Part shown: in pieces, positions 1 to 64,000 of the stretch
How the letters are laid out: each line of letters opens with the position of its first letter
Position numbering within the stretch: position 1 is the stretch's first letter
From: Lytechinus pictus
Lineage: Eukaryota
Length of the DNA: 64,000 nucleotides
Assembly: GCF_037042905.1 (NCBI RefSeq)
Contig: NC_087246.1
Span: 34,844,001 to 34,908,000, forward strand
Direction: 5' to 3'
The notes under the pieces: model-generated
Databases searched by the model: none
The model's input: only the letters and a program-made list of their open reading frames with translations
What the model was told of the DNA's origin: nothing
Position numbers and translations under genes: made by a program

Positions 1-1036
1 TGATATTATACGCTTTTAGTGTTAGAAATGTCAGATGATCCATCTTTTACGTGTCAATTTTCGGCGTTCAATTTAAACCTGTTTTTTAAATAGCCATGTC
101 CCCGAGAAGATAAATGAGACCAGTTTTCTTTTCTTTTTAAGTTGGTGTAGAACCAACTCATAAGAAATATGATGAAAGTTTCAGGTGAAATCTTGGCAAA
201 GAGTTTTTCGATGCGCAGTCACTATTTGTCAGATTGCAGTCTGTACTTCAGAAAAAAAACATATCTGACAGAGGGCGCTAGAATTGTTAAACTGAACAAC
301 TCAAAATTGCATAAAGAGTCGGTCTTTTCTGTCTTTCTTAAACTTCTGAAGACCAGTAAAGTGTGTTTCCGATACAATGTTTGGGGGTATGGACATTCCG
401 TCAAGGTGGACTCTGGTCTAAGATTGTCCTTCTGACCTCTATCTCACACCATTTTCCAATCGAATGGTCAACTACTGTATAGTCAATCAAATCATTATAT
501 ATTGTATGAAATGGACTCTGGACGTTGAGCTAAGGACATGACGTACCGGTTGTAAAAGTATCAAACCCATTCAGAAATTGAATTCCATTTTATTTAAAAC
601 TAAATCAGATTGTTAGGTCAAGATCTCATAAGTGTATTCAGGAAAGTAGTCGTAACAAAGAACATACAAAAGTTAATTTCGCAAAAAAAGGTCAAGGTCG
701 ACAGAATACCATACCGTAATAGTGGTACCATTCAAAAGTTTGAATTAGGGGCATACTACACCTGACTAAAGAAATCATGCTGACCACATTAAGGGGATAA
801 ATGGGTAACAAAATACAAAAGTTGATTAGGCATAAAAATTTCACTTTCGAGATCAATGAAATATAATTTGGATCGTGTCCATATTCACACCCAAAGTGAA
901 GGGGGGGGGGTGGCATACTGTAAGAAGTGTACCGAGTAATTAATGACATTCGAGGGGGGGGGCAAGAGATCAATAGGTACATTTCAAATATTCCCATTAT
1001 CATGATGAAAAAGGGGTCAATGTATCCCATTAGGCC

Positions 1037-1421
1037 GGTAAATTGCCAATTCGTCTACTGCCAACTCGTCCACTCACCACATGGTCTACTTTCGTTTAGT
1101 CTTATGCCATTACGTCCATCAAAATTTCGTCTTACAACCATTTGGTCCAATCATCACTTCGTCTAGTCACCATGGCCATTTCGTCTCATGACCAGTTGGT
1201 TATCCATTTCATTTTCATTCATTTTGCACAATGTAACACTTATATAGTCCATTAGACCAAATGGTATATGGACTGAATGGCTATTGGACCAACTGGTTAT
1301 TAGACGGAATGGAATTAGACTAAATGAAAGTAGACCATGTGGTGAGTGGACGAACTGATGGTAGACCAAATGATAGTAGATGAGTTGGCAATTTGACGAA
1401 TAGACGAATTGGAAATAAACC
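1037..1421. mobile_element. Palindromic MITE, 8-bp TSD (copy A)
   Basis: GGTAAATTGCCAATTCGTCT...AGACGAATTGGAAATAAACC with TSD ATTAGGCC on both sides; second copy at 31203. Confidence 0.9.
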
Positions 1422-2411
1422 ATTAGGCCTGCCAAGCCCATTCAGAAAAAAAAGAAACCAAATGATTACAGAATACAGATGTTCAAAGTGTAGGTCAAGT
1501 TCTACAATTTTTGTCTGCTGAAGTAGATTAATTACGCTTTGATCTATATATCTCATATTTCAATCAAAAACTCGAAACGTCGTCCTTCGACCATCACGGC
1601 CATGGTCATGAGGGTCCGAGGTCTTACAGTAGTATTTTCCATGTGGCCATCGCCATCCTCGTCATTCCGCAAAACTGGGCAGCCTCCCCTGAAAAAAAAA
1701 ACCACCACGGCAGTGCGCCAATGACAAGCAGTATTATATCACAAATCATATCTGAAAGTATAATTGATGAAAATAATGATGCCGTGTGAAAAAAATGAAA
1801 CAAACAGACAAGACAATGAAATGACGTTGTAACCATCGAAGAATTATTCTTCTTTGAGTACTGATTTTCATATCTATAAACTGCATACCGGTATGTATAT
1901 TTAGTGGTCGTCAGTGAAATTATAACGTTTTTTACAACTATACAGAGATGGCAACATGGAATTTCGTTTGTTCTTTGTTCTTTTATCTCTTCTTGAACAT
2001 TTTTTATTGACTTGAAAATTTATAGGGGACATTTGCCCCTGTCCCCACCAGTGTAGCACTATACCGTCTCTGTTTCCATGTCTCCTTTAACATGTCTTAG
2101 ACATAATTTAATTCAGATAAAGTGATGTATGAATACAAATTGCTCGAAAAAATTATACATTTCATTTGATAATATCATGGACATGATGGACACAACCATA
2201 GCATTTTATTTTATATAAAACTAATTAAACACGGGCGAGAATTATGACATAACAATACACGTTCTTATCTGCGAAAAGCCATTGACTTAATAAGATAACG
2301 ATTCAGGCAATGATGATGCATCTTATTCTCCTACCATACGATTATAGCCCGATGACATAAAGTCGCTATTAATGGTTTGCAATAAAGATTTGAACTTTTA
2401 AATATAGCTTA

Positions 2412-2830
2412 AGCCGACCTCACACCTTACGATGGGTCTGCGACCCGATTTTGAAATAAAACGTAGTAGAATTCGATGCTAATATTGAAACATGGAATAT
2501 TTTACTGTGTAATGTTCTAAATCATCGTACGAATGCCTATGATCAAATATGTGACTATATGCTATCATCCTTCTTAGAATGAAAGCGAATTTAATATCTA
2601 GTCGCAATGACGTCATAGCAGTCGTACGATTGGCTATACGATTCGAAGCTAATTTGGCCTTTACTCCAAAATGAAGGCTTGCAATCTTTCAAAATGGTTA
2701 TATTCGTATTCTTTCAATTTATTTTAACCTCAAATAAAATGATATTTTCCATTCGCGTTTTCAGAAAATTAGCAAAATGCGATTTGTTGCAAAATCGGAT
2801 CGCGAACAATCGTAAGGTGTGGGGTGGTCT
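2412..2830. mobile_element. PIF/Harbinger-type MITE (copy A)
   Basis: TIR ...CACACCTTACGAT / ATCGTAAGGTGTG..., TSD TTA; homologous to 47492-47905. Confidence 0.85.
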
Positions 2831-3135
2831 TTATACAGGGGCTACGGAACAGTTTTGAAGGAGGGGGGGGGGGTGGGGGTTGAGCCGGCTGACCATAAAG
2901 AAAAAAATCATGGCCCCGTCTTATAAAGTATTACGATTGATCCAATAAATCTCAACTGTGTGGAAATGCATTATACCATAGTTTTTTTCTACAGGAAATT
3001 TGCTCAATCAAAGAGAAAACAAAGAGAATCCTACCGATTCTTCAAGAGAAAAATGAACGTATATATACATCATAATTATGTATAAAATATTTTGAACAAA
3101 TTTGCATTTTAGATGTTGACGTTGCTGGCCGTCCA

Positions 3136-3295
3136 CAGGGTCCGCGGAACGGTGTTGAAAGTGTGGGGGGCTGACCATGCAAACAATCACAATAATATGG
3201 TCCTTTTTACGTTTTTGTACACCGTTTTGGAAAAAGAGGGGGGAGGGCTGAAGCCCCCCCCCCTCGACCCCCGGTACCGCGGCCCGCGGCCCCTG
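3136..3295. mobile_element. Short GC-ended MITE with 5-bp TSD
   Basis: CAGGGTCCGCGG...CCGCGGCCCCTG flanked by GTCCA on both sides. Confidence 0.65.
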
Positions 3296-4483
3296 GTCCA
3301 TAGTTCACTTTTATTTCACTTTTATTTACTGCCATTGTCATTATCTTCTGTATTCTGTATGTATCAATGGGTGTCGATCGGTATTCTTGGTTGGGGGGGG
3401 GGGGGGTCTTGATAGACACAAATGTTCTTGTGGATGGGGATCTTTCAACATTACCCCCACTAAAATCACAAGTTAGGACATTTGGGAGTGGTTGATATGC
3501 ATGGTGTTCTTGGAAATTCCTTCATTGTTGCAGTGTACTGTACTTATATAATTTTTTTGAAAATTCAATTTGTGTTACAAGTAAGCCTATTCTAAACTCA
3601 TACGAAAGAAAAAATGACAAAAATTGTCTGGACCATGTACAAAGTGATCTGTTTATTGAGCATGATGTATACAACTTCTCTCTTAAATCTAACCCGACTG
3701 GCAATATCTTTTTTTTTCTTAATGCATGATGATAAAATGCAGATTCGGACAAATTAAGACTAGCACAAATTACAAACTATGTGGCTTCTCGTGCGCCATC
3801 GGGCTTACCGTCATTCCTTAGACGATTTTAACCCTGGATTTTAACATGTTTTAAATGCTTTATAAGTGCATGAAACAAAAACAAACATAAAAAAATCAAA
3901 ACTCAACTGTCATGTTATGATTTTTCTCCAACATTTTCTTGAACCATCAGTGTGTAATATCTGCTAATATATGTGTTAAAATGAAATTTACGTACCGCAT
4001 GAGTGTGCTCATACTATAATCATCACTATAATCATCATGATCAAACTTTTCATTTTTTCATAATCATTATCATAATTTTTCTACCCTTAATTATTGGGGG
4101 GGGGGGGGGGTGATAATACAGGCCACCCCCCACTTGAAATATTGGGGGGGGGGTATATCCCCCCATCCCCCCGTGATCGACACCCAGATAGTCACTATCA
4201 AATGTATTTCTTGAATTTCTGAATAATGTGTAAAAATCGATGACAAAATTTGAATTTTTGTAATAAATATATTTGCTCGACCGCTTCGCTCTCTCGAGAC
4301 TTTTTGTAAATTTTGACCGATACACCATATCCGGCCCCTTAAAACTTTTGGCCTATTACGCCACTGATCATTGCAGGCGACAACACCTGCGAACTAATTT
4401 GAGTTTAGAAAGGCCTGTATATTAGTATAATACACAAATGCATACATACCTAACTGAGAACGATATTGTTTTGGATATGTTAA

Positions 4484-5078
4484 AGGGGAATCCAACCCAA
4501 TTAAAAACTTGTTTTTATAAGAAAAAGAAAAATCAGACAAGTTGATAGGTGAAAGTTTGAACAATATTGGACAAACAACAAGAAAGTTATGAATTTTTTA
4601 AAGTTGTAAATATTGGTAATCACTATACTCATGGAGACTTCAAATTGGCCGCATATGGGATGTCATAGTGATGTAAGGCAAGGACTACTCTTCCATGTAC
4701 TCCACTACATATTACGGCTAAAATGTCATTTTTCCTATAAGTTTTATTTCAAATTATATTTTTCTTTCATGAGGACATTAAACAATATACTACCTGGGTT
4801 ATATTTAGATTACTGCCCCAGGGGAATTGGTACTTAGGAGAATACCACAAATCCCTGATAATAAAGTACATGGCCTATGGGAAAGTTGTCCTTGCACCTT
4901 GTCATAATTTACTTACCCAGTTGCCAATTTGAAATCTACATACTATTAGTGATCCCAATTTTAAAGCAGCTATAACTTTCTTTTTTCTTGTCCGATTTCT
5001 TTCAAATTTTCACCATTCTGTTTAATTTATTTTTCTCCTTCCCAATACAACATTTTATGGCCAAGGCTGGATTCCCCT
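4484..5078. mobile_element. TTAA-target MITE (Kolobok-like)
   Basis: TTAA|AGGGGAATCCAACC ... GGCTGGATTCCCCT|TTAA. Confidence 0.85.
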
Positions 5079-8000
5079 TTAAGGGAGGACGAGGACGAGA
5101 GATACAATCATAACACCATTATAAGGGCTTAGTTTTAATGCCCGAATATCAATATTTGTGCCTCAGTGTTTTCACGACCGAAATGAATAAAGAAAATAAG
5201 ACAGACAAGTTGACCGACAGATGGAAAGGTAGACAAACATCAGATATGAATAAAATAACAGTAATTGTTACAATTATTTTGAGTCTAGACAACTAGAGAA
5301 GTTCAGAATCGCAAGCGTTCGGTTCACGCGGGGGGGGGGGGGGGGGGTGGGGGGTTGGAGGCTTATCATGGTGCATGGTATATATGGCTTATCTAATCAT
5401 CAGAGACTTCACCTCATGCAGTCATAAATATTAATAAATACAAATCGAAAAGCCTCCTCCTCCCTACAAAAACAACAAAAAGAACATGCTCCTCATCGAG
5501 AAAACCATTGGTCGCACGAAAATTGAGAGAGAAGTGCAGTTTTGGGGTGTTTTTACATCGTTAATTCGACACTCGCGTTTCGCGCTCTACCGCGATCATC
5601 GACTGTTTTCTGGCCGCACTTGTCAAATAGTCAAGTGTATGAGGGGGGGGGGGGGTATGTGAGATTAGAAGTGAATAAAGTGGATGTTTTGTGTGTGGTC
5701 AATAAAAGTTCATGACGTTTTTTTTATTAAATCTTATTGGGCGGAGCGTACAAATTCATAACAGTATAATTGACAAGCGACAGTTCAGTCGGTAGACAAA
5801 CTTTTATCAAGCATATTTATTGTGTTGACATCGAGAGTTGAATAAATTGTTTGATAACATTACTCCGATCCTACGAAACTTTTTGAAACCCATCAACAAA
5901 CCACTTCCCGCCGGACTTCACAGGTACAAGAAATTAAGGGTGTGTGCATTGTTTTGAAGGTAGTACTTAACCCATTTTTGTTGAATAACTTAGTTTCCCA
6001 CGGATATTTTTTTATCTACTCATAATTTATAGCCGACAAAAATTTCCCGCCGAAACTGACATAAAGGCGGTGGTACGATAACATTGACCGTCTGACTAAT
6101 GTCCGTCGACATCGATCACAAACCAGTTGATCATAATTTATCGAAGATGAACTTCCTCAAAGCAATTCAAACTATCCGTGAAGGAACAATATATAATTTC
6201 AAAAAATAAGTTAAACAAACTTTAAAAAACCAACATGCTCCACATGACAATTGTATTGTTCCCAGCTCGTGTGCAGGGGCAACGTGTGGGTGTGACCATT
6301 AGACTCTGATCTGATTGGTCAGTTTATGACGGGTCATGGGTCACCATCAGCAAACTTTTCTTATCTTCGACATTATCCATCCAAGAAGGGCTCGCTGGGG
6401 GTGTGTTCTCTTCAGAGCTCGCTGATTGGATGAATGAATATCACGCCACTGAGATGCTTATCCACAAACTAAACAATAGTGTCCCATATGAATGATAAGA
6501 TAAGTTAAACATGTCCATGCGTTCTATATAATTCTAGCTGACGAGCTATTCTCTTATGTAGTGAAAATTTTGACCCCCTTTCAAGAAATACGTCATTTAA
6601 AAGTGAAATTTAGCTTGCCTATTTCGTTCTTAAAAGTTTCCCGATGAATTTTGTGTAAGATTGCAGAAAATTTCCTCCTCCATCTTTTCCTAAATTCCCC
6701 TTCTTCTTCTTCGTTTGGATAGACAATGTAGCATCTGGAATTTTCGGTTTTTAAACAATCTCATTTCAATGATTCATTCTGATTAGTAAAACTAATGTAT
6801 GATGATTGTTGGTAATAAACACAGGACTACTCGGGCTCAAACATGGATAAAATAAATGAGACAGTAGCTTTGGTGGCCCCATATTGCCAGATATGGTCAA
6901 TTTTGAGAAGTAAACAGTTTTTCATTTTTGGGGTTGCTCTAACAATGTCATGAACATTGTCAAATAGCTTGCCAACGTAGATTTGAGAATACAAGAGTCA
7001 TAGTTTTTTTTACAGGTTTTTGTTTTGGTGGTGCACCCTGATAGTAAAGCAGCCCATATACATTATATTTGCATTGAACCAGGTCACCTGTACTTTTGTT
7101 TTGCTTTCCCATACAACACCTGTGACCTGTTGTTCATCAAATTTCACCCAAAACCGTTGCCAATTTTTCTATACAACACAACCATTTCTAAGATGTGTCG
7201 TGAGTTCAAATCTAAGCCGAACATATATATAACTTTGCTTGGATTGCTAAATTTATTCATAATGATGATTATTCAAGGTCTTTAAAGTACCTATTACAAT
7301 TAAAAAGGAATACACATTATCAACTATATCCTTTCCTGACAACATTTATCCATGGACACAAGAAGTGTGCTACGTTAACAGATACGATGGGTTAAAAAAA
7401 AGAAAAAAGCAACACACAAACACACACTTTTTTCAACATTTTTTTATTAAGGATTTGATTCAAATAAATTCAAAATAATACACACCCTCACACACACACA
7501 CAATATCACACACACACCCACACACAAACAGGGCCATAAGCAAACGCAATGCATGAATATGGAAAGCAATGTTTTTAACCTACCTTGTAAAACACTGACA
7601 GGTAAATTGTGAATGCATTAATCCTGACAACAGTGTATATTATAATTCAAAGAACCGAGTATAATATTCTTATAACGTTTTATTTATTTCCTGTAGAAAT
7701 GTTCATTTACGAACGCCTGATTGTGAATTAATGAGAAATAAAAGGGGCGGACGACTAAAGGGGCATCCCTTGTGAGAAACACATATTGCGGAATAGCTTA
7801 TGCCCAAAGGAAGTTTTGCGGCACTTCGAAGGGTATTCTTGGTGCATTTCCCTCTTTTTCAAAGTTCATATGGACACATTAATTATTGTGTTATTATATT
7901 TTCGCATACAAGAGTTGATATTCTGGGTTGAGATTTTGAAGTCACCCCCCCCCCTGCTCTCCAGAAAATAACTCATTGCAATATTGATAAAGATTTTCAT

Positions 8001-11000
8001 TTTATAAAAAAAAATAATTATGGTCAGCGTATAGGGTACTTTGATGTGGAGAAAGAGAACACAAAATTGATGACGAATTTCCCATTAAGTAAGTACTGGT
8101 ATCATCTTGATAGATTCTGCAGTTATGCATCACTCTTTTCATTTCTTTTCTTTACTCTTTCTCTCTGTTTTTCTTCTCTTTTTTTTTCAACATTCTACAG
8201 TTATGCACCTCTCTTTTCAATTCTTTTATTTTATACTCTTTCTCCCTGTCTTTCTCCTCTTTTTATTCATTCAACATTTTTATCACTTAAATTAAACCCT
8301 GGTTTAAAGTTGTGGTTGAACTATGGAGAGCCAATTGGAGCACAAATCCCTTACAGTACACATTCAATTTACTAACTCATTTGACACCCAAATTGTTCAT
8401 AATTGTCTAGGAATGATAACTGAAGTATTCTTCTTAATTATGAAAGCAAATGAAAACAAAATAGTGAACATGAGAAATATACAATATAATTATAATTTTG
8501 ATTTTTTGGCTCCCATAATTTAAGCACAGAGTTAGACCGTGGCCTAAGTTAAACCTGACTTCAGAATACTGGCCAACGGGACGGCCACCCCCCCCCCCTC
8601 CTTCACCTCTGTGATGCCAAAATCCTCAACGTGAAGATACACCTAAAAGTGCAAGGAAACCCAATTACATCATCATCATGGATGTATAGGTTTCGAAATA
8701 AAACATTGCATTGTTCTATCCGGTCTCACGTTATAATTACAACGATTCTAGTTTTCCGCCGAACATGATTTTACTTCCAACTTATTTCCTGTACTTTGTT
8801 CATTTATGCTTTTGAAAACTTCACAGTTTACTTGATCAAAATGACAAATGGTTTGTCCAAAGTTTTTTTTTTATCATATGTTTTGATAAAATTTAAATAA
8901 TCATCAAAATGATAATTCATATTCCCCCGCTGATTAAGAATGACGAACTACGAATTTAATTATGAATAAAATGTGTCTATATTTGGAATAACAGCGATTA
9001 ATGTATTTGGCTTTAAAAATTGTGGATGGGGGCATTTTTGGTTACTACTCTACTGACGATGTTTCTTTTTATTATTTATTTTGTAGATCGATTAATATGT
9101 TACAAATTCAAGTAAATATGTTATTTTATCTTGTATATCTTGACTTATCTCTAAACGGAGCCCGTTAGATAGAAGAACCGTGCTGCAACGGTTGAACTGA
9201 ACAAAGCGATCCACCAGTGTTATTCTAGGTATTCTTATTAATGTTACGTTGTTATCACAGTCACGCGTTTTCATATTTACAAACAAAACAAAATCAAATT
9301 CAAACGACAATGTAATTGTAAATCATATCATTAGACTTCGACCTGATTAGCAGCAATCCAGAAGACGATCGTGAATGGCAGTTTCAGGAATCATCCTTCA
9401 ACAACATTGGAGTAGCCTGCAAACGAAAGGGATTCCTTTATCCATGGAAGTTGTAGCAAACATTGCGGGATTCATTTATTTTCTAAATTAAAGGGAAGGG
9501 AATTGAAAGTAATCACGACTTTGGATCTATGTAAAAAAACCAAAAACCCTCTGAGCTCTGAGATGAGCCCGATGATGAGTGGTAATAAGTAAGGTATTAT
9601 GACCGGGCCGTGTTTTAAGAATGATATGAGTATGGTTTTATCAAATAACAAGGATCAACATGACTATTTCCCCCAAACAAATAACACAAATAATTAGGAT
9701 CCGGGCATCGATAAAATCAAGGTTTCATTTTAAATTAGTACCTTCTCTGTATAAAAATCCAATGAATTCAATCCCGTTAAGTAAAAAAGTGAAATTTGTG
9801 TGAAGTGTTCGTTCTTTTATTTTTTATTTTTTACATTTCCGAATGCATTTTTTACAGGTAACTAATCTTATTCCTAACTTGTATGATTTAATTGTCTTTA
9901 GTCATTGCTAACATAATAAAAAAAAGTTTGACACTCAAATTGATGGCAGTATCAGCATGTGTAGAACGTCAACCTTAGAACGTGATCATAACAAAGTACA
10001 GGTGAACCCGAAGCAAAGTCGTTTAATGTTTTTTTTTTATGGCACGCTGATGTAAAGGGAATAAAAGTTCACAACAAGTATTTCATAAGGTTTAAAAGGT
10101 AGTATTTATTGTCTAAATAAATAAATGAATAAATAAATAAATAAATGGAATTTGCATTTTTATATGGTATTGAACATACATAACTTTAACACAGAAAATG
10201 AACATATTTACAGAAAGTCAAACACTGACATGTATAGACAATTCTGTGTACATTAATTTTTCCAATTCTGAATAAGTTGAGGACTAGACTGATATAATTT
10301 AGGGTTGACCTTTTTAGTCTTTACCGAGGCATTGAACGATATGGGAAGATTTCCATTGCATACCTTCCCAGCCCAATGAACCCTCAAAGAGAGAAACATA
10401 ACTACATGTATTGATGTTGAGGGTGTTACACGAAACTAATTTCCGATCAGTTATTGATATAGCTTATCAAGTTTGTTTATTGTTATAGTAAATTAAGTTA
10501 AACATGTATAGCTGCATAATCAATTTTTGTAATATCAAGTCAAAGTGTATTAAAAAAAAATCATTTTAAACTTAGATTTGATTTTAGGAACTAACAAAAA
10601 AATCAACTTGAGATTTGATTGTTATCAAATTTCCTGTAACACCCCAAAACGAAATAGAGCTCGATGGGAACACCTCCTTTTCCGATGTCTTCACACCGTA
10701 TTGTCAACCATGGAGCTAAACACCGAAATCCGCCACTTGAATACACCTGTCGAAATCATCATTAGTAATACGAATAAAATGCCTATGTTTCCAGTGATTA
10801 AAAAAAAGATGGTTAAAAGGCAGAAAACTTGCGCAGTGACAAATTAAAGATAAAGTTGCGTTTCGATGAAAGTATAATTGATTGATACAACAGCTAAAAA
10901 GAATTTGATGATTGATATGTACTTTGACCGTGACATCGTTTTTTTTTAATGATAGAATTTCAACGAAGGTTGGGCAAAAATCTACAGAAGAGTAAAAAAA

Positions 11001-12009
11001 GGTCGGAATTGATTTGTGACGTCACAAATGAGCAGGTTCCCATATGTGATGTAATATACATGTAAATTCTACATTACATTTTCCTCAGAAATTCAATGAG
11101 CCACTAAAAACAGCAATTTATGGAATTCATATTACAATAATGGGAGCAGGCATGCGCAGTGATTTTTTTCCTTGGTCGAAAGGAGGGGGGGGGGGGGAAG
11201 CGGGGGGCGAGATGATCATATAGGCTGCTTTAAAAATTCTTAATTCCAGAGAGGGTGGAACGTTCCCTGGGATTGCCGCCCATGGGGCTGCTCGACGTGT
11301 TCGTACGTGACGTCACAAAATAACAACTTTCAAATTCATCACTTTGTTATTCCTTGTTTAGTGAGAAGTCGCTTTCAAATGCAACAATATTTCAATGTAA
11401 AAAAATACAGGTATTTATCTGAAATTGACTCCTCCACTTTTGCCTGGAAAGATGAAAAATCAACCCCAAAATAGTACATTCCGATAACCTGAAATAAATA
11501 TACACAAAAGTAACACAGGCGTCTCGTGAACTTCTATTGCCACTGAACACCGAGTAAGTCAAGGTTTTTGCAAATTGCAGTTAGCGCACTTTTAGGTGAA
11601 CACAAAAGACAATAACTAGGATTTTTTTTTTTTTTGGGGGGGGGGGGGGTTGCTCTGCTAAAATAAAAACCATTGCAAACTCACTTGTCTCTTTTTGCCA
11701 GAATCCCAAACATCAACATTAACCCCTTCCTTCCTGATACTTTAAGGTTTTATGCTAATAATTATTATTTATTTATTAATTAATTTACTTATTTCATTTA
11801 TTTCTATTTTTGGGCGGGGGGGGGGGGGTCGATGACAATGTCTGCATTAGCATTTGAATTACTACTATCATTATGCCATTTGTATCCCATTTACTTTACT
11901 CATCTAATTAATGTATTATTCAACAATGCATTCATTAGTATCAAATCAATTAAATTAATAATAATCTGTTAATCAATAAACCCTCTACAATTCTTTATTC
12001 ACCAGTTCA

Positions 12010-12810
12010 ACCAATCGATCAATCACCCAAGTAATCCATCAATCAAGTAATCAAGTAAGTAACCAATCAATCAGTCAATCAATCAATTAACCAATCGACT
12101 TATCAATAAATCGACTAATCAATCAGTCAATCAATCAAGTAATCAATCAAGTAACCAATCGACTTATCAATAAATCGACTAATCAATCAGTCAATCAATC
12201 AAGTAACCAATTAACTTATCAATAAATCGACTAATCAATCAGTCAATCAATCAAGTAATCGATCAAGTAACCAATCAACTTATCAATAAATCGACTAATC
12301 AATCAGTCAATCAATCAATCAATCAAGTAATCAATCAACTTATCAATCCATTAGTCAATCAATAAATCAATCAAGGGACCGACCGACAAAACTCTGATTG
12401 CCAATAAATCAAACACTTACTCGTCAATCAAATAATCATTTTTAAATAATCATTTTCAAGTAATCAATCAAGTAACCAATCAAATCATCAATAAATCGAC
12501 TAATCAATCAGTCAATCAATCAATCAATCAAGTAATCAATCAACTTATCGATCCATTAGTCAATCAATAAATCAATCAAGGGACCGACCGACAAAACTCT
12601 GATTGCCAATAAATCAAACACTTACTCGTCAATCAAATAATCATTTTCAAGTAACCAATCAACTCATCAATAAATCGACTAATCAATCAGTCAATCAATC
12701 AATCAATCAAGTAATCAATCAACTTATCAATCCATCAGTCAATCAATAAATCAATCAAGGGACCGACCGACCAAACTCTGATTGCCAATAAATCAAACAC
12801 TTACTCGTTC
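12010..12810. repeat. (AATC)n-derived hierarchical tandem repeat
   Basis: 4-bp base unit, 52-64 bp intermediate units, and a higher-order unit marked by GGGACCGACCGAC at 12375, 12580 and 12759. Confidence 0.9.
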
Positions 12811-14446
12811 GTCATTCACTCACAATCACATAACAAATATATTAAAACTATTACCAACTACAATAATGAAACAAAGTCTACTTCTCGTTTTACTTTCTTT
12901 GTACAAAACAAATCTATATTTGCAACAGTCGGTCACTTCGTGCCACTGCACACATTGATACATTGAGCTTCAATAATATAACCAGGATTTACAAACAGAA
13001 TTAAGGCGTTAACTCAGCGATCGAAATGTTTCATAATTTTCTCCCAAGCTACTGATAATGTACATGCCAAAACAACAAAGTGTAACAAAGTGTGTTCCTC
13101 GTGTGGTCACATACGGTAGTCAACTACATGAAGTAGTCATTCACAGTTTCACACTGTGAAAATGCTCTTTGTAAAGATGATTTTTGAATTTCATACTGTG
13201 AAATTTACAGTGTGTTCACATAATGGACTCAGTGAATGAGATTCATATACACAAAGTTTGAACAGTGTGGAGATGATCACTTCCTATTGTGTTTCACACT
13301 GTGGTCTTTCCAGCTGGAGTGATTAAGTGTTATTTATTTTACAGGTAATATGAATTTTATAGGTATGCTGTAGTACTATAACAAGTTGCTTTTGTGCAAA
13401 AATCTCAAAATCCCTTAAGAGTGAGTTACATCTTTCTGTTTGTCCAAAACTCAACAAATCAGGGTTTTTTTACACCCTCACATTCAAACTTCCTGGAATG
13501 AACTACTCCTCTCATGATAACATGAACACTCAGGGCTCAAATGAAGGCTGTGAGGCAATTAGGCAATGATCATTAAACCAAAATTCACAATGTTTGGATG
13601 ATCGAGCAATTTTTGTTTCCTCTAGTATTTGTAAAGATCAAATGGTGAACATACATGGACCAACAAACAGCATGATCAGGGGCATTAACTTCTAATGTGA
13701 CCAATTAAATACAGGGAAAAATGATTGTATATCTCGCAAGAAATCACATTTCTATGATTTATGAAAGCCTGAATGGTACATTTATAGGCAATCCAATCGA
13801 CATTATTGAATTTTTTATATCTAACATTCCATGAAACCAATCAAATCTCACGTTCTTGTGTCTGAATTCATAGTGATTCAAACAATATAAACAAACAAGC
13901 TATGTGAGCTAACATCATTGCCCAGCATAGCACCGACAGAAAACCTTGACAAATAAATACATGTAGTGGAAAGTTATGTACCATGAAGTGATCGACAATT
14001 ACACTCACTTCAAGTATTTTTCTTACAACATATCTCAAATACATTTTGGACACCGAGTTAAGCTTATCACAATTATACACTGACTCAATGGCATAATTTT
14101 GCATACATCATGGAAAGCTTGTCTGAGGATTATCCAACATGGCACGGTAATGTAATGAATGACTGTCATTCCATGTGATGCTGTCATCCATTAATAGCAG
14201 ACCAATGGAATATCCAATGTTTTGTACTAAAGAGCCAACCAAAGATTGATGGTCGGCTCAACCAGTCAAGTTTTTTGCTCATGCACCAAAGTGAATAGGT
14301 GTAAGAAAACATGATATCAGGCAATGGCGCATCTGGGAAAAGGGTCTGCAATCATGCCCAGTTCCAGCTCCAAAGTTCTAGAACTTTGGAGCTGAAGTGG
14401 TTGCGGCGGGACTGCTCCTTTGTTGATAATCAGACTGAAATTCATA

Positions 14447-14834
14447 GGCCCGAATTCACAAAGGTGGTTTTTAAAACCATCGGTTGAACCCATGGTTTAT
14501 GCAGATATCCAGTATAAATTATGCTTATTTACCGCGTATATTAAAAAATGTCCAATGCTGATGCGCGCTTTTGTCACAGTGCGCCAAATTGAGGCCTGTT
14601 GCCGTGGTTATCTACGCTATTTTATTCATGAGTCCACTCTTCAAGCAGTAGACTCATAAGATAGCGTACTTAACCACGGCAACAGGCGTCAATTTGGCGC
14701 ACTGTGACAAAAGCGCACATCAGCATTGGACATTTTTTAATTTACGCGGTAAATAAGCGTAATTTATACAGGAAATCTGCATTAACCATGGATTCAACCG
14801 CGGGTTCACAAAACCACCTTTGTGAATTCGGGCC
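14447..14834. mobile_element. Fully palindromic MITE (PIF/Harbinger-like, 3-bp TSD ATA)
   Basis: GGCCCGAATTCACAAAGGTGGTTT / AAACCACCTTTGTGAATTCGGGCC; the arms pair almost to the centre. Confidence 0.9.
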
Positions 14835-14843
14835 ATAGTGTTT

Positions 14844-14849
14844 TTTATT
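14844..14849 (-). promoter_or_regulatory. Candidate proximal polyadenylation signal (AATAAA) of SSRP1
   Basis: TTTATT on the + strand, 108-113 nt past the stop codon. Confidence 0.4.
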
Positions 14850-14956
14850 TTCAAGTTTTCATCCCTTCACCCCCTCCCCTCTTGAAAGTGGCCTCCTTGC
14901 ACACATGACGAATCCCTTGTCCCCCAGATATGCCATTGACATCAGGAACTCGGATT

Positions 14957-15079
14957 CTATTCATCATCTTCATCATCGTCAGCCTCTGCACCATCCTCCT
15001 CTTCAACTGGTGATGACGGCTCCTCCTCAACGGGTGATGATGCGTTTTCCTCCTTATCCGAACCTCCATCGTCAGATTT
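14957..15079 (-). CDS. SSRP1: Probable SSRP1 terminal coding exon 16 ([40 protein letters not shown])
   Basis: Pyrimidine-rich acceptor TTTTTCCCTGTTTATTCATCCCACTCCCAG; phase 0 fits the exon 15 donor; acidic S/P-rich tail like other SSRP1 C-termini; TAG stop; AATAAA ~110 nt downstream. Linkage across 25 kb is inferred. Confidence 0.75.
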   Translation of the reverse strand, partial: KSDDGGSDKEENASSPVEEEPSSPVEEEDGAEADDDEDDE

Positions 15080-18000
15080 CTGGGAGTGGGATGAATAAAC
15101 AGGGAAAAAATAGGATTTAATATATGCTTCATCTACACGCAGTTGGTCTACTTGGTCTCTTGGGTGTTTGGTCAACACTATCCCTGGGGCCTGTAACACA
15201 AAGCTTAGCAATCATCATTGAATTTTTTTTTTTTTACAAGCAACTGCACTGACCACAATGCACAATTAATCGTGAAAATCAAGCGTATGATCAATCGCTA
15301 ACCTTTGTGTTATGGGACACTGGTCTCATTAGGTGGTTTCAGACCGCCTCGAAGTTCGCCAGTTCCAGGTATTCTCTGATCGGGAAATTTACCCCGATCA
15401 GAAAATACCAGGTATTTTGGCGGTCTGAAAGCAAACTACGCGTAATATCCCCGAAAGAAAATACCCGATAAATAGTAGGTACTTGGCGAAATTACGAGAA
15501 CTTTCGCGGGGATTTGTCCAAGGTCGTGGGTATTTTGGCGGTCTGAAAGCAAATTACGGGAACTTTTAGCCCAGCGTGTCGTTGGGTGCGGCGCCGTGCA
15601 TGGGTTGCTGCTGGGCTAGTGATTTTGAATTTCGCGCCTTGCTGCTTATCAGACCATACTGCGCATGCTCGTAACTTCAGGAACTTATCCCGAAGGGTAT
15701 GTTTCAGGGCGGTGTGAATGCAGGAATAATTAATGGGTATTTTTCAGCCTAAAACAATTCTCGTAATTTAACGGGGATTCTTGTGATCGAGGCGGTTTGA
15801 AACCACCTATAGACATCATCATCNNNNNNNNNNNNNNNNNNNNNNNNNNNNNNNNNNNNNNNNNNNNNNNNNNNNNNNNNNNNNNNNNNNNNNNNNNNNN
15901 NNNNNNNNNNNNNNNNNNNNNNNNNNNNNNNNNNNNNNNNNNNNNNNNNNNNNNNNNNNNNNNNNNNNNNNNNNNNNNNNNNNNNNNNNNNNNNNNNNNN
16001 NNNNNNNNNNNNNNNNNNNNNNNNNNNNNNNNNNNNNTCATCATCATCGNNNNNNNNNNNNNNNNNNNNNNNNNNNNNNNNNNNNNNNNNNNNNNNNNNN
16101 NNNNNNNNNNNNNNNNNNNNNNNNNNNNNNNNNNNNNNNNNNNNNNNNNNNNNNNNNNNNNNNNNNNNNNNNNNNNNNNNNNNNNNNNNNNNNNNNNNNN
16201 NNNNNNNNNNNNNNNNNNNNNNNNNNNNNNNNNNNNNNNNNNNNNNNNNNNNNNNNNNNNNNNNNNNNNNNNNNNNNNNNNNNNNNNNNNNATGATGTGA
16301 ATACACACTATAGTGACACTATCTCATTCATTCATTCATTAATATAAATAATTTTACATACTCTATTTCAGCAAAGAATTATTTCCATGTGTCAATCATA
16401 CCAATGGAGTTGAATGGACTTGGTGTCCAACATCATAGTAATTTTTTATTTTATTTATTTAATACTTAATTCAATTTCTTTGCTCACTTTTGCACAATTT
16501 ATTATCTGGGGCCTGGGGCAAAAAAAAAGAGTTCAAATAATCAAGGAGGTAGAATGAAATAATCTATACAGATTCAAAAATTACACACAACCAAATAAAG
16601 AACGAAAAATGGCATTGCTTCTTTTTTTTAAGTTTGATTTAAATGCAATTCTTTAGACCCAAGTATGGAGAAAGGATTGTGTGGTCGATTCCAGGATATC
16701 AAACCATAAGAAGAAAGTGAAGCCACAAACCAGGTTGATAACCTGTCGTCGGGGACCTGCACAAAATTTCATTTCCCACCATGGCTCCATAGGCCAACAT
16801 CCTGATGAATTTTCAACCACAGCGAAGAATCAAACGATTCTGTATGTGATTTCACACCCGTCTATTAAAAGAAATGTGGAATTTTCTGATCAAGAATTCC
16901 ACTGATACCAGAAAATACAGGGTTTTTTGATACTGTGAATAGTCAATGCAAATTATGGTAATAACCACAAACTGATTAATTAGTAGCTTTTTCAAAATTA
17001 TGAGGGTTTCTCCAAAGTCGAGGGTGGTATTTGCAGAGTAGAAGCAAATTACACAACCTTTTGATAGGAGTGTGTCAGTCTTGTTGAGGGCATATACCTA
17101 AGAGAACTTCTTCTGGTTCAGCAAGGTGTGAATGCCAAAAATAAATTTCTGCTCATTGTAAGGGTTGAAATCTGAGGTATGTGATATTCAGATACTTATC
17201 GGGCAGGCATAACAAGACCAAAATTGGTCATAAATTGATTCTGTAAGGAGACAATGACCGACTTCTGGTTATTGACCCATTCCAAAATTGTTGATGTGTG
17301 GTTGATTCGACAGATATTTGTCTCTCAATTTTTTTACTTTCTTGGTATTTGGAGATTCTATTTAGAGTTGAAATGATTTTCAACATTTTCAGGACAAATG
17401 AAAGGGTAAAAAGGCAGGAATCGTCACCAATAGGGATAATACAGATGTAAAGGAAGAAGCATCAGCTCTGGGAAAGATATTGATGATGAATAATGCAAGT
17501 AAAAAAATATTTCTTTCATTCCTATGTTCCTTTTTATCATAAGATTAAATGCATGGGATCAAAATGTTGTATAATTGGACACGGGGAAAAGGTCTTGAGC
17601 TGATGTTGTTTCATGTGGGTGTGTCATCATTGGTTTTAATTAATAGATTGAATCATGAACTCTGACTTCTCTGACATTTGAGTAGGGTTTTGTCCAGACA
17701 CAGAAAACATGGTACTGTGTTTTTCATCAAGTGTAAAAGCACCAAAATTCAGAATTTGATTCCGGATCCACTCCCAGGCAACACCCCCATCTTTCCCAAA
17801 CCATTGGTCAATGAACCGGGCTGACCAGCTGATTTTTTAGAATGACCAATGAACAATTATATCAGATTATCTTCTATTAAGCAATTAACACCTCAGCTAA
17901 TCGCCCAACTGACATCCTGTTTTGGAGTTACTCTGTACTCTGGGTGCAAGAAGATTACTCATTATATCAATGACCTACAAGAAGGGCCTATTTGGTGTCA

Positions 18001-21000
18001 ATATTCAGGTCATTTAAGATTATACACCGGTATATGGTACTGAATTCAAGAATGAAACTTATGTGAGTGTGACAGTTTTTGTACAATTGTGTCATGCATA
18101 TACAAATGAATCACAAGCTCGATTTTGCAACTGTTTAAAAAAATGAATTAATTATTTCCAGATTGTGAAAGTTCAAATGTAGAAAAAAAAAAAACTTGCT
18201 TTGGATGGAATGAGAGGTAGGGTTTACGCATAATCAAAATATCAAAACTTTTTCTCTTGTGCAGCAAATATCCCTGCCACCTTGAAGAAATCCCTGCAAA
18301 AGTTTCTATAGTATAATTTCAAAAGTACCACCTCAATGTAATTTTAAGCTTCTTTCGTACAAGGTAGGGCCTAAGTTTATTGTTTGCACCATGTATGGTC
18401 CTAAAATGATTCTCTTCCTTTTCTGATTGTAGCTCTGAAAAAACCCCAACTGTTTGATTTGAACAATATTCACATGTTTACAGGCTATGAAACGAATTGC
18501 ATAATAGTTACACATACATGTAAGAAACGTACAATGGTAAATGGGACCAGTAAAAAATTGCACAAGTGATAGTCGAGCCCGGGGCCCCACATATATTAAT
18601 CAGCTATTGTATTATGGGGATACAATGCAACTACTATGTTTTTCACAATGCACATATTTTCCTTAACCCCAGAAAATTGGTGGGGCTAAGGGGGGGGGGG
18701 GGCTTAGCCTCACCGATTTCCCAGGGTTAAGCTTAGCCCACTTTGGTTTCACACTATGTTTTAGCAAAGTGGGCTAGCACGGTAAATAGTATGGTACTAT
18801 CAGGCCCTGTAAAAAAACAGGGTCAGCCGGCTTATTGCAGTGCTAGCACAATTGCGGTGCTAAGAGAAGCGGTGTGAAACGAAACAGGGCTAAGGAAAAG
18901 TGGTGCTAATCATTAGCCAATCACTGAAGTCGAAATTGCATGTCATTCACGCTCTGTGTAGCAAAATCATCAGTATTCATGACCTGTGCAATAGTCCGGG
19001 TTTAAGGCCTTAACCCCGGCTAAGCAAATAGTATGGGGTTAAAAGAGACAGTGTGAAACCCCAAAAAGAAGGATAGTCCGGTGTTAAGGATAGTACAGAA
19101 TTAAAGAAATGCAGTGTGAAAAGCATAAAAACACATGTACTTTCATGGTGGGCCTACTTTCTGATAGGGCAGATATATGAAAAAGTTTGTATTGTTTCCA
19201 TCCTAAAACACACCCATCGCACACCTTGTAACAAAATATTTGGAAATGGGTGGGAAGTAGGCCTACATAATCAGTTATCACTTTTTGGAGTCCTTGTCTA
19301 GAACAATTTCCCAATATTTTCTAAGAGAACAAAAGATCAATGACTCAATTCCTCTGGAATTGTCTGTAATCTGTTATCAGAACACCTACTTTTTCTACAC
19401 TGAAGGAAATGAGAAGTCTGATAGCAGAACTTGAATTTGCGATATCAAGCTGACCAGTGGGAAAGTGGGCACAAAGCACGACTGTGTAGTTCCCACTGTA
19501 CCCCATTCACACTTGAAACAATTTGTGGTCAACATATAAACTCCTCAACTTAAGTGCTAATTTTTTCCCATTCCATGACTGTACGAATTCTCTTTGCTCT
19601 ATTAATGCTACAGTGGGCGCGTCGTGGTCTAGTAGTTCCGACTCTTGCCTTTCAAACAGAGGGTCGCAGGTTCGAATCCTAGCCATAGCGTGTTTTCCTT
19701 CAGCAAGAAATTCATCCACATTGTGCTGCACTCGACCCAGGTGAGGTGAATGGGTTCCCGACAGGATTAATTCCTTGCATGCACTGAGCTAAAGCCGGGG
19801 TAATAATAGTAAGTGCTTTGTATCCTCAGGCAAAAAGCGCTATACAAATCCAGCTATAATTATTATTATTATTACAGTCACATTACCCCTCCGGCGGCCG
19901 TATGGCGAGTCGAAAACAGCCGTCTTATTCATTTTTATTCGCACCACCTATATATGTAACTGGTAAGAATGTTTAAATGGCTGTTTTTCGACTCGCCATA
20001 CGGCCGCCGTAGGGCAAATGTGACCGAGGTATAACAATTGCTTTGTCACATGATTAAGAGTCGATACCCAACAATTTTGGCAACACCCTAATCTACATTT
20101 TCCGCTCTTCACCTACGTAAAGCAAATGGGTTGTACTGTAATACAAACAAATTTGAAATATACCAAGAACATTCTCTTGCATGGTTAATTGCAGCCCAAT
20201 GTTATTAGGTGACATTTCGTTCTTGCATCTAAGTGTTACAAATGGCAACATATTAACGATTCAAAACACTTATTCCCTTTGAGTGCAAACAGGCAGTAAT
20301 GAGGGTTTCCTAAAAAAGCAGTACACAATGATAGAGATAAAAATTTGATTCTGATGACCGGTATAAAGGTGTGGTCAATTTCCTTCCTTGAAGCAACAAT
20401 TGATTCACGATGTTCCGGCATGTGACCAACATTATCTATCAAAACTTGCAAACCCTCACTAAGTCCCACGGAGCAACATGAAATCATTACCATTGGCAAG
20501 AAATTTTCATAGCTTTATTGTTTGCAACTTTGCATTTCATCTATTTCTTTTGTCAATTTCTGTAACTTCTTCTAATTTACTCTTCAAACTTCCTTTTCCC
20601 TTTCAATGGTGGTGGTGGGGGGGGGGGGGGTTCATAGTTGCAAACTTGCATGATTTACAATATTAATTGCACTAATTTTCATATCTAACAGGTACACACA
20701 ACCATCCAACACCTGGGTGGAGAGTAGCAAATGCAGATTAGTGTCTTGGCAAAGGACATTAGTGCCCGGTGAGATTCAAACCCCAACTCTTGGATTAACA
20801 GTCAAGTGACTGAACCACTACACCTTGACTCCTCCACTAGAATTCACCTCCACTAGAATTCATACAAATCTAACAATTGTGTTTTATTTTGCATTCAACA
20901 AATCAAAACATCAACAATGACGTATCAAATCTGACTATCAGAGCAGGAAAATACAATTCATCATGTTTCTTTGTCAAAAAAAAGTTTACTGATGAAATTT

Positions 21001-24000
21001 GAAAGAAAAACATCCCTGGTAATAGCGGGGTCAGCTGACTATTGTCGTGTTCGGTACCTTTCAGAAAATTTGCGTCAGAGCGTGCCATGAACTTAAGCTC
21101 AGTCCTGGGCCTGGTAACAGAAAACACAGCAAATGATGGTGCAATTGAAATCTATGATTGATTGTACATAATGACCAATGCAAATGATCATGAAAACCAG
21201 CCTTATGATCAAAGGCCATGCTTTGTGTAACTGGACTCAATACATGCATGCCAAATTCAAAGTGTCAACAGCCCTCAGAAATCTCAGAATAATACAGAAA
21301 AAACAACAATTCGACAAAATAAAGAAGGGAAAAGAAAGAAAGGTTAATGATCTGTTTTTCTTGGCAATTGCTAGAGCCACCACCCAGAGATTTTAAATAG
21401 GAAAAGTTCAGAATAAAGGCCTTGACATAAATAATCAACAAGAAAATTATTCTGAAAGAATAGAGACCCTTAATTGAATCAGTTCATCCAAAGCATACTC
21501 ACTACTAATAGACTGTCAGGCTCCCCACTTAGAATTTCTTCGAAAATTCGAACACATCTTGCCCCCCCCCCCCCCCCCCCCGGAAAAACTTCTGTGTACA
21601 GCCATGGTATTGTATGGCATTATAGAAAAATGTGTTGTATTTCTACTATAGGCCTACTTGTCTTGTTAATCACAGTTTCAATTGGGACAATGGAGAAATA
21701 GAGAGACAGAGCTCTTAAGTATTACTGGGATTGCTCTCGCTAGACTCTAGACTAGTTTTGTAAACTAAATGTCATCTTCATTTACTCAGTCCATGTCTTT
21801 AAAAAAATCAGACACATGGCTTCCACTATTAAAGACTAATGGCTAAAATATTCACAAAACACATCCTTGAAAAGAATCTGGTTCAACCAATGTGCTCCTA
21901 GGAAGGCAGGTGACCGTAGGTCAGCTCTGACGTCACACAAAGACCGCTCCATGCTGTGTTCAATGTCTTCTTTTCAATTGTCTGACGTACTCCAAGATCT
22001 AATGCCAATTGAAAAAGGACCTTCAAGGCTTTCTCTGGTCCGACATAATTGTTAAAAAAGCACTTCAAAGCTTTATTTTTCAAAGTCTTGGGCTTCTTCA
22101 GAAAATGTTTGTGATTGTTATCCTATTGTTTTTATCTTAGTCCTTCACCATGCATCTACAAAATAGGGTTTAAAAAATTCATTCAAGTACCCACAGGTTT
22201 TTTACTTGGTGAATCAAGTTGTAGGAATGGTAACAAGCACTTTTACATGTCATTTGAGGAAGATGTCAGAATAAAGTGTTGTTCACAGCTAAGAAATGAT
22301 TATACAGATGCCCTAACATTCAAAATTTGCCCCCCCCCCTACCCAACCCTGCCCCCTTCCCACACCTGCTGCAAGTCAAGTTTTCAGGTAAATGATGTAC
22401 GTACATACATGTACTCAACATTAGATTATTAACAGCATAATTAATATGAAATTGCTATAGAATTAGAATTTGATTCTCTCATCGAGGGGGGGGGGGGGAG
22501 GGCACTCAAATTATTTTTTGACGGGGGTGTGCATCACGAAACTCCGTAATAGGGGTCTAAGGATCTGACTAAAAGGGCAAGGTACGGGGTCTTAGGAATG
22601 AAATATATACCGCGCAGTGTGAAAAAAAAGGGTCTACGGAACGGGATCGCGACACTGTCTGTAAGTACGGTGCCTCATAGCGCTGTGAATGCGCTAGCCA
22701 TCCATGGAGTGGCTACTAGTTATTATGTAGGGAGTTGCGAAACCTTACGTGCATCTCTCACATGCGGTGCTGGCGGGGAAATTGAGATGTCTCGTAACGG
22801 GGTCTTGCGAGCGGGGCTGGGCGGCTTCTGAACTGAACTTTTGTCATTCGGAGTATCTAGAGAACTGATAATTAGGTCTGAAAAGGGGTCATCAAAGCAG
22901 CACATTCCCTTACCACCAATATATGTGAGTGCCCCCCCCCCCTTCTCATCCTAATCACAGGCCTGCCTAATCATTCTGCTGAGAATCCTGGCCAACTGCA
23001 GCCATGTCAAAGGATCAAGATCAACTGCATGAAAGTAATAGAAGTCATGGGACCAATAGCTCTATGACCCCTGTTACACATACGTTTGCAAGTGGACTGA
23101 GGCCGGCCCCGGAGGCGGCTCGACGTATGTGTAACATCAACTTTTTTTGAAAAGCCGGACTGAGGCCGGACTGAGGCCAGGTGGACTCAGTCCACCTCTG
23201 GATGTGGTTTGAGGCCGGCCCGAGTCCGGACTCAGTCCCGCAATCGGTAGGTGTAACACCAAAGTGGACTCGGCGCCGGCTTATAAGCGGAAGTGACGCG
23301 ACCTGTCATCATCAACAATGCATCGGCCGGGCGCGCTTGCTCCTTCATCCACACACTCCTTTCCACGGTGCAGGCAAACGTTATAGCACATAACAAAAAA
23401 TAGTACCGTACTCGCCGACGACGTGCTTCAAACTCCCGGAATCGCCTTTTTTGAGCACGTCGAAATTCCCTCCTTCGATCAGAAATAATAGTTACGATAT
23501 TCTTAACCTTCATAATGCAATTATATAAACAAAATATGGAGGTAAGATATGTGTACGGATCGGTCGCGATGTCGATGAGATCCAATGCAATTAAAAAGAC
23601 CTGCAAACCGCGCGAAAATATTAAGCGTTTGTTTACATGAAGTGCGCCCCAACGTCAGCTCGTGAAAAGGCGACGTGAGGCCGGCCTATGTGTAGACGCA
23701 AAATTGCGGGCCCGAGACTATGTGTAACAGGGGTTTGATGATTTTGAGGCGGCTTCAAATTGCAGGCGTGAGGCCGCCTCCGGGGCCGGCTTTGAAAGCC
23801 GACGCATGTGTAACAGGGGTCTATGATGGGACCATTGTCTTCATGGTAGAGCTCCTCCTCAAATAACACTACAGCAGGAGGCTATTACACCTTCTCAGCA
23901 AGGTCACATGATCAAATAAAGCCTCTCAAGTTTTCCAGAGTCATGTGACATTCTCTAATCTCTACTAACTTCAACAGAAAGGTTCAAGAAACTTTGTGAA

Positions 24001-27000
24001 GCAAGTCCCTTGGGGTTGTTTCTCAGAAAGCATGACAAAAGGAGGCTAAACCTTGAGATCATTAAAGGCCAAGAGTACCCTAACAACAATTGATTTCAAC
24101 ATCTGTGCTATCTCAAATATATTTCTGCAAAAACTTCTTGTCATTTTGAAAAGTGCCTATTTATTTTGATTTGCAGATAATTTTATTTGGGGATATCGTG
24201 AGTAATTTCTAAGTTCAGCATTATTGTACAGGCTTGCAAGTATTTTGGGGGCATATGAGTAATTTTTTGGTTCAATTATCAATGTAATTTTCAATAAAAA
24301 CATACCTAACAGTAACTAGCATGTATTTCTTAAGGGAATATAACTTTTTTTTTTTGGTTCAGTTATCAATGTCATCATAATTTTCAGTAAACCACGGATT
24401 TACCAGCACTCCTTGGTTAAACATACCTACTAACTCTTGCAGGTATTTTATCTTGGGAATAATGTGAGTGACTTGCTTTCACACTGGTTAAATATCAGAA
24501 AATTCCAGTAATTTTCAGCGATTGAATGGGTAAGAATCAAAACAACTTTTTTTGAGAAGCAGCCTAGATCCTTTGGCAGTCACATAATGTGAGTTTCTTG
24601 AATGAAACAGAGCTGGAATGTTCCCAAGTTCAAGGAGAGTGTGAATCGCAGTCTGCTGGCAGCGCAACTCACGACTGTCGATAACTATTTCCAATAATTC
24701 AAATTACCAGGTCCACCTCCGTTCCTGTCAAGGTTCAAGGGAATATTACGGGAAAAAATATGATGTTCTTTACCAATATCATCACAGGCGCTTTCAGAAG
24801 TATTATTTCATTTTAGGGGATGCAAAATACATGCAGGAATGCTCTTCAGGTCTTGCAGAATTGTTGGCAGTTTATATTGTTCTCCTATACCTTCAGGAGA
24901 ATGAAGGGCAATGCTTAGGAATGTTCCTGTTTCTATTAAGAAAATGGAAGATTAGGCGTAAACGTTGCAAAGGCAAGCATCTTTTTTTGTTGCAAGTTTA
25001 CCAAAAATATTCAAATTTGCAAACCTGTAGTACCATTACGTACATGTATTTGCATCATCCACTGATAATTTTTGGATATTTGGCACCCATTCTTGTCCAG
25101 TTTTTAATTTTCTTTATGGCCCTTTAAACCCGTTTTTTTTTCTAAAATAGATATATGATGAATGTATATCAGAAGGCAGCAAACAGGATTACATTAAAAA
25201 CAAATGTAATCTTGAGGAATAGTATTAAAAAGAGAAGAAATGAAAACAAAAAGAAGTTCTTTAAATCTTGGTTGGAACCCAATCAAAATGTATGTTTGGA
25301 TAAAAATTGCAAAATACATCAATTAAAACCTTTATTTTTTAAATTTCTATACAACAACCTTTTAAGAAGGAGTAGTAGTTTCCTTGTAATAAAATGGAAT
25401 AGTTACCAACAGGTAACACATTCCAAGATTAGAAAATTAGATGGAAATCAATTTTTATTCACATATATATATATATATATAGAACATTTACTACAGATTC
25501 AAACAAACAACTACGGACTTTGCATTCTTGTATTCTCATGGATTTGGGGGGTCACGTCATTGCCTTTCCTCCAGTTGGCTCATGCCTTGAGGACTTCGGT
25601 GTAATCAAATAACATTCAATTTCGTTCCTTTCAAAATCATTCTCAAGTGAATTCACTCTAGGAAAAGTGAAGTTTTCCTGCTTCTTTCTTTCATAACATT
25701 GGCTTATCGCCAAAATAACCTCACAGAATTTAAGGCCTCTTTCTATGAGAGTTGTTGGAATACAGCTGCACAACCATTCATCTACATGAAGTTCCTGGAA
25801 AAAGTTTCTCCGAACTGTTTACATCCACACTTTGTGAACCCTACAACTGCCTAGGAAGACTGTCATCATGACGTCAATCATAATTGGGCCAATGAAAGTG
25901 ATAACAAAATTAGATGTTGCAAACAGTACACCATAATGAATTCTTACCATTATCATGGTGTACGCAAACTTAATATGAAACAAAATGAATTATTGATTGC
26001 AAACAATAAATGAACTCAGCCAGAACATCGATCAGTTCTTCCATTATACAATTCAAGAAAGACTTTCGTTTGTAGAAACTTTACTACTACGGTGGAAATC
26101 TTGTTTTTGACTGCATGCTGAGCACTGTTACCATGGCAGTTTACATAGTAACAAAGATACGATAATCCTTAGTTTTTTTTATGAAACTGGTTCAAGAGGT
26201 TGTTAAACTGTATTACCTCAGAGCATCCAAAATGTTTGTATACATGCATATCAAAACTGTTGTGTAAACCTTTCCATGGGCAAGAAGGAAATACCAGTAA
26301 AACTGTTAAGTGCAAACATATCAACAGCTGTCATATTTTATTGCACTCTCGATCTAAATTACTGGTACTGATGTTTATTTACAAGCCATAGTAGGCTGTT
26401 TGTGATCCCTGGTATAATTTCATTTCAAGAGCGAAATGAATATAGATATAGAAATAATTGACTACATTTAGCATTTTGAATTGTGTGCCTTGAATAGTAA
26501 AACTTCACCCGAGCAGACACATTAGGTGGTTTCAAACCGCCTCGATCATAAGAATTCCCGTTAAATTACGAGAACTTTATTAGGCTAAAAAATACCCATT
26601 AATTATTCCTGCATTCACACCGCCCCGAAACTTACCCTTCGGGGTAAGTTCCTGAATTTACGAGCATGCGCAGTATGGTCTGTATAAGCAGGCAAGCCGC
26701 GAGATTCAAAATCACTGGCCAAGCAGCCACCCACGGCACCCGCGCTCAACGACACGCTGGGCTAAAAGTTCCCGTAAATTGCTTTCACATTGCCAAAATA
26801 CCTGCGACCTTGGAAAATTCCCCGCGAAAGTTCTCGTAATTTCGCCAAGTACCTACTATTTAGCGGGTATTTTCTTTCGGGGAAACTACGCGTAGTTTGC
26901 TTTCACATTACCAAAATACCTGGTATTTTCTGATCGGGGTAACTCGGGGAATACCTGGAACTGACGAACTTCGAGGCGGTCTGAAACCACCTAATGAGAA

Positions 27001-30000
27001 ATAATTTTGAAAGAGCCTTACAAGCCAAGGTCAATTTGTACCATATTACCGATTGAGCTAGATGAACGTCTTAGTTTTTTTTAAAAACATACATTGATAA
27101 AATTAATGATGAAAGCAATTTTCAATATATACACTAGGATTTCTGCCCATATAATATGGGCAGAAAACCTAGTATATTGAAAACTGTAAACACAGATGCA
27201 GGCATGCATATTATATACTTGTAAAATACCGTGCTTATTTTGGTAATCTGTCATCACACCATATTCTGCTCTTAGTCCATTTACTCGCCCAACAAAACTC
27301 TATAATTTCAAACAATTATGTACTAGGGGAAATATTTCAACAAAGTTCTGGACAGCCATATGTAAAAGAATTTGTTTTATTTCTGTTTTGTTCATTCAGA
27401 ATGAATGATTTCTTCACTACCACTATCACCAGCACGTCTACATGTAATGACATGATTTGAACGATTATCAGTTACTTAACTTGTTGCGGGTTGGTAATCT
27501 AGAAAACACAGAAATAGTGTCAATAGAATATCCCCCATCCCCCCATACAAACAAGATATATATATCTTGCAATTTAAAGGACAAGTCCACCCCAACAAAA
27601 ACTTGATTTGAATAAAAAGAGAAAAATTCAACAAGCATAACACTGAAAATTTCATCAAAATCGGATGTAAAATAAAAAAGTTATGACATTTTATAGTTTC
27701 GCTTCATTTCACAAAACAGTTATATGCACATCTCGGTCGGTATGCAAATGAGGGAACTGATGACATCACTCACTCACTATTTCTTTTGTATTTTATTATA
27801 TGAAATATGAAATATTCTGATTTTCTCGTCATTGTCATGTGAAATGAAGTTTCATTCCTCCCTGAACACATGGAATTCCATTATTTTAACATTGTTGTGC
27901 TTCAGGCAAGGAGGTCCTAATCATCAAATTCGTAAAAATTGAAATATTGTATAATTCAAACAATAAAAAACAAAAGAAATAGTGAGTGAGTGACATCATC
28001 GACTCTCTCATTTGGATGTAACTGGCTCGTTCATATAACTATTTTGTTAAAAATAAGCGAAACTTTGAAATGTCATAACTTTCTTATTTTACATCCGATT
28101 TTGATGAAATTTTCAGCATTGTGCTTGTCTGATTTTTCTCTATTGATTCAAATCAACATTTTGCTGAGGTGGACTTGACCTTTAATTCAACATGGCATAC
28201 AATGCTTGGTGTACGCTAATAATGCTCGTACATTTATCTAATATATGTTGGTCAAAGCCAAGGGGGGCCAGTCAAATATATTGCTGTACACATGCGTGAT
28301 CCCCAAAAAAAAGTTTAAAGGGGTGTTTTTTTTTTCAGTTTTGGACGCGGGCCGCACATGCACTCGTTAATGGTATCAAAAACACTGATTTTTTTTTTAA
28401 AGGGTGGTTTTGAAAGACTGGTCAATGGTCAATCGCTGGGATACACGTATTTAGGGGTCATATTCTGGCAACAACTTGTTTAGGGGCCAAAATGTGTAAA
28501 TGAAGCCCGCAAAAAACTTGCTAATATTTTGCACACAGAGAAAAACTAGTTTAGGTGGTGTTTGGAAATAATTTGGTCACGCATATGTACAGCAATACAT
28601 GTACTTCTGACTGCCCCCCCCCCCCATCCCGGGGGTCAAAGCAAACCCGACTGGGAACACTGATGGTGCATTGAAACAATGATCTGGATTTTATTTGTTT
28701 AAAATGCTTAAATTTATTAATACAATCACATGTAGTTTGCATTATCAAAGTAGTGCTTTTCTATGCTTGACCACAAGATGGCACCAGACTCCTTTCACTA
28801 TGAAGTCAAAGGAAAGAAGTCGAGAGTGGGAGGTGCTGTGACCAAGTGGTTTCAAGGCTAACTCACTCATAGCTACAGATGAAAGTCGGGGGTTCGATTC
28901 TTGTTTCCATGGTATTTACCAATGGATGGCAAAGTTACCAGAATATTAACTTTATGCAAAAGGCCCCAGTGTCCCATGCAAGACACATAAGTGTATGATG
29001 GTACCCTAATGCGACACTGTTGATATCTTGACAAAGAACTGTCCCCTTGGTATATAATGCTCTAGCCATTCCTATTTAGCCTATAAAGGATTGCATTTAT
29101 GAATGAATTACCAGCTGAATCATTACTTTTAATTTTCAGTCGAGTATAAAGTTACTAATTGCTTTTTAATATTGTAATCTCAAGAAACGAAACAAAGAAA
29201 CCTTTGACTGTTATTGTCATTGTCTTGCCCCAGTTTTTATAACATTAATAACACTTGACTCAAGTAATTACCAAAATTCAAGAAGTCTTATGATTCCAGA
29301 AGTGACTTTTGATCCGTAGGTGTAAGAGTGAGAGATAATTACATCGAAAAATCAAATATTTTTAACTCTAAGAGGATGCCAAGAAACAATATTTGCACAA
29401 GTGTTCTAAAGTTCCCTTGAGTTTCAAATAAAATTTCCATTCAACAAATCCCCAAGAGATAATAAAAAATAAGACAATTCATCAGAGGAAATATGATTAC
29501 AAACAAAGGGACTTCCCAATTAATAAAAGCCCTCATTAAAACAGCAATAGTTCTATTTATTTCCGATTTCACAATACTTGATGTCATAGAATGATCGCCT
29601 TTGTTGCAATATATATTATTATTTTTTATTATTAGTAGTANNNNNNNNNNNNNNNNNNNNNNNNNNNNNNNNNNNNNNNNNNNNNNNNNNNNNNNNNNNN
29701 NNNNNNNNNNNNNNNNNNNNNNNNNNNNNNNNNNNNNNNNNNNNNNNNNNNNNNNNNNNNNNNNNNNNNNNNNNNNNTGAAGTGTATTTCATATATATTA
29801 AATATGCTGTTTTTTCATATATTATGTTTGTTTTGTTAACTGGAAAATATTGTGTTTTTTATCATTGTATATGCATTTTTTTATGTGAATAAAGAAGATT
29901 TTGAATTTGAATTATTATTATCATTTCATCATTCTTCACAGTAGGATTATGTACATTGTGTTTCTTTCTGGACTCTAGTTCTAATCATTTCGTTTGTCAA

Positions 30001-33000
30001 TTTCTGGTCTTTACCCAAGTGAGCAACATGGCATTGCTCCTAATTTGCATTTTTGCCATCTTTAGGCCTTCACATTTTGATTTTCCTTTCTCATGTTCTG
30101 TGATTATTGTTATTGACGTTGTGTCGTATTGTTCATGTTTTGTTCTGTGATAATTTTGTATATCTTATGCTATGTAATAATTCTTGCTTTGTCGTAATAT
30201 GTTTTGTTGTGTTTATCATTTTGTGCTATATTGTGCCATGTTGTGTGTTATAACCTATTGATTTCAATATTTCATATTGCCAAAAATTTAATAATTCGGC
30301 TTTATTTAAGTTTTCTCCTGAATAGACCATTTTGAATTGAAATAGAATTGAATTCACCCTTGTAAAACAACAAGATGTTGCTCTTCTTCACCTTTGCTTG
30401 CATTTATCTGCGGTGGCTAAAGCCTTCAAATTTTGAAAGGAGGGCTGTCAGATTGAGGCTCATCAACCAAAGCAAATAAAGACCTTCCAAAACAACAAGA
30501 TAAAATGAGCAAATAACACCTTCGGACCCTATACCATACATACCCTGTTCACAAAAGAACATGCAAATACACGTGGTCCGCAATGTTTAAAGTTTCTGAT
30601 TAGTGCAAGGGCAAAGTTTTTTTTTAACTTTGTAACTGGTCCTTGAGATGATCTTTGGCTTGAATTTATATTCAAGAAAGGGAACTCTAACATATTGTGA
30701 CATTAAAGCCAGCCCAAAGTTTTGGTAAAGGGTCAAAGTTTTTTGTAACATTGTAAATGCTCCTTGAGATGATCAAAGGGTCATTTAAACTGTCCTTGGC
30801 TTGAATTTATATTCAAGAAAGGGAACTCTAACATATTGTGACATTAAAGCCAGCCCAAAGTTTTGGTAAAGGGTCAAAGTTTTTTGTAACATTGTAAATG
30901 CTCATTGAGATGATGAAGGGACATTTAAATTGTCCTTGAATTTTTATTCAAGAAAGGGAACTCTAACACATTGCTCTTGTGACATTAAAGCCAGCTAAAA
31001 GTTTTGGTAAAGGGTCAACAATGGGATTTAATAAAGTGTTATGACAATTCCGTGACTTACATTGACATTTTTCTTTTTTTTTCCTCTGATGTTTGCAAAG
31101 TTGAATGGAGTCAAACCTTTATTTTGTACTGATTTCACCTTTTCTGTGTATTTGTATCCTTTTAATCATAACTTTTTTCTTTAGAGCAGATACAGTTCTA
31201 TAGGTAAATTGCCAGTTCGTCTACTGCCAACTCATCCACTCACCATATGGTCTACTTTAATTTAGTCTAATGCCATTCCATCCATCAACATTTCGTCTAA
31301 CAACCGTTTGGTCCAATCATCACTTCGTCTAATCACCATTTCATCTATGACCATTTCGTCTCATAACCAGTTGGTCTAATATTCATTCATTTGCAGAATT
31401 TAACACTTACTCCAATTAGACCAAATGGTATATGGACTAAATGGCTATCGGACCAACTGGTTATTAGACAGAATGGCATTAGACTAAATGATAGTAGACC
31501 ATGTGGTGAGTGGACGAACTGATGGTGGACCAAATGAGAGTAGACGAGTTGGCAATTGAAGGAATGGGCATGAGACGAATTGGAAATAAACCGTTCTATA
31601 ATATAGTAATGAATTGGAACAGTGGCATTCATATTACTTTCACTTCGTTTGATCATGGATATTAGTTTCAAACATAAAGTCCATTTGCGGAAAATAATGA
31701 TCATCAAATTTATTTCAATCAAACAATCCAACAAAAGTACCTATAATGCATTTGTATGAATGTGGCAAAAGAATGTGGTAGAAAAGCCCCTTTCACAATT
31801 GGTGGTGTGACTGCTTACAACCGTTGCGATTCTGTGCAACATGTATTGTGACCAAATGATCGTAAATGATCGCAAGAGCAATTGTGAAAGCCCCTTTACT
31901 TGCAACATCTTTGGATTCAATGTAAATGTGAAAAGGGTCTTAAATTTGAAGTTGAAAGAAAAAACCCTGCAGATAAAGGGGAGAACAAATAGTTTAGACT
32001 TTGGATATATATAGGAGTGATGTTAGCACTGGAATTTGTTTTATTGACAAAGATTGCTGCAAACATAATTGAGGTTATCTTTTTAAGCTATCGCCAGATA
32101 ATCATTATAAGGTCATAAGAATAAGTTAGGGGTGGGGGTGGTACTTAATTGGCTCTCAATATTTGCAGATCCACGTGGAACAAAATAGGTTAATCATTTG
32201 ATTTCTAATTTATGATTCTTTTCATCAAATATTCTCAAATGGAAACATTCTAGAAAATTTACTTACTTCTTCACGTCTTCACAATTGGTTTATGTGAACC
32301 ATGTCAGAATAACAAGGTCTAGATCTATGACAATGTGCTAGCATTTAATAAATAAAGACTTTCAATAAAATTGCTATCCATGAGTACACCATACCCTTCA
32401 TGTTCCCTACAATTGAGGGGGGGGGGGCTTACACATACTAACCAGAAAAATTATGCAAATATCAAATGGGTATTATTTTTGCCAATAGAGACATGTACAA
32501 TGCATTTTAGTGCATCAAATACATAATAGAAGTCTTAGAACAGAGGAAAGGGGGTATATTTCTGAGTTTGTGGGGGCGTCGTTGTCTAGTAGTTACGACT
32601 CTCGTCTGTCAGTCAGAAGGACGTGGGTTCGAATCCCAACCATGGCGTCTTTTCCTTCAGCAAGAAATATCCCCACACTGTGCTGCACTCAACCCAGGTG
32701 AGGTGAATGGGTACCCGGCAGGATTAATTCCTTGAATGCACCAAGCGCCTTTGGCAGCCAGAGCTAAAGCCGGGTTAATATATAGTGCGCCATTGAATAG
32801 GCAACTAGATAATCGGCGCCTCATAAATGCTATAATATCATTATTATCATTAGTTTCTCAGTATAATCTTCATTTTCATTCATGTGACTTAGACTTGAGT
32901 CAAGTTTAAAAGGAAAGTATCTGGAAATATTAAACCAAGTATCAATCGACCAATGGAAAAGCTGCAATTTTTTTAGGACGGGGGGGGGGGGGGGGGGGGG

Positions 33001-36000
33001 GGGTGGGTGGTAGATAGAAGGTCAATTGATATACACCTGAACCAGTAGTTGAGAGTGCCCATACCTACAACTTGGCAAAAAAGCAGTATTTGAATGGACA
33101 TTCTCCACCTTCTAGGGAGTATAGTTTTGTTTAAGGATTTTTAGTTTGTTTTTTGTTACATATTCAATGCATGTTATTATTATGATCTAGGAAAAAAATA
33201 TGGAAAAGATCTCATGTGTAAGAGAGCGGTGATAAAGCCAATGATGTTTATACCTTGGTCACATTTGTTCTACGGCGGCCATATGGCGAGTTGAAAACAG
33301 CCGTTTTAACATTTTTTGTCCAACTACATATAGGTGGTTTGAATCAAAATTAATAAAACGGCTGTTTTCGACTCGCCGTGCGGCAGCCGTAGAGCAAATG
33401 TGACCAAGGTATAAGGGAGAGAGGGGGTAATGGTATTCATCTATTTAAAAAAAGAAAGAATTCAAACAATACTGTTCTTTGATAGCCAATTAGCACTCAA
33501 TGCCACGTCTTGTTAAGAACACTTAGAGCCGTCAATCACCCGGTTGCTAACGACAATATAATCTCATGATTGCTATCAAATCAGACAAAACAACAAAGAA
33601 ACTCTTTATTGCTTTTTATGTGTATCAATAATAGCACAGTAATCACACCCCTTGAAAAGCCTATTTCAATGCATTTGTATTCAATACTTGAACGGAATAG
33701 ACTTTGAGACATTTGGATGAAATTATTCTATATTTTGTGTACAGCAGTCTGAAATATCTATCATGGTGTGCTTTTCACCCTAGATCAATGCACGACATAA
33801 TTCCTAACCTAATTGATCATTTTCAAAGCAACTAATGCCATAATCATTTTTCAAACAATCTATTTTTCTAAAAAGATCTCTGTATAAGGACAATACTATG
33901 ACTGAAACCAGGTACTATCTTTAAGTCAACTGACACACATTCCATGGACACAAGGTCCAGCAAATTGTTTTGCACCAATTGTTATTTGTGTGATAAGATC
34001 AAAATATCACAGCTGTTAAGTATACAACAGTCTTTTATTTCTTAAACTGACCCATATATTTTGTGGTTTCAGGTGTGCGGATCAGACCATTATCAATCTG
34101 CATACAGAAGAAAATCAAAAGACAATGAAGTCACGCCTTGCAACCTGAAGATCTCTATCACGGCGAGTATGGTTTTGTGGTAAATGTGTAACAATAGCTA
34201 TGTTACTTCCCTGAAACATAGAATGAATATGCGATGCTTTGTAAATTGATAGATTAAATATCCAAAGATCCCGACAAAAATCTATTGTCATGATTTACTG
34301 GGGAATGTTGCAACATGGCTGCAGAATATTGCAAGTTTTCTAATGTTTATTAATTATAGAAATCCTAATACCTTTTGAAGAAACCAGTGGTTTTGATATT
34401 TGAACTTGACATTGCAATTTACAGCCATTCCTATTAAAAAGTGAAATTATTAAGCATAGGCCTAACACCAGTGCTCTGGTGATTTATCATTACACATTAA
34501 ATCAGTTTCTCATCACTCCCATTATATACTGCGCTTTTCCCAGAATGGCCCAAAGCGCTTACAACAAGAAAAAGAAATTGTTACAACTATAAAAATGAAA
34601 CCTTACAATCCTAAAAATCTGGATTGGAAAAAAGAAAGGTTTTAAGTATTAAAACACATGGTTTATCACATAATTTGTTTTATTAGAAACTCCATACAAT
34701 GTATTTTTAAGCTAGCATTAAACATTACTTTCTTTCATAACCCGCTGGCCTTGCTTGATTTTGAAACAATGGGTAATTAAAATTCAAGAGCTCGTGTTGC
34801 ATATGATTACGTACACAGCGCTTGGGAGTTGGGGACAAAGGTCCATGTCGTGCTTTGTTTGCTTTTTTTTTCTAGTTGACAGAGGCGATTCACATCAAAG
34901 ATAATCCCCATCAACCTAAAGGTTTCACATTCCGATAACATTATACTTCTCAGAACAATCGTAAGATTATTTGTAATAAAGATGCAATTAGTGGGCTATT
35001 TCATGTGATTCTTCTCAAGATTATAATCCCTAGTCAACTTGTGATTTTTTTTTCACAATGCACTATTTGATGAAATCATGTAAATAATTTACAAGTAAAG
35101 TCATTTCCAAGTTTTTGCAGTTCTAAAGATTATTACCATTGATCTACATTCAAACAAACATCCTGAAGTGAGCATGCTCTGCAAGCAGGGCTCCACACTA
35201 ACCCTTTTTCTACTGGTCCAACCTGTTCATGTCGGACCAGTAGATACAAAGTTTTTCCATTTTTTACTGGCCCAAACCTAAAATTTACTGGTCCCCCCAA
35301 ACAAAGAAAAACATGAAAAAAGACTGAGTTTATTTTTGCTGTCTTTTATTGCCCCCCTAACCCCCCATACACCCAAACAGTACACACACACACACACACA
35401 TCCTCACACACACACACAAACACCATAAATCATGAAAGCCATTTCTCAATTTTGGAGAGGCATTTTTATCATTCACAAAAAAGGAAAAAAATGTAATTTT
35501 TATCAGTTTGATATATTTTTTACTGGTCATGTCGGACGAGTAAATCTGGCTATTTCTGAAAAGTTACTGGCCCGACAGCAATTTTTACTGGACTGGGACC
35601 ATCGGACCGGTGCCGTTGTTGCGCACTGCTGTAAGCCGTTGCGTAAATGGCATTGCGCCAGGATTATTTTCATGTGGGGGTGCTTCTTTTCACATCCTTC
35701 TGCCAAATTCTGCAACACTAAGCTTTTACCTTGCAGTGAATGGGGAGTTTCCTGAGCTGATAAATAAAACATTTCCCAGGGCCCTTTCAAGCACTTTGGG
35801 GGTGAAATTGCACAAGGCCCTGTGTAATTTTTTTCCTCCCCCTGCATTTCTTGGTAATGCCAGCCAGAATATAACTTACAGCGCGCGACACTGGCACCGG
35901 TCCGACGGTCCCAGACCAGTAAAAATTGCTGTTGGGCCAGTAACTTTTCAGAAATAGCCAGGTTTACTAGTCCGACATGACCAGTAAAAAATAAATCAAA

Positions 36001-39000
36001 CTGATACAAATCATAGTTTCTCCTCTTTTGTATTAAAAGTTATGGCTCTCCAAAATTGAGAAACGGGCTCTCATGAATTATGTTGTGTGTGTGTGTATGT
36101 GTACTGTTTGTATGGTTTTTTTTTTTTTTGGGGGGGGGGGGAGGGTGGCATTAAAAGCAATAGTTAGTGTGGAGCCCTAAATTATAGCTACTTGAACAAA
36201 TCAGGAGAAATTTGTTGAGTCTTAAGATTTCTCCCAAATTGAACTGGCAAGATTGAGCATACCTGGGCTTCCTGAGAATCACTCTGAGAAACAAACTACA
36301 TTTACATGAACAGGTATTGTCTCTAGGTTGCAGATAAAGCAGAATATAAACACCCTGCATCACATTGTTTGGAGCGACAGCATGGGTGAAGGTTTGTTTC
36401 AAAGTGTTCTGGATAAGATTAAAATGGAGAGAGGTTTTTGTCTCATTATCACGAATAAATATTAGGATGGAAACATTGTGTCGGACAAAAAACATTTTCC
36501 CATGATTTGTCGGTGAGAATTGCACTCTCTTTAGAGCCCTAGGTTCTCCCTTTCACGTCCCTGGTTGAAACAAGTAGACTTATTCCAAGGACAAATTTCT
36601 CTAAGTATATAAAAATGGAAACCTTTTCAGATGAGGAAGAGAAGTAAAGGAACAAACTCATCAAAAGGAGGAGCATGTAGACATTAAGAAAAATAAACTA
36701 TGAAAAAAAAGGAACATTATAACATTAAGGGAAAAGGGTAGGGTGGGAATAAAAGCAAGAAATATGCTTTGTTGTGCAAATCAAATGTATTCTCAGCACT
36801 GGTATAATACTGCCTACCCCCCCCCCTTTTCTCAAAAAGAATGACTTCCCCCATAAATGGCGTTTAATACCAGAATGTCCTGTTGGAAATGTACGTTCAC
36901 TCAACACAAGTTGGCGCTAGTGCACTTTTCTTTTAATGTACATGAGCATCTTGATCTATAATGTCATAGTCTAGTTTGCAAGAACAAAGTCCAGTTATTC
37001 ATGATTGGAGGCTTGGAGCAGTCTGAATTTTCAGACTACAAGAGAGGAATCAGGATCACGTATAATAACTTTTCCAAACCTGAAAACTGGTGCTAGTCGA
37101 CTCAGGACCCACTTGCTCATTTAAAAGCTAATTTGGGTATGTGCCTGCAGACTAAACTACAGTCAACCAAGTAGGGCATGCTACGTGTATGCTGATATTC
37201 TCCTAGATTCAGACACCTGTTAAGTCAATAATTAGTGTAGAGAGCGATTGACTTTCATCCTTGAGCTTTTCCAAATATCCACATGAGATACAAATAAAAT
37301 CAAAGCCCTGAACTCTTGGTAACCACACAAAAGGAAATGAAAATTCATTCAGAGCAGCGTCAAATGGAAATTCCAAATATTGGTCTGTTGCATTAGCGTA
37401 CCTAAGGGGGGGGGCAGACTGCCCCCCTGACGAGTCACAAGCCTGAAGAGCTAAGTGGGTCCCTCTGAACTTGAAGACCTTTTTTTTTTTTGCTTGCTTG
37501 TCAATTTTTTTTCTGGTGCGAAATGTCCTTTACTTGCGGTTGAAGAACTTTTTTTTTTTTTTTTGCTTGTCAATTTTTTTTCTGGTGCGAAATGTCCTTT
37601 ACTCGTGGTTGAAGAACCTTTTTTTTTTCTTTTGCTTGTCAATTTTATTCTGGTGTGAAATGTCCTTTACTTGCGGTTGAAGAACCTTTTTTCTCTTTTT
37701 TCTTTTGCTTGTCAATTTTTTTTCTGGTGCGAAATGTCCTTTACTTGCGGTTGAAGACCTTTTTTTTTTTTTTTGGCGGACGAATTTGCCCCCCCTTTGG
37801 AAAATCCTAGGTACGCCACTGGTCTGTTGGTAAAAGGCATGAACTGAAATCAGGAATGTATGCAAACTATACAGAATACAGTGCATATTAGTTTAAATTA
37901 TTAAGGTATTATTAGTTTTAGTATCAACAGTTTAATATCCATATAGGTTAAATAAAGTCTCCAATGAGAAATAAACGTTTCATTCATTACCTTTTTTTTT
38001 ATTGAGCATAATACATTCCGGCTGCTGTTTCGTACACAACCTGTGACTATGGTAATTTTGCCATTAGCATTTGCCATATGGTAACAGGGCTCAGCTTGCA
38101 ATCCATATCAGGGCTTATAAACCCAGAATTGTTTGCATAATTTCAATGTGAAGTGGGGGGAAAAAGAAGTGGGTAGGGGTGAGCATTTTCAGTGGCATTT
38201 TCCATGTATGAAAGCAAGCACTAGTTATATCCTCCTAACAAGGTCCGCAAAGTAGTAGGTAATTTTCTTTTTAAACTAAAAAAGGCTTTGGAGGGGTTTT
38301 TCCAAGGTTGCAGAGATTAAAGAACGTTTGATACAAGAGGAAAGATGAATGCACATCATTTGCTAAAGCAATGCAAGTCTTGATTTAGGCTCAAGACTAT
38401 GAGTACTTTCTCTAATTCAGGCAGGTGTCAAAGCATTCAAATTTTTTTTTTTTTTGATTCATTTATTTTTTTAATTATTTATTTATTCATTTATTTAGTT
38501 ATTTATTTGTTTATTTATTAAATATTATTCATTTCATTTATTTATTTATTTATCATTAATTTATTTCATTTTATTTATTTATTTATTCTTTTCTTGGGGG
38601 GGGGGGTAGATATTAGAGTGTGTGTGGAACCATCCCTTGTAAAACCATTAATACGATAATGGTAGACATGGATACAAATTTGAAATGGCAACGGTTGACA
38701 ATCTTGGGGCCTCATCAATTCACTCAACCCAATCATAATTTGGGTGTGCACAAGTAGATACACTCAATTACAATAATCAAGCCAATAAGGCTTTGATAGA
38801 TTATATTTGGACCACCTTAAACAAAACAACTTGCTCGACAAACCATTCATGAACCAGGAAATGAGAGGATATAATTGGGGCTAAATGAATTTCCTGGCTT
38901 GACGCAACACAGTAGGTACAGCCTGCCAATATAGAGGTGATTGTACTTTTTTGACTGAGGGAAGGTTAGCATATGGCACCTGGCAACCTTTCAGTGTGAA

Positions 39001-42000
39001 AACCGAGAATCCCTGAAACAAAATTAGGAATCAATTTGTGTGTGTTTTATTAATACACAGTATTTTCAGCCAAAATTTCAACTTATGACATTTTTTAAAA
39101 TGCAAGACAGTGGAATCATTTTCCTTTAAAATAGGAATAGTTGGCACTGGTAATTGTGATAACTTATACCCGTTTCAGTAGCTCGCTGGTCAAAACTAGC
39201 TCCGGGCAAAGTCTTAAAATTTTGAATTTATGAATGCCACGTGCTAAAATAGCCCATGCCAGCCCGGTGCTATTTTGACGCTGCTATTGCTGCTATTAGC
39301 AGCACCAGACCAGCGCCAGTCATTATGTGCCCGGGTACTTGAATGGGTGATCGTAAAAGTAGCGCCGCTCTGCTATGTAGTAGTTAGTGAATGCTTGCGG
39401 TGCAGAATTTTTAGTGCGAGACTGGTGCAGACCAAAGTTACTAAAAACGGTATCATTAGGTAAAAATTGCTTATAGGTCTACACCCCAGGTCCTCTATGA
39501 AACCATTACTTCCTGAAGTTGGTGATAAAAATAAATGGAAATATCACTAATTAAATACATGGTTGAAACTAAATACCAAAATGTATGTTTCTGTGAGTCA
39601 GTTTCCATGAACATTTCCGATTTTTCATGCATATTTGTCATGATTAAAAATGAGTGATACTTGCTGGTTTAATGAATATGAGTCACTTTGTTCAAGTCAA
39701 GTTGCTTTTTGCGAAATGCTGATGGTGGTGAAAATCTGCTACATGTACATACAATCTGTTCTGTAGCGTTGTTCTCCTTAACCACCACTATCAACAACAT
39801 CAATAATCAGTACATCAAAATTATCATCATCATCTGCATCGNNNNNNNNNNNNNNNNNNNNNNNNNNNNNNNNNNNNNNNNNNNNNNNNNNNNNNNNNNN
39901 NNNNNNNNNNNNNNNNNNNNNNNNNNNNNNNNNNNNNNNNNNNNNNNNNNNNNNNNNNNNNNNNNNNNNNNNNNNNNNNNNNNNNNNNNNNNNNNNNNNN
40001 NNNNNNNNNNNNNNNNNNNNNNNNNNNNNATCCCATACCTCTTCATCACTGGATGACTCTGATTCCGAGATGTATTCCTTGCTCTTGTAGTTTCCCCCGG
40101 ACCCGGCGCTTGATTTCTTGGGGCTAGGTGACGTCTTCTTTGATTTGGACTTGGACTTGTCCGAGCTTGACTTGCTCTTCTTGCCACTACTGGGGATACA
40201 TAACAGATAGTAATATCCCTTTTAAAATCTGTCATGTAAATAATCTGCATGATTATTCTTCAAAACACATGAATTCAAGTTGCACCTGTATTGTAATTTC
40301 ACTCATTCACATTTATCCTCAGAAATAGGTCGATCAGTGTACTCAACACCATGCTTCAATCACTAAGTTTCTTGTTCAAAGTGATTACAAACCCCATTTA
40401 AATACTACAGTTTTCCTAGAATCTCATTTGTAGTTATACTGATCAATCCTTGTAATTCAGTCCCTATTGGGGCCATAATATCAGGGTTCTACATAACTCT
40501 TTAGAAGCACTTGCCCTGTTGGGCTAGTAAATTTTTAAATAGTTGGAATATACTTGCCCAAAAATCTATTTCGATTGCCGAAAAAATCCTTGAAAACAAA
40601 GTTTTACCTCTTCAAAAGAAAATATTGTGGTTTTATAAACCATTGACCCTTTTTTTCTCTCTTTGACATGAACTGATGTACCTTGTTCTTGCATTTCTTT
40701 TTCCAAACGTGATTTTATCTTGCCCGCCATGACCAAATTTAGGGTCGATATATTCTATTGACCCTCATTTTGGTAGTTCTACTGTGAGAATTTTGCTTGC
40801 CCAATTCGGGCAAGTAGTTTTGATCTTTACTTCAAAACACTTGCCCAACTTTAACTTTTACTTGCCCCGGGCAATTGCTTATGTAGCACCCTGCATATGT
40901 ATGTATTATTTCACCATCTATCTAGAAATACATTCTAGTCAGAGGTGCACAAGGAATATGGAGAGAATACCATAGTTTGGATGATTGCCATATTGCCAAG
41001 AGTATTGTAGCACGAACAGATAGAATCTACAGTAGTAAGGCTTGTAATTAAGATGTTTCGTGGCTACTTGTATATTATCAGGGGATGTTTCACAAAGATT
41101 TTTAAGTTTGACTATAAGAATTCCCAATTGCTGAAAGTAATCTAGGCCCAAAATCAGGCAAACGTGTGAAGACTGGCATGTTTGATTTACAGGCATCCAA
41201 TATTTGGATTTTTTTATAAAATGCCTGTCCACAACAAACAGGGCCCAGTTGCACAAAAATGGGGACTTTGTCATCCAATGGGAACTCCTCTGTATGATAT
41301 TCATGACTCAGATTGTTACCATTGAAATTTACTGTAATAGTAGCTTTCATGCGACGGGGCCCGGGGAAGCATTTCATGAAAGAACTTGTTGGACGTTTTA
41401 TCTGACAAGTCCTGTTAAATCAAGACAGTTTCCATAGTAACAGTGCCCCTCAACCAATCAAAATCAAGGAAAATTTTCAGATCTGACAACTTGTTGGACA
41501 ACGGGGGAGCGTTTCATGAAAGGACTGGTCAGACGTGTGATCCGACAAGTAATGTTTTATCAGACAGTTACTATGGTAACAGTGACTCTCAGCCAATCGT
41601 TATCAAGGAAAGTTGTCAGACCCGACAACTTGTCGGACGAAATTGTTGATGAAACGCTCCCCCGCGGATTCTGATTGGCTGAGGGGCACTGCTACTATGG
41701 TATTTGTCGGATAAAACAGGATTTGTCGGACGAAATGTCTGACAAGTCCTTCATGAAACACACCCCAGAGGTTGAAGAAATGCTTGGATCGTGAATACAC
41801 TCGTAGGAACTCACCTTCCGGATTCCACTGCGGGTTCGTATCCCTCCTCGGCAGCTCTCTCCCGGTACTCTGCCATCGCCGCCTCGTACTCCTTCTTCTT
41901 CTCGGCAGCAATCTCATTCCACTTGGTCTTGTCCTCCAGCTTTTGCCACAGCTCTCCGGCTTTCTTGGTCAGCTCCACGACGCTGATGCCCGGGTACTTC

Positions 42001-45000
42001 TCCTTGAGCTCCTCTCGCGTCTCGTTGAGCCACAGCATGTACCCGGTGGCCGCCCTCTTGGGTTTGTTGGCATCCTTCTCCTTCTTCACCTTCTTCCTCG
42101 GCTTGTCCGACTGTGGTTTCAAAATATTTGAAAGTATCAACAATTGAGTAATGAATGGGTCTAAAATAGTGTCATATGCTCGAACGTTCAATCATCATCA
42201 GCGGTAATATCACAATACGTGTATATTGTTCCACATACCCTTTCGCAAAACAAAAGTCACACTTGGCGATCGCGCATTTGACATACGAGTTCTAAATCTA
42301 TGTCTTCAAATCGAAACAGAAGACCTATCTCTTTAGTTAAGAAATTTGCAGTGTACGTGGAAAATTAAGTAAAAAGATCTCAAAGAAAGCACATATAAAT
42401 ATATATTGGTATAAAATACATAATATACAATATATATTGGTATAACAGCTGCGCACTACAAATTTATGTTTATTATCATTTACCACATATGTAAACTTGC
42501 ATGAGCAGACCTTCTATATGGAAATCATGTGTTATATACCTCTTCTATGTCAAGTTTCTCCCTTGTTCCCAAAATATCATTTAATGAATTAAATTTTAAT
42601 TGTAAGGTGTTCTTTCACCTCTGATTTATTGTAAAACAATGCTCACATACTACTTTTCCTTTTGGTAAGGCTAACATGAAAAAATCAATCCACAAGATAA
42701 ACAAAATAGCCCCTTTTTCTTGTAATTTTATTTCTTTTTATTACGTACATATATTTGTGTGTTTTATGGGGGAGGGGGAAGGGGTAACGCTGGAAAAGTA
42801 ATTTTGCTAAAAATAGTCTTCCCCAAGGGTAACGGCTTACCGAGGTCTTTGTTCTCTTCTTTTGTTTTGCTTTCTGCTTCTCCCTTTCCTTCTCCTGCCT
42901 CTTCCGCTCTTTCCTCTCTTCACGTTCTTTCCTGTAGTCATCATCGTCCTCTTCCTCCTCTCCGCTGCCTGCCGTGTAGTCAGAATCGGATGAATCCGTC
43001 TCAATGTTACTGTCGTATCTGGACATTTGGAAGAGAAGATTAAAACATAAATTCCAGCTGTGGTGATGATCTCAAAATAAGTCCAAACAGAATCCAATAA
43101 AATGACCACCCAAAGTATTTGTAAGCATGAATAAAAATGAGGTGATGAATGAGTCTCGTTGAAAATGAATAATTTCTGAGAAATTAAGCATGACAATCGT
43201 GCCAGGTGACAGGTCATTTTCAAGCAATGAAATATGCATGTTCTAGCATTAATAATAATACACTTTCCATTTTCCCTCAAGAGCAGATCTGTGCTCTTTA
43301 CAATGCAATTGTACACCTTCAATTGATTTACAACTATGGAAAATATATTTACCCTTCCTTTACACTACAAAAAGCAAACCAGCAATTAATTGCATGACTT
43401 ATGATCGTTTATGTAAGAGATTGCTAGGATCCATGAATTGGAATCTAAATCAAATATATCAAAGTATTAGTCATATTTTTCTTTGATTTTAAAATTTTTG
43501 GACAGAATGTCACTCAGATTGTGACATTTAGGATGATAGAGAATTCAAATATACTTTTGACAATACACATAGAGGGCGCTCTAATACTTACTCTTCAGCT
43601 ACATCACTTGCACTTTCCAAAGGATTGAAATCTTCATCTGAAAATTGGAAAAAAAAATAAGTGAAGGCAAGAACCAAATAGAGCAACATGGCAATACTGA
43701 AGACGCACCAGCGTTGATTTCGCACTTGGTGATAGAAAAACATCTTCTGCATGGATTCACTTTGATAAATAGATTTTTCACCTTTTCACCTCAAGCTAAA
43801 TTCAAAATATTTTTTAGTTGTAATGTACAAAAACTCGATTTGAGATTTAAAAAAAGAGGAAAAATTACTGACTGTATCAAAAATTGCTGAGCGGGAATTG
43901 TGACCCATGGTTACTTTGTGAGCATTTTGTGGCACGCATAAAAAAAACTTAGTGAATCTATTACACGCACATTTTAAAAAGCACGAAAGCTTAAAAATGG
44001 CAATGCTAGGTTCTACTTTTCCTTACCTGATGAAGAGTCTGAATCGTTCTCGTCGATTTCTCCCTCTTCCCTCTCACGACCTTCGGCTTTCATCTGTTCC
44101 AGGTAGGCATCATGGGTATTATCATCGTCACTGTCTCCAATGTCATCGTAATTTACGGTATCCTGGTTGGTAAAAAAAATATGGAACACATCATCAAAAC
44201 GTTTAAATGATAAGCACACTTCTTACATCCGCAGAAAATATTTTTTTTTGTAAAGGTGCTACTTGGCGTTTACTGATTATTCAAATCACATTTTACACTG
44301 AGCCCAATATCAGTTTACAAGTGATTATCTTGGTTTATTGCCACTTGGTCTAATAGCACTTGGTATGATTTTTAGATGGGCTAACAGCATTTGGGCAAGA
44401 CTCACTTAGTCCACTTCTAAAATCTTAGGCCCAAGTCAGCCATTACAGAACATTGACTCAGGATTGAAATCTCGAGAGGAAGCCCACGAGATGTCCCGCT
44501 ACTTGCGTTTTCATTACGAACGATCTTGAGATTGTTCTAAGAAAGATTTTGCAGGATTAGAAAACACAAGATTCAAAGAAGCTCCAGGTGATCAAGATTG
44601 GTCTACTTAAGAAAGAGATTCCACTTACACCCTTCATTCCTCTGTTCTTCACTCTGAGCTTCTTACTTGACACATAGGTAAACAGCGGTGTGTAATCGTC
44701 CCTGCCAAATAAAAATAAAAAATCATTGAAGAGAAACTCTCCCAAAGGCTTTGCAAAGAGAATTGAAAATGACAAAACTTGCACTTGAAATCCAAATCGC
44801 ATGCAGTATTAAACACAACAAGCCATGGGGCAGATCATGCTGATGTGATGCCACTACTGTCTGATGGGATATCACATTCACCACATTTCAACTGAAAATT
44901 TTTACTGGGGTGGTGGCTTATATTTGTCCCATCCTTCAAATTTCAGCTAAACAAATTTACACATATTACCCTGGTACGTTAACTTTCTAAACTCCTTTTT

Positions 45001-48000
45001 CAAAGCTCACTATCCACTCTCACTTTTCAAATCTAACTACCCAAACTCTCTTGGCAAACCTAAAGTTCTAATCTAATCACCTTTTTCACACCTTACCATC
45101 CAAACTCACTTTCCAAACCCAATTATCCTACATAACTTTTTAAATGTAACTATCTAATCTCATGTTTCAAAAGTATCTATCCAAACTCACTTTCCAAGCC
45201 CAACTTCCCAATCTGATTTTTCAAACCAAACTATCCAAACTAATCTTTTCAAACATAACTATCCCTACTCACTTTTCAAACCAAACTAATTCACTTCAAA
45301 GTTATCTAAACTGACTTTGCAAACCTAACTTAAATAAAACTTTTCGAACCCAAACTCACTTTTCTATGCTGCTGAAGACAAACGTTGACTTGTTCCGCGT
45401 CTCGATTTCAAAGTCAAAATACCTCAAGCTCCCCGTTCCGGCAAAGTTCACGCTCTGGATCTCATCGAAGCGTATGTGCATTGGAGGCTTATGAACGTAC
45501 ATGAAACCCCTCTCAAGCGGATATAGGAAACCGCTGTTAGACTTATACGAGCAGCTGATGGCGTGGGCTCCCTTATGCCTGAAAATATAATACATCATAA
45601 ATAGGATTAATTATATATTTTTTAACTTGTTTTCAGAATGCATTTGATAAAAGTTCAACCAACTTTGTTTTTTCTTTTCTGTCCTCCAATCATATTTTCT
45701 CTGAATCTGTTTTTTAAATTTCTTTTTTCTTTATAAAGAAAAACACAATATACAATTTTCATTTACAGTTGTTTATTTGATGATGTTATAGGGCTATGTT
45801 TTATGAGCATAAACTTAACAGCCGTATACAGTGTACATAGGCTTATTTCATGACTTTTTTTAAATCCCATTTCTTTCTTTCTCAAATAATTACTGTTGGA
45901 AGAAAAAATTAAATCTATTTAAGTGTAATTCTTCATATCAATTGAGGGAATCTCAATCACACAAGATATGTTATCAAGAAGATCCTTCCACTTTATTAAA
46001 ACATCTCATTGAGCAGAAAAAAAAGAAGTTTTACAAGTTGTGTGTAACTTAGACACGGCTTTATGAAACATTGAGGAAGAAAACACAATCCTATTCAGCC
46101 TCAGTTGATTATTTCAACAAAGCAACGTTTTGCATCATGCATGTTAACACTTACCCCTTGAAGTTGCCAGGTACAGTGATTTTTCTTGCCACCAGACACT
46201 TCATGATTCGACTGACGATCTCAAACATGGGACCGCTCATCTCCTTCGTGAGCTTGCCTTCGTATTTCTGCTCTAGTTCATCCCTGAAAGTAAGCAAGAA
46301 TGATTACTCCTCAAGAGGTTCATCTGATTTGTTTGAATGACTGAAATGACTTTTCTTCTTTAAAAATGAAGAAAAACAGGTAAATCCTATTGCTGAAGAT
46401 TAATTTAGATAGACCGCTCTCATGGTTGGAGATGAGGTTGCAGCACTTGCAGATTGCAAGTTCAGGAGAATGGGTACCAGGTTGCTGATAAATTATATTG
46501 GCTCGTGTAACAGTAAGTGTCATGTTCAGACTCTTTTCAAAAATTTGAATTGAGACAGGGGATAACAAGTAAACATGTTATTCCCTATAGAAATTCTACA
46601 ATTTTATGAATGCTGACACGGGCCAATAAAACATATCAGCAATGTAAATTTCCATTCTCTAAAGAATGTCAATCTAGTGCCGCAAATTCATTTGCTGCCA
46701 ATCACAGCTGTTGATGTCTGAACAAGCTTTAAACGACATAGTCAATGAGAGTGTGAAAGTAATCATCACAACCATCATCGCTACAATAGTATTCATCACC
46801 ATCATCAACATCAGTATTACGATCACCATCATCTTCATTATCACCGTCACCANNNNNNNNNNNNNNNNNNNNNNNNNNNNNNNNNNNNNNNNNNNNNNNN
46901 NNNNNNNNNNNNNNNNNNNNNNNNNNNNNNNNNNNNNNNNNNNNNNNNNNNNNNNNNNNNNNNNNNNNNNNNNNNNNNNNNNNNNNNNNNNNNNNNNNNN
47001 NNNNNNNNNNNNNNNNNNNNNNNNNNNNNNNNNNNNNNNNNNNNNNNNNNNNNNNNNNNNNNNNNNNNNNNNNNNNNNNNNNNNNNNNNNNNNNNNNNNN
47101 NNNNNNNNNNNNNNNNNNNNNNNNNNNNNNNNNNNNNNNNNNNNNNNNNNNNNNNNNNNNNNNNNNNNNNNNNNNNNNNNNNNNNNNNNNNNNNNNNNNN
47201 NNNNNNNNNNNNNNNNNNNNNNNNNNNNNNNNNNNNNNNNNNACCATCATCCCCATCATCACAACCACCACGATCCTCGTCCTCAATACCATCATCACCA
47301 TTTCTCAACAAATATAAATATAGAGGTGACTTACTCTGTGAGATTGAGCTCCAGGGATAGTGTATCTTCCTTGTTAAAACTCAAGATGAGGAAATGGTAT
47401 CGGGTCTGACCTTGGACTATAGGGGGATCTAAACTCATCTACAGTGGAGAGAGAAAGGAAATGATGAAAACTCATACTTGAATGGACCTAAAGGCGACCA
47501 CACACCTTACGACTGGTCAGCGACCCGATTTCAGAATAAAATGTAGTAGAATTTGATGCTAATATTGAGACTTGGAATATCTTACTGTGTAATGTTCAAA
47601 ATCATCGTATGAATACCTATGATCAAATCTGTGACTATGCTATCATTCTTCTTAGAATAAAAGCGAATTTAATATCTAGTCGTAATGACGTCATAGCAGT
47701 CATACAATTGGCTACGATTTGAAACTAATTTGGCCTTTACTCCAAAATAAAGGCTTGCAATCTTTCAAAATGGTTATAATATTATTCTTTCAATTAATTG
47801 TAACCTCAAATAAAATTATATGTTCCATTCACATCTTCAGAAAATGAGCAAATGCGATTTGTTCCAAAATCGGATCGCGAACAGTCGTAAGGTGTGTGGT
47901 GGCCTTAAAACTTCAAAACATCTTTTCTCCTTGCTCTTTGAATCTTTCTCCGCATTTCTTATTGACTAATGACTTATATGATAAATAAAGTAGTTTCATA

Positions 48001-51000
48001 TGTTCTTGATCAATATTAACAATTTATATATCACGTTCAAGATCTGTTTGTTTTTATGTACAAATATCACAAAATATCCTTAAGCTCAATTACTGTTATT
48101 AATTGCATATGATCTGGGCAGTCACAAAGTACAAATCCTACAAATTTCTTGATTACAGAATTGTTGTGCATGATGACTATTAAAAGGGATGCAGCTATCA
48201 TTGGTTAGGGGACTAAATGCAGCACCTCAAAACATCCAAGACATCCCTCGGCATTTATGAGAGCCATTCTAAGGAAAATAGAATTCCTGATAATCGTGTC
48301 TAAACAATCTGTTGGCCCACAGCCCCAGACCCATGCAACAACCTCGATGGTATTCCATCAAAATAATAGGTTTCACACACACACTGCATCCATGCTTGCC
48401 GGCAAGGGACAAAGCTGATAAAAAAGTGCATTATGGATGTTAAAGGAGAATGAAACCATTGAAACCAGCTGAATCCATATCAAAGAGAAAAATCAAAGAA
48501 ACATAATGTTGAAAGTTTGAGGAAGATTGAATGAATAATAAGAAAGTTATGATCATTTGAATGTCGAGATCACTAATGCCATGTAGATCCTCCCATTGGC
48601 AATGCGACCAAGATCTGTGATGTCACACACGTACAACTCCCTCATTACTTTAGTACTTATTTCACTTATATTCTCACTTTTATAGAGTCTATCACAAGGT
48701 GAGGTGTTCTCTTTATGAGAGGACAAGTACAGATGTTTTACAACATTATATCATTGATGAATCGTTTGTCATATGATTAGAATGAGCAAAAAGAGATGTT
48801 TTGGGGTATATTTTCAGTGTCCAAAAGGGGAGAGTTGTTCATCTGTGACATCATAGATCTTGGTCGCATTGCCAATGGGAGGATCTCCATAGCATTAGTG
48901 ATCTCGACATTCAAATGCTCATAACTCTTCTATTGCTAGTCCTATTTTACTCAAACTTTTGTTGATCTTATTCTTTGATTTTTCTGCTTTCTTAAAAGCT
49001 AACTTGCTCCAAGAGTTTCATTCTCCTTTAATGTAACAGATGTCTCCATCCATGATATCCTCCAGTAAAAGTAACAATTTAGAACAGAATTGCAAAGCTA
49101 CATGTACATGCCAAAACATGGTTAGAACGATGAATTATGAAATTTTGAGAATGACCCTTCATCCTGATGGGGGGGGGGGGGATGAAAAAAAAAATAGAAC
49201 AATCCGCATTTCTATCTTTCTAAAAGATAGGATATATCTGCAGCGGCATAATAATTTAATTTTGCAACATAATTATTTCTTAGAAACCCACCTATATTAG
49301 TAAATGGAGGCATTTACAAATCTACCAAACTTACCACAAAGAACATTTGTCTGTTATCCTTGTGAGGGAGTAAGAAGAGTCTGAGAACCGTTGTGAAGGG
49401 TATCTTGTAATCAAAGGTCTTTCCGTGAAGCTGGAGGAATGTCGGGAAGATCTTGATGTCGTATCGACCTCTGCAAATTGGCAAGGGCAAAGACACAAAA
49501 TGCAATGCAATTGCAGATAAATGATCGGATGGAGTAAGAAAAAAATTCTACAACGGAACTGATGAACTGGATGATGACTATTTGCTACTTGACAAGATGG
49601 TTACAATATCATGATTAAGACAATTCAATAAAAGCCTGTTCTCTTTCTGGAACTGGTTTCCCTTAAACCAGTGTAGGACATCAGTTTAGAAGATGGCTTT
49701 GCTAGTGTCCTCATCACCATCTCCTGAACTGGTTTTCAGCACTTCATATAAAGCCATCTTGTTGCTACAGGAACGCTCTCAGTGGCGTCACATCTTTTGT
49801 GACGCACAGCGTAGGTATTCTACACACAGTGTGTGGAGCAGCGCGCCCAACATGTGTGAAGATCGCTCCCCAGAGAACGGTTGTGTCTTCACCTACGCTT
49901 AAAGCTGGTTTAACATGGCAAAGCAGTCTTGAAAACCAAATCGATATCTATGATTTTCCAAAAAGGTTTGAAAGACCACTTAAGATTTCTTCCAAGACGG
50001 CTTCTCACTACATGTTAAACTACTTTCCATTAAACTGGTAATTTTAGGATTGTAATGAGTACAGAATCGCATGTAGATTATCTCCTTATAAAGTTCAAAG
50101 GTTAAAGTTCATTACCTTGGTGTCAGACATGGGATCTCTTCTAATGAGCAAATAGCATCCCCTGTGGCTTGGATGATGTCTGCCTTAGCCATGACATTAT
50201 CCAGGAATGCCTGCATAGGGGAGACAATATCACATACAAAGAATCATTATCAATCAGTATATAACGAAGTAGATCAATTGAAGCCAAAAAATAATCACCC
50301 CTTTTATGAATATCATCTTCCTCCAACTTATTACACAAGGCATAAACATTAGCCATATTTGGCACAATATTATCGCATTAAAAGTCATATGACATCGCGA
50401 TGCTATACCCATTTATCACAAAGTCGGTATCAGAAATTGTGTATAACTTTTATCACAAACTCAGTTCAGGGGTTGGGTATGACTTTGTAAAAGTTATACA
50501 ATTTTGCAAAATTATCTACAAGTATGTACGTTTCGAAATGACTTAAAAAATCAAGGCCGACCATCATGCCACCCTTGTTCATTCATAATTTATAACAGCT
50601 AAATAATCTTGTAATCTTCAATTGTGTTGCTAGAGACTTTTTCAGATGGCAACTTATGTTGATTGGCAAGAGAGGAGGTTGCTCCACTAGAAGACCGACT
50701 GTCTAAGCATATAATCATGTATTTGCCGATTCAAAGAAATCATAAAAAATAGTTTGGACAGGCCATGATCCATGACATCAGCAAAGTGAATTTCCATTCT
50801 CTCAGAATTTCAATCTACTAGTAGTGCAACCTCATATTAGGCCAATCAGAGCAGCGCTCTCTGAAGGAGCCTAAAGTAACACAGTAGGTGGCAGCCTCAT
50901 GAGGTAATTCACATAAATCTCTTGTTGATTGTTTAAAGAAGAAACTTGACCTCTAACAGCAAGTGTATAATTAAGCATTCAACCTAGGGACAAATGGCTC

Positions 51001-54000
51001 AAGTCCTATCAGAGGGAATCTTACCCCTGCTGCATCTGTTGTAGAGTCTGTTGAAGGTACATAAAACCTCATCTCCATGAGCGAGACCTCTGCATCGTCG
51101 TTTTGGTGGAATTCGAGGATGACTTCATTCTTCGCTGTCGTTGCGTGGCAGACATTACCAAGAGGAAGCTGGAAGGCTGATTTCTTTTCAACGTGAAAGT
51201 CAAGCTCGGAACCTGTCAAATAAAAGAATGAAAGGTATGTTGTTTTCATTTTCAACTGAGCAATTTCAGAGGCAATAGGATCGGGGGGGGGGGGGGGAAG
51301 GGAATGTGTTTCAATATGTGTGTACTCTAGAAGTTTTAACAGTTGAATTGCTGTCGTATAACTATAAGACACCATTAAAAAGAATGAGCCATGTTTAGCT
51401 GATGCTTTGGTGGGGAATCCCGCCTGGTATCTTTTGTCTTCCAAACTTCCAATCCTGACAAACATTTAGGAAAGTTGCAGTGAAATCCTGCATTCAACAC
51501 AGATGTGGTCAAAGCATTTAATAAGGTACCTTTAAAACCACATTGTGATGTAAGAAAACGGAACTTAAAATCAAGTAGCGTACCTTCAAATCTGGCTGTT
51601 CCCCAGTTCCATCCTTTCAATGATAGTTCTTTGTCTTGAAGTTCCACGTTGTAATGCCTCTGAAGAAAATCGGCTACTTTCTCCCGATCCTAAGATGATT
51701 AATTGAAAAAAAAAATTATCATCAGTACACTGTTACCTACATGTATTAAAAACTAAATTCTATCATGATAATAATCATCTAACCCTATTTCATATGGCGG
51801 TTTTTCAGACCTAGTGTTTAGAGAATCTGTTTTACTCCCCCCCCCCCCCTTCAGATCTCAGCCACAATAACGGTCTGATCAACGCAAAATCCTGCATAGA
51901 CCAAAGGGCATGTGCAAAGGGTGATGTCAAAAAGTTCTTTCCATCAAAAAAATTGTTTTGTACTATTTTTATCAAATTATTCAAATCAGATTTACCACAA
52001 ATTTCCTGGTCTAACCCCCCCCCCCAGGTGGTTTAGGGTTAATATAGCATTTCTTTGTTACAATTCAGACATTGATACCAATTATTTGAACATGTTGGAC
52101 CACATTTAACTACAACACCTTCCCAATGGTACACAATTTTCTGCAATATAATCTAAAACAAGAGAATTTTAAGACAACTAGCACAAAATCAAAACCAACT
52201 CACTGATTCTTTGAAGCCATCATATTTGAAGATCGATCCTGATTTGAGATAGAGCTTGAGCTCAAGACCCCTGGCGACCCGGATCCAGTTCGTCCTTTCC
52301 AGGTCACCCGATTGAATCTGATCAACCTTGCCTGTCTTGTTGTTCTTGAATGTCACGCCTTGTTCGCTCAACCTCAGACGGCCGCTATTCTATCATGTGT
52401 GTGAGAACAGAAGGAGGAATATCATAAAACGTAGAGAAACAGGCCGTTTCAGAAAGCTGGTGATCCTTTCTTGTGTTGTGGTAAATAATATTTGTTATCA
52501 AAATCAAATGTTCATTGGCGATTATTGAGCGCGTAAGGAAGGTTCATCAGTCATTCTTAAAGTCGCTATCAAACAGCTTTATGAAACACCCACCTGTGAG
52601 GGGGTACATGTATATCATTCCAACACTTTTCATCACAAACGTGATTGGCTGGCGCATTTGTATGCTCACGCTGCAAAAGAAACGAAGACGATCGATCGTT
52701 CGTTGGAACCGTACACCGGCACTTTGGAATTTAATTTTTCAATCTTAAATCACATATTTCAAGAAACTGGTAAGCTGATTGCGCGATTTGCGTGGTGTCG
52801 CCAAGCGGAAGACAAAGAAATCAAGATGGCGACGCGTAAACACTGTCACTGCTGTAAGCTCTTCCCATCTTTTCATAACATTTTTCTCATTTTTTAAATG
52901 AATTCTTCTTTAAAAACGAAATCGATATCGCAGAAATGTTGGAAATGAAGTTGAACCCCATGTAGGCCTACATGTTTTAGGGCTAGATCTTTTAGAGGGA
53001 AAGTAGAAATCTCGGGGGCGAAAGTTTCAGGTTTTGTGGCCGTACGTGCGTGAATATACCTTGACTCTTGACGTCCCAGGCGTCAGCGGGGAGTAAGCTA
53101 GACAGCTGGCAGCCGTCTGTTTCGAGGAGTTTTTAAACATTTTTTTATTTTTTTTATTTCTCCTCGTACACAGACGGCTCGCTAGCGTGCAGCCACCATT
53201 AGGGGACTTGCAATGCAAAATCCCCCCGTCGGGGCTCTTCAATTTTGTCTTTAATGAATAAAATTTTTGAAAATTAACGCGACCAAAATGCAAATTAATA
53301 TTCCCTCTTGGCATTAATTGCCAAAAAACAGAGAAAAATCAAGTTAAAAGGAACAACAAGTGGAATGCCTCTGGCCGTCTCACCTGCATCACGCGATTCA
53401 ATATAGCAGCAGTGCTGATTTTGAAAACTACTATAACTCGCACAAGATGTTCAGTGATACTTGGTTACTCTTATTTCCACGTTTTATGAACTAGACCAAT
53501 ACACTTATAGAGATATGATGGCAATTCAACAAATACCCCCAACGTGGCCAAAGTTCTTTGACCTTACATGACCTTTGACCTTGATCATGTGACCTGAAAC
53601 TCGCACAGGATGTTCAGTGATACTTGATTACTATTATGTCCAAGTTTTATGAACTAGACCAACACACTTTCAAATTTATGGCTGTAATTCAACAAATACC
53701 CCAATTTGGCCAAAGTTCATTGACCCTAAATGACCTTTGACCTTGATCATGTGACCTGAAACTTGCACAGGATGTTCAGTAGTACTTGATTACTATCATG
53801 TCCAAGTTTCATGAATCAGATCCATAAACTTTCAAAGTTATGATGGTAATTCAACAGATACCCCCAATTCGGCCAAAGTTCATTGACCCTAAATGACCTT
53901 TGACCTTGGTCATGTGATGTGAAACTCATGCAGGATGTTCAGTGATACTTGATTAACCTTATGTATAAGTTTCATGAACTAGGTCCATATATTTTCTATA

Positions 54001-54246
54001 AGTTACGATGACATTTCAAAAACTTAACCTTAGGTTAAGATTTTGATGTTGATTCCCCCAACATGGTCTAAGTTCATTGACCCTAAATGACCTTTGACCT
54101 TGGTCATGTGACATGAAACTCAGCCAGGATGTTCAGTAATACTTGATTAACCTTATGGCCAAGTTTCATGAACTAGGTCCATATACTTTCTAAGTTATGC
54201 TGTCATTTCAAAAACTTAACCTCAGGTTAAGATTTGGTGTTGACGC

Positions 54247-54277
<31 letters not shown>

Positions 54278-55845
54278 GGAAAAGCGGCGCCTATAGTCTC
54301 ACTCTGCTATGCAGGTGAGACAAAAACAGTGACTTACCTCGGCTGTCGCGCAAATTCACTTCCCCGTTTTATCCGCTCTTAAGTACATAAACATATGGCC
54401 AGTGAGTCCCCTGTACAGATCGCGCTAGAACTTCGGTCTCTGTATTTGGTGAGTGAAGCCAACGGAGTTCAGCTGAACGACCAACATAACAGAGACTGAA
54501 GCTTTTGGTCTAGGAGTAAGCCTACGTAGAGTAGATGACTTTTTAAAGTTTTACTCCCCAGACGCCTCCAGGCTACCCGTGCCTGAGCTATGCGAGCCAA
54601 AATTGCCAGTCCAGTGCCTGTTTGCCCAGTCAGACTGCAGGTCCCAAGAAAGTGGCTTCTTTCATCCAAGTGATATTCATGACTTGAGATGTTTTGAATA
54701 TTTAATGAGCTTGATGCGGACCAAAACACCTCTTTTCATTCGGTCATTGCTGCTCTAATTGTGCATCGAATTTCATGAATTTGGTACCATTGTAAAGAAG
54801 AAGAATCATTCTTTCAGGTCATGTGTTTGGATTTATTCAAAAATTTTGTAATATAGGTTAAAATTTTGATCTAAAATATGCTACAAAATAAATATTTTTA
54901 CCCGACAAAAGCTGCTATTTTCACACTCTATTTTTGTTTGAGCCCAAATGATTTTTATATCATGATAAAGCTGAATATGTATGCTTTGAAATAATAGAGG
55001 TTTCAAAATAAGAATTGGTTTAATCGGGTCAAGATCACACTTTTCATTTGCCAAGTACATAAAGCAGTTTGAAAACAAGAATACTACACTCTGATTGGTC
55101 AAAGAGACCACATAATGGCAAATTCCAACGGTCCCAGTGCCTGGGTTCGTGGGAAGGTCACACTTCCCATGTGGTAATCTCCTCAAATACCCCGCGCCTG
55201 TTGTTCTGTGAACCTTATCCAGCCAATCAGAACTCTGGATTTCATGCAAGTACAAAATTTCAGAAATCTCGTCTTGTACCTTGGTGGGAAAAGTGTGATC
55301 TTGACCCGATTAAAAGGTGCCGCATATCAAGAGTGGCATTGTGAGAAAGTACAGAAGTTCAGCTTTATGGTGATATAGATATCATTGAGGCTCAAAATAA
55401 AAAGTTTTGCACAATTTGCAAAAGAAAACAGAGGAAGAAAATTCAGTTTTGAGGCACATTTTCAGGCCAGAAATTTACTTATTTAACAAAATATTGTATA
55501 CAAAATAAATGACCAATATGAAAGAGTAACTTTTACTCTATCTGATGGTGCAATAATATTTCATTTAACTTGAGGTTAAAACAGGTAAATTCTTAGAGAA
55601 AGAAAATCTCACGAATCACGAGATTTTGCAAGGAGGAGGATTCAGCCACGAGATGATTTGGATGAATCTGGCCTTTTTGCTCATTAGCATAGGGACCTGC
55701 GGTCTGACTGCCCGACTGTTTGTTAACTTGGTCTTGGAGAAAAATTCATGACAAAAGATTATTTGCAAAATGAGAGAATGGAACGGGAACTCACCATAGC
55801 ACCCTTTACTTCCTGTGAAACATCAGGAAAATCCAACGTTTCCAT
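14957..55845 (-). CDS. SSRP1: SSRP1 (FACT complex subunit, HMG-box histone chaperone); 16 coding exons, 738 aa
   Basis: Hand-spliced exons give diagnostic SSRP1/Pob3 motifs in the expected order: [108 protein letters not shown] (HMG box), [13 protein letters not shown]. All junctions are GT-AG with matching phases and the exons sum to 2217 nt. Confidence 0.96.
15332..15807. mobile_element. TA-flanked MITE (copy A)
   Basis: TIR GGTGGTTTCAGACCGCCTCGA / TCGAGGCGGTTTGAAACCACC; inverted second copy at 26525. Confidence 0.9.
15815..16297. repeat. N-runs (15824-16037, 16050-16291) within an (ATC)n microsatellite
   Basis: Flanks and the island between the runs read CATCATCATC. Confidence 0.7.
18636..19125. 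mobile_element. Degenerate MITE with TTTCACAC/GTGTGAAA sub-repeats
   Basis: TTTTCACAATGCA ... TGCAGTGTGAAAA ends and repeated internal TAGC/GCTA motifs; boundaries approximate. Confidence 0.5.
19613..19873 (+). mobile_element. tRNA-derived SINE with (ATT)n tail
   Basis: A box TGGTCTAGTAG, B box GGTTCGAATCC, family body, (ATT)n 3' tail. Confidence 0.9.
19873..20033. mobile_element. ~160-bp hairpin MITE (copy A, left end clipped at SINE tail)
   Basis: GTCACATT...CGGCGGCCGTATGGCGAGTCGAAAACAGCC is mirrored at 19978-20025; homologue at 33251. Confidence 0.8.
20690..20830 (-). mobile_element. Degenerate tRNA-headed SINE, second family
   Basis: Minus strand reads GTGTAGTGGTTCAGT...GGTTTGAATC...GTCCTTTGCCAAGACACTAATCTGCATTTGCTACTCTCCACCCAGGTGT. 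Confidence 0.55.
22485..22943. mobile_element. MITE with poly-G/poly-C termini
   Basis: G-run+GGGCACTCA at the left, TGAGTGC+C-run at the right, internal GGGGTC sub-repeats. Confidence 0.7.
23066..23821. mobile_element. PIF/Harbinger deletion derivative, TSD TAT
   Basis: TIR GACCCCTGTTACACAT / ATGTGTAACAGGGGTC; GC-rich GAGGCCGG sub-terminal repeats; internal Arg-rich ORF remnant on the minus strand. Confidence 0.85.
26525..26991. mobile_element. TA-flanked MITE (copy B, opposite orientation)
   Basis: Reverse complement of 15332-15807 along nearly its whole length. Confidence 0.9.
27578..28181. mobile_element. TTAA-target MITE (Kolobok-like)
   Basis: TTAA|AGGACAAGTCCACC ... GGTGGACTTGACCT|TTAA; long imperfect inverted arms. 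Confidence 0.88.
28262..28635. mobile_element. MITE with poly-G/poly-C termini
   Basis: GGGGGGCCAGTCA..ATTGCTGTACACATGCGTGA mirrored by TCACGCATATGTACAGCAAT..TGACTGCCCCCC. Confidence 0.75.
29615..29777. repeat. N-run (29641-29777) following (ATT)n/(AGT)n
   Basis: Left flank ATTATTAGTAGTA. Confidence 0.6.
30606..31018. repeat. 141-bp tandem repeat, ~3 copies
   Basis: GGGTCAA anchor at 30730, 30871 and 31012; shared TTCAAGAAAGGGAACTCTAACA and GTGACATTAAAGCCAGC. Confidence 0.9.
31203..31592. mobile_element. Palindromic MITE, 8-bp TSD (copy B)
   Basis: Same family as 1037-1421; TSD GTTCTATA on both sides. Confidence 0.9.
32570..32851 (+). mobile_element. tRNA-derived SINE
   Basis: A/B boxes, body shared with the 19613 copy, (ATT/ATC)n tail. 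Confidence 0.9.
33251..33411. mobile_element. ~160-bp hairpin MITE (copy B)
   Basis: TACCTTGGTCACATTTG ... CAAATGTGACCAAGGTA, with ~65-bp arms. Confidence 0.85.
35186..36179. mobile_element. hAT-like fold-back: two inverted copies around a ~270-bp spacer
   Basis: Outer ends CAGGGCTCCACACTAAC / GTTAGTGTGGAGCCCTA; 35430-35615 is the reverse complement of 35890-36080. Confidence 0.75.
37391..37821. mobile_element. hAT-like MITE with 8-bp TSD and internal ~70-bp tandem repeat (x4)
   Basis: CATTAGCGTACCTA ... TAGGTACGCCACTG, TSD GTCTGTTG; unit TTGCTTGTCAATTTTTTTCTGGTGCGAAATGTCCTTTACTTGCGGTTGAAGAAC+T-run. Confidence 0.88.
39168..39452. mobile_element. Probable TA-flanked MITE
   Basis: TACCCGTTTCAGTAGCT..TGGTC versus GACCAAAGTTACTAAAAACGGTA imperfect TIR. 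Confidence 0.5.
39781..40032. repeat. N-run (39842-40029) within an (ATC)n-type microsatellite just after the SSRP1 exon 15 donor
   Basis: Flanks ATCATCATCATCTGCATCG and ATC. Confidence 0.7.
40039..40189 (-). CDS. SSRP1: SSRP1 coding exon 15 (SGKKSKSS...[18 protein letters not shown])
   Basis: CAG acceptor, GTATGG donor, 151 nt, phase 2/0; conserved (F/Y)KSKE(F/Y)xS motif. Confidence 0.9.
40482..40893. mobile_element. hAT-like MITE
   Basis: CAGGGTTCTACATAA ... TTATGTAGCACCCTG, repeated sub-terminal ACTTGCCC, degenerate CATA.. TSD. Confidence 0.75.
41240..41768. mobile_element. Cluster of small MITEs, including one (41503-41663) nested in a same-family copy (41363-41768)
   Basis: GGGGAGCGTTTCAT / ATGAAACGCTCCCC inner TIR; GGGGAAGCATTTCATGAAAG / CTTCATGAAACACACCCC outer TIR; GGGCCC-ended element at 41240-41362. 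Confidence 0.7.
41815..42110 (-). CDS. SSRP1: SSRP1 coding exon 14 (HMG box)
   Basis: [22 protein letters not shown]...KKAGELW...[12 protein letters not shown] acceptor, GTGAGT donor, 296 nt, phase 0/2. Confidence 0.96.
42841..43018 (-). CDS. SSRP1: SSRP1 coding exon 13 ([10 protein letters not shown]...KKRTKTS)
   Basis: CAG acceptor, GTAAGC donor, 178 nt, phase 2/0; acidic-to-basic linker. Confidence 0.93.
43592..43637 (-). CDS. SSRP1: SSRP1 coding exon 12, 46 nt ([15 protein letters not shown])
   Basis: TTTTCAG acceptor, GTAAGT donor. Phase 1/2 bridges exons 11 and 13, and it matches the conserved DxxFNP...DVAEE motif. Confidence 0.92.
44027..44162 (-). CDS. SSRP1: SSRP1 coding exon 11 (DTVNYDDIG...[12 protein letters not shown]...DSSS)
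   Basis: CAG acceptor, GTAAGG donor, 136 nt, phase 0/1. Confidence 0.94.
44629..44701 (-). CDS. SSRP1: SSRP1 coding exon 10 ([24 protein letters not shown])
   Basis: CAG acceptor, GTAAGT donor, 73 nt, phase 2/0. Confidence 0.93.
44985..45355. repeat. Degenerate ~25-30 bp tandem repeat abutting the SSRP1 exon 9 donor
   Basis: Recurrent AACTATCCAAACTCACTTTTCAAA variants. Confidence 0.65.
45360..45578 (-). CDS. SSRP1: SSRP1 coding exon 9 ([12 protein letters not shown]...LYPLERGF...FSSIE)
   Basis: CAG acceptor, GTGAGT donor, 219 nt, phase 2/2. Confidence 0.96.
46155..46283 (-). CDS. SSRP1: SSRP1 coding exon 8 ([11 protein letters not shown]...KITVPGNFK)
   Basis: CAG acceptor, GTAAGT donor, 129 nt, phase 2/2. 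Confidence 0.95.
46761..47300. repeat. N-run (46853-47242) within a degenerate (CAT/CAC)n microsatellite
   Basis: Both flanks are ATC/ACC triplet-periodic. Confidence 0.75.
47335..47438 (-). CDS. SSRP1: SSRP1 coding exon 7 ([19 protein letters not shown]...LNLT)
   Basis: TAG acceptor, GTAAGT donor, 104 nt, phase 0/2. Confidence 0.95.
47492..47905. mobile_element. PIF/Harbinger-type MITE (copy B)
   Basis: TIR AGGCGACCACACACCTTACGACTG / CAGTCGTAAGGTGTGTGGTGGCCT, TSD TAA. Confidence 0.88.
48444..49027. mobile_element. TTAA-target MITE (Kolobok-like)
   Basis: TTAA|AGGAGAATGAAAC ... GTTTCATTCTCCT|TTAA; ~180-bp imperfect inverted arms. Confidence 0.88.
49335..49470 (-). CDS. SSRP1: SSRP1 coding exon 6 ([11 protein letters not shown]...RQMFFV)
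   Basis: CAG acceptor, GTAAGT donor, 136 nt, phase 2/0. Confidence 0.96.
50116..50210 (-). CDS. SSRP1: SSRP1 coding exon 5 ([31 protein letters not shown])
   Basis: CAG acceptor, GTAATG donor, 95 nt, phase 0/2. Confidence 0.95.
51025..51212 (-). CDS. SSRP1: SSRP1 coding exon 4 (SELDFHVE...EFHQNDD...MRFYVP...DAAG)
   Basis: CAG acceptor, GTAAGA donor, 188 nt, phase 1/0. Confidence 0.95.
51584..51689 (-). CDS. SSRP1: SSRP1 coding exon 3 (DREKVADF...[11 protein letters not shown])
   Basis: TAG acceptor, GTACGC donor, 106 nt, phase 0/1; KGWNWG motif. Confidence 0.95.
52204..52389 (-). CDS. SSRP1: SSRP1 coding exon 2 (NSGRLRL...YDGFKES)
   Basis: TAG acceptor, GTGAGT donor, 186 nt, phase 0/0. 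Confidence 0.95.
52640..52859 (+). promoter_or_regulatory. Promoter-like CpG-rich stretch inside SSRP1 intron 1 with candidate plus-strand first coding exon (ATG 52826-52853, MATRKHCHC, phase 1)
   Basis: ATTGG (~52644), GCGGAAG ETS-like core (~52805), CAAGATGGCG YY1-type motif spanning the ATG, donor GTAAGC at 52854. No downstream exon identified. Confidence 0.4.
53099..54512. mobile_element. Non-autonomous DNA transposon with TAGAC...GTCTA termini and 9-bp TSD (AcademH- or MULE-like), interrupted by a Helentron-type insert
   Basis: GGAGTAAGC direct repeat at 53090-53098 and 54513-54521 directly flanks the 5-bp inverted ends. Confidence 0.6.
53355..54325 (-). mobile_element. Helentron-associated non-autonomous element (HINE/DINE-1-like) with internal 162-194 bp tandem repeats
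   Basis: Sub-terminal IR GTCTCACCTGCAT (53377-53389) / ATGCAGGTGAGAC (54309-54321), stem-loop 54296-54321, adjacent (GCC/GTC)n microsatellite, CTTGTT end, A/T-run insertion site. Confidence 0.75.
54627..55710. mobile_element. Non-autonomous CACTA/EnSpm-like element
   Basis: 19-bp TIR CAGTCAGACTGCAGGTCCC / GGGACCTGCGGTCTGACTG (one mismatch), 2-bp TSD CC, internal IR TAATCGGGTCAAGATCACACTTTTC (~55021 and ~55288). Confidence 0.8.
55795..55845 (-). CDS. SSRP1: SSRP1 coding exon 1 ([17 protein letters not shown])
   Basis: ATG at 55845-55843 in AAAC-ATG-G context, donor GTGAGT at 55794. Resembles the vertebrate N-terminus MAETLEFNDVYQEVKGSM. Not in the ORF track. Confidence 0.92.
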
Positions 55846-57189
55846 GTTTGGTAATAATGACAAATAGTCCTTCCAATAAAGATCAGACGATGATCATTGA
55901 CACCAAAAGTAAAAAACAATCTGGTAGAATCAGATTAACGTGTACTTGCTCTGGTATATACTGTCTAGTCTGTATTACTGATCACGCACACAATATAATT
56001 CGCATTATATTACCGTAAGGCCGTACGCGGTATATAGTACACAGCTCCTCGTCATAATATTTAAGGTTACCAAAAATTTTCTGTAGAATCTGATTTTTTG
56101 TGCTATTTCCCCTATTTTGAGGGTGCTGAACATGAATCTGCTTGTTGCCAAATTTATAAATGCCGTCTTCGACCGTTGCCATGGCAACGGATTAATTTCT
56201 CAAAAATAGCATGTATTTCCCTGTAAATGGTAGATAAACATGATATAAATTAGCCAATAGATTGAATTCAAGGTTCCAATTAAATACAAATGAAATTCAA
56301 AATATTTAAGATCATCAAATTGGTTCCAATTGGCCCGTTGCCATGGTAACGGCTCATTTTTCCTCCAGAAAAGTAAAAATTTTGATTTACAGAACTTTGT
56401 AGAATCTGTTTTTTGTTTCATTTTCCCTGCGTTTAGGGTGTTAAACATAAGAGTGGTTTTTGCTAAATGTATAAATACACTCTCATTCCATTGCCATGGC
56501 AACCAGATAATACCTTATTTGGTAACAATAGAAATAACATGGTAAAAAAAGACAATGGCGAGAAATACAATAAAAGCGACCTACATGTAATCTACATACG
56601 TTGGGTTTTTCCAACTCATTTACTAAAAAAACTACATAAGTCTTATGCATGAGTTTATTGGAATGATAGGAATTGATGTTGCCTTGACAATGCTTGAATT
56701 TAAAGATATATATCAATATTGCAAATTGGCCGTTGCCATGGTAACAGCTTATTTTTTCTCAGAAAAGTATACATTTGATAAAATATATTGTAGAATCTGA
56801 ATTTTCTTTCATTTCCCCTAATTATATGATGCTAGATCTATATGTGCTTGTTGCTAAATGTATAAATACAATCTTAGGCCATTGCCATGGCAACCAAATA
56901 ACTTGGGGGAGATAATGGTGGAAAATACTATGAAAATCACAATCTACATGCGTAAGGTTTGAACCATTAAATATTGAACAAAAAATACAGTAAGTGGTCT
57001 GCATGAGTTCATTAGCAAGAAAAGAATTGCTGTTGCCTTGGTAACACTTGCATTTAATATAAATATAAATATGAATGTTGCAAACCTCCCATTGCCATGG
57101 TAACATCTTATTTTTCTCAGAAAATTACAAAGTTGAAAAAAACTTCAAATTTTCCTTTCATTTCCCCTAATTTTAGGGCGCTCAACATA

Positions 57190-57840
57190 CAGTTGAGGCC
57201 AAAAGTTTACATACACCCATGGAATTCAGTGAAATTTGTTCGTTTGCCAAACATCCTAGAATTTACTATATCTTCAGAAATATAAATACTACCATGACGA
57301 ATTTGTTGTCACATGAAAGAGCATATCAAGCTCTTTCACATGATAAGGATGCCGATGGGATTAAAGTAGATTTCAGGTGAAAATTTTTTTAAAGAAAAAT
57401 AGTAATATTCGTATAAAATGTATTCTATTGTTATTATATTTTCAAACGTCGTTTCAGAGAAATATATAAATGTCACATCTATGATTTATATTACTTTTCC
57501 TATCATGATATGTCACCACTGAACAAAAAGTGTGATCTGAAATGTTTGTGTTGACAAGTACCGTAACTAGCACAAATATGAAATTTTTTTGTAAAGTTTT
57601 TATTTTTAAATCGTCTAAAATATGAAGATTTTTTAGGGAAAAATTACACCTAAATATTTTAAGCTCCTGATGACAAAGCAATGTGATGAAGGGGCATGAC
57701 ATACCGGTACTCATTTGTTTGATATCAAATGTGTCATGATAGCACAAATATTTTATAAGATACAGTAAGTTTAATGATGTTTGGCAATTGTCAACTTTTA
57801 AAAAAATTACTGGGTGTATGTAAACTTCTGTCCTCAACTG
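57190..57840. mobile_element. Non-autonomous Tc1-family element
   Basis: TA|CAGTTGAGGCCAAAAGTTTACATACACCCA ... TGGGTGTATGTAAACTTCTGTCCTCAACTG|TA. The TIR resembles Tc1/Sleeping Beauty ends, and the element interrupts a module of the fold-back left arm. Confidence 0.9.
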
Positions 57841-58894
57841 TACATATGCTTGTTAATGTAAAAATACTTTCTCGGGCCATTTTCAATTTAGAATTAAATC
57901 CAATCCACATAACATGTACTCAAATAAATTATCCAATTACACACATTTTAATGCTGGACAAGTTTTGAAGAAAAATGGTACTTATTCTGCATGAAATCCA
58001 GTATTGTAACTCCAAAATGACCGCAGATAGTCATTTTGAGTATAGTGATTTGTGCTTAAAAAGTGTTAAATGTAATACTAGGGGGGGCATACATTTGATG
58101 AATGAAAATTTTTAATCTGTCAGGAGGCGATGTGGTCTTGACCTCCTAATCTGAGATTATTGCCATAACCAAATTGGCAGGTGGTGTCCATTTTGAAAAA
58201 GTAAACTTAGAAATATTTTCATGATTTTGAAAATATATGGATCCATATTATGACATTTCAACAAAACATTGGGTAATCATTAAATATAATTAATCATATT
58301 GCACAAGTTTCATGTCATATGATCAAGGTCAGAGGTATTTCACGATCATCAAAATTTGACCATGTTGTATTATCATCATTGAATCTCATAAAGTTTCTGA
58401 AAAAACAAACCTTTGAGAGTGCGTATATAAATCTATTTCAAGAAAGTTGGACATAAAGGTATTCAACTATCACATCATTGTGCATGAGTTTCAGGTTAAA
58501 CTTATGGTCAATGAACTTTGACTGTATTGTGGTATCAACATCAAAAACTTTACTTAGATGTATTAATTTTCAAGATAATTAGATATCATGTCACTAGGTG
58601 AAGGTCAAGGGTCTTTTGAGGTTAAAAAAAACACCTTAGGATTCTATTATTAAATGAATGGGTTTTTCATGAAAGTCCCACATTGAGCCTACATTAAAAA
58701 TGGAAGAATTTTACCTCTGTTTCCTCAAAAGGTCAATTATATCTAATAGGAGGAGGCCAGGATTATGTCAATTTGCCAAATAAACTTTGGAGTTAAATTA
58801 TCTTGAACAGCTTTCTATTAAGATAAATACATACATTTTAACATTTATAGCACTTCTTCATGTAAACATGCTCAAAGCACTTTCCAATATAATT

Positions 58895-59160
58895 GTGGGG
58901 GGCATCGTGGTCTAGTGGTTAAGACTCTTTCTTTCAATCTGAGGGATATGGGTTCGATTCCCAGCCAGGGTGTGTTTTCCTTCAGTAAGAAATGTATCCA
59001 TATTGTGCTGCATTCAACCCAGGTGAGGTAAATGGGTACCTGCAGGATGTAAGTCCTTAAAAAGCTGTGAGCACCGGATGCGGTAATCTATCTTAACCGG
59101 GGTAATATAGGAACACTATTAATACAATTCCTATATTAGTTTATTTATAATTATAAAAAT
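58895..59160 (+). mobile_element. tRNA-derived SINE (same family as 19613 and 32570)
   Basis: A box TGGTCTAGTGG, B box GGTTCGATTCC, shared body TTTCCTTCAG..AAGAAA..TGTGCTGCA.TCAACCCAGGTGAGGT.AATGGGTACC. Confidence 0.85.
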
Positions 59161-59164
59161 GAAT

Positions 59165-59700
59165 AATTCTACTTTTCAAGTGCTTTCAATACATAAAGTG
59201 GGTGTTACAAATAAAATTCATAGGTTTGCAAGCTTTAAAAAAACAATTGTACAGAAGGACATGAACGGATTTTGAATATTGGGACCAGTGAAACTCATGC
59301 ACTGTTGACCTAAGTTGGGGGATAGAAAAGGGTCTGTAAACAAAAACCCAGCATGAAATGTATTGTGGTGTCAGGTTATCAATGGACAAGTAAACAAAGC
59401 AATTTTTTCTTTAATTCTGTTTTTGACCAGTAGCAAGTGAATCTCTTTGAACAAAGGAAACACATGATCATACTTTCTGGCCATTGAAATGGTACCGACT
59501 GCTCGATTCTGAATGTGCTGTAGTGACTATTATCTAGTCGGCTGAACACCAGTTCAAAGTATCCCCAAGTGGTTATAAATACAAAGTAAAAATTAAAGGT
59601 CCCAGTACAAAACCCTGAGGAACGCCATATTGCAACCCATGACCCTTTTTTTCTTAATGACTACCAACTGCAATTCGTTTTAAAGGCAAGGTCAGTATGT
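59165..59700 (-). mobile_element. Highly decayed L2/CR1-type LINE fragment
   Basis: Minus-strand translation LQYGVPQGFVLGPLIFTLYL*PLGD around 59560-59640 matches the RT motif GVPQGSVLGP. Confidence 0.65.
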
Positions 59701-60603
59701 CAAAGGTAGTTCAGATTTTGATTTCTTGACTCTAAAACCCCCAAATAAATATTTTGAACAACTCTATCAAAATGGAATCATAATTGTAATTTGTAATCAA
59801 AGTTGTAATTTTTGAAAATGACAGGCAGCTGTCAGTTTGATTTTTATGGCGGCAATCTCTGATTAGGCGGTCAAGTTTAGGTCAGTTAACTGTGTGGACT
59901 AAAGATTTTAATTTCCTAACCTCAAAAATCCCCATGTTGCTATTTTAAAAAGCTCATTTATAGCACAAATCAACCCAAATTCCGTTTTTTTCAAACTGGC
60001 CACCAGCAGCCACTCTGGATATTTTAATTATACCATAGTCAATCTCTGTTCAGGAGGTCAAGATCACTCCAACTCATCAAATAGACTTAAGATTTTGATT
60101 TCCTTTTCCCTATAAAACTCATTCTTTATAATATTTTTATCAGCTTTATAGCAAAATCCACCCCCAAATTTCTTTTTAAAATGGTTTCCGGCAGCCATTT
60201 CAAAGCTTTTATACGAATTTCATGGTCAATTTTTCTTCATACAATTAATTGTCCAGAAACGCATTATACATGATTGTGATTGGCAAATTTATTTTATTCC
60301 ATTAACGTTTAGCTTTAAAATATAGACATTTGTGACCCATAAATTGGCAGCCACCTTGGAGTTTGACGTTGGGGTAAGTCAATTCAGCAAATAGATGTCA
60401 CATGTCAATCTCTTGAAAACTTTACCCCTAAATCAATATTTCTGTCAGATTACTAGGCCAAATTGCCCAAAATATTCTCAAAATGGTATCTAGCTGAATT
60501 TTCCCTAATTTCACAAACCCTTAGAAAAATTGGCATACTGGCTATTTTTTTTTTTTTATTAGAGCACAAATGGTCAAAAAAAGATCTTTACACTCCACAT
60601 TCC

Positions 60604-62482
60604 TCACTTGAACCTAGGAAGTGATTCGCTAGGTCCATAGGAGAGCTTGTGCGTCACAGACTGTAGATGGTTGGACCATAGGGTGACCCTTTGATTGTGA
60701 GCAGAGCCATCAAGGGATTCAGTCGAGTGAAGGAAGCTACATCTTTTTTTAAATCTCTTTTTGGCAGGTTCATAGTTAAAGGGTGGATGAAGAGGGTGAT
60801 CTTCTTGCTCGTTTTTCCACCTTTGCTGACACCTATCTTCTGATGTGTGAATGGGCAATACCACACAGTAGGTAGAGATCATCTGCTCTTGTTTTGTCGC
60901 AGCCAGTAATTGCTCTGCAAGCAGCATTCAGGGCTGTATCAATCTTTGCAGCATGTGATGACCTAAAACGGATGGGGACTGCATACTCAGCAGTCTAGTA
61001 GCATAGAGCAAGAGCTGTCGCACGGATGGTTTTGGCATCTGTTCCCATTTTATGTTGGCAAGCTTCTTCAGGATGCTGTTCCTTGCTCCAACTTTAGCCT
61101 TTGTCTTGGAAACATGGTCTTTGTAGGTAAGGGAACTGTCTAGGGTGACGTCAAGGTAGATTGGCTTACTGGTGTGTTCCAACCATTTTCTATACCATCT
61201 GAACCTTAGTTATTGGTCTGCATCTCTGTTTTTTAGGTGAAAAGCACTGAGTTGGGTTTTTTCTGGATTTTCCCAGAGATGATTTGCAGCGTAGTAAGGA
61301 GTCATGCCTACCAGAGCATTGCTGAGTGCTTTTTCATCTCTTCAGAGGACTGTTTCTGTGAAGCAATGCAAATGTCATCAGCGTACAGGTAGCTCTCACT
61401 ATTTGGTGGATTGGTTGGTCATTTGTGTAGATGCTAAAGAGTGGGACGATGATTCTTCCTTGTGGGAGACCTTTTCTGTGTCAGCCATCTGCTACTGAAA
61501 CCACTGAGATGCACAAAAACTGCTGATTTGAGAGCATGCTCTGAATCATCTGTGTTAGCTAAAGCCTTCCTTTGTCATCTCAAAGACTTACCTTGTGAGT
61601 ATTCGATGATTGTGTCATAAGCTGCAATGAGGTCAACAAAGGCTGCTCCAGTTATCAACCCTTTCTCGAAGCCACCATCTTCAATGCACTGTGCCAGATT
61701 CAGCAGTTGACTAGTACAGGACTTTCCGGCCTAAATCCTGCCTGTTCTGGAATGAGGAGCTCATTCACCAAGGGAGCAATGTGGTTGAGTAGGAGCCTTT
61801 CAAAGATCTTGTATGTGTGACAAAGCAGAGATATGGGCCGGTAGCTCTTTGCAATGGCTGGTCTTTTGCCTGGCTTGAGTAAGGCAACTACCCTTGATTT
61901 CCTCCATAAGTTTGGCATTGTGCTTTCACTCAGACAGAAGTTTAGCATGTCAAGCAGCCGTTGGATTGCAACAGGTCCAAGATGTTTCATCTGCTCACAG
62001 ATCGAGGACATCATCCAATCCAGCTGCCTTGCTGATCTTCATTGCTTGATAGCATTGCACAAGTCGTTCATGCTGAAAGGTCTTGTGAACTCAGATGACT
62101 CTTGGCAGGCTGTCCGCACACTTTTAGGTTGGATCTTCGCGGGTGATTATGAGGGTTACCTTGGTTGTTCACTAGAAGCTGGTGGCCACTTGGCCGGCGG
62201 TAACTTGGGACCTAGATTGGGACTTTGTAGAGTCTTTCCCAAGGATCCGAATCTGCATGGTGTTTCTGCCGGTCCTGAATATAGCTTGTACGGCATTCTT
62301 GTGGAATATTCTTCCTTGATGATTTCTTCAGCAGCTCTAAAAATGTGTCGTAATGAGTAGGGAGTGCAGGGAGGTTCTGAAGATATGTATCCAGATCTAT
62401 GGCAAACTGCTCAGTTTACTTTCTTCAGGTTGAAAGTCTGCAGAAGGGAACTTTGCGAGGAGTGATGTTTACCACGGCATCA
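60604..62482 (-). mobile_element. Degenerate non-LTR retrotransposon (Vingi/Ingi-clade-like) reverse transcriptase region
   Basis: LWRKSRVVALLKPGK...SYRPISLLCHTYKIFERLL...EQAGFRP, AAFVDL..AYDT, LYADDICI (~61363-61389), YLDVTLDSSLTYKDH...RNSILKKLAN. Multiple frameshifts and stops. Clade assigned from recalled motif similarity. Confidence 0.85.
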
Positions 62483-63692
62483 GGCCATTTGCAACATTGA
62501 TATTTATCATATAAAATTAAATTATTTTATACACTACCAAAGCAGCAGCAACAATAATATCAATGTTTAGCAACCTACGTGTATACTTTGGCGGAAATGA
62601 AAGAAAAATCGGACTCTACATATTTTTATTAAAACTTTTCTGGTCTGAGCCGTTACCATGACAATAGGCAATTTGCAACATTGATATTTATTAATAAAAT
62701 CAAGCGTTCCCAAGGAAACATCAATTTTTATCATTCTAATGAATTCATGCAGAATAATTACGTAATTTTGGTTTTGGTCATGTAGATTAGTTCGTTTTTA
62801 CTGTACATCCCACCATTACCTTTTTCAACATGTTATTTTTTACCAAATAAGTTGGTATTTGGTTGCCATGGCAATGGTCTGAGATGGTACTTACATATTT
62901 ACCAACAAGCATATTTATTTTTAGCAACCTAAACTTAGCGGAAATGAACGAAAAAAATGTGACTCTATATGTTTTTATCAAAATGTGTTCTTTTCTGATA
63001 AAAATAAGATGTTACCATGGCAACGGGCCATTTGCAATATTGATATTTATCTTTAAATTCAAGCATTCTCAAGGCAACATCAATTCCTACCATTCCAATA
63101 AACTCATGCATAACACTTATGTAGTTTTTATTCTAAATGAGTGGGAAAAATCCAATGCATGTAGATTACATGTAGGTCGCCTTTATTGTATTTCTCGCCA
63201 TTGTTTTTTTTTACCATGTTATTTCTTTTTTTACCAAATTAGGTATTATTTGGTTGCCATGGCAATGGAATGAGAGTGTATTTATACATTAAGCAAAAAC
63301 CACTCCTATGTTTAACACCCTAAACGCCGGGAAAATGAAAAAAAAAACAGATTCTACAACTGTAAATCAAAATTTTTACTTTTCTGGAGGAAAAATGAGC
63401 AGTTACCATGGCAACGGGCCAATTGGAACCAATTTGATGATCTTAAATATTTTCGAATTTCATTTGTATTTAATTGGAACCCTGAAATCAATCTATTGGC
63501 TAATTTATATCATGTTTATCTACCATTTACAGGGGGATACATGCAATTTTTGAGAAATTAATCCGTTGCCATGGCAACGGTCCAAGACGGCATTTATAAA
63601 TTTGGCAACAAGCAGATTCGTATTCAGCACCCTAAAAATAGGGGGATAAGCACAAAAAATCAGATTCTACAGAAAATTTTTGGAATTCTTAC

Positions 63693-63920
63693 TACTTGCC
63701 GCCTACTAATATGTCATGCATTTGCAGAACAGTAACCTAATCATGTCGCGGGAAAAATTGGAACATGCGCGAAAGTCATTGTCGCCCTCTCTAGTCGTGC
63801 CGGGGTAAAGGGGAAATCCCGAATCGTTGACTCGAGTCGATCGACTTTACACACGAGTCGGGACACGGAGTCCAATCAATTTGGTCCCCATCTCGATATT
63901 TCTACCAGATTTAAATCCCC
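63693..63920 (-). promoter_or_regulatory. Probable SSRP1 promoter and non-coding first exon: two E2F sites, CCAAT box, CTCF-like motif
   Basis: TTTCCCGC (63748-63755) and TTTCGCGC (63767-63774) on the minus strand, CCAAT 63872-63876, GTCGCCCTCTCTAGT 63781-63795, locally CpG-rich. Candidate donor GTAAGA at 63692 and 5'UTR acceptor CTACCAG ending at 55921. Confidence 0.5.
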
Positions 63921-64000
63921 TATTTACGTAAGCCCAAGTTTGGTTGCTTCATATTTCTCTTTTTCTTTTCAAAAGATTATACCTTTTTACAAAATCAATG

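What the first reader, a model, noticed from the sequence alone, without database searches (positions are those of the whole stretch)
56062..63690. Fold-back transposon carrying a dozen RFX X-box palindromes sits between the probable SSRP1 promoter and its first coding exon
Seen: ~1.2 kb mirrored arms built of modules centred on GTTGCCATGGCAAC or near variants. Left-arm positions are 56175, 56337, 56490, 56732, 56881, 57033, 57091; right-arm positions are 62652, 62862, 63011, 63253, 63402, 63565. Established: GTTGCCATGGCAAC is the canonical palindromic X-box bound by RFX factors, which regulate ciliogenesis genes. Inference: this family could disperse homotypic RFX clusters and here add RFX input (activating or silencing) to an E2F-type cell-cycle promoter. 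Alternatively the palindrome is simply the transposase-binding motif. The arms could also pair in the pre-mRNA, bringing the distant 5'UTR donor near its acceptor.
Basis: partly seen in the sequence, partly recalled or inferred. Interest (0 to 1): 0.7.

Follow-up and report, generated by a model that had tools for sequence, protein, structure and literature searches.

The report
Academ-like transposon with X-box arms
A 7.7-kb non-coding "jumping gene" whose two mirrored ends are built from repeats of a perfect RFX-type palindrome has landed right at the start of the sea-urchin SSRP1 gene; the palindromes are the best-conserved part of the element and most likely serve its own transposition, while any control by the host factor RFX is untested.

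Summary
Twelve matches (up to 2 mismatches) to GTTGCCATGGCAAC lie only in two inverted ~1.1-kb arms, against 0.25 expected.

The true element is window 56035-63708 (7,674 bp), ending TAGTACACAG...GCCGCCTACTA with a 3-bp target duplication (ATA). About 50 copies exist in the 812-Mb genome, and 22 of 24 further pairs have 3-bp duplications. It has no transposase.

Four 12.7-12.9-kb elements carry the same left terminus (three were also paired with the right one) and a 1,687-aa intact ORF. That ORF has a DDE transposase core, a FEN/XPG-type nuclease and a CXC tail, which fits AcademX.

The palindromes are the most conserved part of the arms: 96-97% identical between sister families whose arms are otherwise 68-72% identical. 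The genome holds 1,852 perfect 14-mers, with about 1 expected.

The likeliest role is as subterminal binding sites for transposition. RFX binding is untested.

The intron idea is not supported. An RNA contig runs unbroken from the ATG exon to 10 nt inside the left terminus and ends there, so the mRNA probably starts at the transposon's edge. The E2F/CCAAT region is displaced 7.7 kb.

Two first-reader notes on other windows of this genome (s1-311749, s1-322217) describe the same kind of X-box array.

The parts
56035..63708 (+). Whole non-autonomous transposon (7,674 bp), termini 5'-TAGTACACAG...GCCGCCTACTA-3'
   Evidence: Homology with other copies starts and stops here. About 50 left and 49 right termini occur genome-wide. 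tblastn with the partner's transposase finds nothing in it.
56032..56034 (.). Left target-site duplication ATA
   Evidence: Perfect 3-bp duplications were found in 7 of 7 and then 22 of 24 copies.
63709..63711 (.). Right target-site duplication ATA
56035..57187 (+). Left arm: a 27-nt end-specific terminus, then three tandem units (56076-56396, 56391-56787, 56782-57150)
   Evidence: It is 94-97% identical over its full length to 30 or more other copies.
62469..63708 (-). Right arm: an inverted, diverged copy of the left arm (85-93%; units 63360-63680, 62969-63365, 62620-62975)
56175..56188 (.). Palindrome GTTGCCATGGCAAC (perfect; unit 1, site A)
   Evidence: Unchanged in 20 of 21 copies.
56337..56350 (.). 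Palindrome GTTGCCATGGTAAC (unit 1, site B)
56490..56503 (.). Palindrome ATTGCCATGGCAAC (unit 2, site A)
   Evidence: Unchanged in 21 of 21 copies.
56732..56745 (.). Palindrome GTTGCCATGGTAAC (unit 2, site B)
56881..56894 (.). Palindrome ATTGCCATGGCAAC (unit 3, site A)
57032..57045 (.). Degenerate palindrome GTTGCCTTGGTAAC (unit 3, site C)
57091..57104 (.). Palindrome ATTGCCATGGTAAC (unit 3, site B)
   Evidence: Unchanged in 21 of 21 copies.
62652..62665 (.). Degenerate palindrome GTTACCATGACAAT (3 mismatches)
   Evidence: Read. Below the threshold used.
62862..62875 (.). Palindrome GTTGCCATGGCAAT
63011..63024 (.). Palindrome GTTACCATGGCAAC
63253..63266 (.). Palindrome GTTGCCATGGCAAT
63402..63415 (.). 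Palindrome GTTACCATGGCAAC
63565..63578 (.). Palindrome GTTGCCATGGCAAC (perfect)
57190..57840 (.). Nested Tc1-like miniature element (ends CAGTTGAGGCCAAAAGTTTACATACACC, TA duplication at 57188-89 and 57841-42); part of the family's common interior
   Evidence: (I14). Present in most copies.
60604..62014 (-). Broken LINE reverse-transcriptase fragment in the interior, shared by the copies
   Evidence: ORFs. RVT_1 at E 3.4e-6, below Pfam's cut-off. Shared at 93-97% with other copies.
55795..56046 (-). SSRP1 exon 1: 5'UTR plus ATG at 55845 ([17 protein letters not shown]). Its 5' end reaches 10-12 nt into the transposon.
   Evidence: ATG exon. table 8: run X1 record 1 covers 55795-56044 with 0 mismatches and joins to 52203-52389.
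52203..52389 (-). SSRP1 exon 2 (POB3_N domain)
63712..64000 (-). E2F/CCAAT-rich, CpG-rich stretch, probably the pre-insertion SSRP1 promoter, now 7.7 kb from the ATG exon (E2F-like 63748-63755 and 63767-63774; CCAAT 63757)
   Evidence: This rests on motif content only; function is not shown.

Best explanation
Window 56035-63708 is a 7,674-bp non-autonomous cut-and-paste DNA transposon with a fold-back-like build. Each ~1.1-kb arm is three tandem units of about 320-395 bp. Each unit opens with a copy of the terminal motif (TGTAGAATCTG) and carries two strongly conserved palindromes, CC(A/G)TTGCCATGGCAAC and TTGCCATGGTAAC. The 5.3-kb middle is filler: a nested Tc1-like miniature element, a dead LINE fragment and unassigned DNA.

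It is most likely moved in trans by a 12.7-12.9-kb partner with the same termini. The partner's single 1,687-aa protein joins a DDE transposase core, a FEN/XPG-type 5' nuclease and a CXC tail. This make-up plus the 3-bp target duplication fits AcademX.

Shown: the termini, the duplications, the copy number, the partner and its folds, and the excess conservation of the palindromes. Inferred: the palindromes are subterminal binding sites that the element needs for transposition, bound by the transposase or a cofactor. Their identity with the RFX consensus may be coincidence or may mean that a host RFX protein is that cofactor.

This copy inserted at the 5' end of SSRP1, 190 bp before the ATG and about 35-65 bp after a pair of E2F-like sites. 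The mRNA's assembled 5' end now lies 10-12 nt inside the left terminus. Transcription of this allele therefore most likely starts at the transposon's edge rather than the element being removed as an intron.
For: Motif and arms.

Termini and 3-bp duplications: (7 of 7, then 22 of 24).

Family: about 50 and 49 termini. Full-length copies are 93-97% identical, interior included. Short derivatives of 667-1,241 bp keep the ends.

Partner: four ORF copies at about 100% identity, all in elements with the same left terminus, with duplications TAG and ATT. Conserved D543/D546, D745 and E995, plus an acidic set in the C-terminal part. The C-terminal model (pLDDT 94) matches Xrn2, T5 FEN, T4 RNase H and EXO1 at Foldseek E 3e-6 to 3e-4. 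A profile of that domain hits EXO1 at E 0.0015. The middle domain is closest to Hermes, P-element and RAG1 transposases, Z 9.2-5. AcademX makes 3-4 bp duplications and encodes a nuclease (PMC10045372).

Palindrome conservation: 0.0039 against 0.0176 substitutions per site in the left arm (21 copies), and 0.0095 against 0.0209 in the right arm (25 copies). Variable columns are 11% against 22%, Fisher p 2.7e-4. The palindromes include the longest invariant blocks among units that are 71% identical overall. Identity between sister families is 96-97% in palindrome columns and 68-72% elsewhere. There are 1,852 perfect 14-mers genome-wide, none for the reversed control, mostly clustered at unit spacing.

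SSRP1.
Against: No binding experiment exists for either the transposase or RFX. The ORF-bearing partner has palindromes only in its left arm; its right end shares just 131 bp and no palindrome. Palindromes at both ends are therefore not strictly required. Mobilisation in trans is inferred from shared termini and duplications, not shown. Academ membership could not be checked against reference Academ sequences. The mRNA 5' end rests on one assembled contig from one run; two unaligned letters at its tip and an AG at 56046-56045 leave a splice junction possible. Within-family conservation in the right arm alone is not significant (p 0.09-0.13).
Confidence: 0.7

Rival explanations
1. One reading: the palindromes are working RFX sites. 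The family spreads clusters of RFX sites, and this copy adds RFX input (activating or silencing) to SSRP1.
For: Two sites match the published palindromic X-box consensus 14 of 14, and ten more have 1-2 mismatches. Conservation across diverged families shows that some protein-level constraint acts on exactly these bases. With the mRNA 5' end at about 56046, the first palindrome lies about 130 bp upstream of it and six more lie within about 1.05 kb, which is a promoter-proximal position.
Against: No occupancy or accessibility data could be examined. Conservation is a property of the transposon lineage (about 50 copies plus sister families), not of this locus, so it points to a role in the element's life cycle. 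No RFX-type DNA-binding domain or other link to RFX was found in the partner protein. SSRP1 is a general chromatin factor, not a ciliary gene.
Confidence: 0.15
2. The element is removed as a 5'UTR intron. Transcription starts at the E2F/CCAAT region right of 63708. A donor in the right terminus (minus strand ...GCAAGTA|GTAAGA) is spliced to the AG at 56046-56045 (GAGGAG|CTGTG). About 27 nt of transposon ends stay in the 5'UTR, as seen with maize Ds/dSpm insertions (from memory).
For: The contig ends 2 letters past position 56044, and those letters did not align to the genomic AG (table 8). A GTAAGA donor-like site lies 17 nt inside the right terminus. An intact E2F/CCAAT stretch sits just upstream.
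Against: The acceptor is poor: G at -3 and a purine-rich tract in place of a pyrimidine run. No joint from this place is among those listed. A contig that stops 2 nt past a junction needs extra assumptions, such as alternative donors.
Confidence: 0.2
3. The palindromes are kept for a DNA-level reason without a sequence-specific protein, for example cruciform or hairpin formation during transposition, or homogenisation by gene conversion between units.
For: They are perfect or near-perfect palindromes set in tandem and inverted repeats.
Against: Conversion would homogenise flanks as well, yet flanks are 68-72% identical while the cores are 96-97%. A structural need would tolerate compensated changes, but the same letters are kept. 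Sites A and B keep distinct variants (GGCAAC and GGTAAC) across units and arms.
Confidence: 0.08

Closest known systems
AcademX lineage of the Academ superfamily of DDE DNA transposons (Kapitonov & Jurka 2010; Kojima 2020, as cited in PMC4455052 and PMC10045372)
   Same: 3-bp target duplications. The partner encodes a DDE-type transposase together with an XPG/FEN-type nuclease. It has terminal inverted repeats. The protein family is spread over many animal phyla.
   Different: Here the transposase, nuclease and CXC tail are in one 1,687-aa ORF. The arms of the non-autonomous derivative are ~1.1 kb of tandem units with X-box-like palindromes. No direct sequence comparison with reference Academ entries was possible.
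Foldback elements (Drosophila FB, Galileo, Tetris; sea-urchin TU elements, Liebermann 1983, cited in PMC4079207)
   Same: Long inverted arms made of internal tandem repeats, no coding capacity, and many rearranged or shortened derivatives. PMC4079207 notes that the foldback build can arise independently by loss of the transposase and lengthening of the inverted repeats.
   Different: The target duplication is 3 bp, not the 8-10 bp given for Tetris. It has a large 5.3-kb unique middle. The units are 320-395 bp. The arms are only 85-93% alike. No sequence comparison with TU elements could be made.
Subterminal repeat motifs of En/Spm (CACTA) and Ac/Ds elements (from memory)
   Same: Many copies of a short motif, in both orientations, spread over the subterminal few hundred bp and needed in cis for transposition. 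CACTA elements also make 3-bp duplications.
   Different: The termini are TAGTA...TACTA, not CACTA...TAGTG. The motif is a 14-bp perfect palindrome spaced about 150-240 bp apart over more than 1 kb. Its function here is inferred, not tested.
RFX X-box (GTTGCCATGGCAAC; PMC3414849)
   Same: The sequence is identical to the palindromic consensus.
   Different: The sites are borne by a transposon at 1,852 perfect copies per genome rather than at single promoter sites. No evidence of RFX occupancy was available.

Membership tests
AcademX (Academ superfamily) | Target-site duplication of 3 or 4 bp | tested here: met
   Perfect 3-bp duplications in 7 of 7 and 22 of 24 elements, including the ORF-bearing ones. 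The criterion comes from PMC10045372.
AcademX (Academ superfamily) | Encodes an XPG/FEN-type nuclease | tested here: met
   The C-terminal domain model (pLDDT 94) matches Xrn2, T5 flap endonuclease, T4 RNase H and EXO1 at Foldseek E 3e-6 to 3e-4. A profile of the domain hits EXO1 at E 0.0015. Acidic residues are invariant.
AcademX (Academ superfamily) | DDE transposase | tested here: met
   The middle domain (Pfam DUF6589) models with pLDDT 86. It is closest to Hermes, P-element and RAG1 transposases at Z 9.2-5, which is moderate. D543/D546, D745 and E995 are conserved in 59 sequences.
AcademX (Academ superfamily) | Sequence kinship with reference Academ transposases (Repbase) | not testable with these tools
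   No Repbase or Dfam library was on hand, and the Kojima 2020 paper is not held.
Foldback elements | Long terminal inverted repeats built of tandem subrepeats; non-coding | tested here: met
Foldback elements | Arms make up most of the element, with a short or absent middle; 8-10 bp duplications in the Tetris/Mutator-like members | tested here: not met
   The middle is 5.3 kb of 7.7 kb. The duplications are 3 bp.
RFX X-box site | Match to the palindromic consensus GTTGCCATGGCAAC | tested here: met
   Two perfect sites and ten with 1-2 mismatches. The consensus is quoted in PMC3414849.
RFX X-box site | Bound by an RFX protein in vivo or in vitro | not testable with these tools
   No ChIP, CUT&RUN or ATAC data could be laid on the arms.
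   The RNA contig is continuous from 55795 to 56044 with 0 mismatches. There is no joint in the 190 nt between the ATG and the element. An acceptor inside the terminus (56046/45) is not excluded.

The most novel reading that the evidence does not exclude
The transposon lineage has adopted the host RFX site as its own cis element. Arrays of optimal X-boxes recruit RFX dimers, either as an architectural cofactor of the transpososome or to time the element's activity to RFX-rich cells such as germline or ciliated embryonic cells. As a by-product the family has seeded more than a thousand optimal RFX sites across the genome. At SSRP1 the left arm, with seven X-boxes within about 1.1 kb, now acts as the proximal promoter and supplies the transcription start of an essential gene.
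Probability: 0.12. Interest if true: 0.8.

Novelty: new member of a known kind. Interest (0 to 1): 0.45.

Why it matters
Three points would interest people who work on transposons and gene regulation.

1. The non-autonomous element can be paired with an intact, very recently active partner: four ORF copies about 100% identical. This gives a tractable Academ-type system in a model echinoderm.

2. The element's conserved cis motif is letter for letter the optimal RFX site, at about 1,850 perfect copies per genome. Any RFX motif scan, ChIP or ATAC analysis in this species will be dominated by this family. If RFX does bind, the family is both a large sink for RFX and a source of its sites.

3. An essential chromatin gene tolerates a 7.7-kb insertion between its E2F/CCAAT region and its ATG, with the mRNA apparently starting at the transposon's edge. 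This is a natural test of promoter rewiring.

None of this changes what is known about how such transposons work in general.

Tried and rejected
- Interior ORFs of the window element were scanned against Pfam. Only a sub-threshold RVT_1 fragment turned up and no transposase. tblastn with the partner's protein against the element and the whole window found nothing. An autonomous reading of this copy is rejected.

- Harbinger and CACTA were considered because of the 3-bp duplication. They were rejected because the duplications are not TWA (GTA, ATA, TTA, ATT, TAC, AAA and others), the termini are not CACTA, and the partner protein has the DDE plus FEN-nuclease make-up.

- Sequence search of the whole partner protein against PDB found no hit. 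The atlas search gave only unnamed clusters. The large protein search found 58 relatives, all unnamed or labelled 'Tesmin/TSO1-like CXC'.

- Foldseek on the 736-aa middle domain gave nothing at E <= 0.001. Only the second-look aligner brought out the transposase fold.

- An RFX-like or other known DNA-binding domain was sought in the N-terminal 520 aa. None was found.

- The Kojima 2020 AcademH paper could not be read.

- Paper searches for RFX sites on transposons in sea urchins found nothing relevant. That library is limited.

- The raw RNA reads (X19, X20) come from a diverged organism and gave too little depth at exon 1 to place a start site.

- A joined SSRP1 protein model was not built or searched.

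Full report
**Observation**

GTTGCCATGGCAAC with up to two mismatches occurs 12 times in the window. The expected number from shuffles is 0.25, and none of 100 shuffles reached 12. All 12 fall in 56175-57104 and 62862-63578. Two are perfect, and a thirteenth site at 62652 has three mismatches. The two regions are inverted copies of each other at 85-99% over about 1.1 kb. Only the boundaries need correcting.

**Boundaries and mobility**

The left arm matches more than 30 places in the 812-Mb genome at 94-97% over its whole length. In several of these places the whole 7.6 kb, interior included, is shared at 93-97%.

- Alignment of ends and flanks puts the termini at 56035 (TAGTACACAGCTCC...) and 63708 (...GCCGCCTACTA). 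That adds 27 and 17 end-specific bases outside the mirrored part.
- The element is flanked by a 3-bp direct duplication, ATA here. All 7 copies first examined have one, as do 22 of 24 further pairs. The commonest are GTA, ATA and TTA.
- Exact-pattern scans find about 50 left and 49 right termini genome-wide, with none for the reversed controls.
- Most pairs lie 6.2-7.9 kb apart. Four are short derivatives of 667-1,241 bp that keep only the ends.

This is a cut-and-paste DNA transposon family.

**Coding capacity and the partner**

The window copy encodes no transposase. Its interior ORFs give only a sub-threshold reverse-transcriptase fragment at 60604-62014 on the minus strand. It also holds a nested Tc1-like miniature element at 57190-57840 with a TA duplication.

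Elements of 12.7-12.9 kb have the same two termini and their own 3-bp duplications (TAG, ATT). They share only about 500 bp of the left arm (81%) and the last 131 bp with the window copy, and they carry one intact 1,687-aa ORF. The genome has four copies of this ORF at about 100% amino-acid identity. Each sits in an element with the same left terminus. The other relatives in the genome are only 24-31% identical, apart from one broken 70-72% fragment.

| Part of the ORF | Evidence |
|---|---|
| Whole protein | Pfam sees only DUF6589 |
| Middle domain | In 59 aligned relatives from many animal phyla, D543/D546, D745 and E995 are conserved. The model (pLDDT 86) is closest to Hermes, P-element and RAG1 transposases, Z 9.2-5. 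|
| C-terminal domain | Seven conserved acidic residues. The model (pLDDT 94) matches Xrn2, T5 flap endonuclease, T4 RNase H and EXO1, Foldseek E 3e-6 to 3e-4. A profile of the domain hits EXO1 at E 0.0015. |

A DDE transposase plus an XPG/FEN-type nuclease with 3-4 bp duplications is how AcademX is described (PMC10045372). I could not compare with reference Academ sequences, so membership is consistent but not proven. That the partner moves the 7.7-kb element in trans is inferred from the shared termini and duplications.

**The palindromes**

Each arm is three tandem units of about 320-395 bp. Each unit starts with a copy of the terminal motif TGTAGAATCTG. In the alignment of the six units, overall identity is 71%. 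The longest invariant block is TTGCCATGGCAAC at site A, and the TTG.CATGGTAAC block at site B is also conserved.

- Among 21 left arms, substitutions per site are 0.0039 inside the palindromes and 0.0176 elsewhere.
- Among 25 right arms, the figures are 0.0095 and 0.0209.
- Counting variable non-CpG columns instead of sequences gives 11% against 22%, Fisher p 2.7e-4. The right arm alone is not significant.
- The strongest evidence comes from sister families. Their arms are 68-72% identical to this one and their outermost ~110 nt did not align with it, yet the palindrome columns are 96-97% identical. These elements carry up to 19 palindromes each.
- Genome-wide there are 1,852 perfect 14-mers against none for the reversed control and about one expected from base composition (my arithmetic). 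In the listed sample, about two thirds are clustered at unit spacing.

The palindromes are therefore under selection in the transposon lineage itself. The most economical reading is that they are subterminal binding sites needed in cis for transposition. This is an inference.

One caveat: the ORF-bearing partner has palindromes only in its left arm. They cannot be strictly required at both ends.

The motif equals the published palindromic RFX consensus (PMC3414849). Whether a host RFX protein binds it is open. I found no RFX-type domain in the partner protein, and no data on occupancy were available.

**Position relative to SSRP1**

SSRP1 lies on the minus strand.

- The POB3_N exon is at 52204-52395 and SSrecog is at 51049-51219.
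- The exon at 52203-52389 begins at residue ~18 of the protein.
- The ATG exon is at 55845 ([17 protein letters not shown]), only 190 bp from the transposon's left end.
- Right of the element lies a CpG-rich stretch (observed/expected 0.90) with two E2F-like sites (63748, 63767) and CCAAT boxes. This is a plausible pre-insertion promoter, now 7.7 kb away.

RNA evidence:

- In run X1, a 2,566-nt contig with no mismatches joins 52203-52389 to 55795-56044 and ends two letters later.
- Exon 1 is thus continuous from the ATG to 10 nt inside the transposon, with no acceptor in between.
- Depth in X1 beyond 56045 is about zero.
- A repeat-induced break in a 31-mer assembly graph would be expected about 20 nt further in (inference).

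I therefore read this as the approximate 5' end of the mRNA. The TE-bearing allele is expressed and probably initiates at the transposon's edge.

A splice from a GTAAGA donor in the right terminus to the AG at 56046/45 is not excluded. The acceptor is poor, with G at -3 and no pyrimidine tract.

Pairing of the arms in pre-mRNA has no support.

**Comparison with known elements**

- It works like other DNA transposons with subterminal repeat motifs, such as En/Spm and Ac (from memory).
- It looks like a foldback element. PMC4079207 notes that this build arises repeatedly by loss of the transposase and lengthening of the inverted repeats.
- It fails the foldback features of a short middle and 8-10 bp duplications.
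- By its partner it fits AcademX.

Two first-reader notes on other windows of this genome describe the same kind of X-box arrays, one calling it Academ-like. I reached the same reading independently from the TSDs and folds.

**Verdict**

This is an ordinary kind of mobile element, well characterised here. It has one unexplained coincidence, a conserved cis motif identical to the optimal RFX site, and one locally interesting consequence, a start site of an essential gene at the transposon's edge. Interest is moderate.

A joined SSRP1 model was deliberately not built or searched.

Noticed in passing
window 57190-57840: Tc1-like miniature element (ends CAGTTGAGGCCAAAAGTTTACATACACC, TA duplication) nested in the transposon and carried along in most copies. 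RNA depth over it is 20-90 in the raw-read runs, so the family is transcribed somewhere in the genome.
   Followed up: partly
window 53350-54350 (SSRP1 intron 1): High-copy repeat with very high RNA depth (1,000-4,000 per strand in X19 and X20). Reads 'go back' 315 and 153 bp and skip 967 bp, which points to an abundant tandemly arranged or circular repeat transcript (tables 2 and 5).
   Followed up: no
window 52457-52572: Hundreds of RNA reads join 52457 to 52570/52572 on opposite strands. This looks like a small inverted-repeat (hairpin) element in the intron just upstream of SSRP1 exon 2 (table 5).
   Followed up: no
L027/L028 (G000:C5:12271260-12284126), about positions 2980-4740 of the joined element: The ORF-bearing partner carries a 1.7-kb array of tandem repeats of about 85-90 bp between its left arm and the end of the ORF. 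It also has three copies of a different palindromic motif (GGCGGCCATTTTGAA / TTCAAAATGGCGGCC) near its right end.
   Followed up: no
L061 (G000:C1:10147600-10156400), L062, L063, L066: Sister families with 10-19 palindromes per element, most of them perfect. Arm units are about 75% identical to the window's, and the outermost ~110 nt did not align with it.
   Followed up: partly
G000, many places: At least 20 further intact or nearly intact ORFs of 1,000-1,540 aa that are only 24-31% identical to the partner's protein. This is a diversified superfamily of these transposase-nuclease genes in the genome.
   Followed up: no
G000:C5:12271260-12284126 and C5:13583283-13596149: Two ORF-bearing copies of identical length (12,867 bp), 1.3 Mb apart on the same chromosome. 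This may be a segmental or assembly duplication rather than two insertions.
   Followed up: no
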